This document shows positions 1-32,000 of a stretch of 32,000 nucleotides of DNA, piece by piece; the stretch's first letter is position 1; every line of letters begins with the position of its first letter. The notes under the pieces are model-generated. The model ran no database searches. It was not told the origin of the DNA and worked only from the letters and a program-made list of their open reading frames with translations. Origin of the DNA: Candidatus Hodarchaeota archaeon (GTDB lineage Archaea; Asgardarchaeota; Heimdallarchaeia; Hodarchaeales; Hodarchaeaceae); contig JBHLKC010000011.1 of NCBI GenBank assembly GCA_048887065.1, positions 1 to 32,000 of the forward strand, given 5' to 3'. The translations under genes were made by a program, and so were the position numbers.

Positions 1-177
1 ATCAAGGTTGACGACTCACAGCGTACAAATATCCCACGAATTTATGCATGCGGTGATATTACTCCAGGCCAAGGACAGATTTCAGTTGCAGTTGGAGAAG
101 GGACTACTGCAGCGATATCAGCTTTTCTTGATATGAGGGGTGGAGATTGGTATGGAGAAGAAGTTACTAGTAGTTGA
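1..177 (+). CDS. trxB: thioredoxin-disulfide reductase, C-terminal fragment (5' end lies outside the window)
   Basis: Frame 1 is open from base 1 to TGA at 175-177. The translation [48 protein letters not shown]... carries the C-terminal FAD-binding IYA.GD motif and the GEG..AA segment of low-Mr TrxR. It is absent from the ORF track because it has no start in the window. Confidence 0.7.
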
Positions 178-698
178 GATTCCTATTGCATCAAGAAGAA
201 CATAATGTTTCTGTTGCCATAGATAAAGTTTCGAACCACTTTTGTGCATCACATGCTTTGATCTCTAATAGGTATTGTGAAGGCATACACGGACACAATT
301 ATTTAGTTGATGTGAAAATCGAGGGAAATAAAGATCCTGAAGAGATACTTATCGATTTCATTTTTCTAGATAACCTTCTTAAAGAAATTACATCCAAGTT
401 CGATCATTACGTACTCATTCCATCTCAAAATAACTTGTTAAAAATCACCAGAAGTTCGGGTAATCTAGAATTGAGATATGGAGATCGCTTTTATTCAATT
501 CCCGAAAATGAAATCAAGTTATTAGAGTGTGCAAATATTACTGCTGAAACATTGGCTAGACTTTTAGGGGAAGAACTTTACAAACGCCTAAAAGGAGAAG
601 AATTTTGGAATAGAATTAATCAAATTAGACTCAGTGTCTGGGAAACAGAGTTCTATAAGGCTACTTATACCATTTTTCCCAATGATTCAAGAATTTAG
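174..698 (+). CDS. 6-pyruvoyl-tetrahydropterin synthase / QueD-like (PTPS family)
   Basis: 174-aa [31 protein letters not shown] matches the PTPS/QueD Cys...H.HGHNY zinc/catalytic signature. The TTG start overlaps the trxB stop (TTGA at 174-177). It sits next to an MptE-like gene. Confidence 0.65.
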
Positions 699-1473
699 GA
701 AATTTAATTCTTGGAAAGGTTGAAATCTCCTGTCCTTGGAATGTGAGATTAAAGCGAAGCCCTTTATATCGAGAGGGTAATGAATTAATTAAATCTAAAG
801 CAATTTCGAGCTTCTGCAGTTTTCTTTCTGTTGATTTCTCCTTATGTGAATATTGAGTACTATATTTTCCAATCGTGGTACCAAAATCAAATCCAACTAA
901 TCCTATTAAAGGGCATTGGAAATGAAGAGCTAAAAAAATAGCTCTATCTCCATCCGAAAACCCCCCAAAGTTAAAAAGAATTTGGTTTGGACTGCATTGA
1001 GTTGTTCCCCATACAGCACATTCTTTGAGGATTTCTTCATTCTTTTTAAGAAAGTGTGAAACAATGTCTTTATTATCACCATGGGCATGAATCAATGTTA
1101 AAACACCGTTCTTAATCGCCCATTCGATTGCTTTTAAATCCCCATCAAGATCAGTAACTACAAGGGTAGGAATAAGTTTTCTTTGTTGAAATAATTTAGT
1201 TGCACCATCAACTGCAATTAAAGATCCTTTTATGATAATATCGGTAGAAATCAAATTAAGTAAATCTTTTTCCAAAGAAGGCCCTGCCCCAGCAATAATT
1301 ACTGGTTGTCGAAGAACTGATTTCAATTTATAAAGAATTTGTGTCCTTTTATCTGGAGAACATTCCACAAAAAAGGTTTTCAGCAACTTTGTTGATTCTT
1401 TATCAGCTTTAACATTAAGACCTAGCTTATCAACGATCTTATAATATTGTTTTTGCCATTCTAGCCAATCCAT
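661..1473 (-). CDS. MptE-like 6-hydroxymethylpterin diphosphokinase (DUF115 family)
   Basis: 270-aa ORF with IIAGAGPSL (Rossmann-like), VVTDLDGD and HAHGDN motifs, as I recall them for the DUF115/MptE family. It is convergent with the PTPS-like gene, which is consistent with archaeal pterin (folate/methanopterin) biosynthesis. Confidence 0.55.
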   Translation of the reverse strand: MDWLEWQKQYYKIVDKLGLNVKADKESTKLLKTFFVECSPDKRTQILYKLKSVLRQPVIIAGAGPSLEKDLLNLISTDIIIKGSLIAVDGATKLFQQRKLIPTLVVTDLDGDLKAIEWAIKNGVLTLIHAHGDNKDIVSHFLKKNEEILKECAVWGTTQCSPNQILFNFGGFSDGDRAIFLALHFQCPLIGLVGFDFGTTIGKYSTQYSHKEKSTERKLQKLEIALDLINSLPSRYKGLRFNLTFQGQEISTFPRIKFPKFLNHWEKWYK

Positions 1474-1567
1474 TGACTCATCACATTTGAAAAAGATTCC
1501 AGGATTTGTTACGTGGTTCTGATTAGCATTAGACCAATTAATGGATTATTTACTTCAGCCTAACAAT

Positions 1568-1577
1568 AAATATAAAA
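1568..1577 (+). promoter_or_regulatory. possible TATA box for the 5S rRNA transcription unit
   Basis: AAATATAAAA lies about 70 nt upstream of the leader strand of the 5S processing helix. No other support. Confidence 0.25.
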
Positions 1578-1648
1578 GGACTCTTAACTTAGCTTCTATT
1601 GGTTTAAAATCTCATCAACGATTTAGTATCTGTTACATTAGCATGTGA

Positions 1649-1789
1649 GATTCTGCTGGAAGTTAAGTTAGGCTCCGTTCTGATCTGTACTGTTGTGCTC
1701 GCGCCAACGGGAAAATCGGAAAGCTGAGTATTGCTCGGCCAAAGGGCCTGAGTTACACCTGGTCTCATTCCGAACCCAGAAACAGGATC
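1649..1789 (+). other. bulge-helix-bulge (BHB) processing motif formed by the 5S leader and trailer
   Basis: Leader GATTCTG (1649-1655) pairs with trailer CAGGATC (1783-1789) over 7 bp. The central 4-bp helix is CTGG (1656-1659) with CCAG (1776-1779). The 3-nt bulges are AAG (1660-1662) and AAA (1780-1782), on opposite strands and each 3' of its helix strand. The inner pairs are TT (1663-1664) with AA (1773-1774). This is the 3-4-3 geometry recognised by the archaeal splicing endonuclease. Confidence 0.65.
1662..1781 (+). rRNA. rrf: 5S rRNA, circularly permuted gene (3' half - cap loop - 5' half)
   Basis: 1755-1779 ACACCTGGTCTCATTCCGAACCCAG closely matches the archaeal 5S helix III/loop C consensus ACACCCGGUCUCAUUUCGAACCCGG. 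Its expected continuation AAGUUAAG plus the rest of the molecule (AAGTTAAGTTAGGCTCCGTTCTGATCTGTACTG...GGGAAAATCGG, helix II return, loop E, helices IV/V) lies upstream at 1660-1719. Helix II is GGGCCTGA (1744-1751) with TTAGGCTC (1668-1675). Helix IV/V is CTGAT (1680-1684) with ATCGG (1715-1719). The helix I strands GCTGAG (1723-1728) and CTCGGC (1734-1739) are joined by the 5-nt loop TATTG. It is a GC-rich island in an ORF-free gap. Confidence 0.8.
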
Positions 1790-2113
1790 CCCTTGCTTTT
1801 AACATAATGAGATTTTAGCTATCTTAATTCCTTTTTTAAACTTTTTAAACTATTCGTTTTTACAAAAAATTATCTCTCTCTTTTTTTGGGTTACAAATCA
1901 ACTTCATAATGCATTTAATTCGGGGGATTATTGTTATAATAATCATAATCCTTGGTACATAATTAGTCAAAAAAATACTAATCACTCCGTAATGCTGATT
2001 CCTAGTATAGGGTGCACTTTTACACTTGCAACAGAAGATCTATCACTTTCAAATTATGAGAAGTTTATATCAGCATTTAAATTGTCATTTATCTTTACTC
2101 AAGGAGACATTAT

Positions 2114-3025
2114 ATGGTATATTCATCGATTGCTAGTAGTTACTTTGATGAATTTCCCTTCCGACGTCATGATCGTTGGAAAGCATCATCAGGCTACTTC
2201 TTTCTGTCTCATGCACATTCGGATCATACATCTGGACTAAAAAGTATTCTTACTGACCCTGATGCCACATTAGTATGCTCACATGAGACTGCAGCGATAA
2301 TTAAGGTGATCCATAATATTCCACGAGAAAAATGTCTGATTATTAAACCCAATCAATCTCTGAGTTTCGATAAATTTATTGTACATGCTTTAGATGCGAA
2401 CCATTGCTTGGGGAGTTTATTGTTTGTTATTGAATCATCAAAAGGATTGAAGGAAGTTTACACAGGTGACTTTCGATTAGGGCCCCCAATAATGGATGAG
2501 CTGAATTTATTACAAGGAGCTAATCATCTTTGGGTAGATTATACATATGGAAAAGAATCATTATTTCAATTTCCATCTAGAGAAAAAATTATTAGCGAAA
2601 TTCTTACTTTTATTTTATCAGAAGGAGATTTTCCCGAAAAAGATATTTGGATCGCTGCATACAAGATTGGAAAAGAATTATTACTTAAAACGATTAGTGA
2701 AGCCCTTAAGACTAAAATTTGGGCCTCAGACCAAAAAGTTAAAATCTATAAAGAAATTGGTGGAGAATGGGACTTTTTTACAAATGATCAGGAGTGTTTC
2801 ATAAGAGTTGGGAGTCGAAGGATGGTTGAAGATTTAAAAGGAATAAAGGAAGAAGATAAAGCCAAAATGATGGATGCACTCCGTATCTCGCCTACAGGGT
2901 GGGCAATACGTTTAAATAATAAACGATTAGATGTTCATTTCTTTCCATATAGTGACCATTGCTCATTTTCAGAAGTTCGCAAATTTATCGAGCTAGTTAA
3001 AGCAAAAAATATTACATACATTTAA
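2114..3025 (+). CDS. SNM1/PSO2 (DCLRE1)-like metallo-beta-lactamase / beta-CASP DNA nuclease
   Basis: 303-aa ORF. It has LSHAHSDHTSGL (HxHxDH), EVYTGDFRLGP, WVDYTYG and FPYSDHCSFSEVRKFIELV. These match the YTGDFR / D.TY / YSEHSS..EL motif series of the eukaryotic SNM1/Artemis DRMBL family, from memory. Confidence 0.7.
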   Translation: MVYSSIASSYFDEFPFRRHDRWKASSGYFFLSHAHSDHTSGLKSILTDPDATLVCSHETAAIIKVIHNIPREKCLIIKPNQSLSFDKFIVHALDANHCLGSLLFVIESSKGLKEVYTGDFRLGPPIMDELNLLQGANHLWVDYTYGKESLFQFPSREKIISEILTFILSEGDFPEKDIWIAAYKIGKELLLKTISEALKTKIWASDQKVKIYKEIGGEWDFFTNDQECFIRVGSRRMVEDLKGIKEEDKAKMMDALRISPTGWAIRLNNKRLDVHFFPYSDHCSFSEVRKFIELVKAKNITYI

Positions 3026-3094
3026 TCAAAATATTTAACTTGAAAGTAGGCAAAAATCTTTGTCAAACTCTTCCGTACAAATAATCTAAAGAGA

Positions 3095-5305
3095 ATGGAA
3101 ACTACTTTGAAAGTGAAAAAACTTCGAGACATACGTGGTATCGGCCCTTCTGTTGAAGAGAAACTGATTTCTACTTTCGGAAGCGAAAAATTAGTAATGA
3201 ATGCATTACGAGAATCTCGAATTGCAGAAATATCCTCTATCGAGGGAATTGGCGAACGTTTTGCTCTAAATCTATGTCGCAATCTATATTATCAGGAAAC
3301 TGGTGACGAAATCCATAATTTCCTGAAAACCGAAGATGCAATCATCCTCTACAATCGAATTGTGGAAATTATATCTAATTATGCTAATACCACTTATGCG
3401 AGATCAAGACTCTTTCTTTACTTTCCTCTACCAATTTCAGCTTTAAACAAGATAAAAGAGCGACAACGAATATCACAATTAGCCCAACATCTTTTCTTTT
3501 TAGTAAATCAATCTCCCTATTCAATCAAAGATTACGATATTTTATTACGACGTATTTCGCCACTTAAAGAAAAAACTGGTCAATTGGATACAGCAGCAAG
3601 GATTGTCTTAACAACAGATGAACAAATACATGAAGAGCTTTCAAAGAATGAAATAGGCAAATACTGCGAGATCATCTTTAAAAATGATATAGAGGAAATT
3701 TCTGATTTTATTAAAGATTATGATGAAGTGATATGGATTGGTTCAGACTTAATGTTTGAGGAAGAATTCCCAAATATATCCGTTGTGTCGGAATCCCAGC
3801 GCAATGATTTGATTCAGATTATCCCCGAAAAAACCCTTAGCTTTTTTGCACAAAACAAAATGACCCTAAAGTCGATTTCTAAGCTAGCCAAAATTCTTAA
3901 AACTATACCTAGAATCGAATTAAACAATTATATAGCAGACTTGGATCTTAATATGCTAATTGAAATGGGAAAAGAGCTCATTAACCTTGAAGAGTCAGGT
4001 GAACCTACTCGAGAACTTAATGAGGAATACTCTCGTCTTTTTAGAGCTGAAAATATCTTCGAAAATAAGTTGAGTGAAATACTGATCAACCTTAACGAGG
4101 AATTGGAAAGTAAGCTCCAAGATACAACTGTCCAATTGGGAGGTGAAAAAATCCTTGCCCTATTAAAAGGAATGTCTATTGAAGAACAAGGATATTCCCC
4201 AGAAAGCGGTAAATCAGACTTACGTGAGTTTCTCGATGATGAGTTATATTTAGCTGTTGAGGAAATCATAACTCGTGCTGAAGAAAATTTAATTAAAGCC
4301 TTAGATCTCCGAAATGATGAATCCGAGTACATTACAGGGATATTTCCTCGGGAACTTCGATACCCAATTGATCCAATGGAGGATATATCTAATCGTTTGA
4401 AAATGTATTTACGACAAAGAAGGGCAACTAAGGCCTTTGAACTTAAGGTGACATTAGCTAAATCTTTATTACGTTTTGAGAACGTGGCTAAACAAGCCTT
4501 GGGCTGCATGCTTGAGCTAGATTACTTCTTAATGATTGGAAAATTCGCGTATGAATATAATCTGGTTTTACCAGAGCTTCTAGAAGATCAGAAGACTGGT
4601 TTACTTGTTGAAGAAAGCCAAAATCTATTCTTGGCTCAACAAGAAAAACGAGGGGTTTTGAAGGTTATTCCTGTGTCATATGCAGTGGGAGAGATAGGGA
4701 AAATTGATAATATCGTCAATGGAGAACGAATCATCCTTCTATCTGGAGCAAACAGTGGTGGGAAAACCACCTTGCTAATTTCAATTGCAATTATGGTCAT
4801 CCTTGGCCAGATGGGGCTTCCAATACCTTGTAAGAAAGCAAAACTTGCAGGATTTATGGAACTTCATTATTATAGGAAAGCAGCTGGTCAGATGGATGCA
4901 GGTGCTTTTGAAACCGCACTACGCACTTTTTCCCAAATGATAATGAGTCCCAACTCACGATTGGTTCTAGCAGATGAAATGGAAAGTATATCTGAACCAG
5001 GTGCATCTGCAAGAGTCATTGCGGCTTTTTTGGACTTACTAAGTCGTTCTCAAAACTCTGTTGGGATTTTTGTGACTCATCTCGCTCAAGAAATAGCCAA
5101 GTATACCAAAGAAAAACATCGGATTGATGGAATAGAAGCTCGAGGACTTTCCGAAGATCTGGAATTAATAGTAAACCGTACTCCTGTTTATTATAAATAT
5201 GCAAAATCAACACCTGAACTAATAGTTCAACGATTGCAGCAGATTTCAAAGGGAGAAGAGAAAAACATCTACTCCTACATCTTAGACTCATTCAAAAGTA
5301 ATTAA
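3095..5305 (+). CDS. MutS-family ATPase (archaeal MutS2/MutS5-like) with N-terminal helix-hairpin-helix
   Basis: 736-aa ORF. The N-terminus LRDIRGIGPSVEEKL...ISSIEGIGERFA holds two HhH-like GIG motifs. The C-terminus has MutS domain V features: Walker A GANSGGKTTLL, Walker B LVLADEMES, and VTHL. I see no recognisable mismatch-binding domain I. Confidence 0.7.
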   Translation: METTLKVKKLRDIRGIGPSVEEKLISTFGSEKLVMNALRESRIAEISSIEGIGERFALNLCRNLYYQETGDEIHNFLKTEDAIILYNRIVEIISNYANTTYARSRLFLYFPLPISALNKIKERQRISQLAQHLFFLVNQSPYSIKDYDILLRRISPLKEKTGQLDTAARIVLTTDEQIHEELSKNEIGKYCEIIFKNDIEEISDFIKDYDEVIWIGSDLMFEEEFPNISVVSESQRNDLIQIIPEKTLSFFAQNKMTLKSISKLAKILKTIPRIELNNYIADLDLNMLIEMGKELINLEESGEPTRELNEEYSRLFRAENIFENKLSEILINLNEELESKLQDTTVQLGGEKILALLKGMSIEEQGYSPESGKSDLREFLDDELYLAVEEIITRAEENLIKALDLRNDESEYITGIFPRELRYPIDPMEDISNRLKMYLRQRRATKAFELKVTLAKSLLRFENVAKQALGCMLELDYFLMIGKFAYEYNLVLPELLEDQKTGLLVEESQNLFLAQQEKRGVLKVIPVSYAVGEIGKIDNIVNGERIILLSGANSGGKTTLLISIAIMVILGQMGLPIPCKKAKLAGFMELHYYRKAAGQMDAGAFETALRTFSQMIMSPNSRLVLADEMESISEPGASARVIAAFLDLLSRSQNSVGIFVTHLAQEIAKYTKEKHRIDGIEARGLSEDLELIVNRTPVYYKYAKSTPELIVQRLQQISKGEEKNIYSYILDSFKSN

Positions 5306-5331
5306 TATCTACTAAAAACCAGAAAAAATAA

Positions 5332-5405
5332 TGGGCCGGAACGGATTTGAACCATCGTCCTCCAGTGTGTGAGACTGGCGTCATACCGAGCTAGACCACC
5401 GGCCC
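5332..5405 (-). tRNA. tRNA-Val (anticodon CAC)
   Basis: The reverse complement is GGGCCGG TG GTCTAGCTCGGTATGAC G CCAGT CTCACAC ACTGG AGGAC GATGG TTCAAAT CCGTT CCGGCCC A. This is a complete cloverleaf of 74 nt with no intron and no encoded CCA. Confidence 0.9.
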
Positions 5406-5634
5406 ATGATATTCTTAGATTGAAAACTCTGATTTCTAGCTAAATAAAGGAACTGGATGAGGATCTATTAAAAATTTAGGGTAGAAAAATTTGTAACAGA
5501 TAATTCTTTATCTATTCTCAAATATATCTTAATTCTTCTTAATACTGGTATATGAGGTTATTGGGGATTAGATTATCGATCTGTTGTATTAAACGGAAAT
5601 TTTCTTGTATCAACAAATAACAATAATTTTTTGA

Positions 5635-6363
5635 TCATCGTTGAGGTTCTACTTTTAAAATAAGCTGATTCTCTGCGATTCCAATAACCTCTATATCCTC
5701 ATTTTCACCAATTTTAACATCAGATTGAGCTTTCCAAATTGCTCCCCCTACTTTTACACGTCCTTCTTGATAAGGTGTTATGATTGATACTGTCTTGCCA
5801 ATCATGCCAATGATACTTGTTTTTTCACCAACAACTGGAGTAATTTTTTGTGATTTCCTAACTTTCAACCAAATAATCATGACTACTATCCCGAGAAAAC
5901 CAATGCTATATGCAAGACCACGAATGACATCTCCCCATAACATATAACCAGCTGTAGCTCCTAGTATACCAATACCAATCAAAAAAGGCAAGAAAGGCGT
6001 CAGGAAGCTGAAATCACCGCCTTGAGAGAACATAAAACCCAAAATAACCAATAGAAAGATTAGAATTAAGGGCCAAGTAAATGCTTGCGTCTCTGAAGTT
6101 TGACTAACAAAGTCAGTTAAAAGTGTTAGCACTATCGCCATTATTAGAATTATCGGGAGTAAGTTAAGAAGTTCTACAGCACCCCCACTGGCAAACCATT
6201 GAATAAAAACAATTATGATGGAGATTAAGAAGATTAAAAATCCAATATTATAGATTATTGTCGCCAGTTGAATATCTAAAGGTCCAAGTAAAGAACCAAT
6301 AAACATTAGAAAAATACCAAATGGAATTCCTGAAATGGGAACTTGTTGAGGATCAACAGCCAT
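5635..6363 (-). CDS. NfeD-family membrane protein
   Basis: 242-aa ORF with multiple N-terminal TM helices and a C-terminal soluble OB-like tail, GMIGKTVSIITPYQEGRVKVGGAIWKAQSD...IEVIGIAENQLILKVEP, typical of NfeD. Confidence 0.65.
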   Translation of the reverse strand: MAVDPQQVPISGIPFGIFLMFIGSLLGPLDIQLATIIYNIGFLIFLISIIIVFIQWFASGGAVELLNLLPIILIMAIVLTLLTDFVSQTSETQAFTWPLILIFLLVILGFMFSQGGDFSFLTPFLPFLIGIGILGATAGYMLWGDVIRGLAYSIGFLGIVVMIIWLKVRKSQKITPVVGEKTSIIGMIGKTVSIITPYQEGRVKVGGAIWKAQSDVKIGENEDIEVIGIAENQLILKVEPQR

Positions 6364-6588
6364 TTTTACTCAGTTTATATAATGCGATTGACGATCTTTT
6401 AGATTTTTCGATAAAAGAATTTTAACTCTATCATACATCTGTCTTTATATTCCTCATCTTATGACATTCTTTTTTTCTTCCTTAAGAGGAAATTTGGAAA
6501 TGAATAGCTAACAAAAATTCACCTTTTTCTTCATCTAAAAGAAAAAATACAAATTTTCACGATTAAATGGCAAACCAATTGATGAAAA

Positions 6589-7965
6589 ATGTTAGAAATA
6601 TCAGTCTTTGGCTCTGCGGATTCAGTGGGCAAATCTTGCATAATGATTTCTGATAAGGATCGTCGTATAGTATTAGATGCAGGAATACAGCTCCATCCAC
6701 GGAAATCTGGTAGACTTTCAACACCCCCTGAGGGAATTGATGAACTTACACTCGATATCGACTCTGTTTTAATATCACATGCTCACATAGATCATTCTGC
6801 TTATGTTCCAGCGCTTTATCGTGCGGGTTATTCTGGACCTGTCCATATGACATTACCTACTAAAGAAATCGTAAAAATACTCTGGAAGGATCATTTAAAG
6901 ATTGAAGGTCCACATCACTATGGGATATCTCATTTACATGCTGCTCTTCAGAAAACGAATACCCACGAATATGAGAACAAATTTAAAATCGCTAATGGTA
7001 TAACAGCTGAATTTCATGACGCAAGCCATATTCTAGGAAGTGCTGGAATCCTTCTTGATTGGGAGGGGACACGGATCTTCTATACTGGAGATTTTAATGA
7101 CACTAAGACACCTTTTCATGATCCTAATTTTCCTGATCCTGATGAACAAATTGATATATTACTCATTGAAACAACAAATGCTAATCGTAAAATAACTACC
7201 AGAAAAGAAGCTAAATCATATCTAACTAAGTCTTTGTTGGAGTGTTATTCGCGTGGAGGAAGAGCAATTATTCCATCATTTGCTCTTGGCCGATCTCAAG
7301 AGATACAAGCATATTTAACTAGCGATTTTGATACTTTTCTCTGGAAGTACCCTTTGATCATTGATGGTATGATCTTAGACATGAATGCAGTCTATCAGAA
7401 ATATATGAGCAAAAAATGGGTTTCTCCTCGGATTCTTATAGAAATGAACGAAAAAGGTCTTCGATCTCCCTTTGAGCATGATGGAATTAGAACTATTGAT
7501 GAGGTGTCACATACTAGAAAAAGAGTCAAAAACCGTGAAAAATTGGTCTCTCAAAATAAGCCTGCTATTATTCTTACAACATCAGGAATGCTTGAAGGAG
7601 GACCTGTTTATGATTATCTTAGATTTGGGGGAAATGACTCTCTAAATGGATTATATATTGTTGGTTACCAAGTTGAAGGTACACTTGGGTCCGAAATTCT
7701 TTCAGGCCAAAGAAATCTTATGTTAGACAATGGATATGGAGAGACATTCAACGTTAATTTAGCTTTAGAAGTAAAAAACTTTTCATTTTCAGGCCATTCC
7801 TCATTAGAGGGACTAATTCAAATGGTACGATATACCTCTCCTAGTAATATATATGCCATTCATGGAGAACCTGATGCTCAAATACGTTATTCCCAAGCTT
7901 TAGAAGAGATTGGAGTATATGCGAATATAATGATATCATCTGATGTTCTCCCCGAGTTCCCATGA
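6589..7965 (+). CDS. beta-CASP metallo-beta-lactamase ribonuclease (aCPSF2 / RNase J-like)
   Basis: 458-aa ORF with ISHAHIDHSAY (HxHxDH), YTGDF, a beta-CASP middle region and C-terminal FSGHSS...IHGEP (motif C / RMMBL). It has no KH domains, so it is the short aCPSF2-like form. Confidence 0.75.
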   Translation: MLEISVFGSADSVGKSCIMISDKDRRIVLDAGIQLHPRKSGRLSTPPEGIDELTLDIDSVLISHAHIDHSAYVPALYRAGYSGPVHMTLPTKEIVKILWKDHLKIEGPHHYGISHLHAALQKTNTHEYENKFKIANGITAEFHDASHILGSAGILLDWEGTRIFYTGDFNDTKTPFHDPNFPDPDEQIDILLIETTNANRKITTRKEAKSYLTKSLLECYSRGGRAIIPSFALGRSQEIQAYLTSDFDTFLWKYPLIIDGMILDMNAVYQKYMSKKWVSPRILIEMNEKGLRSPFEHDGIRTIDEVSHTRKRVKNREKLVSQNKPAIILTTSGMLEGGPVYDYLRFGGNDSLNGLYIVGYQVEGTLGSEILSGQRNLMLDNGYGETFNVNLALEVKNFSFSGHSSLEGLIQMVRYTSPSNIYAIHGEPDAQIRYSQALEEIGVYANIMISSDVLPEFP

Positions 7966-8057
7966 CAAAATTTAATACGAAATCGCGCTTATTTGTAGTA
8001 ACAGATTTATTATTAAATTGAATATCATTTGTAAAATCAATAGGGGACGAATTTTCA

Positions 8058-8489
8058 TTGGTAAAAAAATCCGTGGTGATTAATAAAATTGCCTATCGTC
8101 ACATAACAGATTTACTTTTGGAAAAATCTGACATTGAGCTTGTAAGCCTTGGGTTTGGATTTTTTAATGAGTCCCAGATTTTGATAACGAATTTTGTGCG
8201 TATGCGAAACTTAGATGAGTCTCCTATCAGTTTTTCATTAGATTATGAAGAAATGTATAAAGAAATTCAGAATCACGAGAAAGAAGGGAAGTCTTTAATC
8301 GGTTTCTTTCATAGCCATCCACATGATTCTAGATTATACCCTTCACAAAAAGATATTCATTTTATGAGGAATTGGCCTTATCCATACTTATGGCTACTCG
8401 GAAGTAGTAATTCTAAACCTAATCTAATGATTTATGCCTTAGTAGACGAAAAAATTCAAAGAATCGATTTTTCAGTAAAAGAATTTTGA
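8058..8489 (+). CDS. JAB1/MPN/Mov34 (JAMM) metalloprotease
   Basis: 143-aa ORF. GFFHSHPHDSRLYPSQKDIHFM fits the JAMM motif HxHx7Sx2D, with upstream Glu residues. An AGGGGA SD-like element lies 10 nt before the TTG start. Confidence 0.75.
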   Translation: MVKKSVVINKIAYRHITDLLLEKSDIELVSLGFGFFNESQILITNFVRMRNLDESPISFSLDYEEMYKEIQNHEKEGKSLIGFFHSHPHDSRLYPSQKDIHFMRNWPYPYLWLLGSSNSKPNLMIYALVDEKIQRIDFSVKEF

Positions 8490-8496
8490 TTTTCTA

Positions 8497-9462
8497 TTAG
8501 GAGAAAACTCCTGGAATGGGGGTTTGACATTTGGAGCATTTTTCATTTTCTATATCCTGAACTGAGGTATAGTATCCTGATCTTTGGATTATTAGGTTAC
8601 CACATTGATAACAATAAGTATTATTCCCTTTATGACTTCGCACATTACCTAGATATACATATCTTAAGCCCATATCTTTTGCTAGGTTGTATGCAGTCTC
8701 TAGAGTCTCCAGAGGAGTCATTGGTAAGTTACGAAGCTTATAATCTGGGTGAAACCTAGAAAAATGTAAAGGGATATCCGCGCTTAGTTTATTTAAAATC
8801 CACTCGCACATTTCTCTAATCATTTGAAGGTCATCATTTTTAGTGGGAATTATGAGGTTTGTAATTTCAATGTGAACACCAAGGTTATAGAATGTTTCAC
8901 AAGTTTTTAATACAGGTTTCCATGAGGGAGAACTACAAATTTCCTTGTAAAATTCAGTAGAGAACCCTTTTACATCTATATTTGCAGCATCAATCAGTGT
9001 CCCAAGTTTTTCAGCTAATCTTCTCGTAATATATCCGTTATCCACCACTACCATCTTTAAATTGTGATCATGGGCAATTCTGGCGATATCTCGAACATAC
9101 TCGTATGCTATCATTGGTTCATTATAAGTTGAGGCAATAGAAGGAACATTATTTGCTATCGCAGCTTTTACGAGTTCATCTGGCATCATTTTCCTAAGGG
9201 AAGATATCGAACGATTTGCTGATATTGAATAATTCTGACAATGTAGACATCCCATATTACATCCATGAGAACCAATCGATAATATGCCTGTACCTGGCAA
9301 AAAATGGTAAAGCGGTTTTTTCTCAATCGGATCAATAGCTAACGATGATATTAACCCGTATGTACGGGGAACTACCTTACTATCCTTGCATATCCTTGCT
9401 CCACACCAGCCAACTTCGTCATCAGAGAGTTGACAATGCCTAGGACATGCGAGGCATTGCAT
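8497..9462 (-). CDS. AmmeMemoRadiSam-system radical SAM enzyme (PFL-activase-like)
   Basis: 321-aa ORF with N-terminal C.ACPRHC...GWCGAR and the radical SAM cluster CNMGCLHCQN. The conserved N-terminal segment continues upstream of the annotated ATG (see findings). Confidence 0.8.
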   Translation of the reverse strand: MQCLACPRHCQLSDDEVGWCGARICKDSKVVPRTYGLISSLAIDPIEKKPLYHFLPGTGILSIGSHGCNMGCLHCQNYSISANRSISSLRKMMPDELVKAAIANNVPSIASTYNEPMIAYEYVRDIARIAHDHNLKMVVVDNGYITRRLAEKLGTLIDAANIDVKGFSTEFYKEICSSPSWKPVLKTCETFYNLGVHIEITNLIIPTKNDDLQMIREMCEWILNKLSADIPLHFSRFHPDYKLRNLPMTPLETLETAYNLAKDMGLRYVYLGNVRSHKGNNTYCYQCGNLIIQRSGYYTSVQDIENEKCSKCQTPIPGVFS

Positions 9463-9548
9463 TTTTCCTGATTGTAAGGTTCTATAAAAAATCCATTCTT
9501 CTTCGTGTAATATTTCATCAGATGAGTGGATTATATCACCCCAATTCT

Positions 9549-10283
9549 TTATCGTAATGATATAAGATCACGTGACTCATCATAAACGATTAATTTCTTT
9601 TCAGCCATACGACCAAGCGTTCGAGTAATAAGTACTGGAGAAATTATTCCTTCTAGTTCCTGTTTTAACTGTTCCTTGTTTGATCGTCCTAACTTCATAA
9701 TAGCGGCTAAGATGTCTACCTCTGGAATATCCTCTGCTGATTCTTCAAGAAGATATGATATAACAGCATTTTCAGCCTCTAATCCTTTTATTTCTTCTTC
9801 AAGGTTTGTAATTTCAGTGTGTTTTGTATTAAGCTCAGTTTGAAATTTCAATTCGAGATCTTGATTTGATTTTACAAAATGTGCAATACTCTCCCTTCTC
9901 TGAGAAATTTCAGTTTTTATTTTTTCAATCTCTTTAGTTGTTGTTTCTAATTTTTCGTTAAGTGTCTTTTTTTCGTTATATTTTTCCTCTAATTCGATTT
10001 CTTTTCTTTGAGCCTCTTCTACTTCATTATTTTGTCTTTTTATTAATTCTTCTTTCAGATTGGCCTTGTTATTTATATCCTCTTGATTAGTAGCGATTTT
10101 TGCCTCTTGCTCGGTGATCTGAGCGTCTACTGCTTCTTTTTCCTTAATTAGGGTGTCAAGGTAATCTTTTGATTCTCTAAGTTCTTGAGCCCGACTAAAA
10201 ATGAGTTGTTTAATGTCATCCCCTAAACGATCTAGGGCCTCTTCACTACGGATAAATTTTTCACGTAAAGTATCTGTGTCCAT
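9549..10283 (-). CDS. coiled-coil protein with C-terminal winged-helix-like domain (function unknown), paralog B
   Basis: 244-aa ORF. About 170 aa is E/K/Q-rich heptad-like sequence. This is followed by VISYLLEESAEDIPEVDILAAIMKLGRSNKEQLKQELEGIISPVLITRTLGRMAEKKLIVYDESRDLISL, which has a wHTH-like pattern. Confidence 0.5.
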   Translation of the reverse strand: MDTDTLREKFIRSEEALDRLGDDIKQLIFSRAQELRESKDYLDTLIKEKEAVDAQITEQEAKIATNQEDINNKANLKEELIKRQNNEVEEAQRKEIELEEKYNEKKTLNEKLETTTKEIEKIKTEISQRRESIAHFVKSNQDLELKFQTELNTKHTEITNLEEEIKGLEAENAVISYLLEESAEDIPEVDILAAIMKLGRSNKEQLKQELEGIISPVLITRTLGRMAEKKLIVYDESRDLISLR

Positions 10284-10286
10284 TTA

Positions 10287-11066
10287 TTAAACCTCATTAT
10301 CAAATAAATCTATTTTCTGCAAAATGTTAATATTTCCAGCTGCTTCATCAAATTCGAGGACACCACGGGCCGCTAATCCCTTTAAAATTGAAATTAAAGT
10401 GTTCAAATCTAAGCCTAGCGCAGATCGAATCTCTGTCGTTGTAGAACTTGGTGATGGCTTTTTTGCTAGGAATTTAATCAGTCCTGTTTCAGGACTTTGT
10501 ATGTAATCCTCAGAACAAAGAAGCCTTATTGCCTTAAACCGATTTCCCATTCTATCTCTTTTTGCCTTTAAATTCTCATATTTATGGTTGAGACTATCCA
10601 TTTGAGAGTCAAATTTAGGTTGAATTTCATCGTGTGTGGACTTAAGCGAAGCTTGCTCTTCATCTAAACTTTTTAAAGTAGCTAAGAGAGTTGATTTTTC
10701 GCTTTCTAATGTTATTAAGCTATTTCTGTCTGCTGCCAGCTCTGTGTGAAGTTCAGAAGCTTGATTATTAATTGAATCGATTTTATCCAACGATTTGGAG
10801 ATTTCCCGTTCTATTTGGGCAATTTCGTCATTAAAAGTTTGCAAATCACTGTTTAAATCGGAGATTTCCCGTGTATAATCATTTGATTTGCGACGATTTT
10901 CATCAATGAGATTCTTAAGATTCTCAATATCACTGATAAGTGATTTTAAGTCCTCGCGTATTAACTGTAGTCGACTTTCAAATTTCGGGATTAATTCATC
11001 CAAACTAAGTTCTAACTTACGTATGTATTCGGCACTCTTAGGAATCGTCATGTACATCTTCCTCAT
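10287..11066 (-). CDS. coiled-coil protein with C-terminal winged-helix-like domain (function unknown), paralog A
   Basis: 259-aa ORF with the same architecture as its neighbour. The tail is EDYIQSPETGLIKFLAKKPSPSSTTTEIRSALGLDLNTLISILKGLAARGVLEFDEAAGNINIL. It is separated from the downstream paralog by 3 nt. Confidence 0.5.
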   Translation of the reverse strand: MRKMYMTIPKSAEYIRKLELSLDELIPKFESRLQLIREDLKSLISDIENLKNLIDENRRKSNDYTREISDLNSDLQTFNDEIAQIEREISKSLDKIDSINNQASELHTELAADRNSLITLESEKSTLLATLKSLDEEQASLKSTHDEIQPKFDSQMDSLNHKYENLKAKRDRMGNRFKAIRLLCSEDYIQSPETGLIKFLAKKPSPSSTTTEIRSALGLDLNTLISILKGLAARGVLEFDEAAGNINILQKIDLFDNEV

Positions 11067-11520
11067 AGTATTTATCTATTGTCTTTGACTCAATATACTA
11101 TTTAGTTTGTTCTTTTGCCTAGATAATCAATTAAAACTGCTTTAAGGTGAATAGTTTAATTTTCATTTAAGAGGGTTATATTATTACCATCGATTGGTAA
11201 CTTGAGTATTGAGATAATATAATAATATTTGTTATAAAAGTTACTCTAAAAATTTAACAAATGCGATTAAATACCTTTTTTCTTCATTAATTAATTAGTT
11301 TTTTGATATAAGAATAATAACAGAGGTTTTTTAATTTAGAAATCAAATTTTTGTCTTGATAACTCAAGATATCATCTTTAATTCAAATTATTTTAGTTAA
11401 ATATTTACTACAATGATGAAAGATCAATATATTAGATTAGAGGGTATTTTTAGTGTTATAAAAAGGATAATATAATGTGAATATTTTCTATACAAGTCAT
11501 GTGAATATTTTTTAGATTCG

Positions 11521-11554
11521 AAAAAAGTTTATAAATATTTATGAAAACTTTTTA
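11521..11554. promoter_or_regulatory. palindromic operator-like element overlapping a TATA-like box upstream of hsp20
   Basis: AAAAAAGTTT (11521-11530) and AAACTTTTTA (11545-11554) are inverted repeats (9 of 10 positions) flanking ATAAATATTTATGA. They lie about 25-70 nt upstream of the hsp20 start candidates. Confidence 0.35.
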
Positions 11555-11574
11555 TTTGAACCGTTCTAGTAAAA

Positions 11575-12228
11575 TTGATGGAGAAGAATAAAATGTCAGA
11601 TCCTACTGGTAGTAATTATGACGATGATGATGATTCAAGGCGATATCCACGGAGACGGAGAAAACCAGGTGAAAATCCATTTGATGATATTTTTAACCAT
11701 TTCATGAACACTTTTGGTGGGATGGATTTCAATTCCTTGTTTGATCAAATGGACTACTTTTTAGAGGACATCTTCAGACGATTTGGTATGCGAACTCCAA
11801 TGGAAGGGGATTCTAGGTTCCCAGGTTTCGTTTGGGGATTTCGGATGACTCAAGGTCCTGATGGTCGTCCTCGTATTGAGCGATTTGGGAATACTCCTCG
11901 GAAGATGACGAGTAGCTCTGGTGATGCACGCCCCTCTTATGAACGAGAACCATTAGTTGATGTGATCGAAGATACAGATGTTGTCAGAGTAATTGCAGAG
12001 ATTCCAGGTGTTATGAAACAAGAGATCGAATTATCTGCTACAGATAACAGTTTGTTAATTCAAGCTCAATCTGAAGATTCCAAAAGGAAATATTTTAAAG
12101 AATTAGATCTTCCCTGTGTCGTCATACCAGAATCTGCTTCTGCTAAATTTAAAAATGGCGTATTAGAGGTAGAGCTGAAAAAAATCGAATGTGATGAAAA
12201 ACAAAGTACTAAAGTACATGTTGAGTAA
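11575..12228 (+). CDS. hsp20: small heat-shock protein, Hsp20/alpha-crystallin family
   Basis: The C-terminal alpha-crystallin domain is VDVIEDTDVVRVIAEIPGVMKQEIELSATDNSLLIQAQ...ASAKFKNGVLEVELKK. The N-terminus is long, charged and likely disordered. The likeliest start is ATG 11593 (GGAG 9 nt upstream) rather than TTG 11575. Confidence 0.8.
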   Translation: MMEKNKMSDPTGSNYDDDDDSRRYPRRRRKPGENPFDDIFNHFMNTFGGMDFNSLFDQMDYFLEDIFRRFGMRTPMEGDSRFPGFVWGFRMTQGPDGRPRIERFGNTPRKMTSSSGDARPSYEREPLVDVIEDTDVVRVIAEIPGVMKQEIELSATDNSLLIQAQSEDSKRKYFKELDLPCVVIPESASAKFKNGVLEVELKKIECDEKQSTKVHVE

Positions 12229-12258
12229 CAGCCATTTTTCCCTATTATAATTTTTTGC

Positions 12259-14493
12259 GTGAGGATGCTGTTAATGCAACCCATTGAACTTCGTCTGCAA
12301 GTTAAAGAAGCGAATTATCACGATGTAGGTCGGGGTATTGGTAGAATTTCCAAGAAAAATATGAAGAAACTTGGAGTCTTATCTGGAGACGTCCTCGAAA
12401 TTAAGGGTTCAACGGGAAAAAAAACGACAGTAATAGTTTGGGCTACTTATAGCATTGATGAGAATAAAGATATTATCTCAATAGATGCAACCTCAAGAAT
12501 GAATGCAGGTGTCCACTTAGATGAATTGGTTGTTGTGCAAAAAATAGAGGTTTTACCAGCAAAAAAGATTGTACTGGCACCCACAACCGAATATATTTTA
12601 GGAGACGCGAAAAAATTCTTTCATATGGGATTACAAGGAAGAGCTGTATCAATTCATGACACTATTCGCTTAGAATATATGGGACAACGAATTGAATATA
12701 AAGTTGTAAATCTAACTCCCAAGAATGATTCTGTTGTTATTGATGAAAATACTGTCGTTGATGCAATGACAACTGTATCTCCTTCAGATAAAACCTTGGT
12801 TGAAATGAAGCTGATTCCGAGGATTTCGTACGAAGACATTGGGGGAATGGATGAAACTATTCAGAGAGTAAGGGAGATGGTTGAACTCCCTATGCGATAT
12901 CCTGAATTGTTCGAACGTTTAGGGGTAGAACCACCAAAAGGTGTGCTTCTTTATGGTCCACCTGGCACTGGTAAAACATTATTAGCAAAAGCGGTTGCGA
13001 GTGAAACTGATTCACACTTCATTAATGTGTCAGGCCCCGAAATAATGTCCAAATTTTATGGTGAAAGTGAACAAAATATTCGTGAGATATTTGATGAGGC
13101 AAAAGAGAAGGCTCCAAGTATAATCTTTATTGATGAGATCGATAGTATAGCTTCAAAGCGTGATGATGCAAATTCTGGAGAAGTTGAACGAAGAATTGTT
13201 TCACAAATGTTAGCATTAATGGATGGATTGGAGAGTCGTGGCGAAATAATCGTTATTGGAGCGACAAATCGTCCAAATGCTATTGATCCTGCTTTGAGAA
13301 GACCTGGACGCTTTGATCGAGAGATTGAGATTGAAGTGCCCAACCAAAAAGGCAGATTAGTCATTCTTGAAATTCACACACGATCTATGCCCCTTGCGGA
13401 AGATATTGACTTAAAAAACATTGCCATGCGTACTCATGGATTTGTAGGTGCAGATTTAGCTTCTCTCACAAAGGAAGCCGCCATGAGAGCAATTAGAAGA
13501 GTATTTCCCAAAATTGTTTGGGGTGAAAGTATTCCTTCAGAAATAATTGATCAAATATCGGTATTATCAGCAGATTTCGATGTTGCTATTACAGATGTGC
13601 AGCCCAGCGCACTTAGGGAAGTTATTATTGATGTTCCTACAGTTTCTTGGGATGAGGTGGGTGGATTAGACGAAATCAAACATGAATTAAAAGAAATTAT
13701 AGAATGGCCATCAAAATACCCATCAATTTTTAATTATATGGATGCTGAAATTCCTCGGGGTGTTCTACTAATTGGTCCTCCTGGAACTGGTAAAACATTA
13801 CTAGTTCGTGCCTTGGCAAGTGAAACCTTGTATAATTTCATTTATGTAAAAGGCTCAGAAGTTCATTCAAAATGGGTTGGTGAAAGCGAAAAAGCAATTC
13901 AAGAAACGTTCCGTAAAGCCCGCATGGGTTCTCCCTGCATTGTATTTTTCGATGAAATTGACACTTTGGTTCCCTCACGAAAAGGGTTTATCTCTGATAC
14001 TGGAGCAACAGACCGAATTATTACTACTTTTTTAACTGAAATGGATGGCTTGGAAGAATTGAGTGATGTAATCGTTATTGCAGCGTCGAATCGTCCTGAT
14101 GTTATCGACCCTGCCCTCTTAAGACCTGGCCGATTTGAAAGAATAATAGAATTACCATTACCAGACGAAAAAGCCAGAGAAGAGATATTAAAGGTTCATA
14201 CAAGAGACAAACCATTATCCCATAAAATTTCATTATCCGATGTCGCTAAAAAGACTGATGGATTCAGTGGAGCTGATATTAAAGGCCTAATAAATCGAGC
14301 GACGTTCTATTCAATTAATCGTTTTCTTCAAGAACATCAAGAAAAGCTGAATAATAATGATCCTTCAAAAATTAATGAGCTGATTAAAGATTTGAGACCT
14401 GAAATCAAATTATCTGATATAATAGAATCATTAAATTATTTTCAAACTTCATCAAAAAAAGATCCACATTCAGAAATATCGTACAAGATGTAA
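12259..14493 (+). CDS. cdc48: Cdc48/VAT-type AAA+ ATPase (two AAA domains)
   Basis: The N-domain is [17 protein letters not shown]. It has two Walker A motifs (both [10 protein letters not shown]), Walker B motifs IIFIDEID and IVFFDEID, and GATNRP / AASNRP with PGRFDR / PGRFER. The probable true start is ATG 12274 (MQPIELRL), 9 nt after GAGG. Confidence 0.9.
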
Positions 14494-14522
14494 TATTAAT
14501 GTAATATGTTGGTAGATCAACT

Positions 14523-15320
14523 GTGTATTTTGATAAACTGAGTGAAGAAATTGATGATCTGCTTGAAAAAGCAGAGGATAAAAATAATATAAAATTTATT
14601 GGAGAGGATGATCATTTTCCTCACGAAGGAGAGGTAGTGATCGAGATGCTCGGTTTTTATGGGTCAGTTAATCAAATTATTACAAAAGAAGTTCAGAAAA
14701 TAGCTCAAAAGAAGAAAAAAATAGCTGGGATCTTCTCAAGTTACTTTAGTGAAATGGTTCAAATCATATCTGGAGAGATTTTACTGCCAATTACGATTCA
14801 TCAGGTTCAAATTGGGTCTAAACCTTTTATCTTAACAACAAGTAATTTCTCAGTCCCTGACATAATTGGATACCAATTAGCGGAAGAATTATTCAAGTTT
14901 TATAAAAGACAAAAAGTGTCAAAAATTCTTTTGATAGATGGAGTGTACAATAATGAACGAAATATCAATAAAAAACCACAGATTCACAAAATTTTCTCCT
15001 CAGATTTACAAATAAATGTCATAAATAATGATGTGGCTGATTTCACTTTGATAGGTCAGAGTGCATGTTCTTTTTTGACTTATTGGGGCTATAGGGAGGA
15101 TATCCCGATTGAAATTTTGGTTGTTGACTCTTTTTCAGAATATGATCCTATGTCTTCTCTTGAGCTATTAAAGAATTTAATGCGAGAATGGGGAATTAAA
15201 GGGGATTTAAGTGATTTGGAAAAAAAATCAAAAGAATTTAAACTATCATATACGCAATCAGAAAATGAATCAGAAGTAGAAAGACAGGAAAAGAATTCTG
15301 ATAAACGATTCTTTATCTAG
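14523..15320 (+). CDS. possible PAC2-family (proteasome assembly chaperone-like) protein
   Basis: 265-aa ORF. VVIEMLGFYGSVNQIITKEV and KILLIDGVYN resemble the IEGLPGIGLVG... and IIVTGD... segments of archaeal PAC2/PbaA proteins, from memory. It has an acidic tail ending in the HbYX-like FFI. It lies immediately downstream of cdc48. The similarity is weak. Confidence 0.35.
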   Translation: MYFDKLSEEIDDLLEKAEDKNNIKFIGEDDHFPHEGEVVIEMLGFYGSVNQIITKEVQKIAQKKKKIAGIFSSYFSEMVQIISGEILLPITIHQVQIGSKPFILTTSNFSVPDIIGYQLAEELFKFYKRQKVSKILLIDGVYNNERNINKKPQIHKIFSSDLQINVINNDVADFTLIGQSACSFLTYWGYREDIPIEILVVDSFSEYDPMSSLELLKNLMREWGIKGDLSDLEKKSKEFKLSYTQSENESEVERQEKNSDKRFFI

Positions 15321-15333
15321 GAGGTATTAAATC

Positions 15334-15900
15334 TTGAATGGAGATCCTTTAGATGATATCGAATTAATACTAAAAATCCTTTCATATCAAATTGAGAGTA
15401 AAAATGTTATAGCTCCAGATGAAATTGATCAAATACTACATTTACTAGCAAATCGTACAAGACGACGAATGTTGGCTGAATTGGCTGACGGAGAGGGTTT
15501 TGTTAATGAATTAGTAAAACGATTAGATGATCATCCTCAATCTATCATTCGGCACTTAGAGGTACTGAAAAAGAATAACTTAGTCATTGGTAAAGAACGT
15601 CAAGTAACTGGAAGGAGAGGCCGACCAAGGGTTTACTATGCACTGTTTCCAGAAGTAGCTAATCTGATCAGCAGCACAGGAAGAAATGCTTCAAAACAGG
15701 GAATCACTGATTTTTGTAGTAGTTTCCCTCGTCTAAATGCTATAAAAAAACGCCTTGATAGCCGAATTTCTCATTCAGAGCAAAAGAAAATTATTTCTGA
15801 AGTGAAGAGTATTAAGAATGAACATGAAATCGCCCTTCAAGCCTGTAATGAGATTCTTGAAAAGGCGAAGAAGAAAGTCACGAGAATACCAGTTGAATAA
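15334..15900 (+). CDS. winged-helix (ArsR/Phr-like) transcriptional regulator with C-terminal helical region
   Basis: 188-aa ORF. LANRTRRRMLAELADGEGFVNELVKRLDDHPQSIIRHLEVLKKNNLVIGKE...GRPRVYYAL is an ArsR-type wHTH. It is followed by a long predicted helix. GGAGG at 15320-15324 lies 9 nt before the TTG start. Confidence 0.55.
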   Translation: MNGDPLDDIELILKILSYQIESKNVIAPDEIDQILHLLANRTRRRMLAELADGEGFVNELVKRLDDHPQSIIRHLEVLKKNNLVIGKERQVTGRRGRPRVYYALFPEVANLISSTGRNASKQGITDFCSSFPRLNAIKKRLDSRISHSEQKKIISEVKSIKNEHEIALQACNEILEKAKKKVTRIPVE

Positions 15901-16233
15901 GAAAAGGTTTGGTTAAAGCTGGCTCAGAATCACGAATCGAGTTATCAGAGATCGCTTTTCCTTTTTCAAGATGTAGAACAAGCAAGAATCATAATTCCAA
16001 AGTTTTTAAAGCATTGTTGTGATTTAAACCAGACATATACAACAGGCTTAATTGTAATAAATGAAGATTCTTTTCTACCAAAGATCATTCCAGATTTAAA
16101 CAAGCTTCTATTTCTTCTCCCAAACATTCGCATTGTTAAATTAAATGAGATCACCCAAGAATTAGGTCAGACTGTAGATTTTATATTTATTGATCTACGT
16201 CAGGTTTTTAATCCTAATAAAATTATTATCCTT

Positions 16234-18186
16234 TTGGAGGCAGTTCGAGGAGGGGGGATAATCTTTATCCTCGGGCAAGATAAACCTGACTGGCTTTATT
16301 CTATCAATGAGAACCGTTTTCCCAATATGTTACTAGAATCAAAAAAAAGGAAGTCAATATTATTAAATTGGTTTTTGAATAATATTAATGATAATCCTCA
16401 GTGTATTTCAAATACAAAGTCAATTTCAGATGTAATTTCAAGATTCCATCCAATCCCCTTAGAAAATAGCTTAAAAGCTCAGATAGATAGTATTTTTGTA
16501 AGTGAAGAGCAGAAAGATGTGATTGATAAGCTTCTAGTTGAATTAAGCAATTTGTCATATACAAATAGTTGTTTAATTTTGGTAGCTAATCGTGGTAGAG
16601 GAAAATCTGCAACAGTTGGCTTAATGTTATCCCAGTTTATTATGCGGAATCCATCTCATAAATTTAAAATAATTGTCACTGCCCCCTATTTAACAAATGT
16701 ACAAACAATTTTCGAGTTTATTTCAAAAGGTTTTAATTCTAAGAATATTAAATGTCAGTTCGTTAAGAAGAATGGGTTTATAACCGGGGTTCATACTTCT
16801 ACAAAAGCAATATTAAAATTTATACCTCCAAGTGAATTAAATAAACGCTTAAAGACCGATATTATTGTAGTTGATGAAGCTGCTTCACTTCCTTTAGATT
16901 TATTGAGACAAATTCTTCGAACCAAAACAAAAAAAATTTTCATATCAACAATCCATGGATATGAAGGAGCAGGAAGAGGATTTGAATATAAAATTCTTAA
17001 TTATCTAGAAAATCAGAAGCAAATTCATTACAAAAAATTCACCTTACATCAGCCTATCAGATATTTTCAAGGTGATTTGATCGAAAAACTATTAAACGAC
17101 ATTTTTTTTCTCAATGTTGAACCTGAACCATCAGAACTAAAAATTCAAGAAATTAGACGGGATTTTATTACTCTAGAAGAGTTTAAAGATCCAGGTTTCT
17201 TATTCTCGAGAAGAGGATCACCTTATCTTAAGCAATTGTTTGCGATTCTTGTCTACGCTCATTATCGAAATCAACCCAATGACCTCGTACTATTAGCAGA
17301 CTCAGGAAAACATTTCTTGGTTGGACTATATGAAAAAAAGAATGATAACGGAGGAAAATTACTAGTTTCAAGCCAACTAGCACAGGAAGGGAGAATGTCC
17401 GATCAAGAAATCTTAGACGTTGCTTCTGGTCGTTTTATTGAGGGTAATCTTATCCCTTCAGTAGCTATCCGTCATTTTTCAAAGGATTTTGCTAAGTTAA
17501 ATGGTTTAAGAATTGTTAGGATAGCGTCTCATCCGAGTCTAATTGATAAAGGTCTTGGTAGACAAGCGATAGAATTACAAATCAAAAGATACTCTTCATA
17601 CGATTGGATTGGAGTAAGTTTTGGTACAACAGTTAAACTAATCAAATTTTGGACAAAGTTCGGTTTCAAATCTGTCCATATTCGTCCTATAAAGACCCCT
17701 GAAACTGGTGAATGGAATATAGTAGTAATCTTCCCTTTTTCTCCTTCTGCTACTAGAATCATTAATGAAGCATCTTCTGATTTTTTATTACAATTCATTT
17801 CTTTACTCAAACAATCATTACATTCGATGAAACCAGAGTTAGTTTCACATATCATAAGAAGTTGCGTTCCAATTCCTAATTACGAGGTAAAAATTACTGC
17901 AAGTGGAAAATATCGCCTTAAAAATTATTTAAAAGGGAATCTTAACTTCCTATTAGCTGTTGATGTAATGTATGAGCTTGTAATGAAGTATTTCGTTTCC
18001 CATGCCTTCAATGTAAAACTAAGTCCTTCTCAGGAAGTGTTGATTATTGCTCGTATTTTGCAAGGAAGAACATGGGGACAAACATTAGGTAAAACAGGAT
18101 TAAATTGGAAAACAGCAAATGGCTTGATTAAGAAAGCCATTGAAAAACTGACTATAATGTTTATAGAAAAGGATAACGATTTTTAA
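16234..18186 (+). CDS. tmcA: tRNA/rRNA cytidine N4-acetyltransferase, TmcA/NAT10 family (canonical-start ORF; coding region extends upstream to about 15901)
   Basis: Helicase-like Walker A ANRGRGKSA, Walker B IIVVDEAASLP, HGYEGAGRGF, and GNAT core RIVRIASHPSLIDKGLGRQA. The upstream in-frame sequence (15901-16233) encodes the family's N-terminal domain (...QRSLFLFQD...VDFIFIDLRQVFNPN...VRGGGIIFIL) but contains no ATG, GTG or TTG. Confidence 0.85.
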   Translation: MEAVRGGGIIFILGQDKPDWLYSINENRFPNMLLESKKRKSILLNWFLNNINDNPQCISNTKSISDVISRFHPIPLENSLKAQIDSIFVSEEQKDVIDKLLVELSNLSYTNSCLILVANRGRGKSATVGLMLSQFIMRNPSHKFKIIVTAPYLTNVQTIFEFISKGFNSKNIKCQFVKKNGFITGVHTSTKAILKFIPPSELNKRLKTDIIVVDEAASLPLDLLRQILRTKTKKIFISTIHGYEGAGRGFEYKILNYLENQKQIHYKKFTLHQPIRYFQGDLIEKLLNDIFFLNVEPEPSELKIQEIRRDFITLEEFKDPGFLFSRRGSPYLKQLFAILVYAHYRNQPNDLVLLADSGKHFLVGLYEKKNDNGGKLLVSSQLAQEGRMSDQEILDVASGRFIEGNLIPSVAIRHFSKDFAKLNGLRIVRIASHPSLIDKGLGRQAIELQIKRYSSYDWIGVSFGTTVKLIKFWTKFGFKSVHIRPIKTPETGEWNIVVIFPFSPSATRIINEASSDFLLQFISLLKQSLHSMKPELVSHIIRSCVPIPNYEVKITASGKYRLKNYLKGNLNFLLAVDVMYELVMKYFVSHAFNVKLSPSQEVLIIARILQGRTWGQTLGKTGLNWKTANGLIKKAIEKLTIMFIEKDNDF

Positions 18187-18201
18187 TCCTTTATTTTCCT
18201 C

Positions 18202-18516
18202 TCAATTTTTTTTATTAAGAAGAAATTCAAACGAAAGGGCTTGAGCTTGGTGTTTTTCGATTTCAAAGGAATGAACCTCAGAATCTTTTATTAGAGTAGT
18301 ATTGAATGTTCGAACCCGATGTTTATCTGTTTGGATAGCAAAGCATACTGAACTCAAAGAACATTCACCTTGAGGGTTATAGGAATTGGTTCCATCTTTA
18401 TTTCGATGATAGAATAAAGCTCCTTTATTACAATGACAGATTTCATTGGGTTGATGCGAGATTTCATTATTTACAGGACGAGACAGTTGATTAAAGAATG
18501 ATTGCCAGTTGGACAT
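18202..18516 (-). CDS. hypothetical protein (Cys/His-containing, 104 aa)
   Basis: ORF only. ICHCNKGALFYH...GECSLSSVC could bind metal. No family recognised. Confidence 0.3.
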   Translation of the reverse strand: MSNWQSFFNQLSRPVNNEISHQPNEICHCNKGALFYHRNKDGTNSYNPQGECSLSSVCFAIQTDKHRVRTFNTTLIKDSEVHSFEIEKHQAQALSFEFLLNKKN

Positions 18517-18863
18517 AAGAATCGTCTCAAAATTACTTTTAGTGACTAGTGTTAAAGATCTTAAAAATAGGATGATGATATGATAATGTCACCACCGTCT
18601 TATCTGTCCGATAAAAAATAGTAAATAGATACGGACACTTTTTGTCGGTTTAAATAACTTCAAAGCTCATTTGTTTCCATTCCTCTAAAAGAAGTCAATA
18701 ACAAGAAATTTAACTTAAAATTCTAAATTTAGCTATTATTTTTATTAAAATACTATGAAGTGCACAGATTAAACAAAGAATAAATAGAGAATCTAATATT
18801 CAATACTTTAACCTTATTAGATGAAAGTTCGTATTCTTTAAACATGAAATATATATACTAGGG

Positions 18864-20276
18864 ATGACACTGGAAATAATAGTTGTAGTATCGAGAAAAA
18901 ATACCAATTTAATAAGATTAAAACCTTTGAATTATTCTGAACTTTTAGTCTGGTCTAAGCCACATAAGATGATAGTGATGAATGGAGACACAACTATCTT
19001 AATCATCATATTTATAGTTATTATAATTGTCATAGCTCTTGCTACACGGAAATCTTCAGCTAAAAATGTCAAACGAGCTTATGAATTAGAACAACAGGGA
19101 CAATACCTTGATGCACTTGATCTTTATGCTCGGCGCTCTCTTGAAGAAGCAGCTAATCTGGTTTTACGTACTCCTGAAGCTTCACAAATCTTAGCATTAC
19201 GTAGGTTAGAAAAAAGGTACCCCCTTCAAAAAATTGAAAAGACTTTTATCAACTTAGCTCGATTAAATATAATGAAAAATGATCCTCGTGCAGCTGCAAA
19301 TGCTTTTGTACTTGCCAAAAAACCTTTTGCTGCTGCAAAAGTCTTTATTGATGCTGGAGGGTTAGATTTTGTGCCTGCAGCAATTCAGATTCTTGACAGA
19401 AATGCCTCACTTATTCATAATCGGAATCAGGCTATTAGAAACTTGGCAAGACATGCTTTTAATAATCAGAATTATATGGAATCTGCTGAACTATTGAAAA
19501 CAATAGGAGCAGAAGAAGAGGCAAACACAGTTTTGATTGCAGCAGCAACAGAATTGAAGAAACAAGGTTTTTCTGAAGCAGCTAAGGAATATTTAACTAC
19601 AGCTGGAAATCCAGCTACTGCTGTCAAACATTATTTGAAAGAGTTGAACGATCACCTTCCTGATGGCAATATTGAAAAAATACGGCGGTCTCTCACCATC
19701 GCAAAAGAAATTATCGAGAAATTGCCACCTGATGAGAAGAAAAGTTTTGAAAAGGAAAATTCCACTCAAATTAATGAAATAGCAGAATATGATCGTCTTC
19801 TGAAAATTCTAGATTCAGCACGAGATATCCTAAGGAAAAAACACACCTATCAAGCTATTGCTCTTTATGATGAGCTATTAGATAGTTTAGGGAAAAAAAC
19901 ACCTGCAACAATATTGGCAGAAGCAGCCTTAGCAAATGAGGTACAAAATCCTCATTATGCATCAAAGCTATATCGTTTAGCTGCACAACGAGTAAAATCA
20001 TCTCGGGCGTCTGAGTCTTTCAGAATGCGAGCTGAAAACTTAGTAACTTCATCTGGGGAGCACACTGTAAGTACTGTTAAACCTATCTCAGAAATAATTG
20101 AAGAGGTAGAAGAATATTGTACTGTATGTCGTATGAACGTTTCTGATCCAAAAACTTTAGTACGTTGTCCTGAATGTGGGTCTCCTGCTCATTATTCCCA
20201 TCTTGCAGAATGGTTAAAGATCCGAGGTGTTTGCCCAATTTGCAAGAAAAAGGTTAAGATTACAAAACCAGCATAA
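18864..20276 (+). CDS. membrane-anchored helical-repeat protein with C-terminal RING-type zinc finger
   Basis: One TM helix (ILIIIFIVIIIVIALA; the real start is probably ATG 18969 or 18978). It has an Ala-rich helical (TPR-like) middle. The C-terminus is CTVC-x12-CPEC-x4-H-x2-H-LAEWL-x5-CPIC (20118-20243), an eight-ligand cross-brace pattern with the RING-H2-like H..H...WL.....CP.C signature. Confidence 0.6.
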   Translation: MTLEIIVVVSRKNTNLIRLKPLNYSELLVWSKPHKMIVMNGDTTILIIIFIVIIIVIALATRKSSAKNVKRAYELEQQGQYLDALDLYARRSLEEAANLVLRTPEASQILALRRLEKRYPLQKIEKTFINLARLNIMKNDPRAAANAFVLAKKPFAAAKVFIDAGGLDFVPAAIQILDRNASLIHNRNQAIRNLARHAFNNQNYMESAELLKTIGAEEEANTVLIAAATELKKQGFSEAAKEYLTTAGNPATAVKHYLKELNDHLPDGNIEKIRRSLTIAKEIIEKLPPDEKKSFEKENSTQINEIAEYDRLLKILDSARDILRKKHTYQAIALYDELLDSLGKKTPATILAEAALANEVQNPHYASKLYRLAAQRVKSSRASESFRMRAENLVTSSGEHTVSTVKPISEIIEEVEEYCTVCRMNVSDPKTLVRCPECGSPAHYSHLAEWLKIRGVCPICKKKVKITKPA

Positions 20277-20360
20277 CTGTATATAATAAAAGCGAATATT
20301 TTGAAAATGAAGTGATTTTATATATCAAATTGCAATTTAATCATTTAAATAGCATAATAC

Positions 20361-21026
20361 TTATTCTTTAGAAGAAGCGTAGAACTTCCGGGCGTATTGT
20401 AATCTTTGGAACGCAGAGATATTGGATAGGAAACCAATAGCTAAGACTATTATTGCTAAAATGCCAAAATTAAAAGGCCACGTATCAATTATTATCTGTT
20501 CAATAATAAGAATCTGCAATAAACATCCTATAGATAGTAGTGTCAGCTTTTCTTTACGTTCAAAAATACCTTTTCTTGAGTCCATACTCAATCCTCCCCG
20601 ATTTTCAGCTGTAGATCTAACATAACTGGCTAAAATCATTCCTTCAAAGCAGAAAAACATCCATTCAGGATAAACATATCCTCCAGCCATAATTCCAAGA
20701 AGAAAGAAAAATTCTGAAACACGGTCAAGAGTTCGGTCAAGAAGAGCACCAAAGTGTCCCGCAACTCCCTTTGCTCGTGCTATGCTTCCATCTAACATAT
20801 CAAGAAGTGAGGAACAACCTAATAAAAATGTGCCAATTAGCAAACCTAAACTTTCTCCAATGACAGGTCCTGACGCGAATGCAATACAGCTAAAAAAGCT
20901 CACTATTACACTCATAGCGGAGACTGTGTTAGGAGTTATTCCTGTTTTTGCTAGTACTTCTCCAAGAGGAGCAAAGAATGCCTCATATTGTTTTCGTAAT
21001 CCTTTTTTGGCTGAAGACTTCGACAT
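20361..21026 (-). CDS. CDP-alcohol phosphatidyltransferase (archaeal phospholipid head-group synthase)
   Basis: 221-aa polytopic ORF. DMLDGSIARAKGVAGHFGALLDRTLDRVSE fits D(x)2DG(x)2AR(x)8G(x)3D(x)3D. Confidence 0.8.
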   Translation of the reverse strand: MSKSSAKKGLRKQYEAFFAPLGEVLAKTGITPNTVSAMSVIVSFFSCIAFASGPVIGESLGLLIGTFLLGCSSLLDMLDGSIARAKGVAGHFGALLDRTLDRVSEFFFLLGIMAGGYVYPEWMFFCFEGMILASYVRSTAENRGGLSMDSRKGIFERKEKLTLLSIGCLLQILIIEQIIIDTWPFNFGILAIIVLAIGFLSNISAFQRLQYARKFYASSKE

Positions 21027-21233
21027 CCTGTTTACACACTCATTAAATATTTATTAAGTGATATTAATATCGTTTGGCCATTTATGATAAATCTTTTTGA
21101 AAGAGAGCCTAAAATTTTTTCAGTTAGAATATTAGACTATTTATCCAATATCTTGATCGGAAACTATTATAGACTTATTATGAGAAACAATTCTTTTTGA
21201 AATTTTTAAAACCAAAGATTAGGAAGAAATTAA

Positions 21234-22055
21234 GTGAAGTATTTAGAAAATCAGCTAAAGCAAATCATTAGCCAGAGTAACTCATCTTCTCCGTTAGGAT
21301 TGCTTTATAGTGGGGGATTAGACTCATCGGTTATTGGTAAAATTATGTTATCTCTTTTTCCTTCTTCTTCTATTTATGCTGTTTGTGTTGGATTCCCACA
21401 AAGTTATGATTTAATTAATGCAATATCTAAAGCAAAAGAATTAGGTGTTAAATTATATACGCGATTTTTAACAGAAGAGCTCATAATGGAAATAATTGAA
21501 TCTCTAAAAAAAATGAAATGTATTCACGGTCCGAGTGAACTTAGTATTGCTATTCCATTATTCTTGGGGATAAAAACATTGGCAGAGGAATTTCATGTAC
21601 ATACAATTTTTGTGGGACAAGGTGCTGATGAACTTTTTGGAGGGTATCAAAAATATGTAACGCTTCTAAACGAATTTGGACCTGAAATCGCAAATAAAGC
21701 GATGGAAAATGACTTTCAAAAATTAAATGAGAGCCAATTGTTAATAGAACGTAAAATTTCTCAATATTTTAATGTAAACCTTTTCTACCCCTTTTTAGAT
21801 CCATCTATTATTTCATTTGCACGATCCCAACCTGTAACGGTTCACATTGCCCGAAATTCCCAAAGAAGACTCATAAGAAAAGTCTTATTAAGAGATCTGG
21901 CAAAAAATCTGCAGTTGTCTGAAACTATTACTCTACAACCTAAGAAAGCTATCCAATATGGTTCTGGTACTGTTAAAATTCTTAGAAACTTGGCTAAATC
22001 TACTGGTTATAAAAATATCCATGATTGGTTTCAAGATTTTTTTATACAAGGCTAG
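21234..22055 (+). CDS. asparagine-synthase-domain PP-loop ATP pyrophosphatase (stand-alone)
   Basis: LLYSGGLDSSVIG (SGGxDS PP-loop) and GQGADELFGGY (AsnB C-domain signature). No glutaminase domain. Confidence 0.6.
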   Translation: MKYLENQLKQIISQSNSSSPLGLLYSGGLDSSVIGKIMLSLFPSSSIYAVCVGFPQSYDLINAISKAKELGVKLYTRFLTEELIMEIIESLKKMKCIHGPSELSIAIPLFLGIKTLAEEFHVHTIFVGQGADELFGGYQKYVTLLNEFGPEIANKAMENDFQKLNESQLLIERKISQYFNVNLFYPFLDPSIISFARSQPVTVHIARNSQRRLIRKVLLRDLAKNLQLSETITLQPKKAIQYGSGTVKILRNLAKSTGYKNIHDWFQDFFIQG

Positions 22056-22137
22056 CTTTTGTGCCATACATGAAAGCCCAGTAACTTAAAGAATAACCAA
22101 AAAATAAGTGAAACTATTCCCATTAAAGAAAATAAGG

Positions 22138-23214
22138 TTACGTCCGTCTAATAATAATTAAGGAATTATCAGGTTTTATCTGAATAATCGATACATCAAA
22201 GGGATTGATTAATTGATATGATCTTATAGGAAGAGAATTCAGAAAATTACTAATTTCTTCGTCTTTATAGCGCGTTGAGAAATGAATTGGAATTAAGGCT
22301 TTTATGTTTGACAAAGTTTCTGCTTCTCTAATCAAGGATTCAACATCGGAATGAGCATCAAGATGATAACTTTCCTGCGGTTTGAGATATGTGGCTTCAT
22401 GAATTAGAATTTGACAATCATTAAAGAATGAAAATAATTCAAGATCTATTTGTGTATCTCCCGAATAGCATATGATTGTCTTAAGGTCGAAAAAAATATC
22501 TTCACGAGTCACTCTTTGTTTACCAACATTAATAATATTCTGACTTTTTTCGATTCTTTTTAACGTTCTATCAAAGGGGATACCCATTTCTTTAGCTTTT
22601 TTAACCTTTAATTTTACTTTTTTGCGTTCTAATTTGTATGAAAAGGATCCTGAGGCAAGATGCTTATTTTCCTTACCAGATAATGAATATCCACTATCCA
22701 ATAGAATCTTTTCTCCATCTTCAATCACTATTATCTGTAAAACTTCTTTCACAGAATGTCCCACCTTAATTGTCAATAATCGATATAAAAATTCGTCATC
22801 CGTCAAAGGAAAAATAAAAGTAGAATCTTCAAACATCTGTCTAGTACGTTGCTGAAATGGCAGGGTAGAATTTTTGGGAATAATGAGTTTTAAGCGTTTT
22901 TTCTGCCTCATTTCCTTTTCCAATAGCAAAATGCGGTGTATTATATGAGAAAGCCCTCCCCAATGGTCATAATGTAAATGAGACAATATAATATACTTAA
23001 TTTTGCTAAAAGTTGGTCGTCCTAAAGTTAAAATTTCAGAATTCGCTGATGAGTCTGAAATTCTGTCCCATTCCTTCTGAAATTTATGAAATGATTGAAC
23101 AATTTCCGAGGGACATTCGAATAAGTATCGGTTATCAATTAAAAATGAGACAGTAGCTATTTCAGAAGAGGGTACAGTCCCACGGGCCCCAATCATCCCG
23201 ATAATCATTCTCAT
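22138..23214 (-). CDS. rnz: ribonuclease Z-like metallo-beta-lactamase (tRNA 3' endonuclease family)
   Basis: The motif series is ILSHLHYDHWGG (HxHxDH), CYSGDTQ, IHEATY, HSD, and IHFSTRY (the HFS.RY of RNase Z). It has a long lysine-rich insertion at the position of the flexible arm. Confidence 0.65.
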   Translation of the reverse strand: MRMIIGMIGARGTVPSSEIATVSFLIDNRYLFECPSEIVQSFHKFQKEWDRISDSSANSEILTLGRPTFSKIKYIILSHLHYDHWGGLSHIIHRILLLEKEMRQKKRLKLIIPKNSTLPFQQRTRQMFEDSTFIFPLTDDEFLYRLLTIKVGHSVKEVLQIIVIEDGEKILLDSGYSLSGKENKHLASGSFSYKLERKKVKLKVKKAKEMGIPFDRTLKRIEKSQNIINVGKQRVTREDIFFDLKTIICYSGDTQIDLELFSFFNDCQILIHEATYLKPQESYHLDAHSDVESLIREAETLSNIKALIPIHFSTRYKDEEISNFLNSLPIRSYQLINPFDVSIIQIKPDNSLIIIRRT

Positions 23215-23362
23215 TAGACTCCAGAAATATTAAGATCCTTAACTCTTTTAAGAATTTGAAATTTCCGTTTTTTTAAGGAATCAAATTAAAATATAACTTA
23301 ATATATTAACCCAAGAAACAATTTTGAACATAAAGAGAAATCGGGTTAAAGCTTATAGAAGT

Positions 23363-23431
23363 TTAACGGCTTCTTCGACGTTCTTTACGTTTTCTTCTTC
23401 TTAAACGTTTTTTTTTCCATTTTTCTCTCAT
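23363..23431 (-). CDS. rpl41e: ribosomal protein eL41 (L41e), 22 aa, not in the supplied ORF track
   Basis: The minus-strand ATG at 23431 gives MREKWKKKRLRRRKRKERRRSR and a stop (TAA = plus-strand TTA at 23363-23365). Compare eukaryotic/archaeal eL41, [25 protein letters not shown] (from memory). Confidence 0.75.
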   Translation of the reverse strand: MREKWKKKRLRRRKRKERRRSR

Positions 23432-23490
23432 ACAAATTCGCTCAATCAATGTTATATTACAGTAAAAAGATTTAAAACAAAATTTCTTAA

Positions 23491-23913
23491 TTATTGCATT
23501 CTTTTCATGGCTTCTTCTATCCAAGCCTTGAATTTTAATTTTGGAGCAGCACCAGTTCTTTGGGCTACTCTATTACCAGAATTGAATATCATAAATGTCG
23601 GAACAGAAAAAATTCGATATTTTGCTGAAGAATTTGGATTATGATCAGTGTTAATTTTTAGAAACAGGATTCGATTGGTAAATTCCTTGCTTAATTCCTC
23701 GTAAACAGGAGCCATCACTTGACAGGGACGACACCAAGCATCTGCAGAGAAATCTACGAGTACAGGAATGGGTGATGATTTAATGATATCATCAATAGAA
23801 TTATCATCAACGGGTGTCACTCCATTACGATTTACTTTATCGAAAAAAGATGCCCTCATTTTCATAGATTCAGCTTTTCTCAAAAGGATTTCCTTAAGCT
23901 CTGGATCAGTCAT
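23491..23913 (-). CDS. trx: thioredoxin
   Basis: VLVDFSADAWCRPCQVMAPVYEELS...KINTDHNP...IFSVPTFMIF is a thioredoxin fold with a CRPC active site. It has an N-terminal extension of about 45 aa. Confidence 0.8.
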   Translation of the reverse strand: MTDPELKEILLRKAESMKMRASFFDKVNRNGVTPVDDNSIDDIIKSSPIPVLVDFSADAWCRPCQVMAPVYEELSKEFTNRILFLKINTDHNPNSSAKYRIFSVPTFMIFNSGNRVAQRTGAAPKLKFKAWIEEAMKRMQ

Positions 23914-24175
23914 ATTTAATTTCTTCCTCTACTTCTGTTGTTGCTGTGAATATCCTATACTAGCAGGAGAATTTCAATTTAACAGAGAAGGATTGGTTTT
24001 AAAAAGATTTCAGCTTCAATTTCAAATTAATCGTGTTTAATGCATTTTTGCAGCTAATAAGCTCCATATTATTTATTCTATAGGTAAAAAGTTTTATATG
24101 CACCATTGATTCTTTAAATAGCTATTAAGATGTTTCTTTAGTTCTTACATCTTAATGAAACAATAGAGAAAGGAG

Positions 24176-24715
24176 GTGAAAATAAATATTAGGAAAAAGT
24201 TTTCAGTTGTACTCATAGCTATTTGCCTTCTATTAGCAATATCAATGGTACCAGCGAACGCTGAAGCACCTATTAATGGTACAATGAACTTAGAGTATAA
24301 TCTGGCTTGGCCTGGCCCACAAGATGAAATACCTGATTGGATTGGGACTATTACCATTGATGGTAACGAGTATGGTATGGCATTCTTCGCTATTGGAACA
24401 GGAAAACCGTTTGACGATCAAAACAATGGAAAAGCATATTTCTTTGGCGAAATTTGGGAAATCTATGAATCGATAAATTATAGATTCAAGGACGGAGTTC
24501 TTACAAAATTTAAACCTGGTAATATAGTCCTGAAGGGTACTGATGAAGGTACTACAAATCTACAAAACAATAACTATGTGATGAATGGCATTGTAACAGA
24601 AACTAATAAGGACTTTGCAAACTGGTTGGGTCATAATGTGCACATGAGTGGTGAAATTATCTGGTATGATTTTGGTGCTCCCCATTACGCACCAGGTACA
24701 TTTCAATTAAACTGA
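24176..24715 (+). CDS. secreted hypothetical protein (signal peptide)
   Basis: (M)KINIRKKFSVVLIAICLLLAISMVPANA-EAP is a classic signal peptide. No family recognised. The start codon is uncertain (see findings). Confidence 0.5.
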   Translation: MKINIRKKFSVVLIAICLLLAISMVPANAEAPINGTMNLEYNLAWPGPQDEIPDWIGTITIDGNEYGMAFFAIGTGKPFDDQNNGKAYFFGEIWEIYESINYRFKDGVLTKFKPGNIVLKGTDEGTTNLQNNNYVMNGIVTETNKDFANWLGHNVHMSGEIIWYDFGAPHYAPGTFQLN

Positions 24716-24740
24716 TGGCTTAAGCTAGAATAATTGAGAT

Positions 24741-24775
24741 ATTCTTGGTTTGACCAAGAATTCTCTTCTTTTTTT
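24741..24775 (+). terminator. hairpin plus oligo-T terminator downstream of 24176..24715
   Basis: ATTCTTGGT (24741-24749) and ACCAAGAAT (24753-24761) form a 9-bp stem with a 3-nt loop. It is followed by TCTCTTCTTTTTTT, with the T-run ending near 24775. Confidence 0.5.
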
Positions 24776-25276
24776 GCTAATGTTAACTAGTAGGAGAGAT
24801 GAAAATTTTTTGATGAATTCACCTAAAGTATGAGCCTTAACATTTATTGCAATAGAAGGATGTTAATTTTCATGTGGGTTTATGTGCTTGACTTATATAT
24901 TATATATTTGGTTAAGTTTTACTTTTCATTAGATTGGTAAGCATTAATTGGAGATATCTTGGCAATCTTCCACGGAACATCGTTTTTTTTTCCAAAATCG
25001 TGATAAACTTATCAATGACCTTCACCGTTTTCCTTCTTTATGGTTTATAATGGAAGGACTCTTTCTCAAACAATAGATCAGTTTATCTTCCATAAAATGA
25101 TATTCTTTCATCATTTTTACTTTGCATAGCCAGCTTCCAAAAAAATATATTACTAAAGTAATTACATTAGTAACAGCAAATTTCTGGTTAATAATAAAAA
25201 TGAAGATTATGCTTTCAAATAAACTTGTTAAAATTTCTTTTACTTAAATCTCCTATATATTAAAGGAGGAGTTTCT

Positions 25277-26125
25277 ATAAAGATCCTAATTGGGATACCT
25301 CTCTACAACGAACAAGCCTATCTCTCTGAATGTATTAGTTCACTTTATGCTTTTCTTTATCAGGAATGTCAAGAATATGATTTTAAGGTTCTTCTAGTTG
25401 ATGATGCCAGCACGGATTGCTCACAAGAAATTTATGAAACATTAGCAAAACACTATCCCTTCAATTATGTTAGACATGCTGATGGCCCTCAGGGCTATGG
25501 TAATACTATTCTCACATTGTTTCAACAAGCGAAAAGAAACTTTGATCTGTTAATAACTTTTGATGCTGATCTTCAACATGCTCCTCTTACAATAAAAGAA
25601 ATAATCCAAGTTATAGAAAATCATCCAGAGATCGACTTAGTGTCGACAAGTCGTTACCTTTCCTATCGATTTTGGAAACAGAATACTGATGTTCCCGTAG
25701 ATAGATATGTTACTAATATGCTAATAACGAAAACAATAAACCAATGTTTTCATCTAGATATTACAGACGCTTTTTGTGGATTGAAAGGATATAAAACAAG
25801 CAAATTACCTTCCAATCTTGATGATGCAGGTTATGCTTTTCCTTTAGTATATTGGGATTTTGTTTCGCGAAATAAGCTGGTTATTCAAGAAATCGAAACA
25901 CCGATCATATATCGATTAGATCGACGAGCACGTGGGGAATGGAAGAAAAGAATGAAAGAATATTTCATGAAATTAGAATCTATAATCATTTCATCCGAGC
26001 TAAAACAATTAGTTAGACAGAATTACACCCAGGGAATTAAGAGGATGACAGAAATAATCGATCATTTTTCAAAATTCCCAATATTTATTTATCAAGACTT
26101 TCTCAAGACTGATTGGCTAGATTAA
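25277..26125 (+). CDS. family 2 glycosyltransferase (dolichol-phosphate sugar synthase-like), apparent ATA start
   Basis: The ORF-track version (25517, TTG) removes the nucleotide-binding N-terminus. The same frame upstream reads (I)KILIGIPLYNEQAYLSECISSLYAFL...FKVLLVDDASTDCS...GYGNT, the canonical GT2 N-terminus. It is followed by FDADLQH (the DxD region) in the listed ORF. The frame is open only back to 25232. Confidence 0.75.
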   Translation: MKILIGIPLYNEQAYLSECISSLYAFLYQECQEYDFKVLLVDDASTDCSQEIYETLAKHYPFNYVRHADGPQGYGNTILTLFQQAKRNFDLLITFDADLQHAPLTIKEIIQVIENHPEIDLVSTSRYLSYRFWKQNTDVPVDRYVTNMLITKTINQCFHLDITDAFCGLKGYKTSKLPSNLDDAGYAFPLVYWDFVSRNKLVIQEIETPIIYRLDRRARGEWKKRMKEYFMKLESIIISSELKQLVRQNYTQGIKRMTEIIDHFSKFPIFIYQDFLKTDWLD

Positions 26126-26152
26126 AATAAAAAACCTCTCATAAATGTTTTA

Positions 26153-26256
26153 AGCCGCTGGAGGGATATTCATGAGAGAATTCTCGAACTCTTTCATCTT
26201 GAACCCTCGACCAACAGATTACGAGTCTGTCGCTCTACCAACTAAGCCACAGCGGC
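26153..26256 (-). tRNA. tRNA-Thr (anticodon CGU) with 31-nt intron in the T-loop (position 59/60)
   Basis: The reverse complement is GCCGCTG TG GCTT AGTTGGTA GAGC G ACAGA CTCGTAA TCTGT TGGTC GAGGG TTCAAG[ATGAAAGAGTTCGAGAATTCTCTCATGAATA]T CCCTC CAGCGGC T. The acceptor, D, anticodon and T stems are all perfect. The intron is at 26167-26197. Confidence 0.85.
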
Positions 26257-26599
26257 TTTTTTTATAACACGTCCCTTGATCAAAGTAAACAGAATTAGTG
26301 GTAGTGATTATCTTTCTCCTAATCCTAATCCTTTTAACAATGTTTGTTTAATATCAAAAATTTTGATTATTTAAATGTAATATTAAGATCTTATATGATG
26401 TGTAAACAAGCCATAACGTTTTTGCATTTAGTTCACGGCTAATTCAAAAAAATAGGGATAATAAAAGTCTAGTGATTAGTTTAATCTTGATTTCTCTGTT
26501 TCATGACAAATTAATGAAATTCTTACTAGTAATATTGATGATTTCATAGATAAGTATTTTGTAAAAAACAAATCTTCAATATTTCAAGAGAGATGTACA

Positions 26600-28507
26600 A
26601 TGGTGGATCAAAAAAGGAATAAAGAAGATATTACAGCTCACGGAATCCAATCATCAGTCATAATTGATTATGAAAGAAATATCATAAGAAAACCAATTGA
26701 GTCTACAGAGATCGAAAATTTCATAGATCTCTGGAACAAATATGTTCTTGAAGGAGGAAACGTAACTAGTGAGATGAAAGACGCATTTAACGAAATATTT
26801 GAAAAAACTAATTTTCAATTAATAAGAAAACGGAAAATTAAGATAAATGCTGAATGGTTAATAGATAATTTGGGAGATTTTCCTTCGATAATTCTTGACC
26901 AATTAAATGTTAAGAATAATCCCTTTACGTTTCACAATTGGTGGTTAAAAGCAAAAACATTAGATTTAGAGGCACCTTTTTACTTTGTAAATGAAGGAAA
27001 TGAAACTTATCTTATTATGCATATAAAGAAGTATTTTTCAGATGGTTCAGGTAAATCCAGATCGCGATCAGCTGAAATCCGTAGAAAATTCGTGGATTTT
27101 TGTGCCTTTCCAATATTCAAAGGTCCATTAAAAAAAGGGATTATTGACAGATTTAACTATCAATATGGGAGTAGATTGGGATATTTACAATTATCAGGAA
27201 AAGAGGTTAATACAGTATTTAAAATAAGATATGAGTTTAATTTGATTGATGATTTTCTTGCTTATACTTATTATTCAAAAATATCCTCAAATTATAGAAT
27301 TAAAACAAGATGGTTTATACATAATCATTATCTTTCTAAATCAGGTGATTTCCAGCATGAATTCAAGTATCAAATTGCTTATTCGGGGTTCCCAGGATCT
27401 GATTTTCGTTACACTACTTATATTGTTGATGAAAACAATGCTTTGCGTAAATTCATTCATGAACTATTGAATAATTACGAAATCCAGCAAACAATGACCA
27501 AACTAAAAATGAATCAGAATTCAAGATTTTCCTCTGGCAAAGTCTTTCATTTAGCTTTGAAGCAAAAATTCTCTGGTAAAATTGTTGACTTTGCACGGAA
27601 ATGGAATTTTCACAGATTTAATAATGCGTTAAAACTGAAATTTGAAATTGATGGAAAATTAAATGCGATTTATACTGCTGATAACGCAAAAAATCGTGGT
27701 AGATTTATATCTAATGATGCTACTATTTTTTTAAATGAGGATCGTAAGGGAAGTTTTTCACAATTTATTGAAGCTTTTTCAGAAGAACCTGGGGTAAGAA
27801 ACGCCCTGAATAAAAATCCTATTAATTTAGATCTTTTGCAGAAGGTAAATTCAAAAGGTATTGGGAAAATAACCAACTCAAATAAGACTATAGCAACAAT
27901 TCCTGACCTTTTAATTTGTTCTGAAGGGAGTGAAGTTATTGAATTTGGTTTATCAAAAAGATATAAAGGGTACTTGGGGGTGAAAAATAGCGGTAGGCAC
28001 CCAGAATTAGTGTTATCTGATATTATTAAATCCTTCATTGATCCAAATTGTGGTGTACGTCATTTAAATTTCGGAATATTTTCATATACTGATATTTTTA
28101 AAGATCCTTTGACTTCTCAAGGTTTACCGAAGTTTATGGTACAAGATCTTAAAAAGGCGGCAACTGGACTTTTATTAATAGGATATTGGAGCAATGGTCC
28201 TGACTGGATGTCTAGATTTGGTGAGATGTTTAATGCACTGAGAACATCTGCATTTAATTCTCATTCTTATTCACTCAAAGTTTCAGAAATTGTAGAAGCA
28301 AAAGAGAGAATGATGAGTAAACTTATTGGAAGAAATGACAAATTTTTGGGATTAGACTTGAAAGAGATTGATCTTCAACATTGGAACAAAATAATGGATA
28401 TTATCGAAGTAGGTACAATAACTTCTCTTTGGAAGTGGACCCTCAGTGTTGCTCTAAAATTTTTAGTTGGGTATTATGAATATGTTAAGGGATTAGAACC
28501 TAATTAA
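26600..28507 (+). CDS. hypothetical protein, 635 aa, no recognisable family
   Basis: A long uninterrupted ORF with an ATG start in a very AT-rich context. It has no TM segments, no signal peptide and no motifs I can assign. A PD...E...K-like stretch (IPDLLICSEGSEVIEFGLSK) does not fit canonical PD-(D/E)xK spacing. Confidence 0.45.
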   Translation: MVDQKRNKEDITAHGIQSSVIIDYERNIIRKPIESTEIENFIDLWNKYVLEGGNVTSEMKDAFNEIFEKTNFQLIRKRKIKINAEWLIDNLGDFPSIILDQLNVKNNPFTFHNWWLKAKTLDLEAPFYFVNEGNETYLIMHIKKYFSDGSGKSRSRSAEIRRKFVDFCAFPIFKGPLKKGIIDRFNYQYGSRLGYLQLSGKEVNTVFKIRYEFNLIDDFLAYTYYSKISSNYRIKTRWFIHNHYLSKSGDFQHEFKYQIAYSGFPGSDFRYTTYIVDENNALRKFIHELLNNYEIQQTMTKLKMNQNSRFSSGKVFHLALKQKFSGKIVDFARKWNFHRFNNALKLKFEIDGKLNAIYTADNAKNRGRFISNDATIFLNEDRKGSFSQFIEAFSEEPGVRNALNKNPINLDLLQKVNSKGIGKITNSNKTIATIPDLLICSEGSEVIEFGLSKRYKGYLGVKNSGRHPELVLSDIIKSFIDPNCGVRHLNFGIFSYTDIFKDPLTSQGLPKFMVQDLKKAATGLLLIGYWSNGPDWMSRFGEMFNALRTSAFNSHSYSLKVSEIVEAKERMMSKLIGRNDKFLGLDLKEIDLQHWNKIMDIIEVGTITSLWKWTLSVALKFLVGYYEYVKGLEPN

Positions 28508-29757
28508 ATATTACTTGATGATCTATACAAGCTCCAGTTATGAATCTACAAGAGCTCAATCCGTATATAATTCAAAGAAATATATTTTCAGTCATTATGA
28601 AGGAAAAAAATTTTCAGTAATCTTCAGCAACTTCATTTTGAATAAGGAGGTTAAATATGGTGTCACCATGCAAAGAGAGTATGAACGCCTGAGAGGATAT
28701 GAGAAACTGCCCAGTGCCGACTCAGGTAGACACCATAAATGACCAACCGCTCATCCCTCCCCAATAACCCTTAAAATCACCCAATTTTTAATTGTATTGT
28801 GTCTGACAATTTTTTCTGTTCTTCGTTTTTAGCTATTTTTTTTTATTGTTTTTCAAACCAAAATTTCTCTTTAAAATCTCAATAATCATCCTCATCTAAA
28901 TTTTCATTCATTATCTTCTCTACAACTTGAAGCCAGAAATCTTGGTCAATTTTATTCAAAAAATCTGTTCTATCTAATCCTTCCCATATTTTTACTACTT
29001 TTCTTCAGTCTCCACGCAATTATACTTCGAACTTTTTAATAATCTTAATGATTTAAACCTGTAACCCTTCCATAAAGTAACTGGTGTTTCAATAGTCAAT
29101 TAAATACCCGAGTTTCGTTCTGCTGAAAAAGAAGTAAGTCTTCAGAAATATTTCCTAAATACGTGATTATACCAGCAACTTAAGTCTTCCCTGTGAATAC
29201 TTACTGTGAGTGCTATTAAATAAGATTAATTAAGAATAGCTATGGAATCTGTCCTTTTAATTAACATATTATTTCCAGTAAAACTTTCAGACAATTCTAT
29301 CCAGTAAAATATTATGGTTCCTTGTTATAAATTGGCAGCTTAACAAAGTTATTAGATAGAAAAGAATCGTGTCTTTCTCTTTAGACCCACTAGAAATCGG
29401 GGTATATTATCTTACACTAACAGAATTAGTGATAAGAATGTACGCGAGACCGAATTCTTACCAATGTATCCACGAATGTATATACACCTCCTAGTTTCTT
29501 ACCAATAAAAAACAGCAATGTATATACATCTTACCAAGAAAGGATTTATTAAGTTGTTTTAACCAGAATATAGGTAGAGGAGAGAAATGTTTATGAATTC
29601 GTCCTGAAATTAAAAAGTGGTTAAAAAATGTGTCATATTTGAGACATTATTTCAAATTATCGTTAGAGGGAGATTTTAGAAATTTCATTGGCAATGAAAT
29701 AAATTTCATCGTTTTAAAGGTGTAAAACGCACCGATTTTTAATACCCTTGTATCTAA

Positions 29758-30042
29758 CTACTCCTTAAATTTGGATTTAACAGCCTGTTTATTTTTGGCC
29801 TTTCGTGCGTCAGTCATCATTTGTTCAAATAGCGCATCCAGCCACCAAATGTCCTCGAAGTTCATTTTAGCTCGATAGGCAATTATTTGTTAATCTTCAT
29901 CCTTAGTTCCAGGAGGGAGATCTATGAAAGTGATTGGTGATGAAATATCATTCTTACTGGCGGTTGGGCTTTTATAAAGCACAAAGGAAAATTTTTCCTC
30001 ATTTTCTTCGAAATCGTATTGAAGACCTTGTCGTTTGTAATT
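29758..30042 (-). pseudogene. frame-broken ORF remnant (unknown family) with internal TAA
   Basis: One minus-strand frame reads NYKRQGLQYDFEENEEKFSFVLYKSPTASKNDISSPITFIDLPPGTKDED-TAA-QIIAYRAKMNFEDIWWLDALFEQMMTDARKAKNKQAVKSKFKE-TAG. The internal stop is plus-strand TTA at 29890-29892. Confidence 0.3.
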
Positions 30043-30208
30043 TTAAAAGAAAATTCGATGATCTAGCCTCTGGAGAAAAACCAGGAAACATACAATCAAG
30101 GAGTATTCAAATGAGTATTCGTTGATAATCTCCTTTTATCAACTAGAACGGGGCTCACTAACACGAGGGTTTGATCCGAACGTTCAAAAATGAAGGAGTG
30201 AAATTTAC

Positions 30209-30763
30209 ATGATAAACGTATCAAAAATTACTAGAAATAAAGTCTTCGTTGGTTTAATATTATCTTTATTCTTAATCTTGTTGACCACCGAAGGATTTAG
30301 TGTCAATGCGGAACCACAGACTCCGCAAAGCGCATACGATTTAAAAAACCGCAATAATACCCCAAAAAAGGCAATGATAATAGATCCAACTGGAAAAACA
30401 GAGGGTTATATCTTAGAAGAGTTTTCTGACGATTTTTTTGAGTTAATGGGATCTAGAGATCAATCTTCTCGCCATTTCTACAATAAACGAACGGGGGCAT
30501 ATACTTACCAATCTGACCATTTAGTCCAGAAAGAGGGTGTATTTGAGGAGACAGCTTGGGTGACAGCTCAGGAATATCCATATCGGTTTATCTTACGATT
30601 GCGAAATGGTACGATGCAATTCTTTGAAGAAGCTTCTGACATTTCTACTTACCTAAACACGATTGAACGGGACTCTATTTGGGCTGTAGGTTTTGAGAGC
30701 TTTGCAGGAGTCATGGGGTTTTATCTAAACTTACAGGATTCAGTCCATGGACATGGACAATAG
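30209..30763 (+). CDS. secreted protein, N-terminal segment ending at an in-frame TAG
   Basis: A strong SD (GAAGGAGTG at 30192-30200) lies 8 nt before the ATG. The signal peptide/anchor is MINVSKITRNKVFVGLILSLFLILLTTEGFSVNA-EP. The ORF stops at TAG 30761-30763, but the same frame stays open to the window end. Confidence 0.6.
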   Translation: MINVSKITRNKVFVGLILSLFLILLTTEGFSVNAEPQTPQSAYDLKNRNNTPKKAMIIDPTGKTEGYILEEFSDDFFELMGSRDQSSRHFYNKRTGAYTYQSDHLVQKEGVFEETAWVTAQEYPYRFILRLRNGTMQFFEEASDISTYLNTIERDSIWAVGFESFAGVMGFYLNLQDSVHGHGQ

Positions 30764-30808
30764 CTATATTGGCCTCGGTTAAGCAGTGGGAAAATCTCTG
30801 CTTATAAT

Positions 30809-32000
30809 ATGCCACTCTATGCGATTTACCCGCATTTATACTTACACACAGGTGGACTTTGGTTGGATCAAATCCTTAGTGATCGTATTCTGTATTCAGG
30901 AGAGGGTCAGAATCCCCAAAAAACTTTAGAGTTCTATAATACCAGGACAGAGTTTGGAATGGCCTTTTCTTTAACGAGAGTTACAATTCAAGACACAATA
31001 TGGAATATAAAGCATGGATTTAAGTATCGAATGGAAGATCGACTCTATCACATGATTACAGAACTTGAATGTATTGATCATGATTTTGAGGACATCGGGT
31101 TAGTCTATGAGATTACATCTTCCCCTCAAAGCGATGATACTCTTTATAAACCAGCACGATTTGCCATTGAAAATGAGCTTGAAGGAGTAGTAGTGTCAGC
31201 TCAAGAAACGTGGCAAGCAAGCCAATATTTTGAAGATTTCTATTCCCAAGTCGTAGTTATTTCTGAAAATAATGAACAAATTATGTTTGTTTTTGATGAC
31301 ATGGAGCAGGCAGGATTTACAGAACAATTTCTTAAGTTTGAAAATCAACAAATGCCTGATGGTAGCCTGAGAAAAGTCTTGGGTGCAGGAATGCACGGTT
31401 TAACGTCGTATTCAGCGGGTACAAGGCTTGAGATTGATCCTTCTATATCAGGTCTGAACACCACAGATAAATTGGACTTATTTGATCGTTATAATGTAGA
31501 CCAACAAACTTGGTCATACTATATAACTTCTAACCACATATATGTAGGCTGGGATTATTTTGGCTTTCCACCAGAGTACTTTGAATACAGAAATTCTGGA
31601 TTTATAACCTGGGATACAAACATTAATACTGCAATTGCTGGCATTGTCAATGATACCGTGACTTGTCAAGTGTACGTGTCAACGGAGAATGTCGAATCAG
31701 GCGAAGGGCTTAGTGCTACAGTGTATAATGTAGGGGGTAATCCAAGTGACGTCTGCATGGAAAATAGTACCAGTTGGGAAAATGGGACAAAAACAACCGA
31801 AGATGCTGTTTTACTTAATCCAGGTACAGGATGGCGTACGCTTGATTCAACTAAAATGGAGAGATTACTTGAATTTTGGGCGGATGAACGTGCTACCTCG
31901 ACTGATCTTATGAGCTTTCGCTTGACTGAATATAACTGTGTTCGAGGAGAACATGATAGAATTAAAATGTATGATTCCTGTTGGTCGGGTGGTTCATATG
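30809..32000 (+). CDS. continuation or independent ORF of the secreted protein (3' end outside window; frame open from 30764)
   Basis: I checked codon by codon and found no stop in the frame of 30209 from 30764 to 32000 (412 codons). The first ATG is at 30809, with no SD-like element at proper spacing. It is Trp/Tyr/Asn-rich, like extracellular beta-rich proteins. Confidence 0.55.
   Translation, partial: MPLYAIYPHLYLHTGGLWLDQILSDRILYSGEGQNPQKTLEFYNTRTEFGMAFSLTRVTIQDTIWNIKHGFKYRMEDRLYHMITELECIDHDFEDIGLVYEITSSPQSDDTLYKPARFAIENELEGVVVSAQETWQASQYFEDFYSQVVVISENNEQIMFVFDDMEQAGFTEQFLKFENQQMPDGSLRKVLGAGMHGLTSYSAGTRLEIDPSISGLNTTDKLDLFDRYNVDQQTWSYYITSNHIYVGWDYFGFPPEYFEYRNSGFITWDTNINTAIAGIVNDTVTCQVYVSTENVESGEGLSATVYNVGGNPSDVCMENSTSWENGTKTTEDAVLLNPGTGWRTLDSTKMERLLEFWADERATSTDLMSFRLTEYNCVRGEHDRIKMYDSCWSGGSY

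What the first reader, a model, noticed from the sequence alone, without database searches (positions are those of the whole stretch)
1649..1789. Circularly permuted 5S rRNA gene flanked by a canonical BHB motif that would circularise it and restore the native loop C junction
Seen directly: the two halves of a clearly recognisable archaeal 5S rRNA are in reversed order. The segment that normally ends the first half (ACACCTGGTCTCATTCCGAACCCAG, 1755-1779) lies downstream of the segment that should follow it (AAGTTAAGTTAGGCTC... through loop E GTACTG...GGGAAA, 1660-1719). The natural 5' and 3' ends (helix I strands GCTGAG at 1723-1728 and CTCGGC at 1734-1739) are covalently joined by a 5-nt cap, TATTG. 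All other helices still pair: helix II at 1744-1751 with 1668-1675, helix III CTGG at 1759-1762 with CCAG at 1776-1779, and helix IV/V at 1680-1684 with 1715-1719. The flanks form an outer helix (1649-1655 with 1783-1789), a 4-bp helix (1656-1659 with 1776-1779) and two 3-nt bulges (1660-1662 and 1780-1782). This is the 3-4-3 BHB substrate of the archaeal tRNA-splicing endonuclease. Cleaving between bulge nucleotides 2 and 3, as in tRNA introns, then ligating releases a 120-nt RNA (1662-1781). Its new junction reads CCAGAA|GTTAAG, which matches the canonical CCCGGAAGUUAAG. The leader CTGG mimics the internal helix III strand, so the processing helix and the mature helix are mutually exclusive. 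Inference: the mature 5S is made through a circular intermediate. It may stay circular or be re-opened at the helix I cap. BHB-dependent circular pre-16S/23S and permuted tRNA genes are established, but I do not know of a described permuted 5S rRNA gene in archaea. Standard 5S covariance models would miss or fragment this locus.
Basis: partly seen in the sequence, partly recalled or inferred. Interest (0 to 1): 0.92.

Follow-up and report, generated by a model that had tools for sequence, protein, structure and literature searches.

The report
Circularly permuted 5S rRNA gene
In this Asgard (Hodarchaeales-type) archaeon the 5S ribosomal RNA gene has its two halves in swapped order, flanked by a splicing-type processing stem that would cut and re-join the transcript into a 120-nt circle. 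This would explain why 5S genes have been reported "missing" from genomes of the closest known archaeal relatives of eukaryotes.

Summary
Rfam finds only two sub-threshold 5S fragments in reversed order. I built a covariance model from nine unrelated colinear 5S rRNAs, permuted in silico at GAA|GUUAAG. It hits window 1662-1781 full length at 56.8 bits (E 9e-13). The same sequences in natural order give at most 22 bits.

The permuted gene is not an artefact. It recurs in about 55 fetched loci (38 distinct sequences), all from Heimdallarchaeia-type MAGs or metagenome contigs, including three chromosome-level records. The breakpoint is always the same, and all five 5S helices show compensatory changes, including the hairpin-closed helix I.

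The flanks form a leader-trailer stem. The outer helix covaries in 5 of 9 pairs. The leader 4-mer is always the complement, not a copy, of the helix III 3' strand. Cutting at standard BHB positions restores the canonical CCAGAA|GUUAAG junction.

The 3' half of the motif is canonical. The 5' half is relaxed: there is no inner helix, and the central helix has only 3 bp in many relatives. The helix I caps are short, variable and sometimes UNCG-like, so the product probably stays circular.

No RNA data were available. I found no paper describing this. Interest is high.

The parts
1567..1587 (+). Putative archaeal promoter: TATA-like box (ATATAAAA, 1570-1577) plus a conserved downstream GGACTCTTAA. 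It lies about 70 nt upstream of the processing stem and implies an independent transcription unit starting near 1600.
   Evidence: The motif AAATAT(A/T)TAAAG(R)CTCTTGAA is conserved at the same distance in 20+ clade-A loci. The promoter function and the start site are inferred, not shown.
1605..1615 (+). Distal leader strand (TAAAATCTCAT) of an extended leader-trailer stem. It pairs with 1807-1817.
   Evidence: RNAduplex of leader against trailer gives -16.7 kcal/mol, versus -9.2 for shuffled trailers (z -2.9). Equivalent but different pairings occur in L002, L039, L054, L064 and L066. It is lineage-variable and only moderately supported.
1649..1655 (+). Outer helix h, 5' strand (GATTCTG). It pairs with 1783-1789.
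   Evidence: Sequence. On 18 clade-A sequences, 5 of 9 pairs change on both sides and 90.7% of cells are paired. It is part of the RNAfold MFE.
1656..1659 (+). Central helix H, 5' strand (leader CTGG). It pairs with CCAG at 1776-1779 and so competes with the mature helix III 5' strand (1759-1762).
   Evidence: Pair 2 shows CG:13, UG:3, UA:2. The leader is the complement, not a copy, of the helix III 3' strand in all three clades: CUGG/CCAG, CCGG/CCGG, CAGG/CCUG and CCAG/CUGG.
1660..1662 (+). 5' unpaired run AAG. The predicted EndA cut is between A1661 and G1662.
   Evidence: The geometry follows the established BHB rule (cut after the 2nd bulge nucleotide). The in-silico permuted model starts at 1662. 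The inner closing helix is absent. The cut site is inferred.
1662..1728 (+). The 3' two-thirds of the 5S rRNA: loop B 3' side, helix II 3' strand, helices IV and V, loop E (GTACTG...GGGAA) and the helix I 3' strand.
   Evidence: Matches Rfam model positions ~49-120 and R1 model positions 1-~75. Helices are 90-100% paired, with compensatory changes.
1729..1733 (+). Cap (TATTG) that covalently joins the natural 3' and 5' ends of helix I. It may act as a 3-nt loop, AUU, closed by U1729-G1733.
   Evidence: Sequence. The helix I hairpin is 97.8-100% paired and 3-4 of its pairs show compensatory changes. Loop sequence and length vary: UAUUG, GGUUC, AAUUA, and UGCG/UACG in clade B.
1734..1781 (+). 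The 5' third of the 5S rRNA: helix I 5' strand, loop A, helix II 5' strand, helix III and loop C (TCTCATTCCGAAC), ending in CCAGAA.
   Evidence: Rfam 1757-1781 = model 27-51. nhmmer native hit covers hmm 7-51 and ends at 1781. The R1 full-length hit ends at 1781.
1776..1779 (+). CCAG: the 3' strand of mature helix III. In the precursor it is also the 3' strand of the central helix H.
   Evidence: The BHB conformer is the MFE at -52.7 kcal/mol, against -50.7 when helix III is forced.
1780..1782 (+). 3' bulge AAA, a canonical 3-nt bulge between H and h. The predicted EndA cut is between A1781 and A1782.
   Evidence: The AAA run is invariant in the 18 aligned clade-A sequences. It is a 3-nt bulge in the MFE. 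The cut site is inferred.
1783..1789 (+). Outer helix h, 3' strand (CAGGATC).
   Evidence: covariation; MFE.
1807..1817 (+). Distal trailer strand (ATGAGATTTTA). It pairs with 1605-1615.
1662..1781 (+). The predicted excised and ligated product: a 120-nt circular 5S rRNA with the new junction A1781-G1662 (…CCGAACCCAGAA|GUUAAGUUAGG…).
   Evidence: R1 hit at exactly these bounds. The circular fold gives the 5S three-way junction at -37.7 kcal/mol. Its existence as RNA has not been tested.

Best explanation
Window 1662-1781 is the functional 5S rRNA gene of this Hodarchaeales-type Asgard archaeon, encoded in circularly permuted order.

The gene order is: loop B, helix II 3' strand, helices IV/V, helix I 3' strand, a 5-nt cap, helix I 5' strand, helix II 5' strand, helix III/loop C.

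Proposed mechanism:
1. The gene is transcribed on its own from an upstream TATA-type promoter, as a ~200-nt precursor.
2. The leader and trailer pair into a processing stem.
3. Inside that stem the leader CUGG displaces the helix III 5' strand and pairs with CCAG. This gives a bulge-helix-bulge-like motif: a 7-9-bp helix, a 3-nt AAA bulge, a 4-bp helix, then an AA(G) unpaired run.
4. The tRNA-splicing endonuclease EndA cuts after A1661 and after A1781. In Asgards EndA is the broad-specificity (alpha-beta)2 type.
5. RtcB joins the 2',3'-cyclic phosphate of A1781 to the 5'-OH of G1662. This recreates the universal CCAGAA-GUUAAG loop-B junction.
6. Once the leader is gone, helix III forms and the RNA adopts the normal 5S fold.

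Helix I is a closed, covarying hairpin with a short, non-conserved loop. For that reason the mature molecule most likely stays a covalently closed 120-nt circle.

Shown: the permuted gene, its conservation, the fold, the stem and its covariation.
Inferred: transcription start, the enzymes, the cut sites, ligation and the circular end state.
For: Permutation:
- Rfam gives half-hits in reversed order.
- The in-silico-permuted covariance model R1 gives 56.8 bits (E 9e-13) over 1662-1781. The colinear model R2 gives 22.2 and 7.9 bits.
- nhmmer extends through the junction only after re-permutation.

Functionality and conservation:
- The same gene sits in the same synteny (DRMBL-like gene / 5S / MptE) in six relatives whose MptE protein is 87-53% identical.
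- About 55 fetched loci (38 distinct sequences) carry the same breakpoint, all from Heimdallarchaeia-labelled MAGs or metagenome contigs.
- R1 scores 44.6-62.2 bits on every Heimdall-type locus searched.
- In the permuted topology 94.6% of cells are paired, and 18 of 27 pairs change on both sides across 34 distinct sequences.
- The element is 52% GC in a 34% GC neighbourhood.

Processing stem:
- The outer helix has 5 of 9 covarying pairs.
- The leader 4-mer is complementary to the helix III 3' strand in three clades that have different helix III sequences.
- The BHB conformer is the MFE of the precursor.
- Standard cut positions give exactly the canonical junction and a 120-nt product.
- Asgard EndA, including that of Heimdall AB_125, is (alpha-beta)2 with the L1 loop that confers relaxed-BHB specificity (PMC5829648).

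No colinear copy:
- None in the window and none in the fetched flanks (up to ~7 kb) of the Heimdall-type loci searched.
- The colinear junction sequence has 0 hits in the metagenome collection.
- The authors of closed Heimdallarchaeum genomes could not predict any 5S (PMC8813620).

Closed helix I is tolerated: E. coli ribosomes work with the native 5S ends joined by a tetraloop (PMC7283268).
Against: - No RNA evidence of any kind was available here. That includes junction reads, termini and abundance.
- The 5' half of the motif is not canonical. There is no inner helix h', and in the MFE the 5' site lies in a multiloop.
- In 14 of 25 distinct clade-A sequences the leader reads CCGA, so the central helix has 3 bp.
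- In clade B a 31-nt hairpin insertion separates the outer helix from the 5S start, and there are two competing central helices.
- RNAalifold on clade A prefers an alternative pairing of the leader with the palindromic CCGG of the helix III 5' strand.
- I could not scan the whole genomes for a divergent colinear 5S.
- One preprint states that a 5S gene is present in a Ca. Hodarchaeum MAG, with no method given.
Confidence: 0.65

Rival explanations
1. Permuted gene with a permuted linear product. Leader and trailer are removed, by EndA or other nucleases acting on the processing stem, but the ends are not ligated. The ribosome then uses a 5S with a closed helix I and a nick in loop B.
For: Mitochondrial 5S rRNAs of brown algae are permuted in the final product without any ligation (PMC4267664). 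The 5' half of the BHB is weak, and the central helix is 3 bp in many relatives. Nothing in the DNA can prove ligation.
Against: From established knowledge, archaeal BHB-excised RNAs (tRNA introns, pre-16S, pre-23S) are circularised by RtcB by default. The cut positions implied by the motif recreate the universal junction to the nucleotide. Selection would not need that precision if the ends stayed free. The break lies in the conserved loop B / helix II-III hinge.
Confidence: 0.15
2. The circle is only an intermediate, as with permuted tRNA genes. A second endonucleolytic step opens the helix I cap and yields a conventional linear 5S with native ends.
For: In the permuted tRNA genes of Cyanidioschyzon and Thermofilum, the circle is re-opened at the native ends. 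This is from my own knowledge and is also cited in PMC4267664. Circular pre-16S/23S are usually re-linearised (PMC10515664).
Against: The cap is only 3-7 nt and is not conserved in sequence or length. In clade B it is a UNCG-type tetraloop (UGCG, UACG) on a covarying stem. That looks like a structural loop, not a processing site. No tRNA-like or A/U-rich processing motif is present there. Helix I is shortened to 6-7 bp. Mature circular 23S has precedent (PMC12918454).
Confidence: 0.12
3. A non-functional relic or assembly artefact, such as a chimera of tandem 5S copies or a pseudogene. The real colinear 5S would lie elsewhere in the genome.
For: Whole genomes could not be scanned here. One preprint reports a 5S gene in a Ca. 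Hodarchaeum MAG. Tandem 5S copies do mimic the search pattern in bacteria and in an Altiarchaeales scaffold.
Against: The same architecture occurs in 38 distinct sequences from independent assemblies, including three chromosome-level records. Every helix shows compensatory substitutions and no decay. The promoter and processing stem are conserved. The flanks are not 5S. The colinear junction has 0 hits in the metagenome collection. 5S could not be predicted in closed Heimdallarchaeum genomes. HMM-based rRNA finders would report the permuted gene as a partial 5S, which may explain the preprint's statement.
Confidence: 0.03

Closest known systems
Circularly permuted tRNA genes (Cyanidioschyzon merolae; Thermofilum pendens), expressed through a BHB/BHL-processed circular intermediate
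   Same: The 3' half of the RNA is encoded upstream of the 5' half. The native ends are joined by a short linker. Leader and trailer form a splicing-endonuclease motif, and cutting plus ligating it restores an internal junction.
   Different: The molecule here is 5S rRNA, not tRNA. tRNA circles are re-opened by RNase P and tRNase Z at the native ends, and no such site is evident here. The central helix here is made by a leader that mimics an internal helix strand (helix III).
Archaeal BHB-dependent circular pre-16S/pre-23S rRNA, circular mature 23S (PMC12918454) and the permuted 23S of Pyrococcus/Thermococcus (PMC7758197)
   Same: A leader-trailer processing stem contains a BHB. EndA plus RtcB chemistry applies. 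A covalently closed rRNA can be the form used in the ribosome.
   Different: Those genes are colinear, so ligation joins the native ends, and any permutation arises after transcription. Here the gene itself is permuted and ligation repairs an internal loop. The literature states that 5S is not processed this way (PMC12918454).
Permuted mitochondrial 5S rRNA of brown algae and other stramenopiles (Rfam mtPerm-5S; PMC4267664)
   Same: It is a 5S rRNA whose helix I is a closed hairpin and whose termini lie elsewhere in the molecule.
   Different: It is organellar. The termini lie at the alpha/gamma three-way junction, not in loop B. There is no BHB, no ligation, and the product stays permuted and linear. 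No mtPerm-5S hit was obtained for this locus at E<=10.
Engineered cp5S rRNA in E. coli (PMC7283268)
   Same: The native 5S ends are closed by a tetraloop, and the resulting ribosomes are functional.
   Different: It is artificial. It is opened in loop C or D and fused into 23S rRNA.
Heterogeneous circular 5S species in Sulfolobus and Halobacterium (Danan 2012; PMC12558985)
   Same: They are circular RNA molecules derived from 5S.
   Different: They come from colinear genes, have variable junctions and no BHB, and have been proposed to be degradation intermediates.

Membership tests
5S rRNA (Rfam RF00001) | Colinear match to the covariance model at or above the 38-bit gathering score | tested here: not met
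   The gathering scan of the window finds no 5S. The best local hits are 20.1 and 11.8 bits. Seven Heimdall loci also give no hit.
5S rRNA (Rfam RF00001) | Five helices I-V around a three-way junction, with the conserved loop C (CCGAAC), GAAGUUAAG and loop E (GUACUG...GGGAA) motifs | tested here: met
   All motifs are present. After in-silico permutation of the model the hit is full length at 56.8 bits. The circular and re-permuted folds give the 5S shape. 94.6% of cells are paired and 18 of 27 pairs covary.
Strict archaeal BHB motif (hBHBh') | Central helix of 4 bp | tested here: inconclusive
   The window has 4 Watson-Crick pairs (CUGG/CCAG). 11 of 25 distinct clade-A sequences have 4 pairs and 14 of 25 have 3 pairs (leader CCGA).
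Strict archaeal BHB motif (hBHBh') | Two 3-nt bulges on opposite strands, staggered by the central helix | tested here: inconclusive
   The 3' bulge AAA (1780-1782) is exact, and its AAA is invariant in the 18 aligned clade-A sequences. The 5' run is AAG or AA and opens into a multiloop.
Strict archaeal BHB motif (hBHBh') | Outer helix h closing the 3' bulge | tested here: met
   A 7-9 bp helix in which 5 of 9 pairs show changes on both sides and 90.7% of cells are paired.
Strict archaeal BHB motif (hBHBh') | Inner helix h' closing the 5' bulge | tested here: not met
   Only GUU/AAC or UU/AA pairing from invariant 5S motifs is possible, and it is not in the MFE. The motif is therefore of the relaxed hBH type.
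Strict archaeal BHB motif (hBHBh') | Cleavage by EndA and ligation by RtcB | not testable with these tools
   No RNA or enzyme data. Asgard EndA is reported to be the broad-specificity (alpha-beta)2 + L1 type (PMC5829648).
Circularly permuted RNA gene matured through a circular RNA | The 3' part is encoded upstream of the 5' part, with the native termini joined by a short linker | tested here: met
Circularly permuted RNA gene matured through a circular RNA | Leader and trailer pair so that the new termini are brought together in an endonuclease motif | tested here: met
Circularly permuted RNA gene matured through a circular RNA | Detectable circular RNA or junction reads | not testable with these tools
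mtPerm-5S (permuted mitochondrial 5S) | Match to the Rfam mtPerm-5S model, with termini at the alpha/gamma junction | tested here: not met
   The Rfam E<=10 scan of 1600-1850 lists RF00001 only. The breakpoint here is in loop B.

The most novel reading that the evidence does not exclude
The mature 5S rRNA in the ribosomes of Hodarchaeales, AB_125-type and other Heimdallarchaeia is a covalently closed circle made from a permuted gene. That would be the first permuted rRNA gene in a cellular (non-organellar) genome and the first naturally circular 5S. All three clades share the same breakpoint (after helix III + AA, before GUUAAG), so the permutation probably arose once. Tandem duplication of a 5S with a palindromic CCGG helix III is a plausible route, since it would create the central BHB helix automatically. 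The permutation would then be a rare genomic change marking part of Heimdallarchaeia. Eukaryotes have colinear 5S genes, so mapping this character would bear on where eukaryotes branch relative to Hodarchaeales.
Probability: 0.5. Interest if true: 0.93.

Novelty: new variant of a known kind. Interest (0 to 1): 0.88.

Why it matters
1. It would solve a standing annotation gap. Closed Heimdallarchaeum genomes were published with the remark that 5S rRNA genes 'could not be predicted' (PMC8813620). Rfam, and pipelines that rely on it, miss or fragment this gene, which also affects MIMAG 'high-quality' calls for Asgard MAGs.
2. It extends BHB/EndA/RtcB-mediated RNA rearrangement from tRNAs and 16S/23S to 5S rRNA. 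Current reviews and papers say 5S does not circularise.
3. It predicts a ribosome whose 5S is a closed circle. That can be tested in the newly available Hodarchaeales cultures and in existing metatranscriptomes.
4. The shared breakpoint is a discrete, easily scored character in the archaeal lineage closest to eukaryotes. It is therefore useful as a rare genomic change for the debated topology of Heimdallarchaeia and eukaryotes.
5. It shows a simple evolutionary route to a permuted gene: tandem duplication across a palindromic helix strand.

Tried and rejected
- An exact-sequence look-up of the window's MptE protein found nothing. I used homologues instead.
- The Rfam gathering scan gives no 5S. 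This is informative but not a test of the permutation, and the Rfam tool cannot take a rearranged sequence. I therefore built mirrored covariance models from canonical 5S genes harvested from bacterial and Altiarchaeales loci.
- RNAalifold on clade A pairs the leader CCG with the helix III 5' strand. I reject this as an artefact of the CCGG palindrome. In the window it would need two G-U pairs. In clades B and C the leader can pair only with the 3' strand.
- My first reading of a local leader hairpin (GGTTTGTAATCTC...CAAAC) was partly replaced by long-range leader-trailer pairing. That distal stem is lineage-variable (mean z only -1.6), so I do not rely on it.
- Folding the single clade-C locus (L031) gave no clear outer helix.
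- The 17 bacterial hits and the Altiarchaeales hit of the genome scan, plus 2 bacterial hits of the metagenome scan, are colinear 5S genes followed by a second copy or by a chance TTCCGAAC. They are not permuted genes.
- Nine literature searches found no description of a permuted or BHB-processed 5S in archaea. The library lacks most subscription-journal papers, so prior description cannot be fully excluded.
- I found no EndA or RtcB gene in the window.
Full report
OBSERVATION. The window is a ~33% GC archaeal segment. Its MptE-like protein (661-1473, minus strand) is 100% identical to an NCBI 'Candidatus Hodarchaeota archaeon' protein, and its next relatives are Hodarchaeales/Heimdallarchaeota MAGs. 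Every coordinate and string in the finding is correct.

Rfam's 5S model does not reach its gathering score anywhere in the 32 kb. A permissive scan of 1600-1850 gives two hits. The first is 1757-1781, aligned to model positions 27-51 (20.1 bits). The second is a forced 'global' hit at 1628-1729 (11.8 bits), whose real match is model ~49-120 at 1660-1729. So the two parts of a 5S rRNA are present, adjacent and in reversed order.

FORMAL TEST OF THE PERMUTATION. The Rfam tool cannot score a rearranged sequence, so I mirrored the test.
- A genome-collection scan incidentally returned colinear 5S genes from bacteria and one Altiarchaeales MAG. Rfam confirmed them at 62-110 bits.
- I took nine of them and made two alignments. 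In one, each was cut in silico at GAA|GUUAAG and its native ends were closed with GAAA. In the other they were left in natural order. I built a covariance model from each (R1 and R2).
- The permuted model R1 hits window 1662-1781 full length at 56.8 bits (E 9e-13). The next best hit in the window is 11.7 bits.
- The colinear model R2 gives only 22.2 bits (1731-1822, 5' part only) and 7.9 bits (1628-1729). It finds no colinear 5S elsewhere in the window.
- A profile HMM of 11 colinear 5S sequences aligns the re-joined sequence (1734-1781 + 1662-1728) contiguously across the junction at 37.8 bits. On the native sequence the alignment stops exactly at 1781, at 22.7 bits.
- RNAfold folds both the re-permuted linear RNA and the 120-nt circle into the classical 5S three-way junction.

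IT IS A CONSERVED, FUNCTIONAL GENE. Six relatives whose MptE protein is 87-53% identical carry the same element in the same intergenic position, between a DRMBL-type metallo-beta-lactamase gene and MptE.

A scan of one genome per GTDB species used a pattern that demands the permuted order (AAGTTAAG...GTACTG...TTCCGAAC). It returned 44 loci.
- 26 are permuted genes. All are from MAGs labelled Heimdallarchaeota, Hodarchaeota or Promethearchaeota, plus one labelled Hermodarchaeota and two 'uncultured archaeon' records. They include the chromosome-level records CP070665, CP070695 and CP070760, as well as AB_125 and B3_Heim.
- The other 18 hits are colinear 5S genes followed by a second copy or by a chance motif.

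A metagenome scan added 13 more permuted genes. With the six synteny loci and the window itself, that makes about 55 fetched loci and 38 distinct sequences.

Three sequence clades share one breakpoint. These are clade A (Hodarchaeales-like, including the window), clade B (AB_125-like) and clade C (a single MAG).
- R1 scores 44.6-62.2 bits on every Heimdall-type locus searched. R2 never exceeds ~30 bits on them.
- On 34 distinct sequences aligned to the permuted topology, 94.6% of cells pair, against at most 55% when partners are slid. 18 of 27 pairs change on both sides. All four helix III pairs and four of eight pairs of the hairpin-closed helix I are among them. This alignment is fitted to the model, which biases it towards the structure.
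- An unfitted MAFFT alignment of 18 clade-A sequences gives the same picture.

This rules out a pseudogene or an assembly chimera.

THE FLANKS. In clade A the leader GA(K)WYUG pairs with the trailer CARNRUC.
- Of nine possible pairs, five show changes on both sides (for example U-A to C-G, and U-G to A-U), and 90.7% of cells pair.
- Immediately inside this helix, the leader 4-mer pairs with the 3' strand of helix III.
- The leader is always the complement of that strand, never a copy of it. The combinations are CUGG/CCAG (window, L001), CUGG/CCGG with a G-U pair (L002, L003, L041), CCGG/CCGG (six loci), CAGG or CGGG/CCUG (clade B) and CCAG/CUGG (clade C).
- This pairing competes with the mature helix III. 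A processing role is the simplest reason for it to be conserved.
- For 1640-1800 the RNAfold minimum-free-energy structure is exactly this conformer (-52.7 kcal/mol), with AAA 1780-1782 as a clean 3-nt bulge. Forcing helix III costs 2 kcal/mol.
- Applying the established BHB rule (cut after the second bulge nucleotide on each strand) releases 1662-1781. Ligation then gives CCAGAA|GUUAAG, which is the universal 5S junction (compare the Rfam consensus).
- Further leader-trailer pairing exists beyond the outer helix (window 1605-1615 with 1807-1817, z -2.9), but it varies between lineages.
- A TATA-like box with a conserved downstream motif lies ~70 nt upstream in 20+ loci. This suggests an independent transcription unit.

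The motif is not a strict hBHBh'.
- The 5' unpaired run has no inner closing helix. In the MFE, A1660-A1661 are unpaired and G1662-U1663 pair with A1755-C1756 (normal 5S pairs), so the 5' site lies in a multiloop.
- In 14 of 25 distinct clade-A sequences the leader reads CCGA, which leaves a 3-bp central helix and an AAA run.
- In clade B a 31-nt insertion with an 8-bp hairpin separates the 10-bp outer helix from the 5S start, and two alternative central helices exist.
- These are 'relaxed' motifs. Published work reports that Asgard archaea, including Heimdall AB_125, have the (alpha-beta)2 EndA with the L1 loop that confers relaxed-BHB specificity (PMC5829648). So the enzyme expected in these organisms is of the right kind.

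END STATE. Helix I is only 6-7 bp.
- Its cap is 3-7 nt and is not conserved in sequence or length: UAUUG, GGUUC, UUU and AAUUA in clade A, and UGCG, UACG and UAAG in clade B.
- The stem beneath it covaries.
- UNCG-type loops and the absence of any conserved motif argue for a permanent hairpin, not a re-opening site.
- E. coli ribosomes tolerate a tetraloop joining the native 5S ends (PMC7283268).
- Mature circular 23S has recently been reported in archaea (PMC12918454).

I therefore favour a circular mature 5S (about 0.65). The alternatives are an unligated permuted linear RNA (0.15) and re-opening at the cap (0.12).

IS THERE A NORMAL 5S ELSEWHERE? I could not scan whole genomes. The indirect evidence is as follows.
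- None was found in the window, or in the fetched flanks (up to ~7 kb) of the Heimdall-type loci searched.
- The colinear junction CCGAACCCRGAAGTTAAGTYAGG has zero matches in the metagenome collection, which does contain at least 8 clade-A permuted genes.
- A preprint lists a 5S gene for a Ca. Hodarchaeum MAG without giving a method. HMM-based finders would report the permuted gene as a partial 5S.

COMPARISON WITH WHAT IS KNOWN.
- Mechanistically it works like the permuted tRNA genes of Cyanidioschyzon and Thermofilum, and like BHB-dependent circularisation of archaeal pre-16S/23S.
- It differs from both. The RNA is 5S, the gene itself is permuted, ligation repairs an internal loop, and the circle probably persists.
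- Permuted mitochondrial 5S of brown algae (PMC4267664) is a different permutation with no ligation.
- Circular 5S species in Sulfolobus and Halobacterium are heterogeneous by-products of colinear genes.
- Recent papers state that 5S, unlike 16S/23S, is not circularised.
- Nine full-text searches found no description of this gene.

VERDICT. The RNA-level steps (cutting, ligation, circular end state) remain inferred.

It is a new variant of a known kind of system. It has high specialist interest for three reasons. It would explain the 'missing' 5S of Heimdallarchaeia. It predicts a circular 5S in the ribosome. It supplies a discrete rare genomic character in the lineage nearest to eukaryotes.

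Noticed in passing
L010, L011, L014, L017, L040, L042, L043, L048, L053, L056, L057, L059, L061 (clade B; e.g. L010 3463-3659, minus strand): AB_125-type Heimdall MAGs carry a 31-nt insertion between the 10-bp outer helix (CCUAGUAAGG/CCUUACUAGG) and the 5S start. It contains an 8-bp covarying hairpin. A duplicated-looking motif (U/G)CAGAAAG...CAGGAAAG offers two alternative central helices. If the outer one is used, the circle would keep a ~40-nt extra hairpin in loop B.
   Followed up: partly
window 1600-1646 and 1793-1822: The conserved leader motif TGGTTTGWAATCTC can fold locally or pair with a trailer motif (GAGATWCAAAC). In the window, 1605-1615 pairs with 1807-1817. Other sub-lineages use a GCGCC/GGCGC helix instead.
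   Followed up: partly
L025 (3-118) and L049 (3050-3165): The Hodarchaeota MAG YT1_021 has the permuted 5S at the very start of one contig and at the very end of another. This suggests either two copies that break the assembly or one gene split across contigs.
   Followed up: no
L033 2041-2283: An Altiarchaeales scaffold holds two colinear 5S copies separated only by a run of N. This is probably a scaffolding artefact or a tandem repeat, and it mimicked the permuted search pattern.
   Followed up: partly
L065 764-1077, L067 8070-8366, L009 5191-5496, L015 7117-7469: Several bacterial contigs carry tightly spaced tandem or partial 5S copies, which a permuted-order model also hits. Any genome-wide screen for permuted 5S must filter these out.
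   Followed up: partly
L038 (JBHLKY010000008.1): A MAG labelled 'Candidatus Hermodarchaeota' carries a typical clade-A (Hodarchaeales-like) permuted 5S with the same leader and trailer. Either the label or the binning deserves a check.
   Followed up: no
window 8058-8489, 12259-14493, 14523-15320, 16234-18186, 18864-20276: The neighbourhood encodes several eukaryote-like proteins: a JAB/MPN protease, Cdc48, a PAC2 proteasome-assembly chaperone, a NAT10/TmcA-type RNA cytidine acetyltransferase and a RING-finger protein (Pfam).
   Followed up: no
window 5332-5405 (minus strand): tRNA-Val(CAC), at 62.3 bits, is the only Rfam gathering-level hit in the window. It is apparently intron-less and colinear.
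   Followed up: no
L060 1576-1695 (minus strand): This is a divergent clade-A member. Its helix III is CCGU/ACGG and its helix II is altered (GGAAAC.../...GTACC). It is useful for covariation and shows that the 4th central-helix position (leader A) does not track helix III.
   Followed up: partly

Follow-up and report, generated by a model that had tools for sequence, protein, structure and literature searches.

The tmcA gene of a Hodarchaeales archaeon most likely initiates at the near-cognate codon CTG 15919, as a separate gene that closes an hsp20-cdc48-PAC2-wHTH-tmcA cluster. The gene lies within the window, the 32,000-nucleotide stretch of contig JBHLKC010000011.1 that was analyzed here, and comparison of orthologous loci points to this codon. 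The placement is already annotated: public record P0001 (MAQNHESS..., 755 aa), from a 99.8%-identical strain (L025), places the TmcA start at CTG and reads it as M, and P0002, from an 88% relative, also begins at CTG with M. The features of the locus are collected in Table 1.

Table 1 Features of the tmcA locus, in window coordinates
Feature	Position	Strand	Basis
hsp20	11575-12228	+	TTG start; Pfam HSP20
cdc48	12259-14493	+	GTG start; Pfam CDC48_N/AAA
PAC2-like gene	14523-15320	+	GTG start; Pfam PAC2
ArsR-type winged-helix (wHTH) gene, Phr-like, 188 aa	15334-15900	+	TTG start behind GGAGGT; TAA 15898-15900
SD-like AAGGT, core AGGT 15905-15908	15904-15908	+	10 nt before CTG
TGG TTA, codons in the tmcA frame proposed to be untranslated	15910-15915	+	Three-frame views of loci
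tmcA, predicted NAT10-type RNA cytidine acetyltransferase CDS, 755 aa	15919-18186	+	Pfam domains; PDB matches
Proposed CTG initiation codon of tmcA	15919-15921	+	Conserved in-frame CTG; public protein P0001
105 codons of TmcA_N lost in a canonical-start gene call	15919-16233	+	dN/dS; shortened public gene calls
TTG, first canonical start and mechanical ORF start	16234-16236	+	Inside TmcA_N domain; position not conserved

The TmcA N-terminal domain is encoded upstream of the first canonical start

The tmcA frame is open on the forward strand from 15901 to the TAA at 18184-18186, and it contains no ATG, GTG or TTG before TTG 16234, so that 15901-16233 is a stretch of 111 start-less codons. The ORF listing bears out these coordinates, which were part of the original prediction, and likewise its statement that the preceding wHTH gene and tmcA share a frame, with the TAA at 15898-15900 between them. 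With canonical starts at 3.8% of the in-gene codons of the genome, a 111-codon run without any has a probability of approximately 0.013. CTG 15919 and ATA 15991 had been named as the only near-cognates in the stretch, but 22 are present when AAG, ATT, ATC and ATA are counted. Upstream of the conserved YQRSLFLF motif, the only near-cognates are CTG 15919, AAG 15904 and AAG 15916.

The tmcA product is predicted to be a complete 755-aa TmcA/NAT10-type RNA cytidine acetyltransferase. Read from 15901, the frame matches Pfam TmcA_N (PF08351) over residues 6-168 (profile positions 5-174 of 178, E = 3.6e-12) with 47 bits against a cut-off of 22.7, and the 111 start-less codons alone clear the curated cut-off (24.5 versus 22.7 bits). 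Pfam thus agrees with the TmcA/DUF1726 assignment of the original prediction. The profile starts at residue 6 past the stop and CTG is residue 7; a match from residue 6 indicates that the N-terminal domain begins a few codons past the stop. A RecD-like helicase/ATPase domain is present (NAT10_TcmA_helicase, PF05127, 5e-51), the Walker A motif NRGRGKSA is seen in the translation, and GNAT_acetyltr_2 (PF13718) matches at 2e-37. The C-terminal tRNA-binding domain (PF13725) scores 20.4 bits, under its cut-off of 27. The PDB matches are Kre33/NAT10 (1e-53) and E. coli TmcA (2zpa, 2e-31). The product appears to share the four-part architecture of TmcA/NAT10/Kre33 enzymes (E. coli TmcA 2zpa, yeast Kre33 and T. 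kodakarensis Nat10; PMC12478401) and matches them strongly in sequence, whereas the Hodarchaeales gene differs in its proposed CTG start and in its place as the last gene of a heat-shock-type cluster, downstream of a Phr-like regulator.

Purifying selection acts on the 105 start-less codons from CTG onward, with dN/dS values of 0.27, 0.23 and 0.26 against L021, L022 and L023, respectively. Together with the intact frame of these codons, the values argue against a shortened protein, initiated at TTG 16234 or some other internal canonical codon, that would be missing most of TmcA_N, and against a gene in decay. TTG 16234 is the first canonical start, and Prodigal-type calls in ENA, JGI and Logan yield such shortened proteins in relatives (664-718 aa). 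However, a start at 16234 would cut through TmcA_N, and the first canonical codon is placed differently in every species, making this explanation highly unlikely.

The CTG codon is conserved beyond amino-acid need

An in-frame CTG occupies the homologous position in 16/16 species whose proteins are 44-88% identical, and the distance from CTG to the Y of the Y-x-R motif is a constant 8 codons in all 16. Six species (L003, L004 and L006-L009) have in-frame stops 0-2 codons before CTG, and in L007 a TAG directly adjoins it. The next canonical start lies 28-111 codons downstream of CTG, at non-conserved positions that differ between species. The CTG codon is under synonymous constraint: among 27 invariant Leu columns in the 16 species, the CTG column alone has a single codon, a result partly set by anchoring the alignment on CTG, and the fixed 8-codon distance to Y-x-R supports homology. 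CTG accounts for 5.5% of codons across the remaining 26 invariant Leu columns and 5.1% of the Leu codons in the genome. The comparative data thus favor near-cognate initiation, for which the original prediction had offered CTG 15919 as a candidate. It had set this beside a read-through fusion, a nonsense mutation and an assembly error, and these three fare poorly below.

The SD consensus derived empirically from the genes of this genome is AGGAGGTGA, and the AGGT-to-ATG spacer peaks at 6-8 nt with a tail to 10-11 nt. The motif before tmcA in the window is a 4-5-nt match only, and its 10-nt spacer, inside the genome range of 6-11 nt, falls in the tail of the distribution. In relatives the SD-like motif is aaGGTnGAT with a 9-nt spacer, and in L007 it is GGTGA with the modal spacer of 6 nt. 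The 16S 3' end was sought for the anti-SD in the 88%-complete assembly and was not found. Aragorn returned 11-24 tRNAs from the incomplete assembly, none with the CAU anticodon of an initiator tRNA.

The two codons between the SD-like motif and AAG 15916 vary. At the TGG position (15910), most relatives have a TGA, TAG or TAA stop. In place of TTA, L022/L023 and also L012/L013 have TTG, and a canonical TTG two codons before CTG occurs in five relatives in all (L010, L012, L013, L022 and L023). Canonical tmcA starts in relatives are a different codon from CTG, located either 2 codons (TTG) or 5 codons (ATG) upstream of it. Comparison of TTG in these relatives with TTA in the window suggests that the window state could be a recent, tolerated loss of a real start. 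In L016, neither CTG nor an evident tmcA start was seen in the locus view.

Ribosome arrival at CTG 15919

The proposed mechanism has ribosomes begin tmcA at CTG 15919, 18 nt past the wHTH TAA and 10 nt past AAGGT, with Met-tRNAi reading CTG through a first-position mismatch. The codons between the wHTH TAA and CTG would stay untranslated. The weak CTG codon may restrain TmcA output in comparison with the heat-shock genes that precede it, and ribosomes that terminate 18 nt upstream possibly help initiation.

In a variant of the CTG-start explanation that keeps the start codon and changes only how the ribosome arrives, ribosomes that end wHTH translation at TAA 15898-15900 remain on the mRNA and restart at CTG, so that tmcA depends on wHTH translation. 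Termination-reinitiation of this kind is possible, although we consider it doubtful. The wHTH gene is upstream of tmcA in every locus, the gap between its stop and CTG is 18-20 nt in 14/16 loci, and several other CTG- or ACG-start genes lie 12-47 nt past the end of a preceding gene or overlap with it. However, the gap is 37 nt in L012/L013, and the SD-like motif before CTG permits de novo initiation. There is also no co-directional ORF end within approximately 190-200 nt upstream of the WD40 gene (C312), the Mrr gene (C27), the GT2 gene (window 25277) or the C5 ACG gene. These CTG-, ACG- and ATA-start genes without a near upstream ORF indicate that coupling is not generally needed.

The shared frame of wHTH and tmcA is accidental by locus comparison

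The original prediction stressed the in-frame arrangement across a single TAA and raised a read-through fusion or a formerly fused gene. Read-through of the TAA to give a wHTH-TmcA fusion, or a recent nonsense mutation that split a single gene, would fit two window ORFs that share a frame with one TAA between them. The orthologous loci argue that the arrangement is due to chance. In 11 relatives wHTH has a frame offset of 1 or 2, in 12/16 related loci it is in a different frame or unscorable, and the frame is shared only in the subclade of the window (L001 and L021-L023). Within this subclade, L021-L023 contain a further in-frame stop, a TGA four codons later and before CTG. The wHTH C-terminus (...KKKV.KI.VE*) terminates at the same residue across species, and neither a fusion-length protein (approximately 945 aa) nor an HTH domain was found in the best 120 of 1622 homologues. 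A fused or recently split gene is very improbable on this evidence.

A programmed frameshift into the tmcA frame, from either the wHTH frame or a short upstream ORF, is equally improbable. An ATG (L002-L005) or GTG (L006) overlaps the wHTH stop in frame +1 and opens a frame that runs across CTG, but this frame has no start in L007-L009 or in the window, and in the window it reaches a TAA before CTG. The frame relation also varies among species, so that L002-L006 would require a -1 shift and the window a +1 shift from its sole nearby TTG, and no conserved slippery site is present. A frameshift from the upstream ATG was therefore dropped because the arrangement is not conserved. L009 was set aside as an independent upstream context because it has a scaffold gap of 10 N and a duplicated junction; the wHTH gene is upstream there too.

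Metagenome-assembled genomes (MAGs) may contain errors, and L022/L023 show TTG at the TTA of the window, so a consensus error at 15898-15921, such as a true TTG misread as TTA, was considered. The independent assembly L025 (GCA_048886065.1) served as a substitute for a read-level check of the junction. It differs by 8 SNPs over 4.7 kb (99.83% identity), and its junction (TAA...TGG TTA AAG CTG) is identical to that of the window, which counts against the consensus error raised in the original prediction. L021, at 88% identity, also has both TTA and CTG, and the start-less state holds in 10 other species. There is very little likelihood of an assembly error.

CTG and ACG precede conserved domains elsewhere in the genome

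The association of SD sites with candidate start codons was measured in the start-less 5' extensions of ORFs that span 120 codons or more, scoring an SD at a spacer of 5-10 nt before in-frame and out-of-frame codons. An SD preceded 17.7% of in-frame CTG codons compared to 7.4-8.5% out of frame (Fisher p = 7e-4), and 13.9% of in-frame ACG codons compared to 5-6% out of frame (p = 0.01). ATA, ATT and ATC in start-less 5' extensions showed no SD enrichment genome-wide, which argues against them as general starts. The GT2 gene at ATA 25277 resembles an individual ATA-start case.

Pfam domains start 2-17 residues past an SD-preceded CTG or ACG, ahead of any canonical start, in six genes that encode a MinD/NUBPL-type ATPase, an Arf/Ras GTPase, a PIN_9 protein, a WD40 protein, a CofC protein and an Mrr protein. 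The ACG of the MinD-type gene is retained in 15/15 genus genomes. The Arf/Ras GTPase has CTG in the window genome, and the same codon is TTG in 17 relatives and ATG in one; two other relatives have ATG one codon upstream. The Hodarchaeales genome and its genus most likely use CTG and ACG as minor starts behind ordinary SD sites.

tmcA ends a gene cluster with a Phr-like regulator

The hsp20, cdc48 and PAC2-like genes (11575-15320) are co-directional with intergenic gaps of 13-30 nt, and the cluster, which continues into wHTH and tmcA, looks like an operon from its gene arrangement. The hsp20-cdc48-PAC2-wHTH-tmcA order is repeated in L021-L023 and L025, and tmcA immediately follows the wHTH gene in 23/23 related loci examined. 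The wHTH product matches Pfam HTH_20 (8.7e-8) and HTH_5 (1.6e-5). Its best solved relative is 2p4w (E = 2.5e-7, residues 29-104 only), the heat-shock regulator Phr of P. furiosus. An ArsR-type protein similar to Phr, with a putative regulatory role, is the predicted product. A link between ac4C and thermotolerance has been reported, and the location of tmcA behind a Phr-like regulator in the hsp20-cdc48-PAC2 cluster is consistent with it (PMC12478401).

Relation to known near-cognate initiation

NCBI translation table 11, used by PGAP, includes CTG, ATT, ATC and ATA as rare prokaryotic starts; ACG is not known as a table 11 start. The tmcA start is likewise an SD-preceded CTG that replaces ATG, GTG or TTG, and P0001 and P0002 are annotated in this way. 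It differs from these rare starts in being conserved genus-wide at 44-88% protein identity with synonymous constraint, and in that the same Hodarchaeales genomes also use ACG. The AUU of bacterial infC is a weak start codon for expression control. A conserved weak start in the translation and RNA-modification area is a feature of tmcA too and suggests selected low or regulated output, whereas no autoregulatory logic is evident for tmcA.

Eukaryotic near-cognate initiation prefers CUG and ACG, which are read by Met-tRNAi with eIF1 and eIF2, and Hodarchaeales are among the closest archaeal relatives of eukaryotes. The same codons, CTG and ACG and not ATA, ATT or ATC, are enriched in the Hodarchaeales genome. 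Unlike the eukaryotic starts, those of Hodarchaeales would be guided by an SD site without scanning, and they would be the sole starts of main ORFs rather than starts of isoforms or uORFs. The codon preference is eukaryote-like in a lineage that has aIF1 and aIF2, factors common to archaea and eukaryotes (PMC4705826). The aIF1 gene of the window genome has an ordinary ATG start. As a tentative extension, Hodarchaeales may have a relaxed eukaryote-like start hierarchy that tolerates CUG and ACG and does not favor AUA, AUU or AUC, and may keep weak starts fixed on certain genes across long spans of evolution to set or regulate expression. If so, the conserved tmcA CTG, at the end of a Phr/heat-shock cluster, would limit the capacity for RNA acetylation until start-codon stringency or coupling shifted, as could happen during heat stress.

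Reviews of archaeal initiation name AUG, GUG and UUG only (PMC7531240, PMC4705826), and within incomplete literature coverage no papers were found on CTG or ACG as main-ORF starts in Asgard archaea. Ribosome profiling of Haloferax volcanii placed approximately 30% of putative alternative initiation sites at near-cognate codons, which suggests that archaeal ribosomes can probably initiate there; the Haloferax sites, which were left aside as potential false positives, differ from the tmcA CTG in that they do not serve as main starts of conserved genes (PMC7261190). The genus-wide CTG of tmcA and the ACG in 15/15 genomes suggest that archaeal genes can retain near-cognate starts as stable features.

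Gene finders limited to ATG, GTG and TTG remove 37-180 residues of TmcA in many public Asgard records, which are 546-718 aa instead of approximately 750 aa. N-terminal losses of this kind distort the domain inventories behind studies of eukaryote origins. In the window genome, canonical-only calling would also drop the Walker A motif of the MinD-type ATPase and the P-loop of the small GTPase.

Start-less reading frame of tmcA

No stop interrupts the frame of tmcA, a predicted RNA cytidine acetyltransferase gene, between 15901 and its own stop at 18184-18186, and the upstream wHTH ORF shares this frame. The first ATG, GTG or TTG is TTG 16234, which is preceded by 111 codons lacking a canonical start. 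Inspection of the ORFs bore out the original prediction in its coordinates, start-less stretch and shared frame. Canonical starts make up 3.8% of in-gene codons in this genome (4.0 Mb, 463 contigs, 88% complete, 34.6% G+C), so a run of this length has P ~0.013. In the translation numbered from 15901, Pfam detects TmcA_N (PF08351) at residues 6-168, covering profile positions 5-174 of 178, and after it the NAT10/TmcA helicase domain (5e-51) and GNAT_acetyltr_2 (2e-37). This match confirms the TmcA/NAT10 N-terminal domain proposed for the start-less codons, and their translation alone passes the TmcA_N cut-off. Among solved structures, the product is closest to Kre33/NAT10 (1e-53) and E. coli TmcA. 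The upstream ORF matches HTH_20 (Pfam) and its top PDB match is 2p4w (E 2.5e-7), the P. furiosus heat-shock regulator Phr. CTG 15919 and ATA 15991 had been named as the sole near-cognates in the stretch; the count is 22 instead. Only AAG 15904, AAG 15916 and CTG 15919 lie 5' of the conserved YQRSLFLF motif.

A CTG conserved near the beginning of TmcA_N

The closest named tmcA homologues among the matches listed are in 'Candidatus Hodarchaeota/Hodarchaeales' MAGs of the Asgard lineage, and an orthologue is present in 20 of 21 genomes from the window's genus. Three closer relatives (L021-L023) and one near-identical strain (L025) were added from public assemblies. The wHTH gene lies directly 5' of tmcA at all loci compared. 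Three-frame views reveal an in-frame CTG at an identical position across 16 species (L001, the window's own locus, to L013, and L021-L023), and this conserved position backs the initiation at CTG 15919 that had been offered as one explanation. The CTG is always 8 codons from the Y of a Y-x-R-(S/T/N)-L motif, and the fixed distance argues that the column is truly homologous. Leu is invariant in 27 columns across the 16 species, and only the first, the CTG, is a single codon, a column that was chosen rather than discovered blind because the coding sequences were cut there. The other 26 columns use 2-6 codons each with a CTG share of 5.5%; the share among Leu codons genome-wide is 5.1%.

The first canonical start comes only at codon 28-111 in ten species (the window, L002-L009 and L011) and in L021, and its location is never conserved among the start-less species. 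In-frame stops lie 0-2 codons 5' of the CTG in L003, L004 and L006-L009, with the L007 TAG adjoining it, so no translation is possible further upstream in the tmcA frame at these loci. The window's TGG codon is replaced by TGA, TAG or TAA in most relatives. Five species (L010, L012, L013, L022 and L023) have a TTG two codons 5' of the CTG, a position occupied by TTA in the window and in its 88% relative L021. In a more distant subclade (L014, L015, L017-L019) an ATG lies some five codons upstream, and L020 has a TTG. L016 (G006:C326, ~1485-1500 of the oriented locus) has neither the CTG nor a canonical start before Y-Q-R; the sequence reads TAA aca gtt tct att caa..., and the sole candidates are an ATT and a GTT that follows GGAGAG by 8 nt.

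The genome uses Shine-Dalgarno (SD) sites with the consensus AGGAGGTGA, and spacers between AGGT and ATG are most often 6-8 nt long with a tail to 10-11. AAGGT is located 10 nt 5' of the CTG in the window; the spacing is 9 nt for the aaGGTnGAT of relatives and 6 nt, the modal value, for the GGTGA of L007. On this comparative evidence, CTG 15919 is most probably the tmcA start. The conserved CTG start is a new case of an already known feature, the near-cognate start codon, and CTG is a listed start in NCBI table 11. Public protein records from a 99.8%-identical strain (P0001) and the 88%-identical relative (P0002) begin at this CTG (MAQNHESS...), and other NCBI records of relatives begin at CTG (MSQGYTQSYQR...) or at ATT. 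Many ENA, JGI and Logan calls of tmcA relatives are shortened to 546-718 aa. Reviews of archaeal initiation name AUG, GUG and UUG only (PMC7531240, PMC4705826), and ribosome profiling in H. volcanii detected near-cognate sites that were then set aside (PMC7261190). No description of conserved CTG/ACG main-ORF starts in Asgard archaea was found in the literature, which was incompletely covered.

Alternatives to initiation at the CTG

Read-through of the TAA would join wHTH and TmcA in one protein, as their shared frame in the window allows. The two are in frame only in L001 and L021-L023 and are offset by 1 or 2 in 11 other loci; L021-L023 carry another in-frame stop between the TAA and the CTG, and no fusion-length homologue is among the matches listed. 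An assembly error would leave its mark at the junction, which is identical in L025, an independent MAG with 99.83% identity, and the TTA and CTG of the window recur in L021. These frame offsets, second stops and identical junction lead us to reject both readings, each raised in the original prediction. A frameshift from another frame is likewise rejected: the alternative-frame ATG/GTG of L002-L006 is missing in L007-L009 and the window, and the direction of shift needed differs between species. A truncated or decaying gene is not consistent with dN/dS values of 0.27, 0.23 and 0.26 for 105 start-less codons versus L021, L022 and L023. In L009 (G015:C178), a 10-N scaffold gap ~100 nt upstream of tmcA has the junction aaagaaaggttgataaaaactgtctca on both sides, and this duplicated wHTH/tmcA junction stems from misassembly of that genome.

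Gene cluster and proposed mechanism

The cluster start codons are TTG, GTG, GTG, TTG and CTG in gene order, with no ATG, and the cdc48-PAC2-wHTH-tmcA order is conserved in relatives. The arrangement appears operon-like with tmcA last, which would place the RNA acetyltransferase within a heat-shock-type cluster. Ribosomes may be recruited by the weak SD within the 18-nt gap, or may stay on after terminating at the wHTH TAA, and would then initiate at CTG 15919. The stop-to-CTG gap is 18-20 nt in 14/16 loci, a constancy compatible with coupling without proving it. The first residue is inferred, as is decoding by Met-tRNAi. Aragorn found no initiator tRNA in the 88% complete assembly: it predicted 11 tRNAs with the intron option off and 24 with it on, and a CAU anticodon is absent from both sets. 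Probably the tRNA genes carry non-canonical introns or are missing from the assembly. The aIF1 gene begins with an ordinary ATG. With a conserved weak start, TmcA would be made in small amounts compared with the products of the chaperone genes upstream. Gene neighbourhood and published T. kodakarensis work, which ties Nat10 to thermotolerance (PMC12478401), hint at a link between tmcA and heat stress.

Probable CTG and ACG starts across the genome

Start-less 5' extensions of ORFs of >=120 codons were searched for an SD, defined as a run of >=4 matches at spacer 5-10. In raw counts CTG ranked first among all codons (30 hits in 147 versus a 7.8% baseline, p 1e-6; p 9e-5 against its own flanking baseline) and ACG second (p 0.008). 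A second test counted each codon once and took the two remaining frames of these regions as control. In frame, CTG had an SD in 26/147 (17.7%), and out of frame the figures were 7.4% and 8.5% (Fisher p 7e-4); for ACG they were 13.9% versus 6.3% and 5.3% (p 0.01). The same in-frame versus out-of-frame test of start-less extensions gave no SD excess at ATA, ATT or ATC. Individual candidate genes were checked with Pfam.

Features of the tmcA region and candidate CTG/ACG-start genes
Feature	Contig	Position	Strand	Start	Details
Upstream ORF	window	15334 to TAA 15898-15900	+	TTG	188 aa, ArsR-type wHTH
hsp20-cdc48-PAC2-like-Phr-like wHTH-tmcA	window	11575-18186	+		five co-directional genes, gaps 13-30 nt
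MinD/NUBPL-type ATPase	C136	4327-3449	-	ACG	domain from residue 2, Walker A 8-15; first canonical start residue 19
Arf/Ras-type GTPase	C34	17914-17333	-	CTG	Ras profile position 1 at residue 12; first canonical start residue 27
PIN_9 protein	C272	2160	+	ACG	domain from residue 17; first canonical start residue 24
WD40 protein	C312			CTG	domain from residues 4-10; first canonical start residue 31
CofC	C144			CTG	domain from residue 8; first canonical start residue 22
Mrr_cat	C27			CTG	domain from residue 3; first canonical start residue 17

The MinD-type gene has ACG, which is not among the NCBI table 11 start codons, in 15/15 genus genomes (C136 and relatives L027-L040), 7-8 nt behind TAGGAGG, TAGGTGG or TAGGGGG. 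An upstream His-rich gene terminates at the TAG inside this motif, and the P-loop ATPase carries Fe-S motifs. Behind the same GAGGAG motif, the GTPase codon is CTG in this genome, TTG in 17 relatives and ATG in one; two other relatives have ATG one codon upstream (relatives L043-L062). A canonical-start gene call would strip the P-loop from this GTPase. Some near-cognate-start genes closely trail an upstream gene and others have no co-directional ORF within ~200 nt upstream; coupling is therefore not a general requirement. The tmcA CTG matters chiefly as one instance of a CTG/ACG habit across the lineage and because it gives rise to truncated annotations.

ACG also directly follows an in-frame stop at C5 14980 (-), C8 14823 (-) and C272 2160 (+), behind the strong SDs AGGAGGTGA, GGAGGT and AAGGAGG; the C8 gene has no Pfam match. 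In the window, 25277-26125 (+) encodes a GT2 glycosyltransferase domain from residue 5 if read from ATA 25277, which sits 6 nt after AAAGGAGGA. No co-directional gene lies within 200 nt upstream, and a canonical start first follows 80 codons further on. This ATA start looks like an isolated case because ATA shows no SD enrichment genome-wide.
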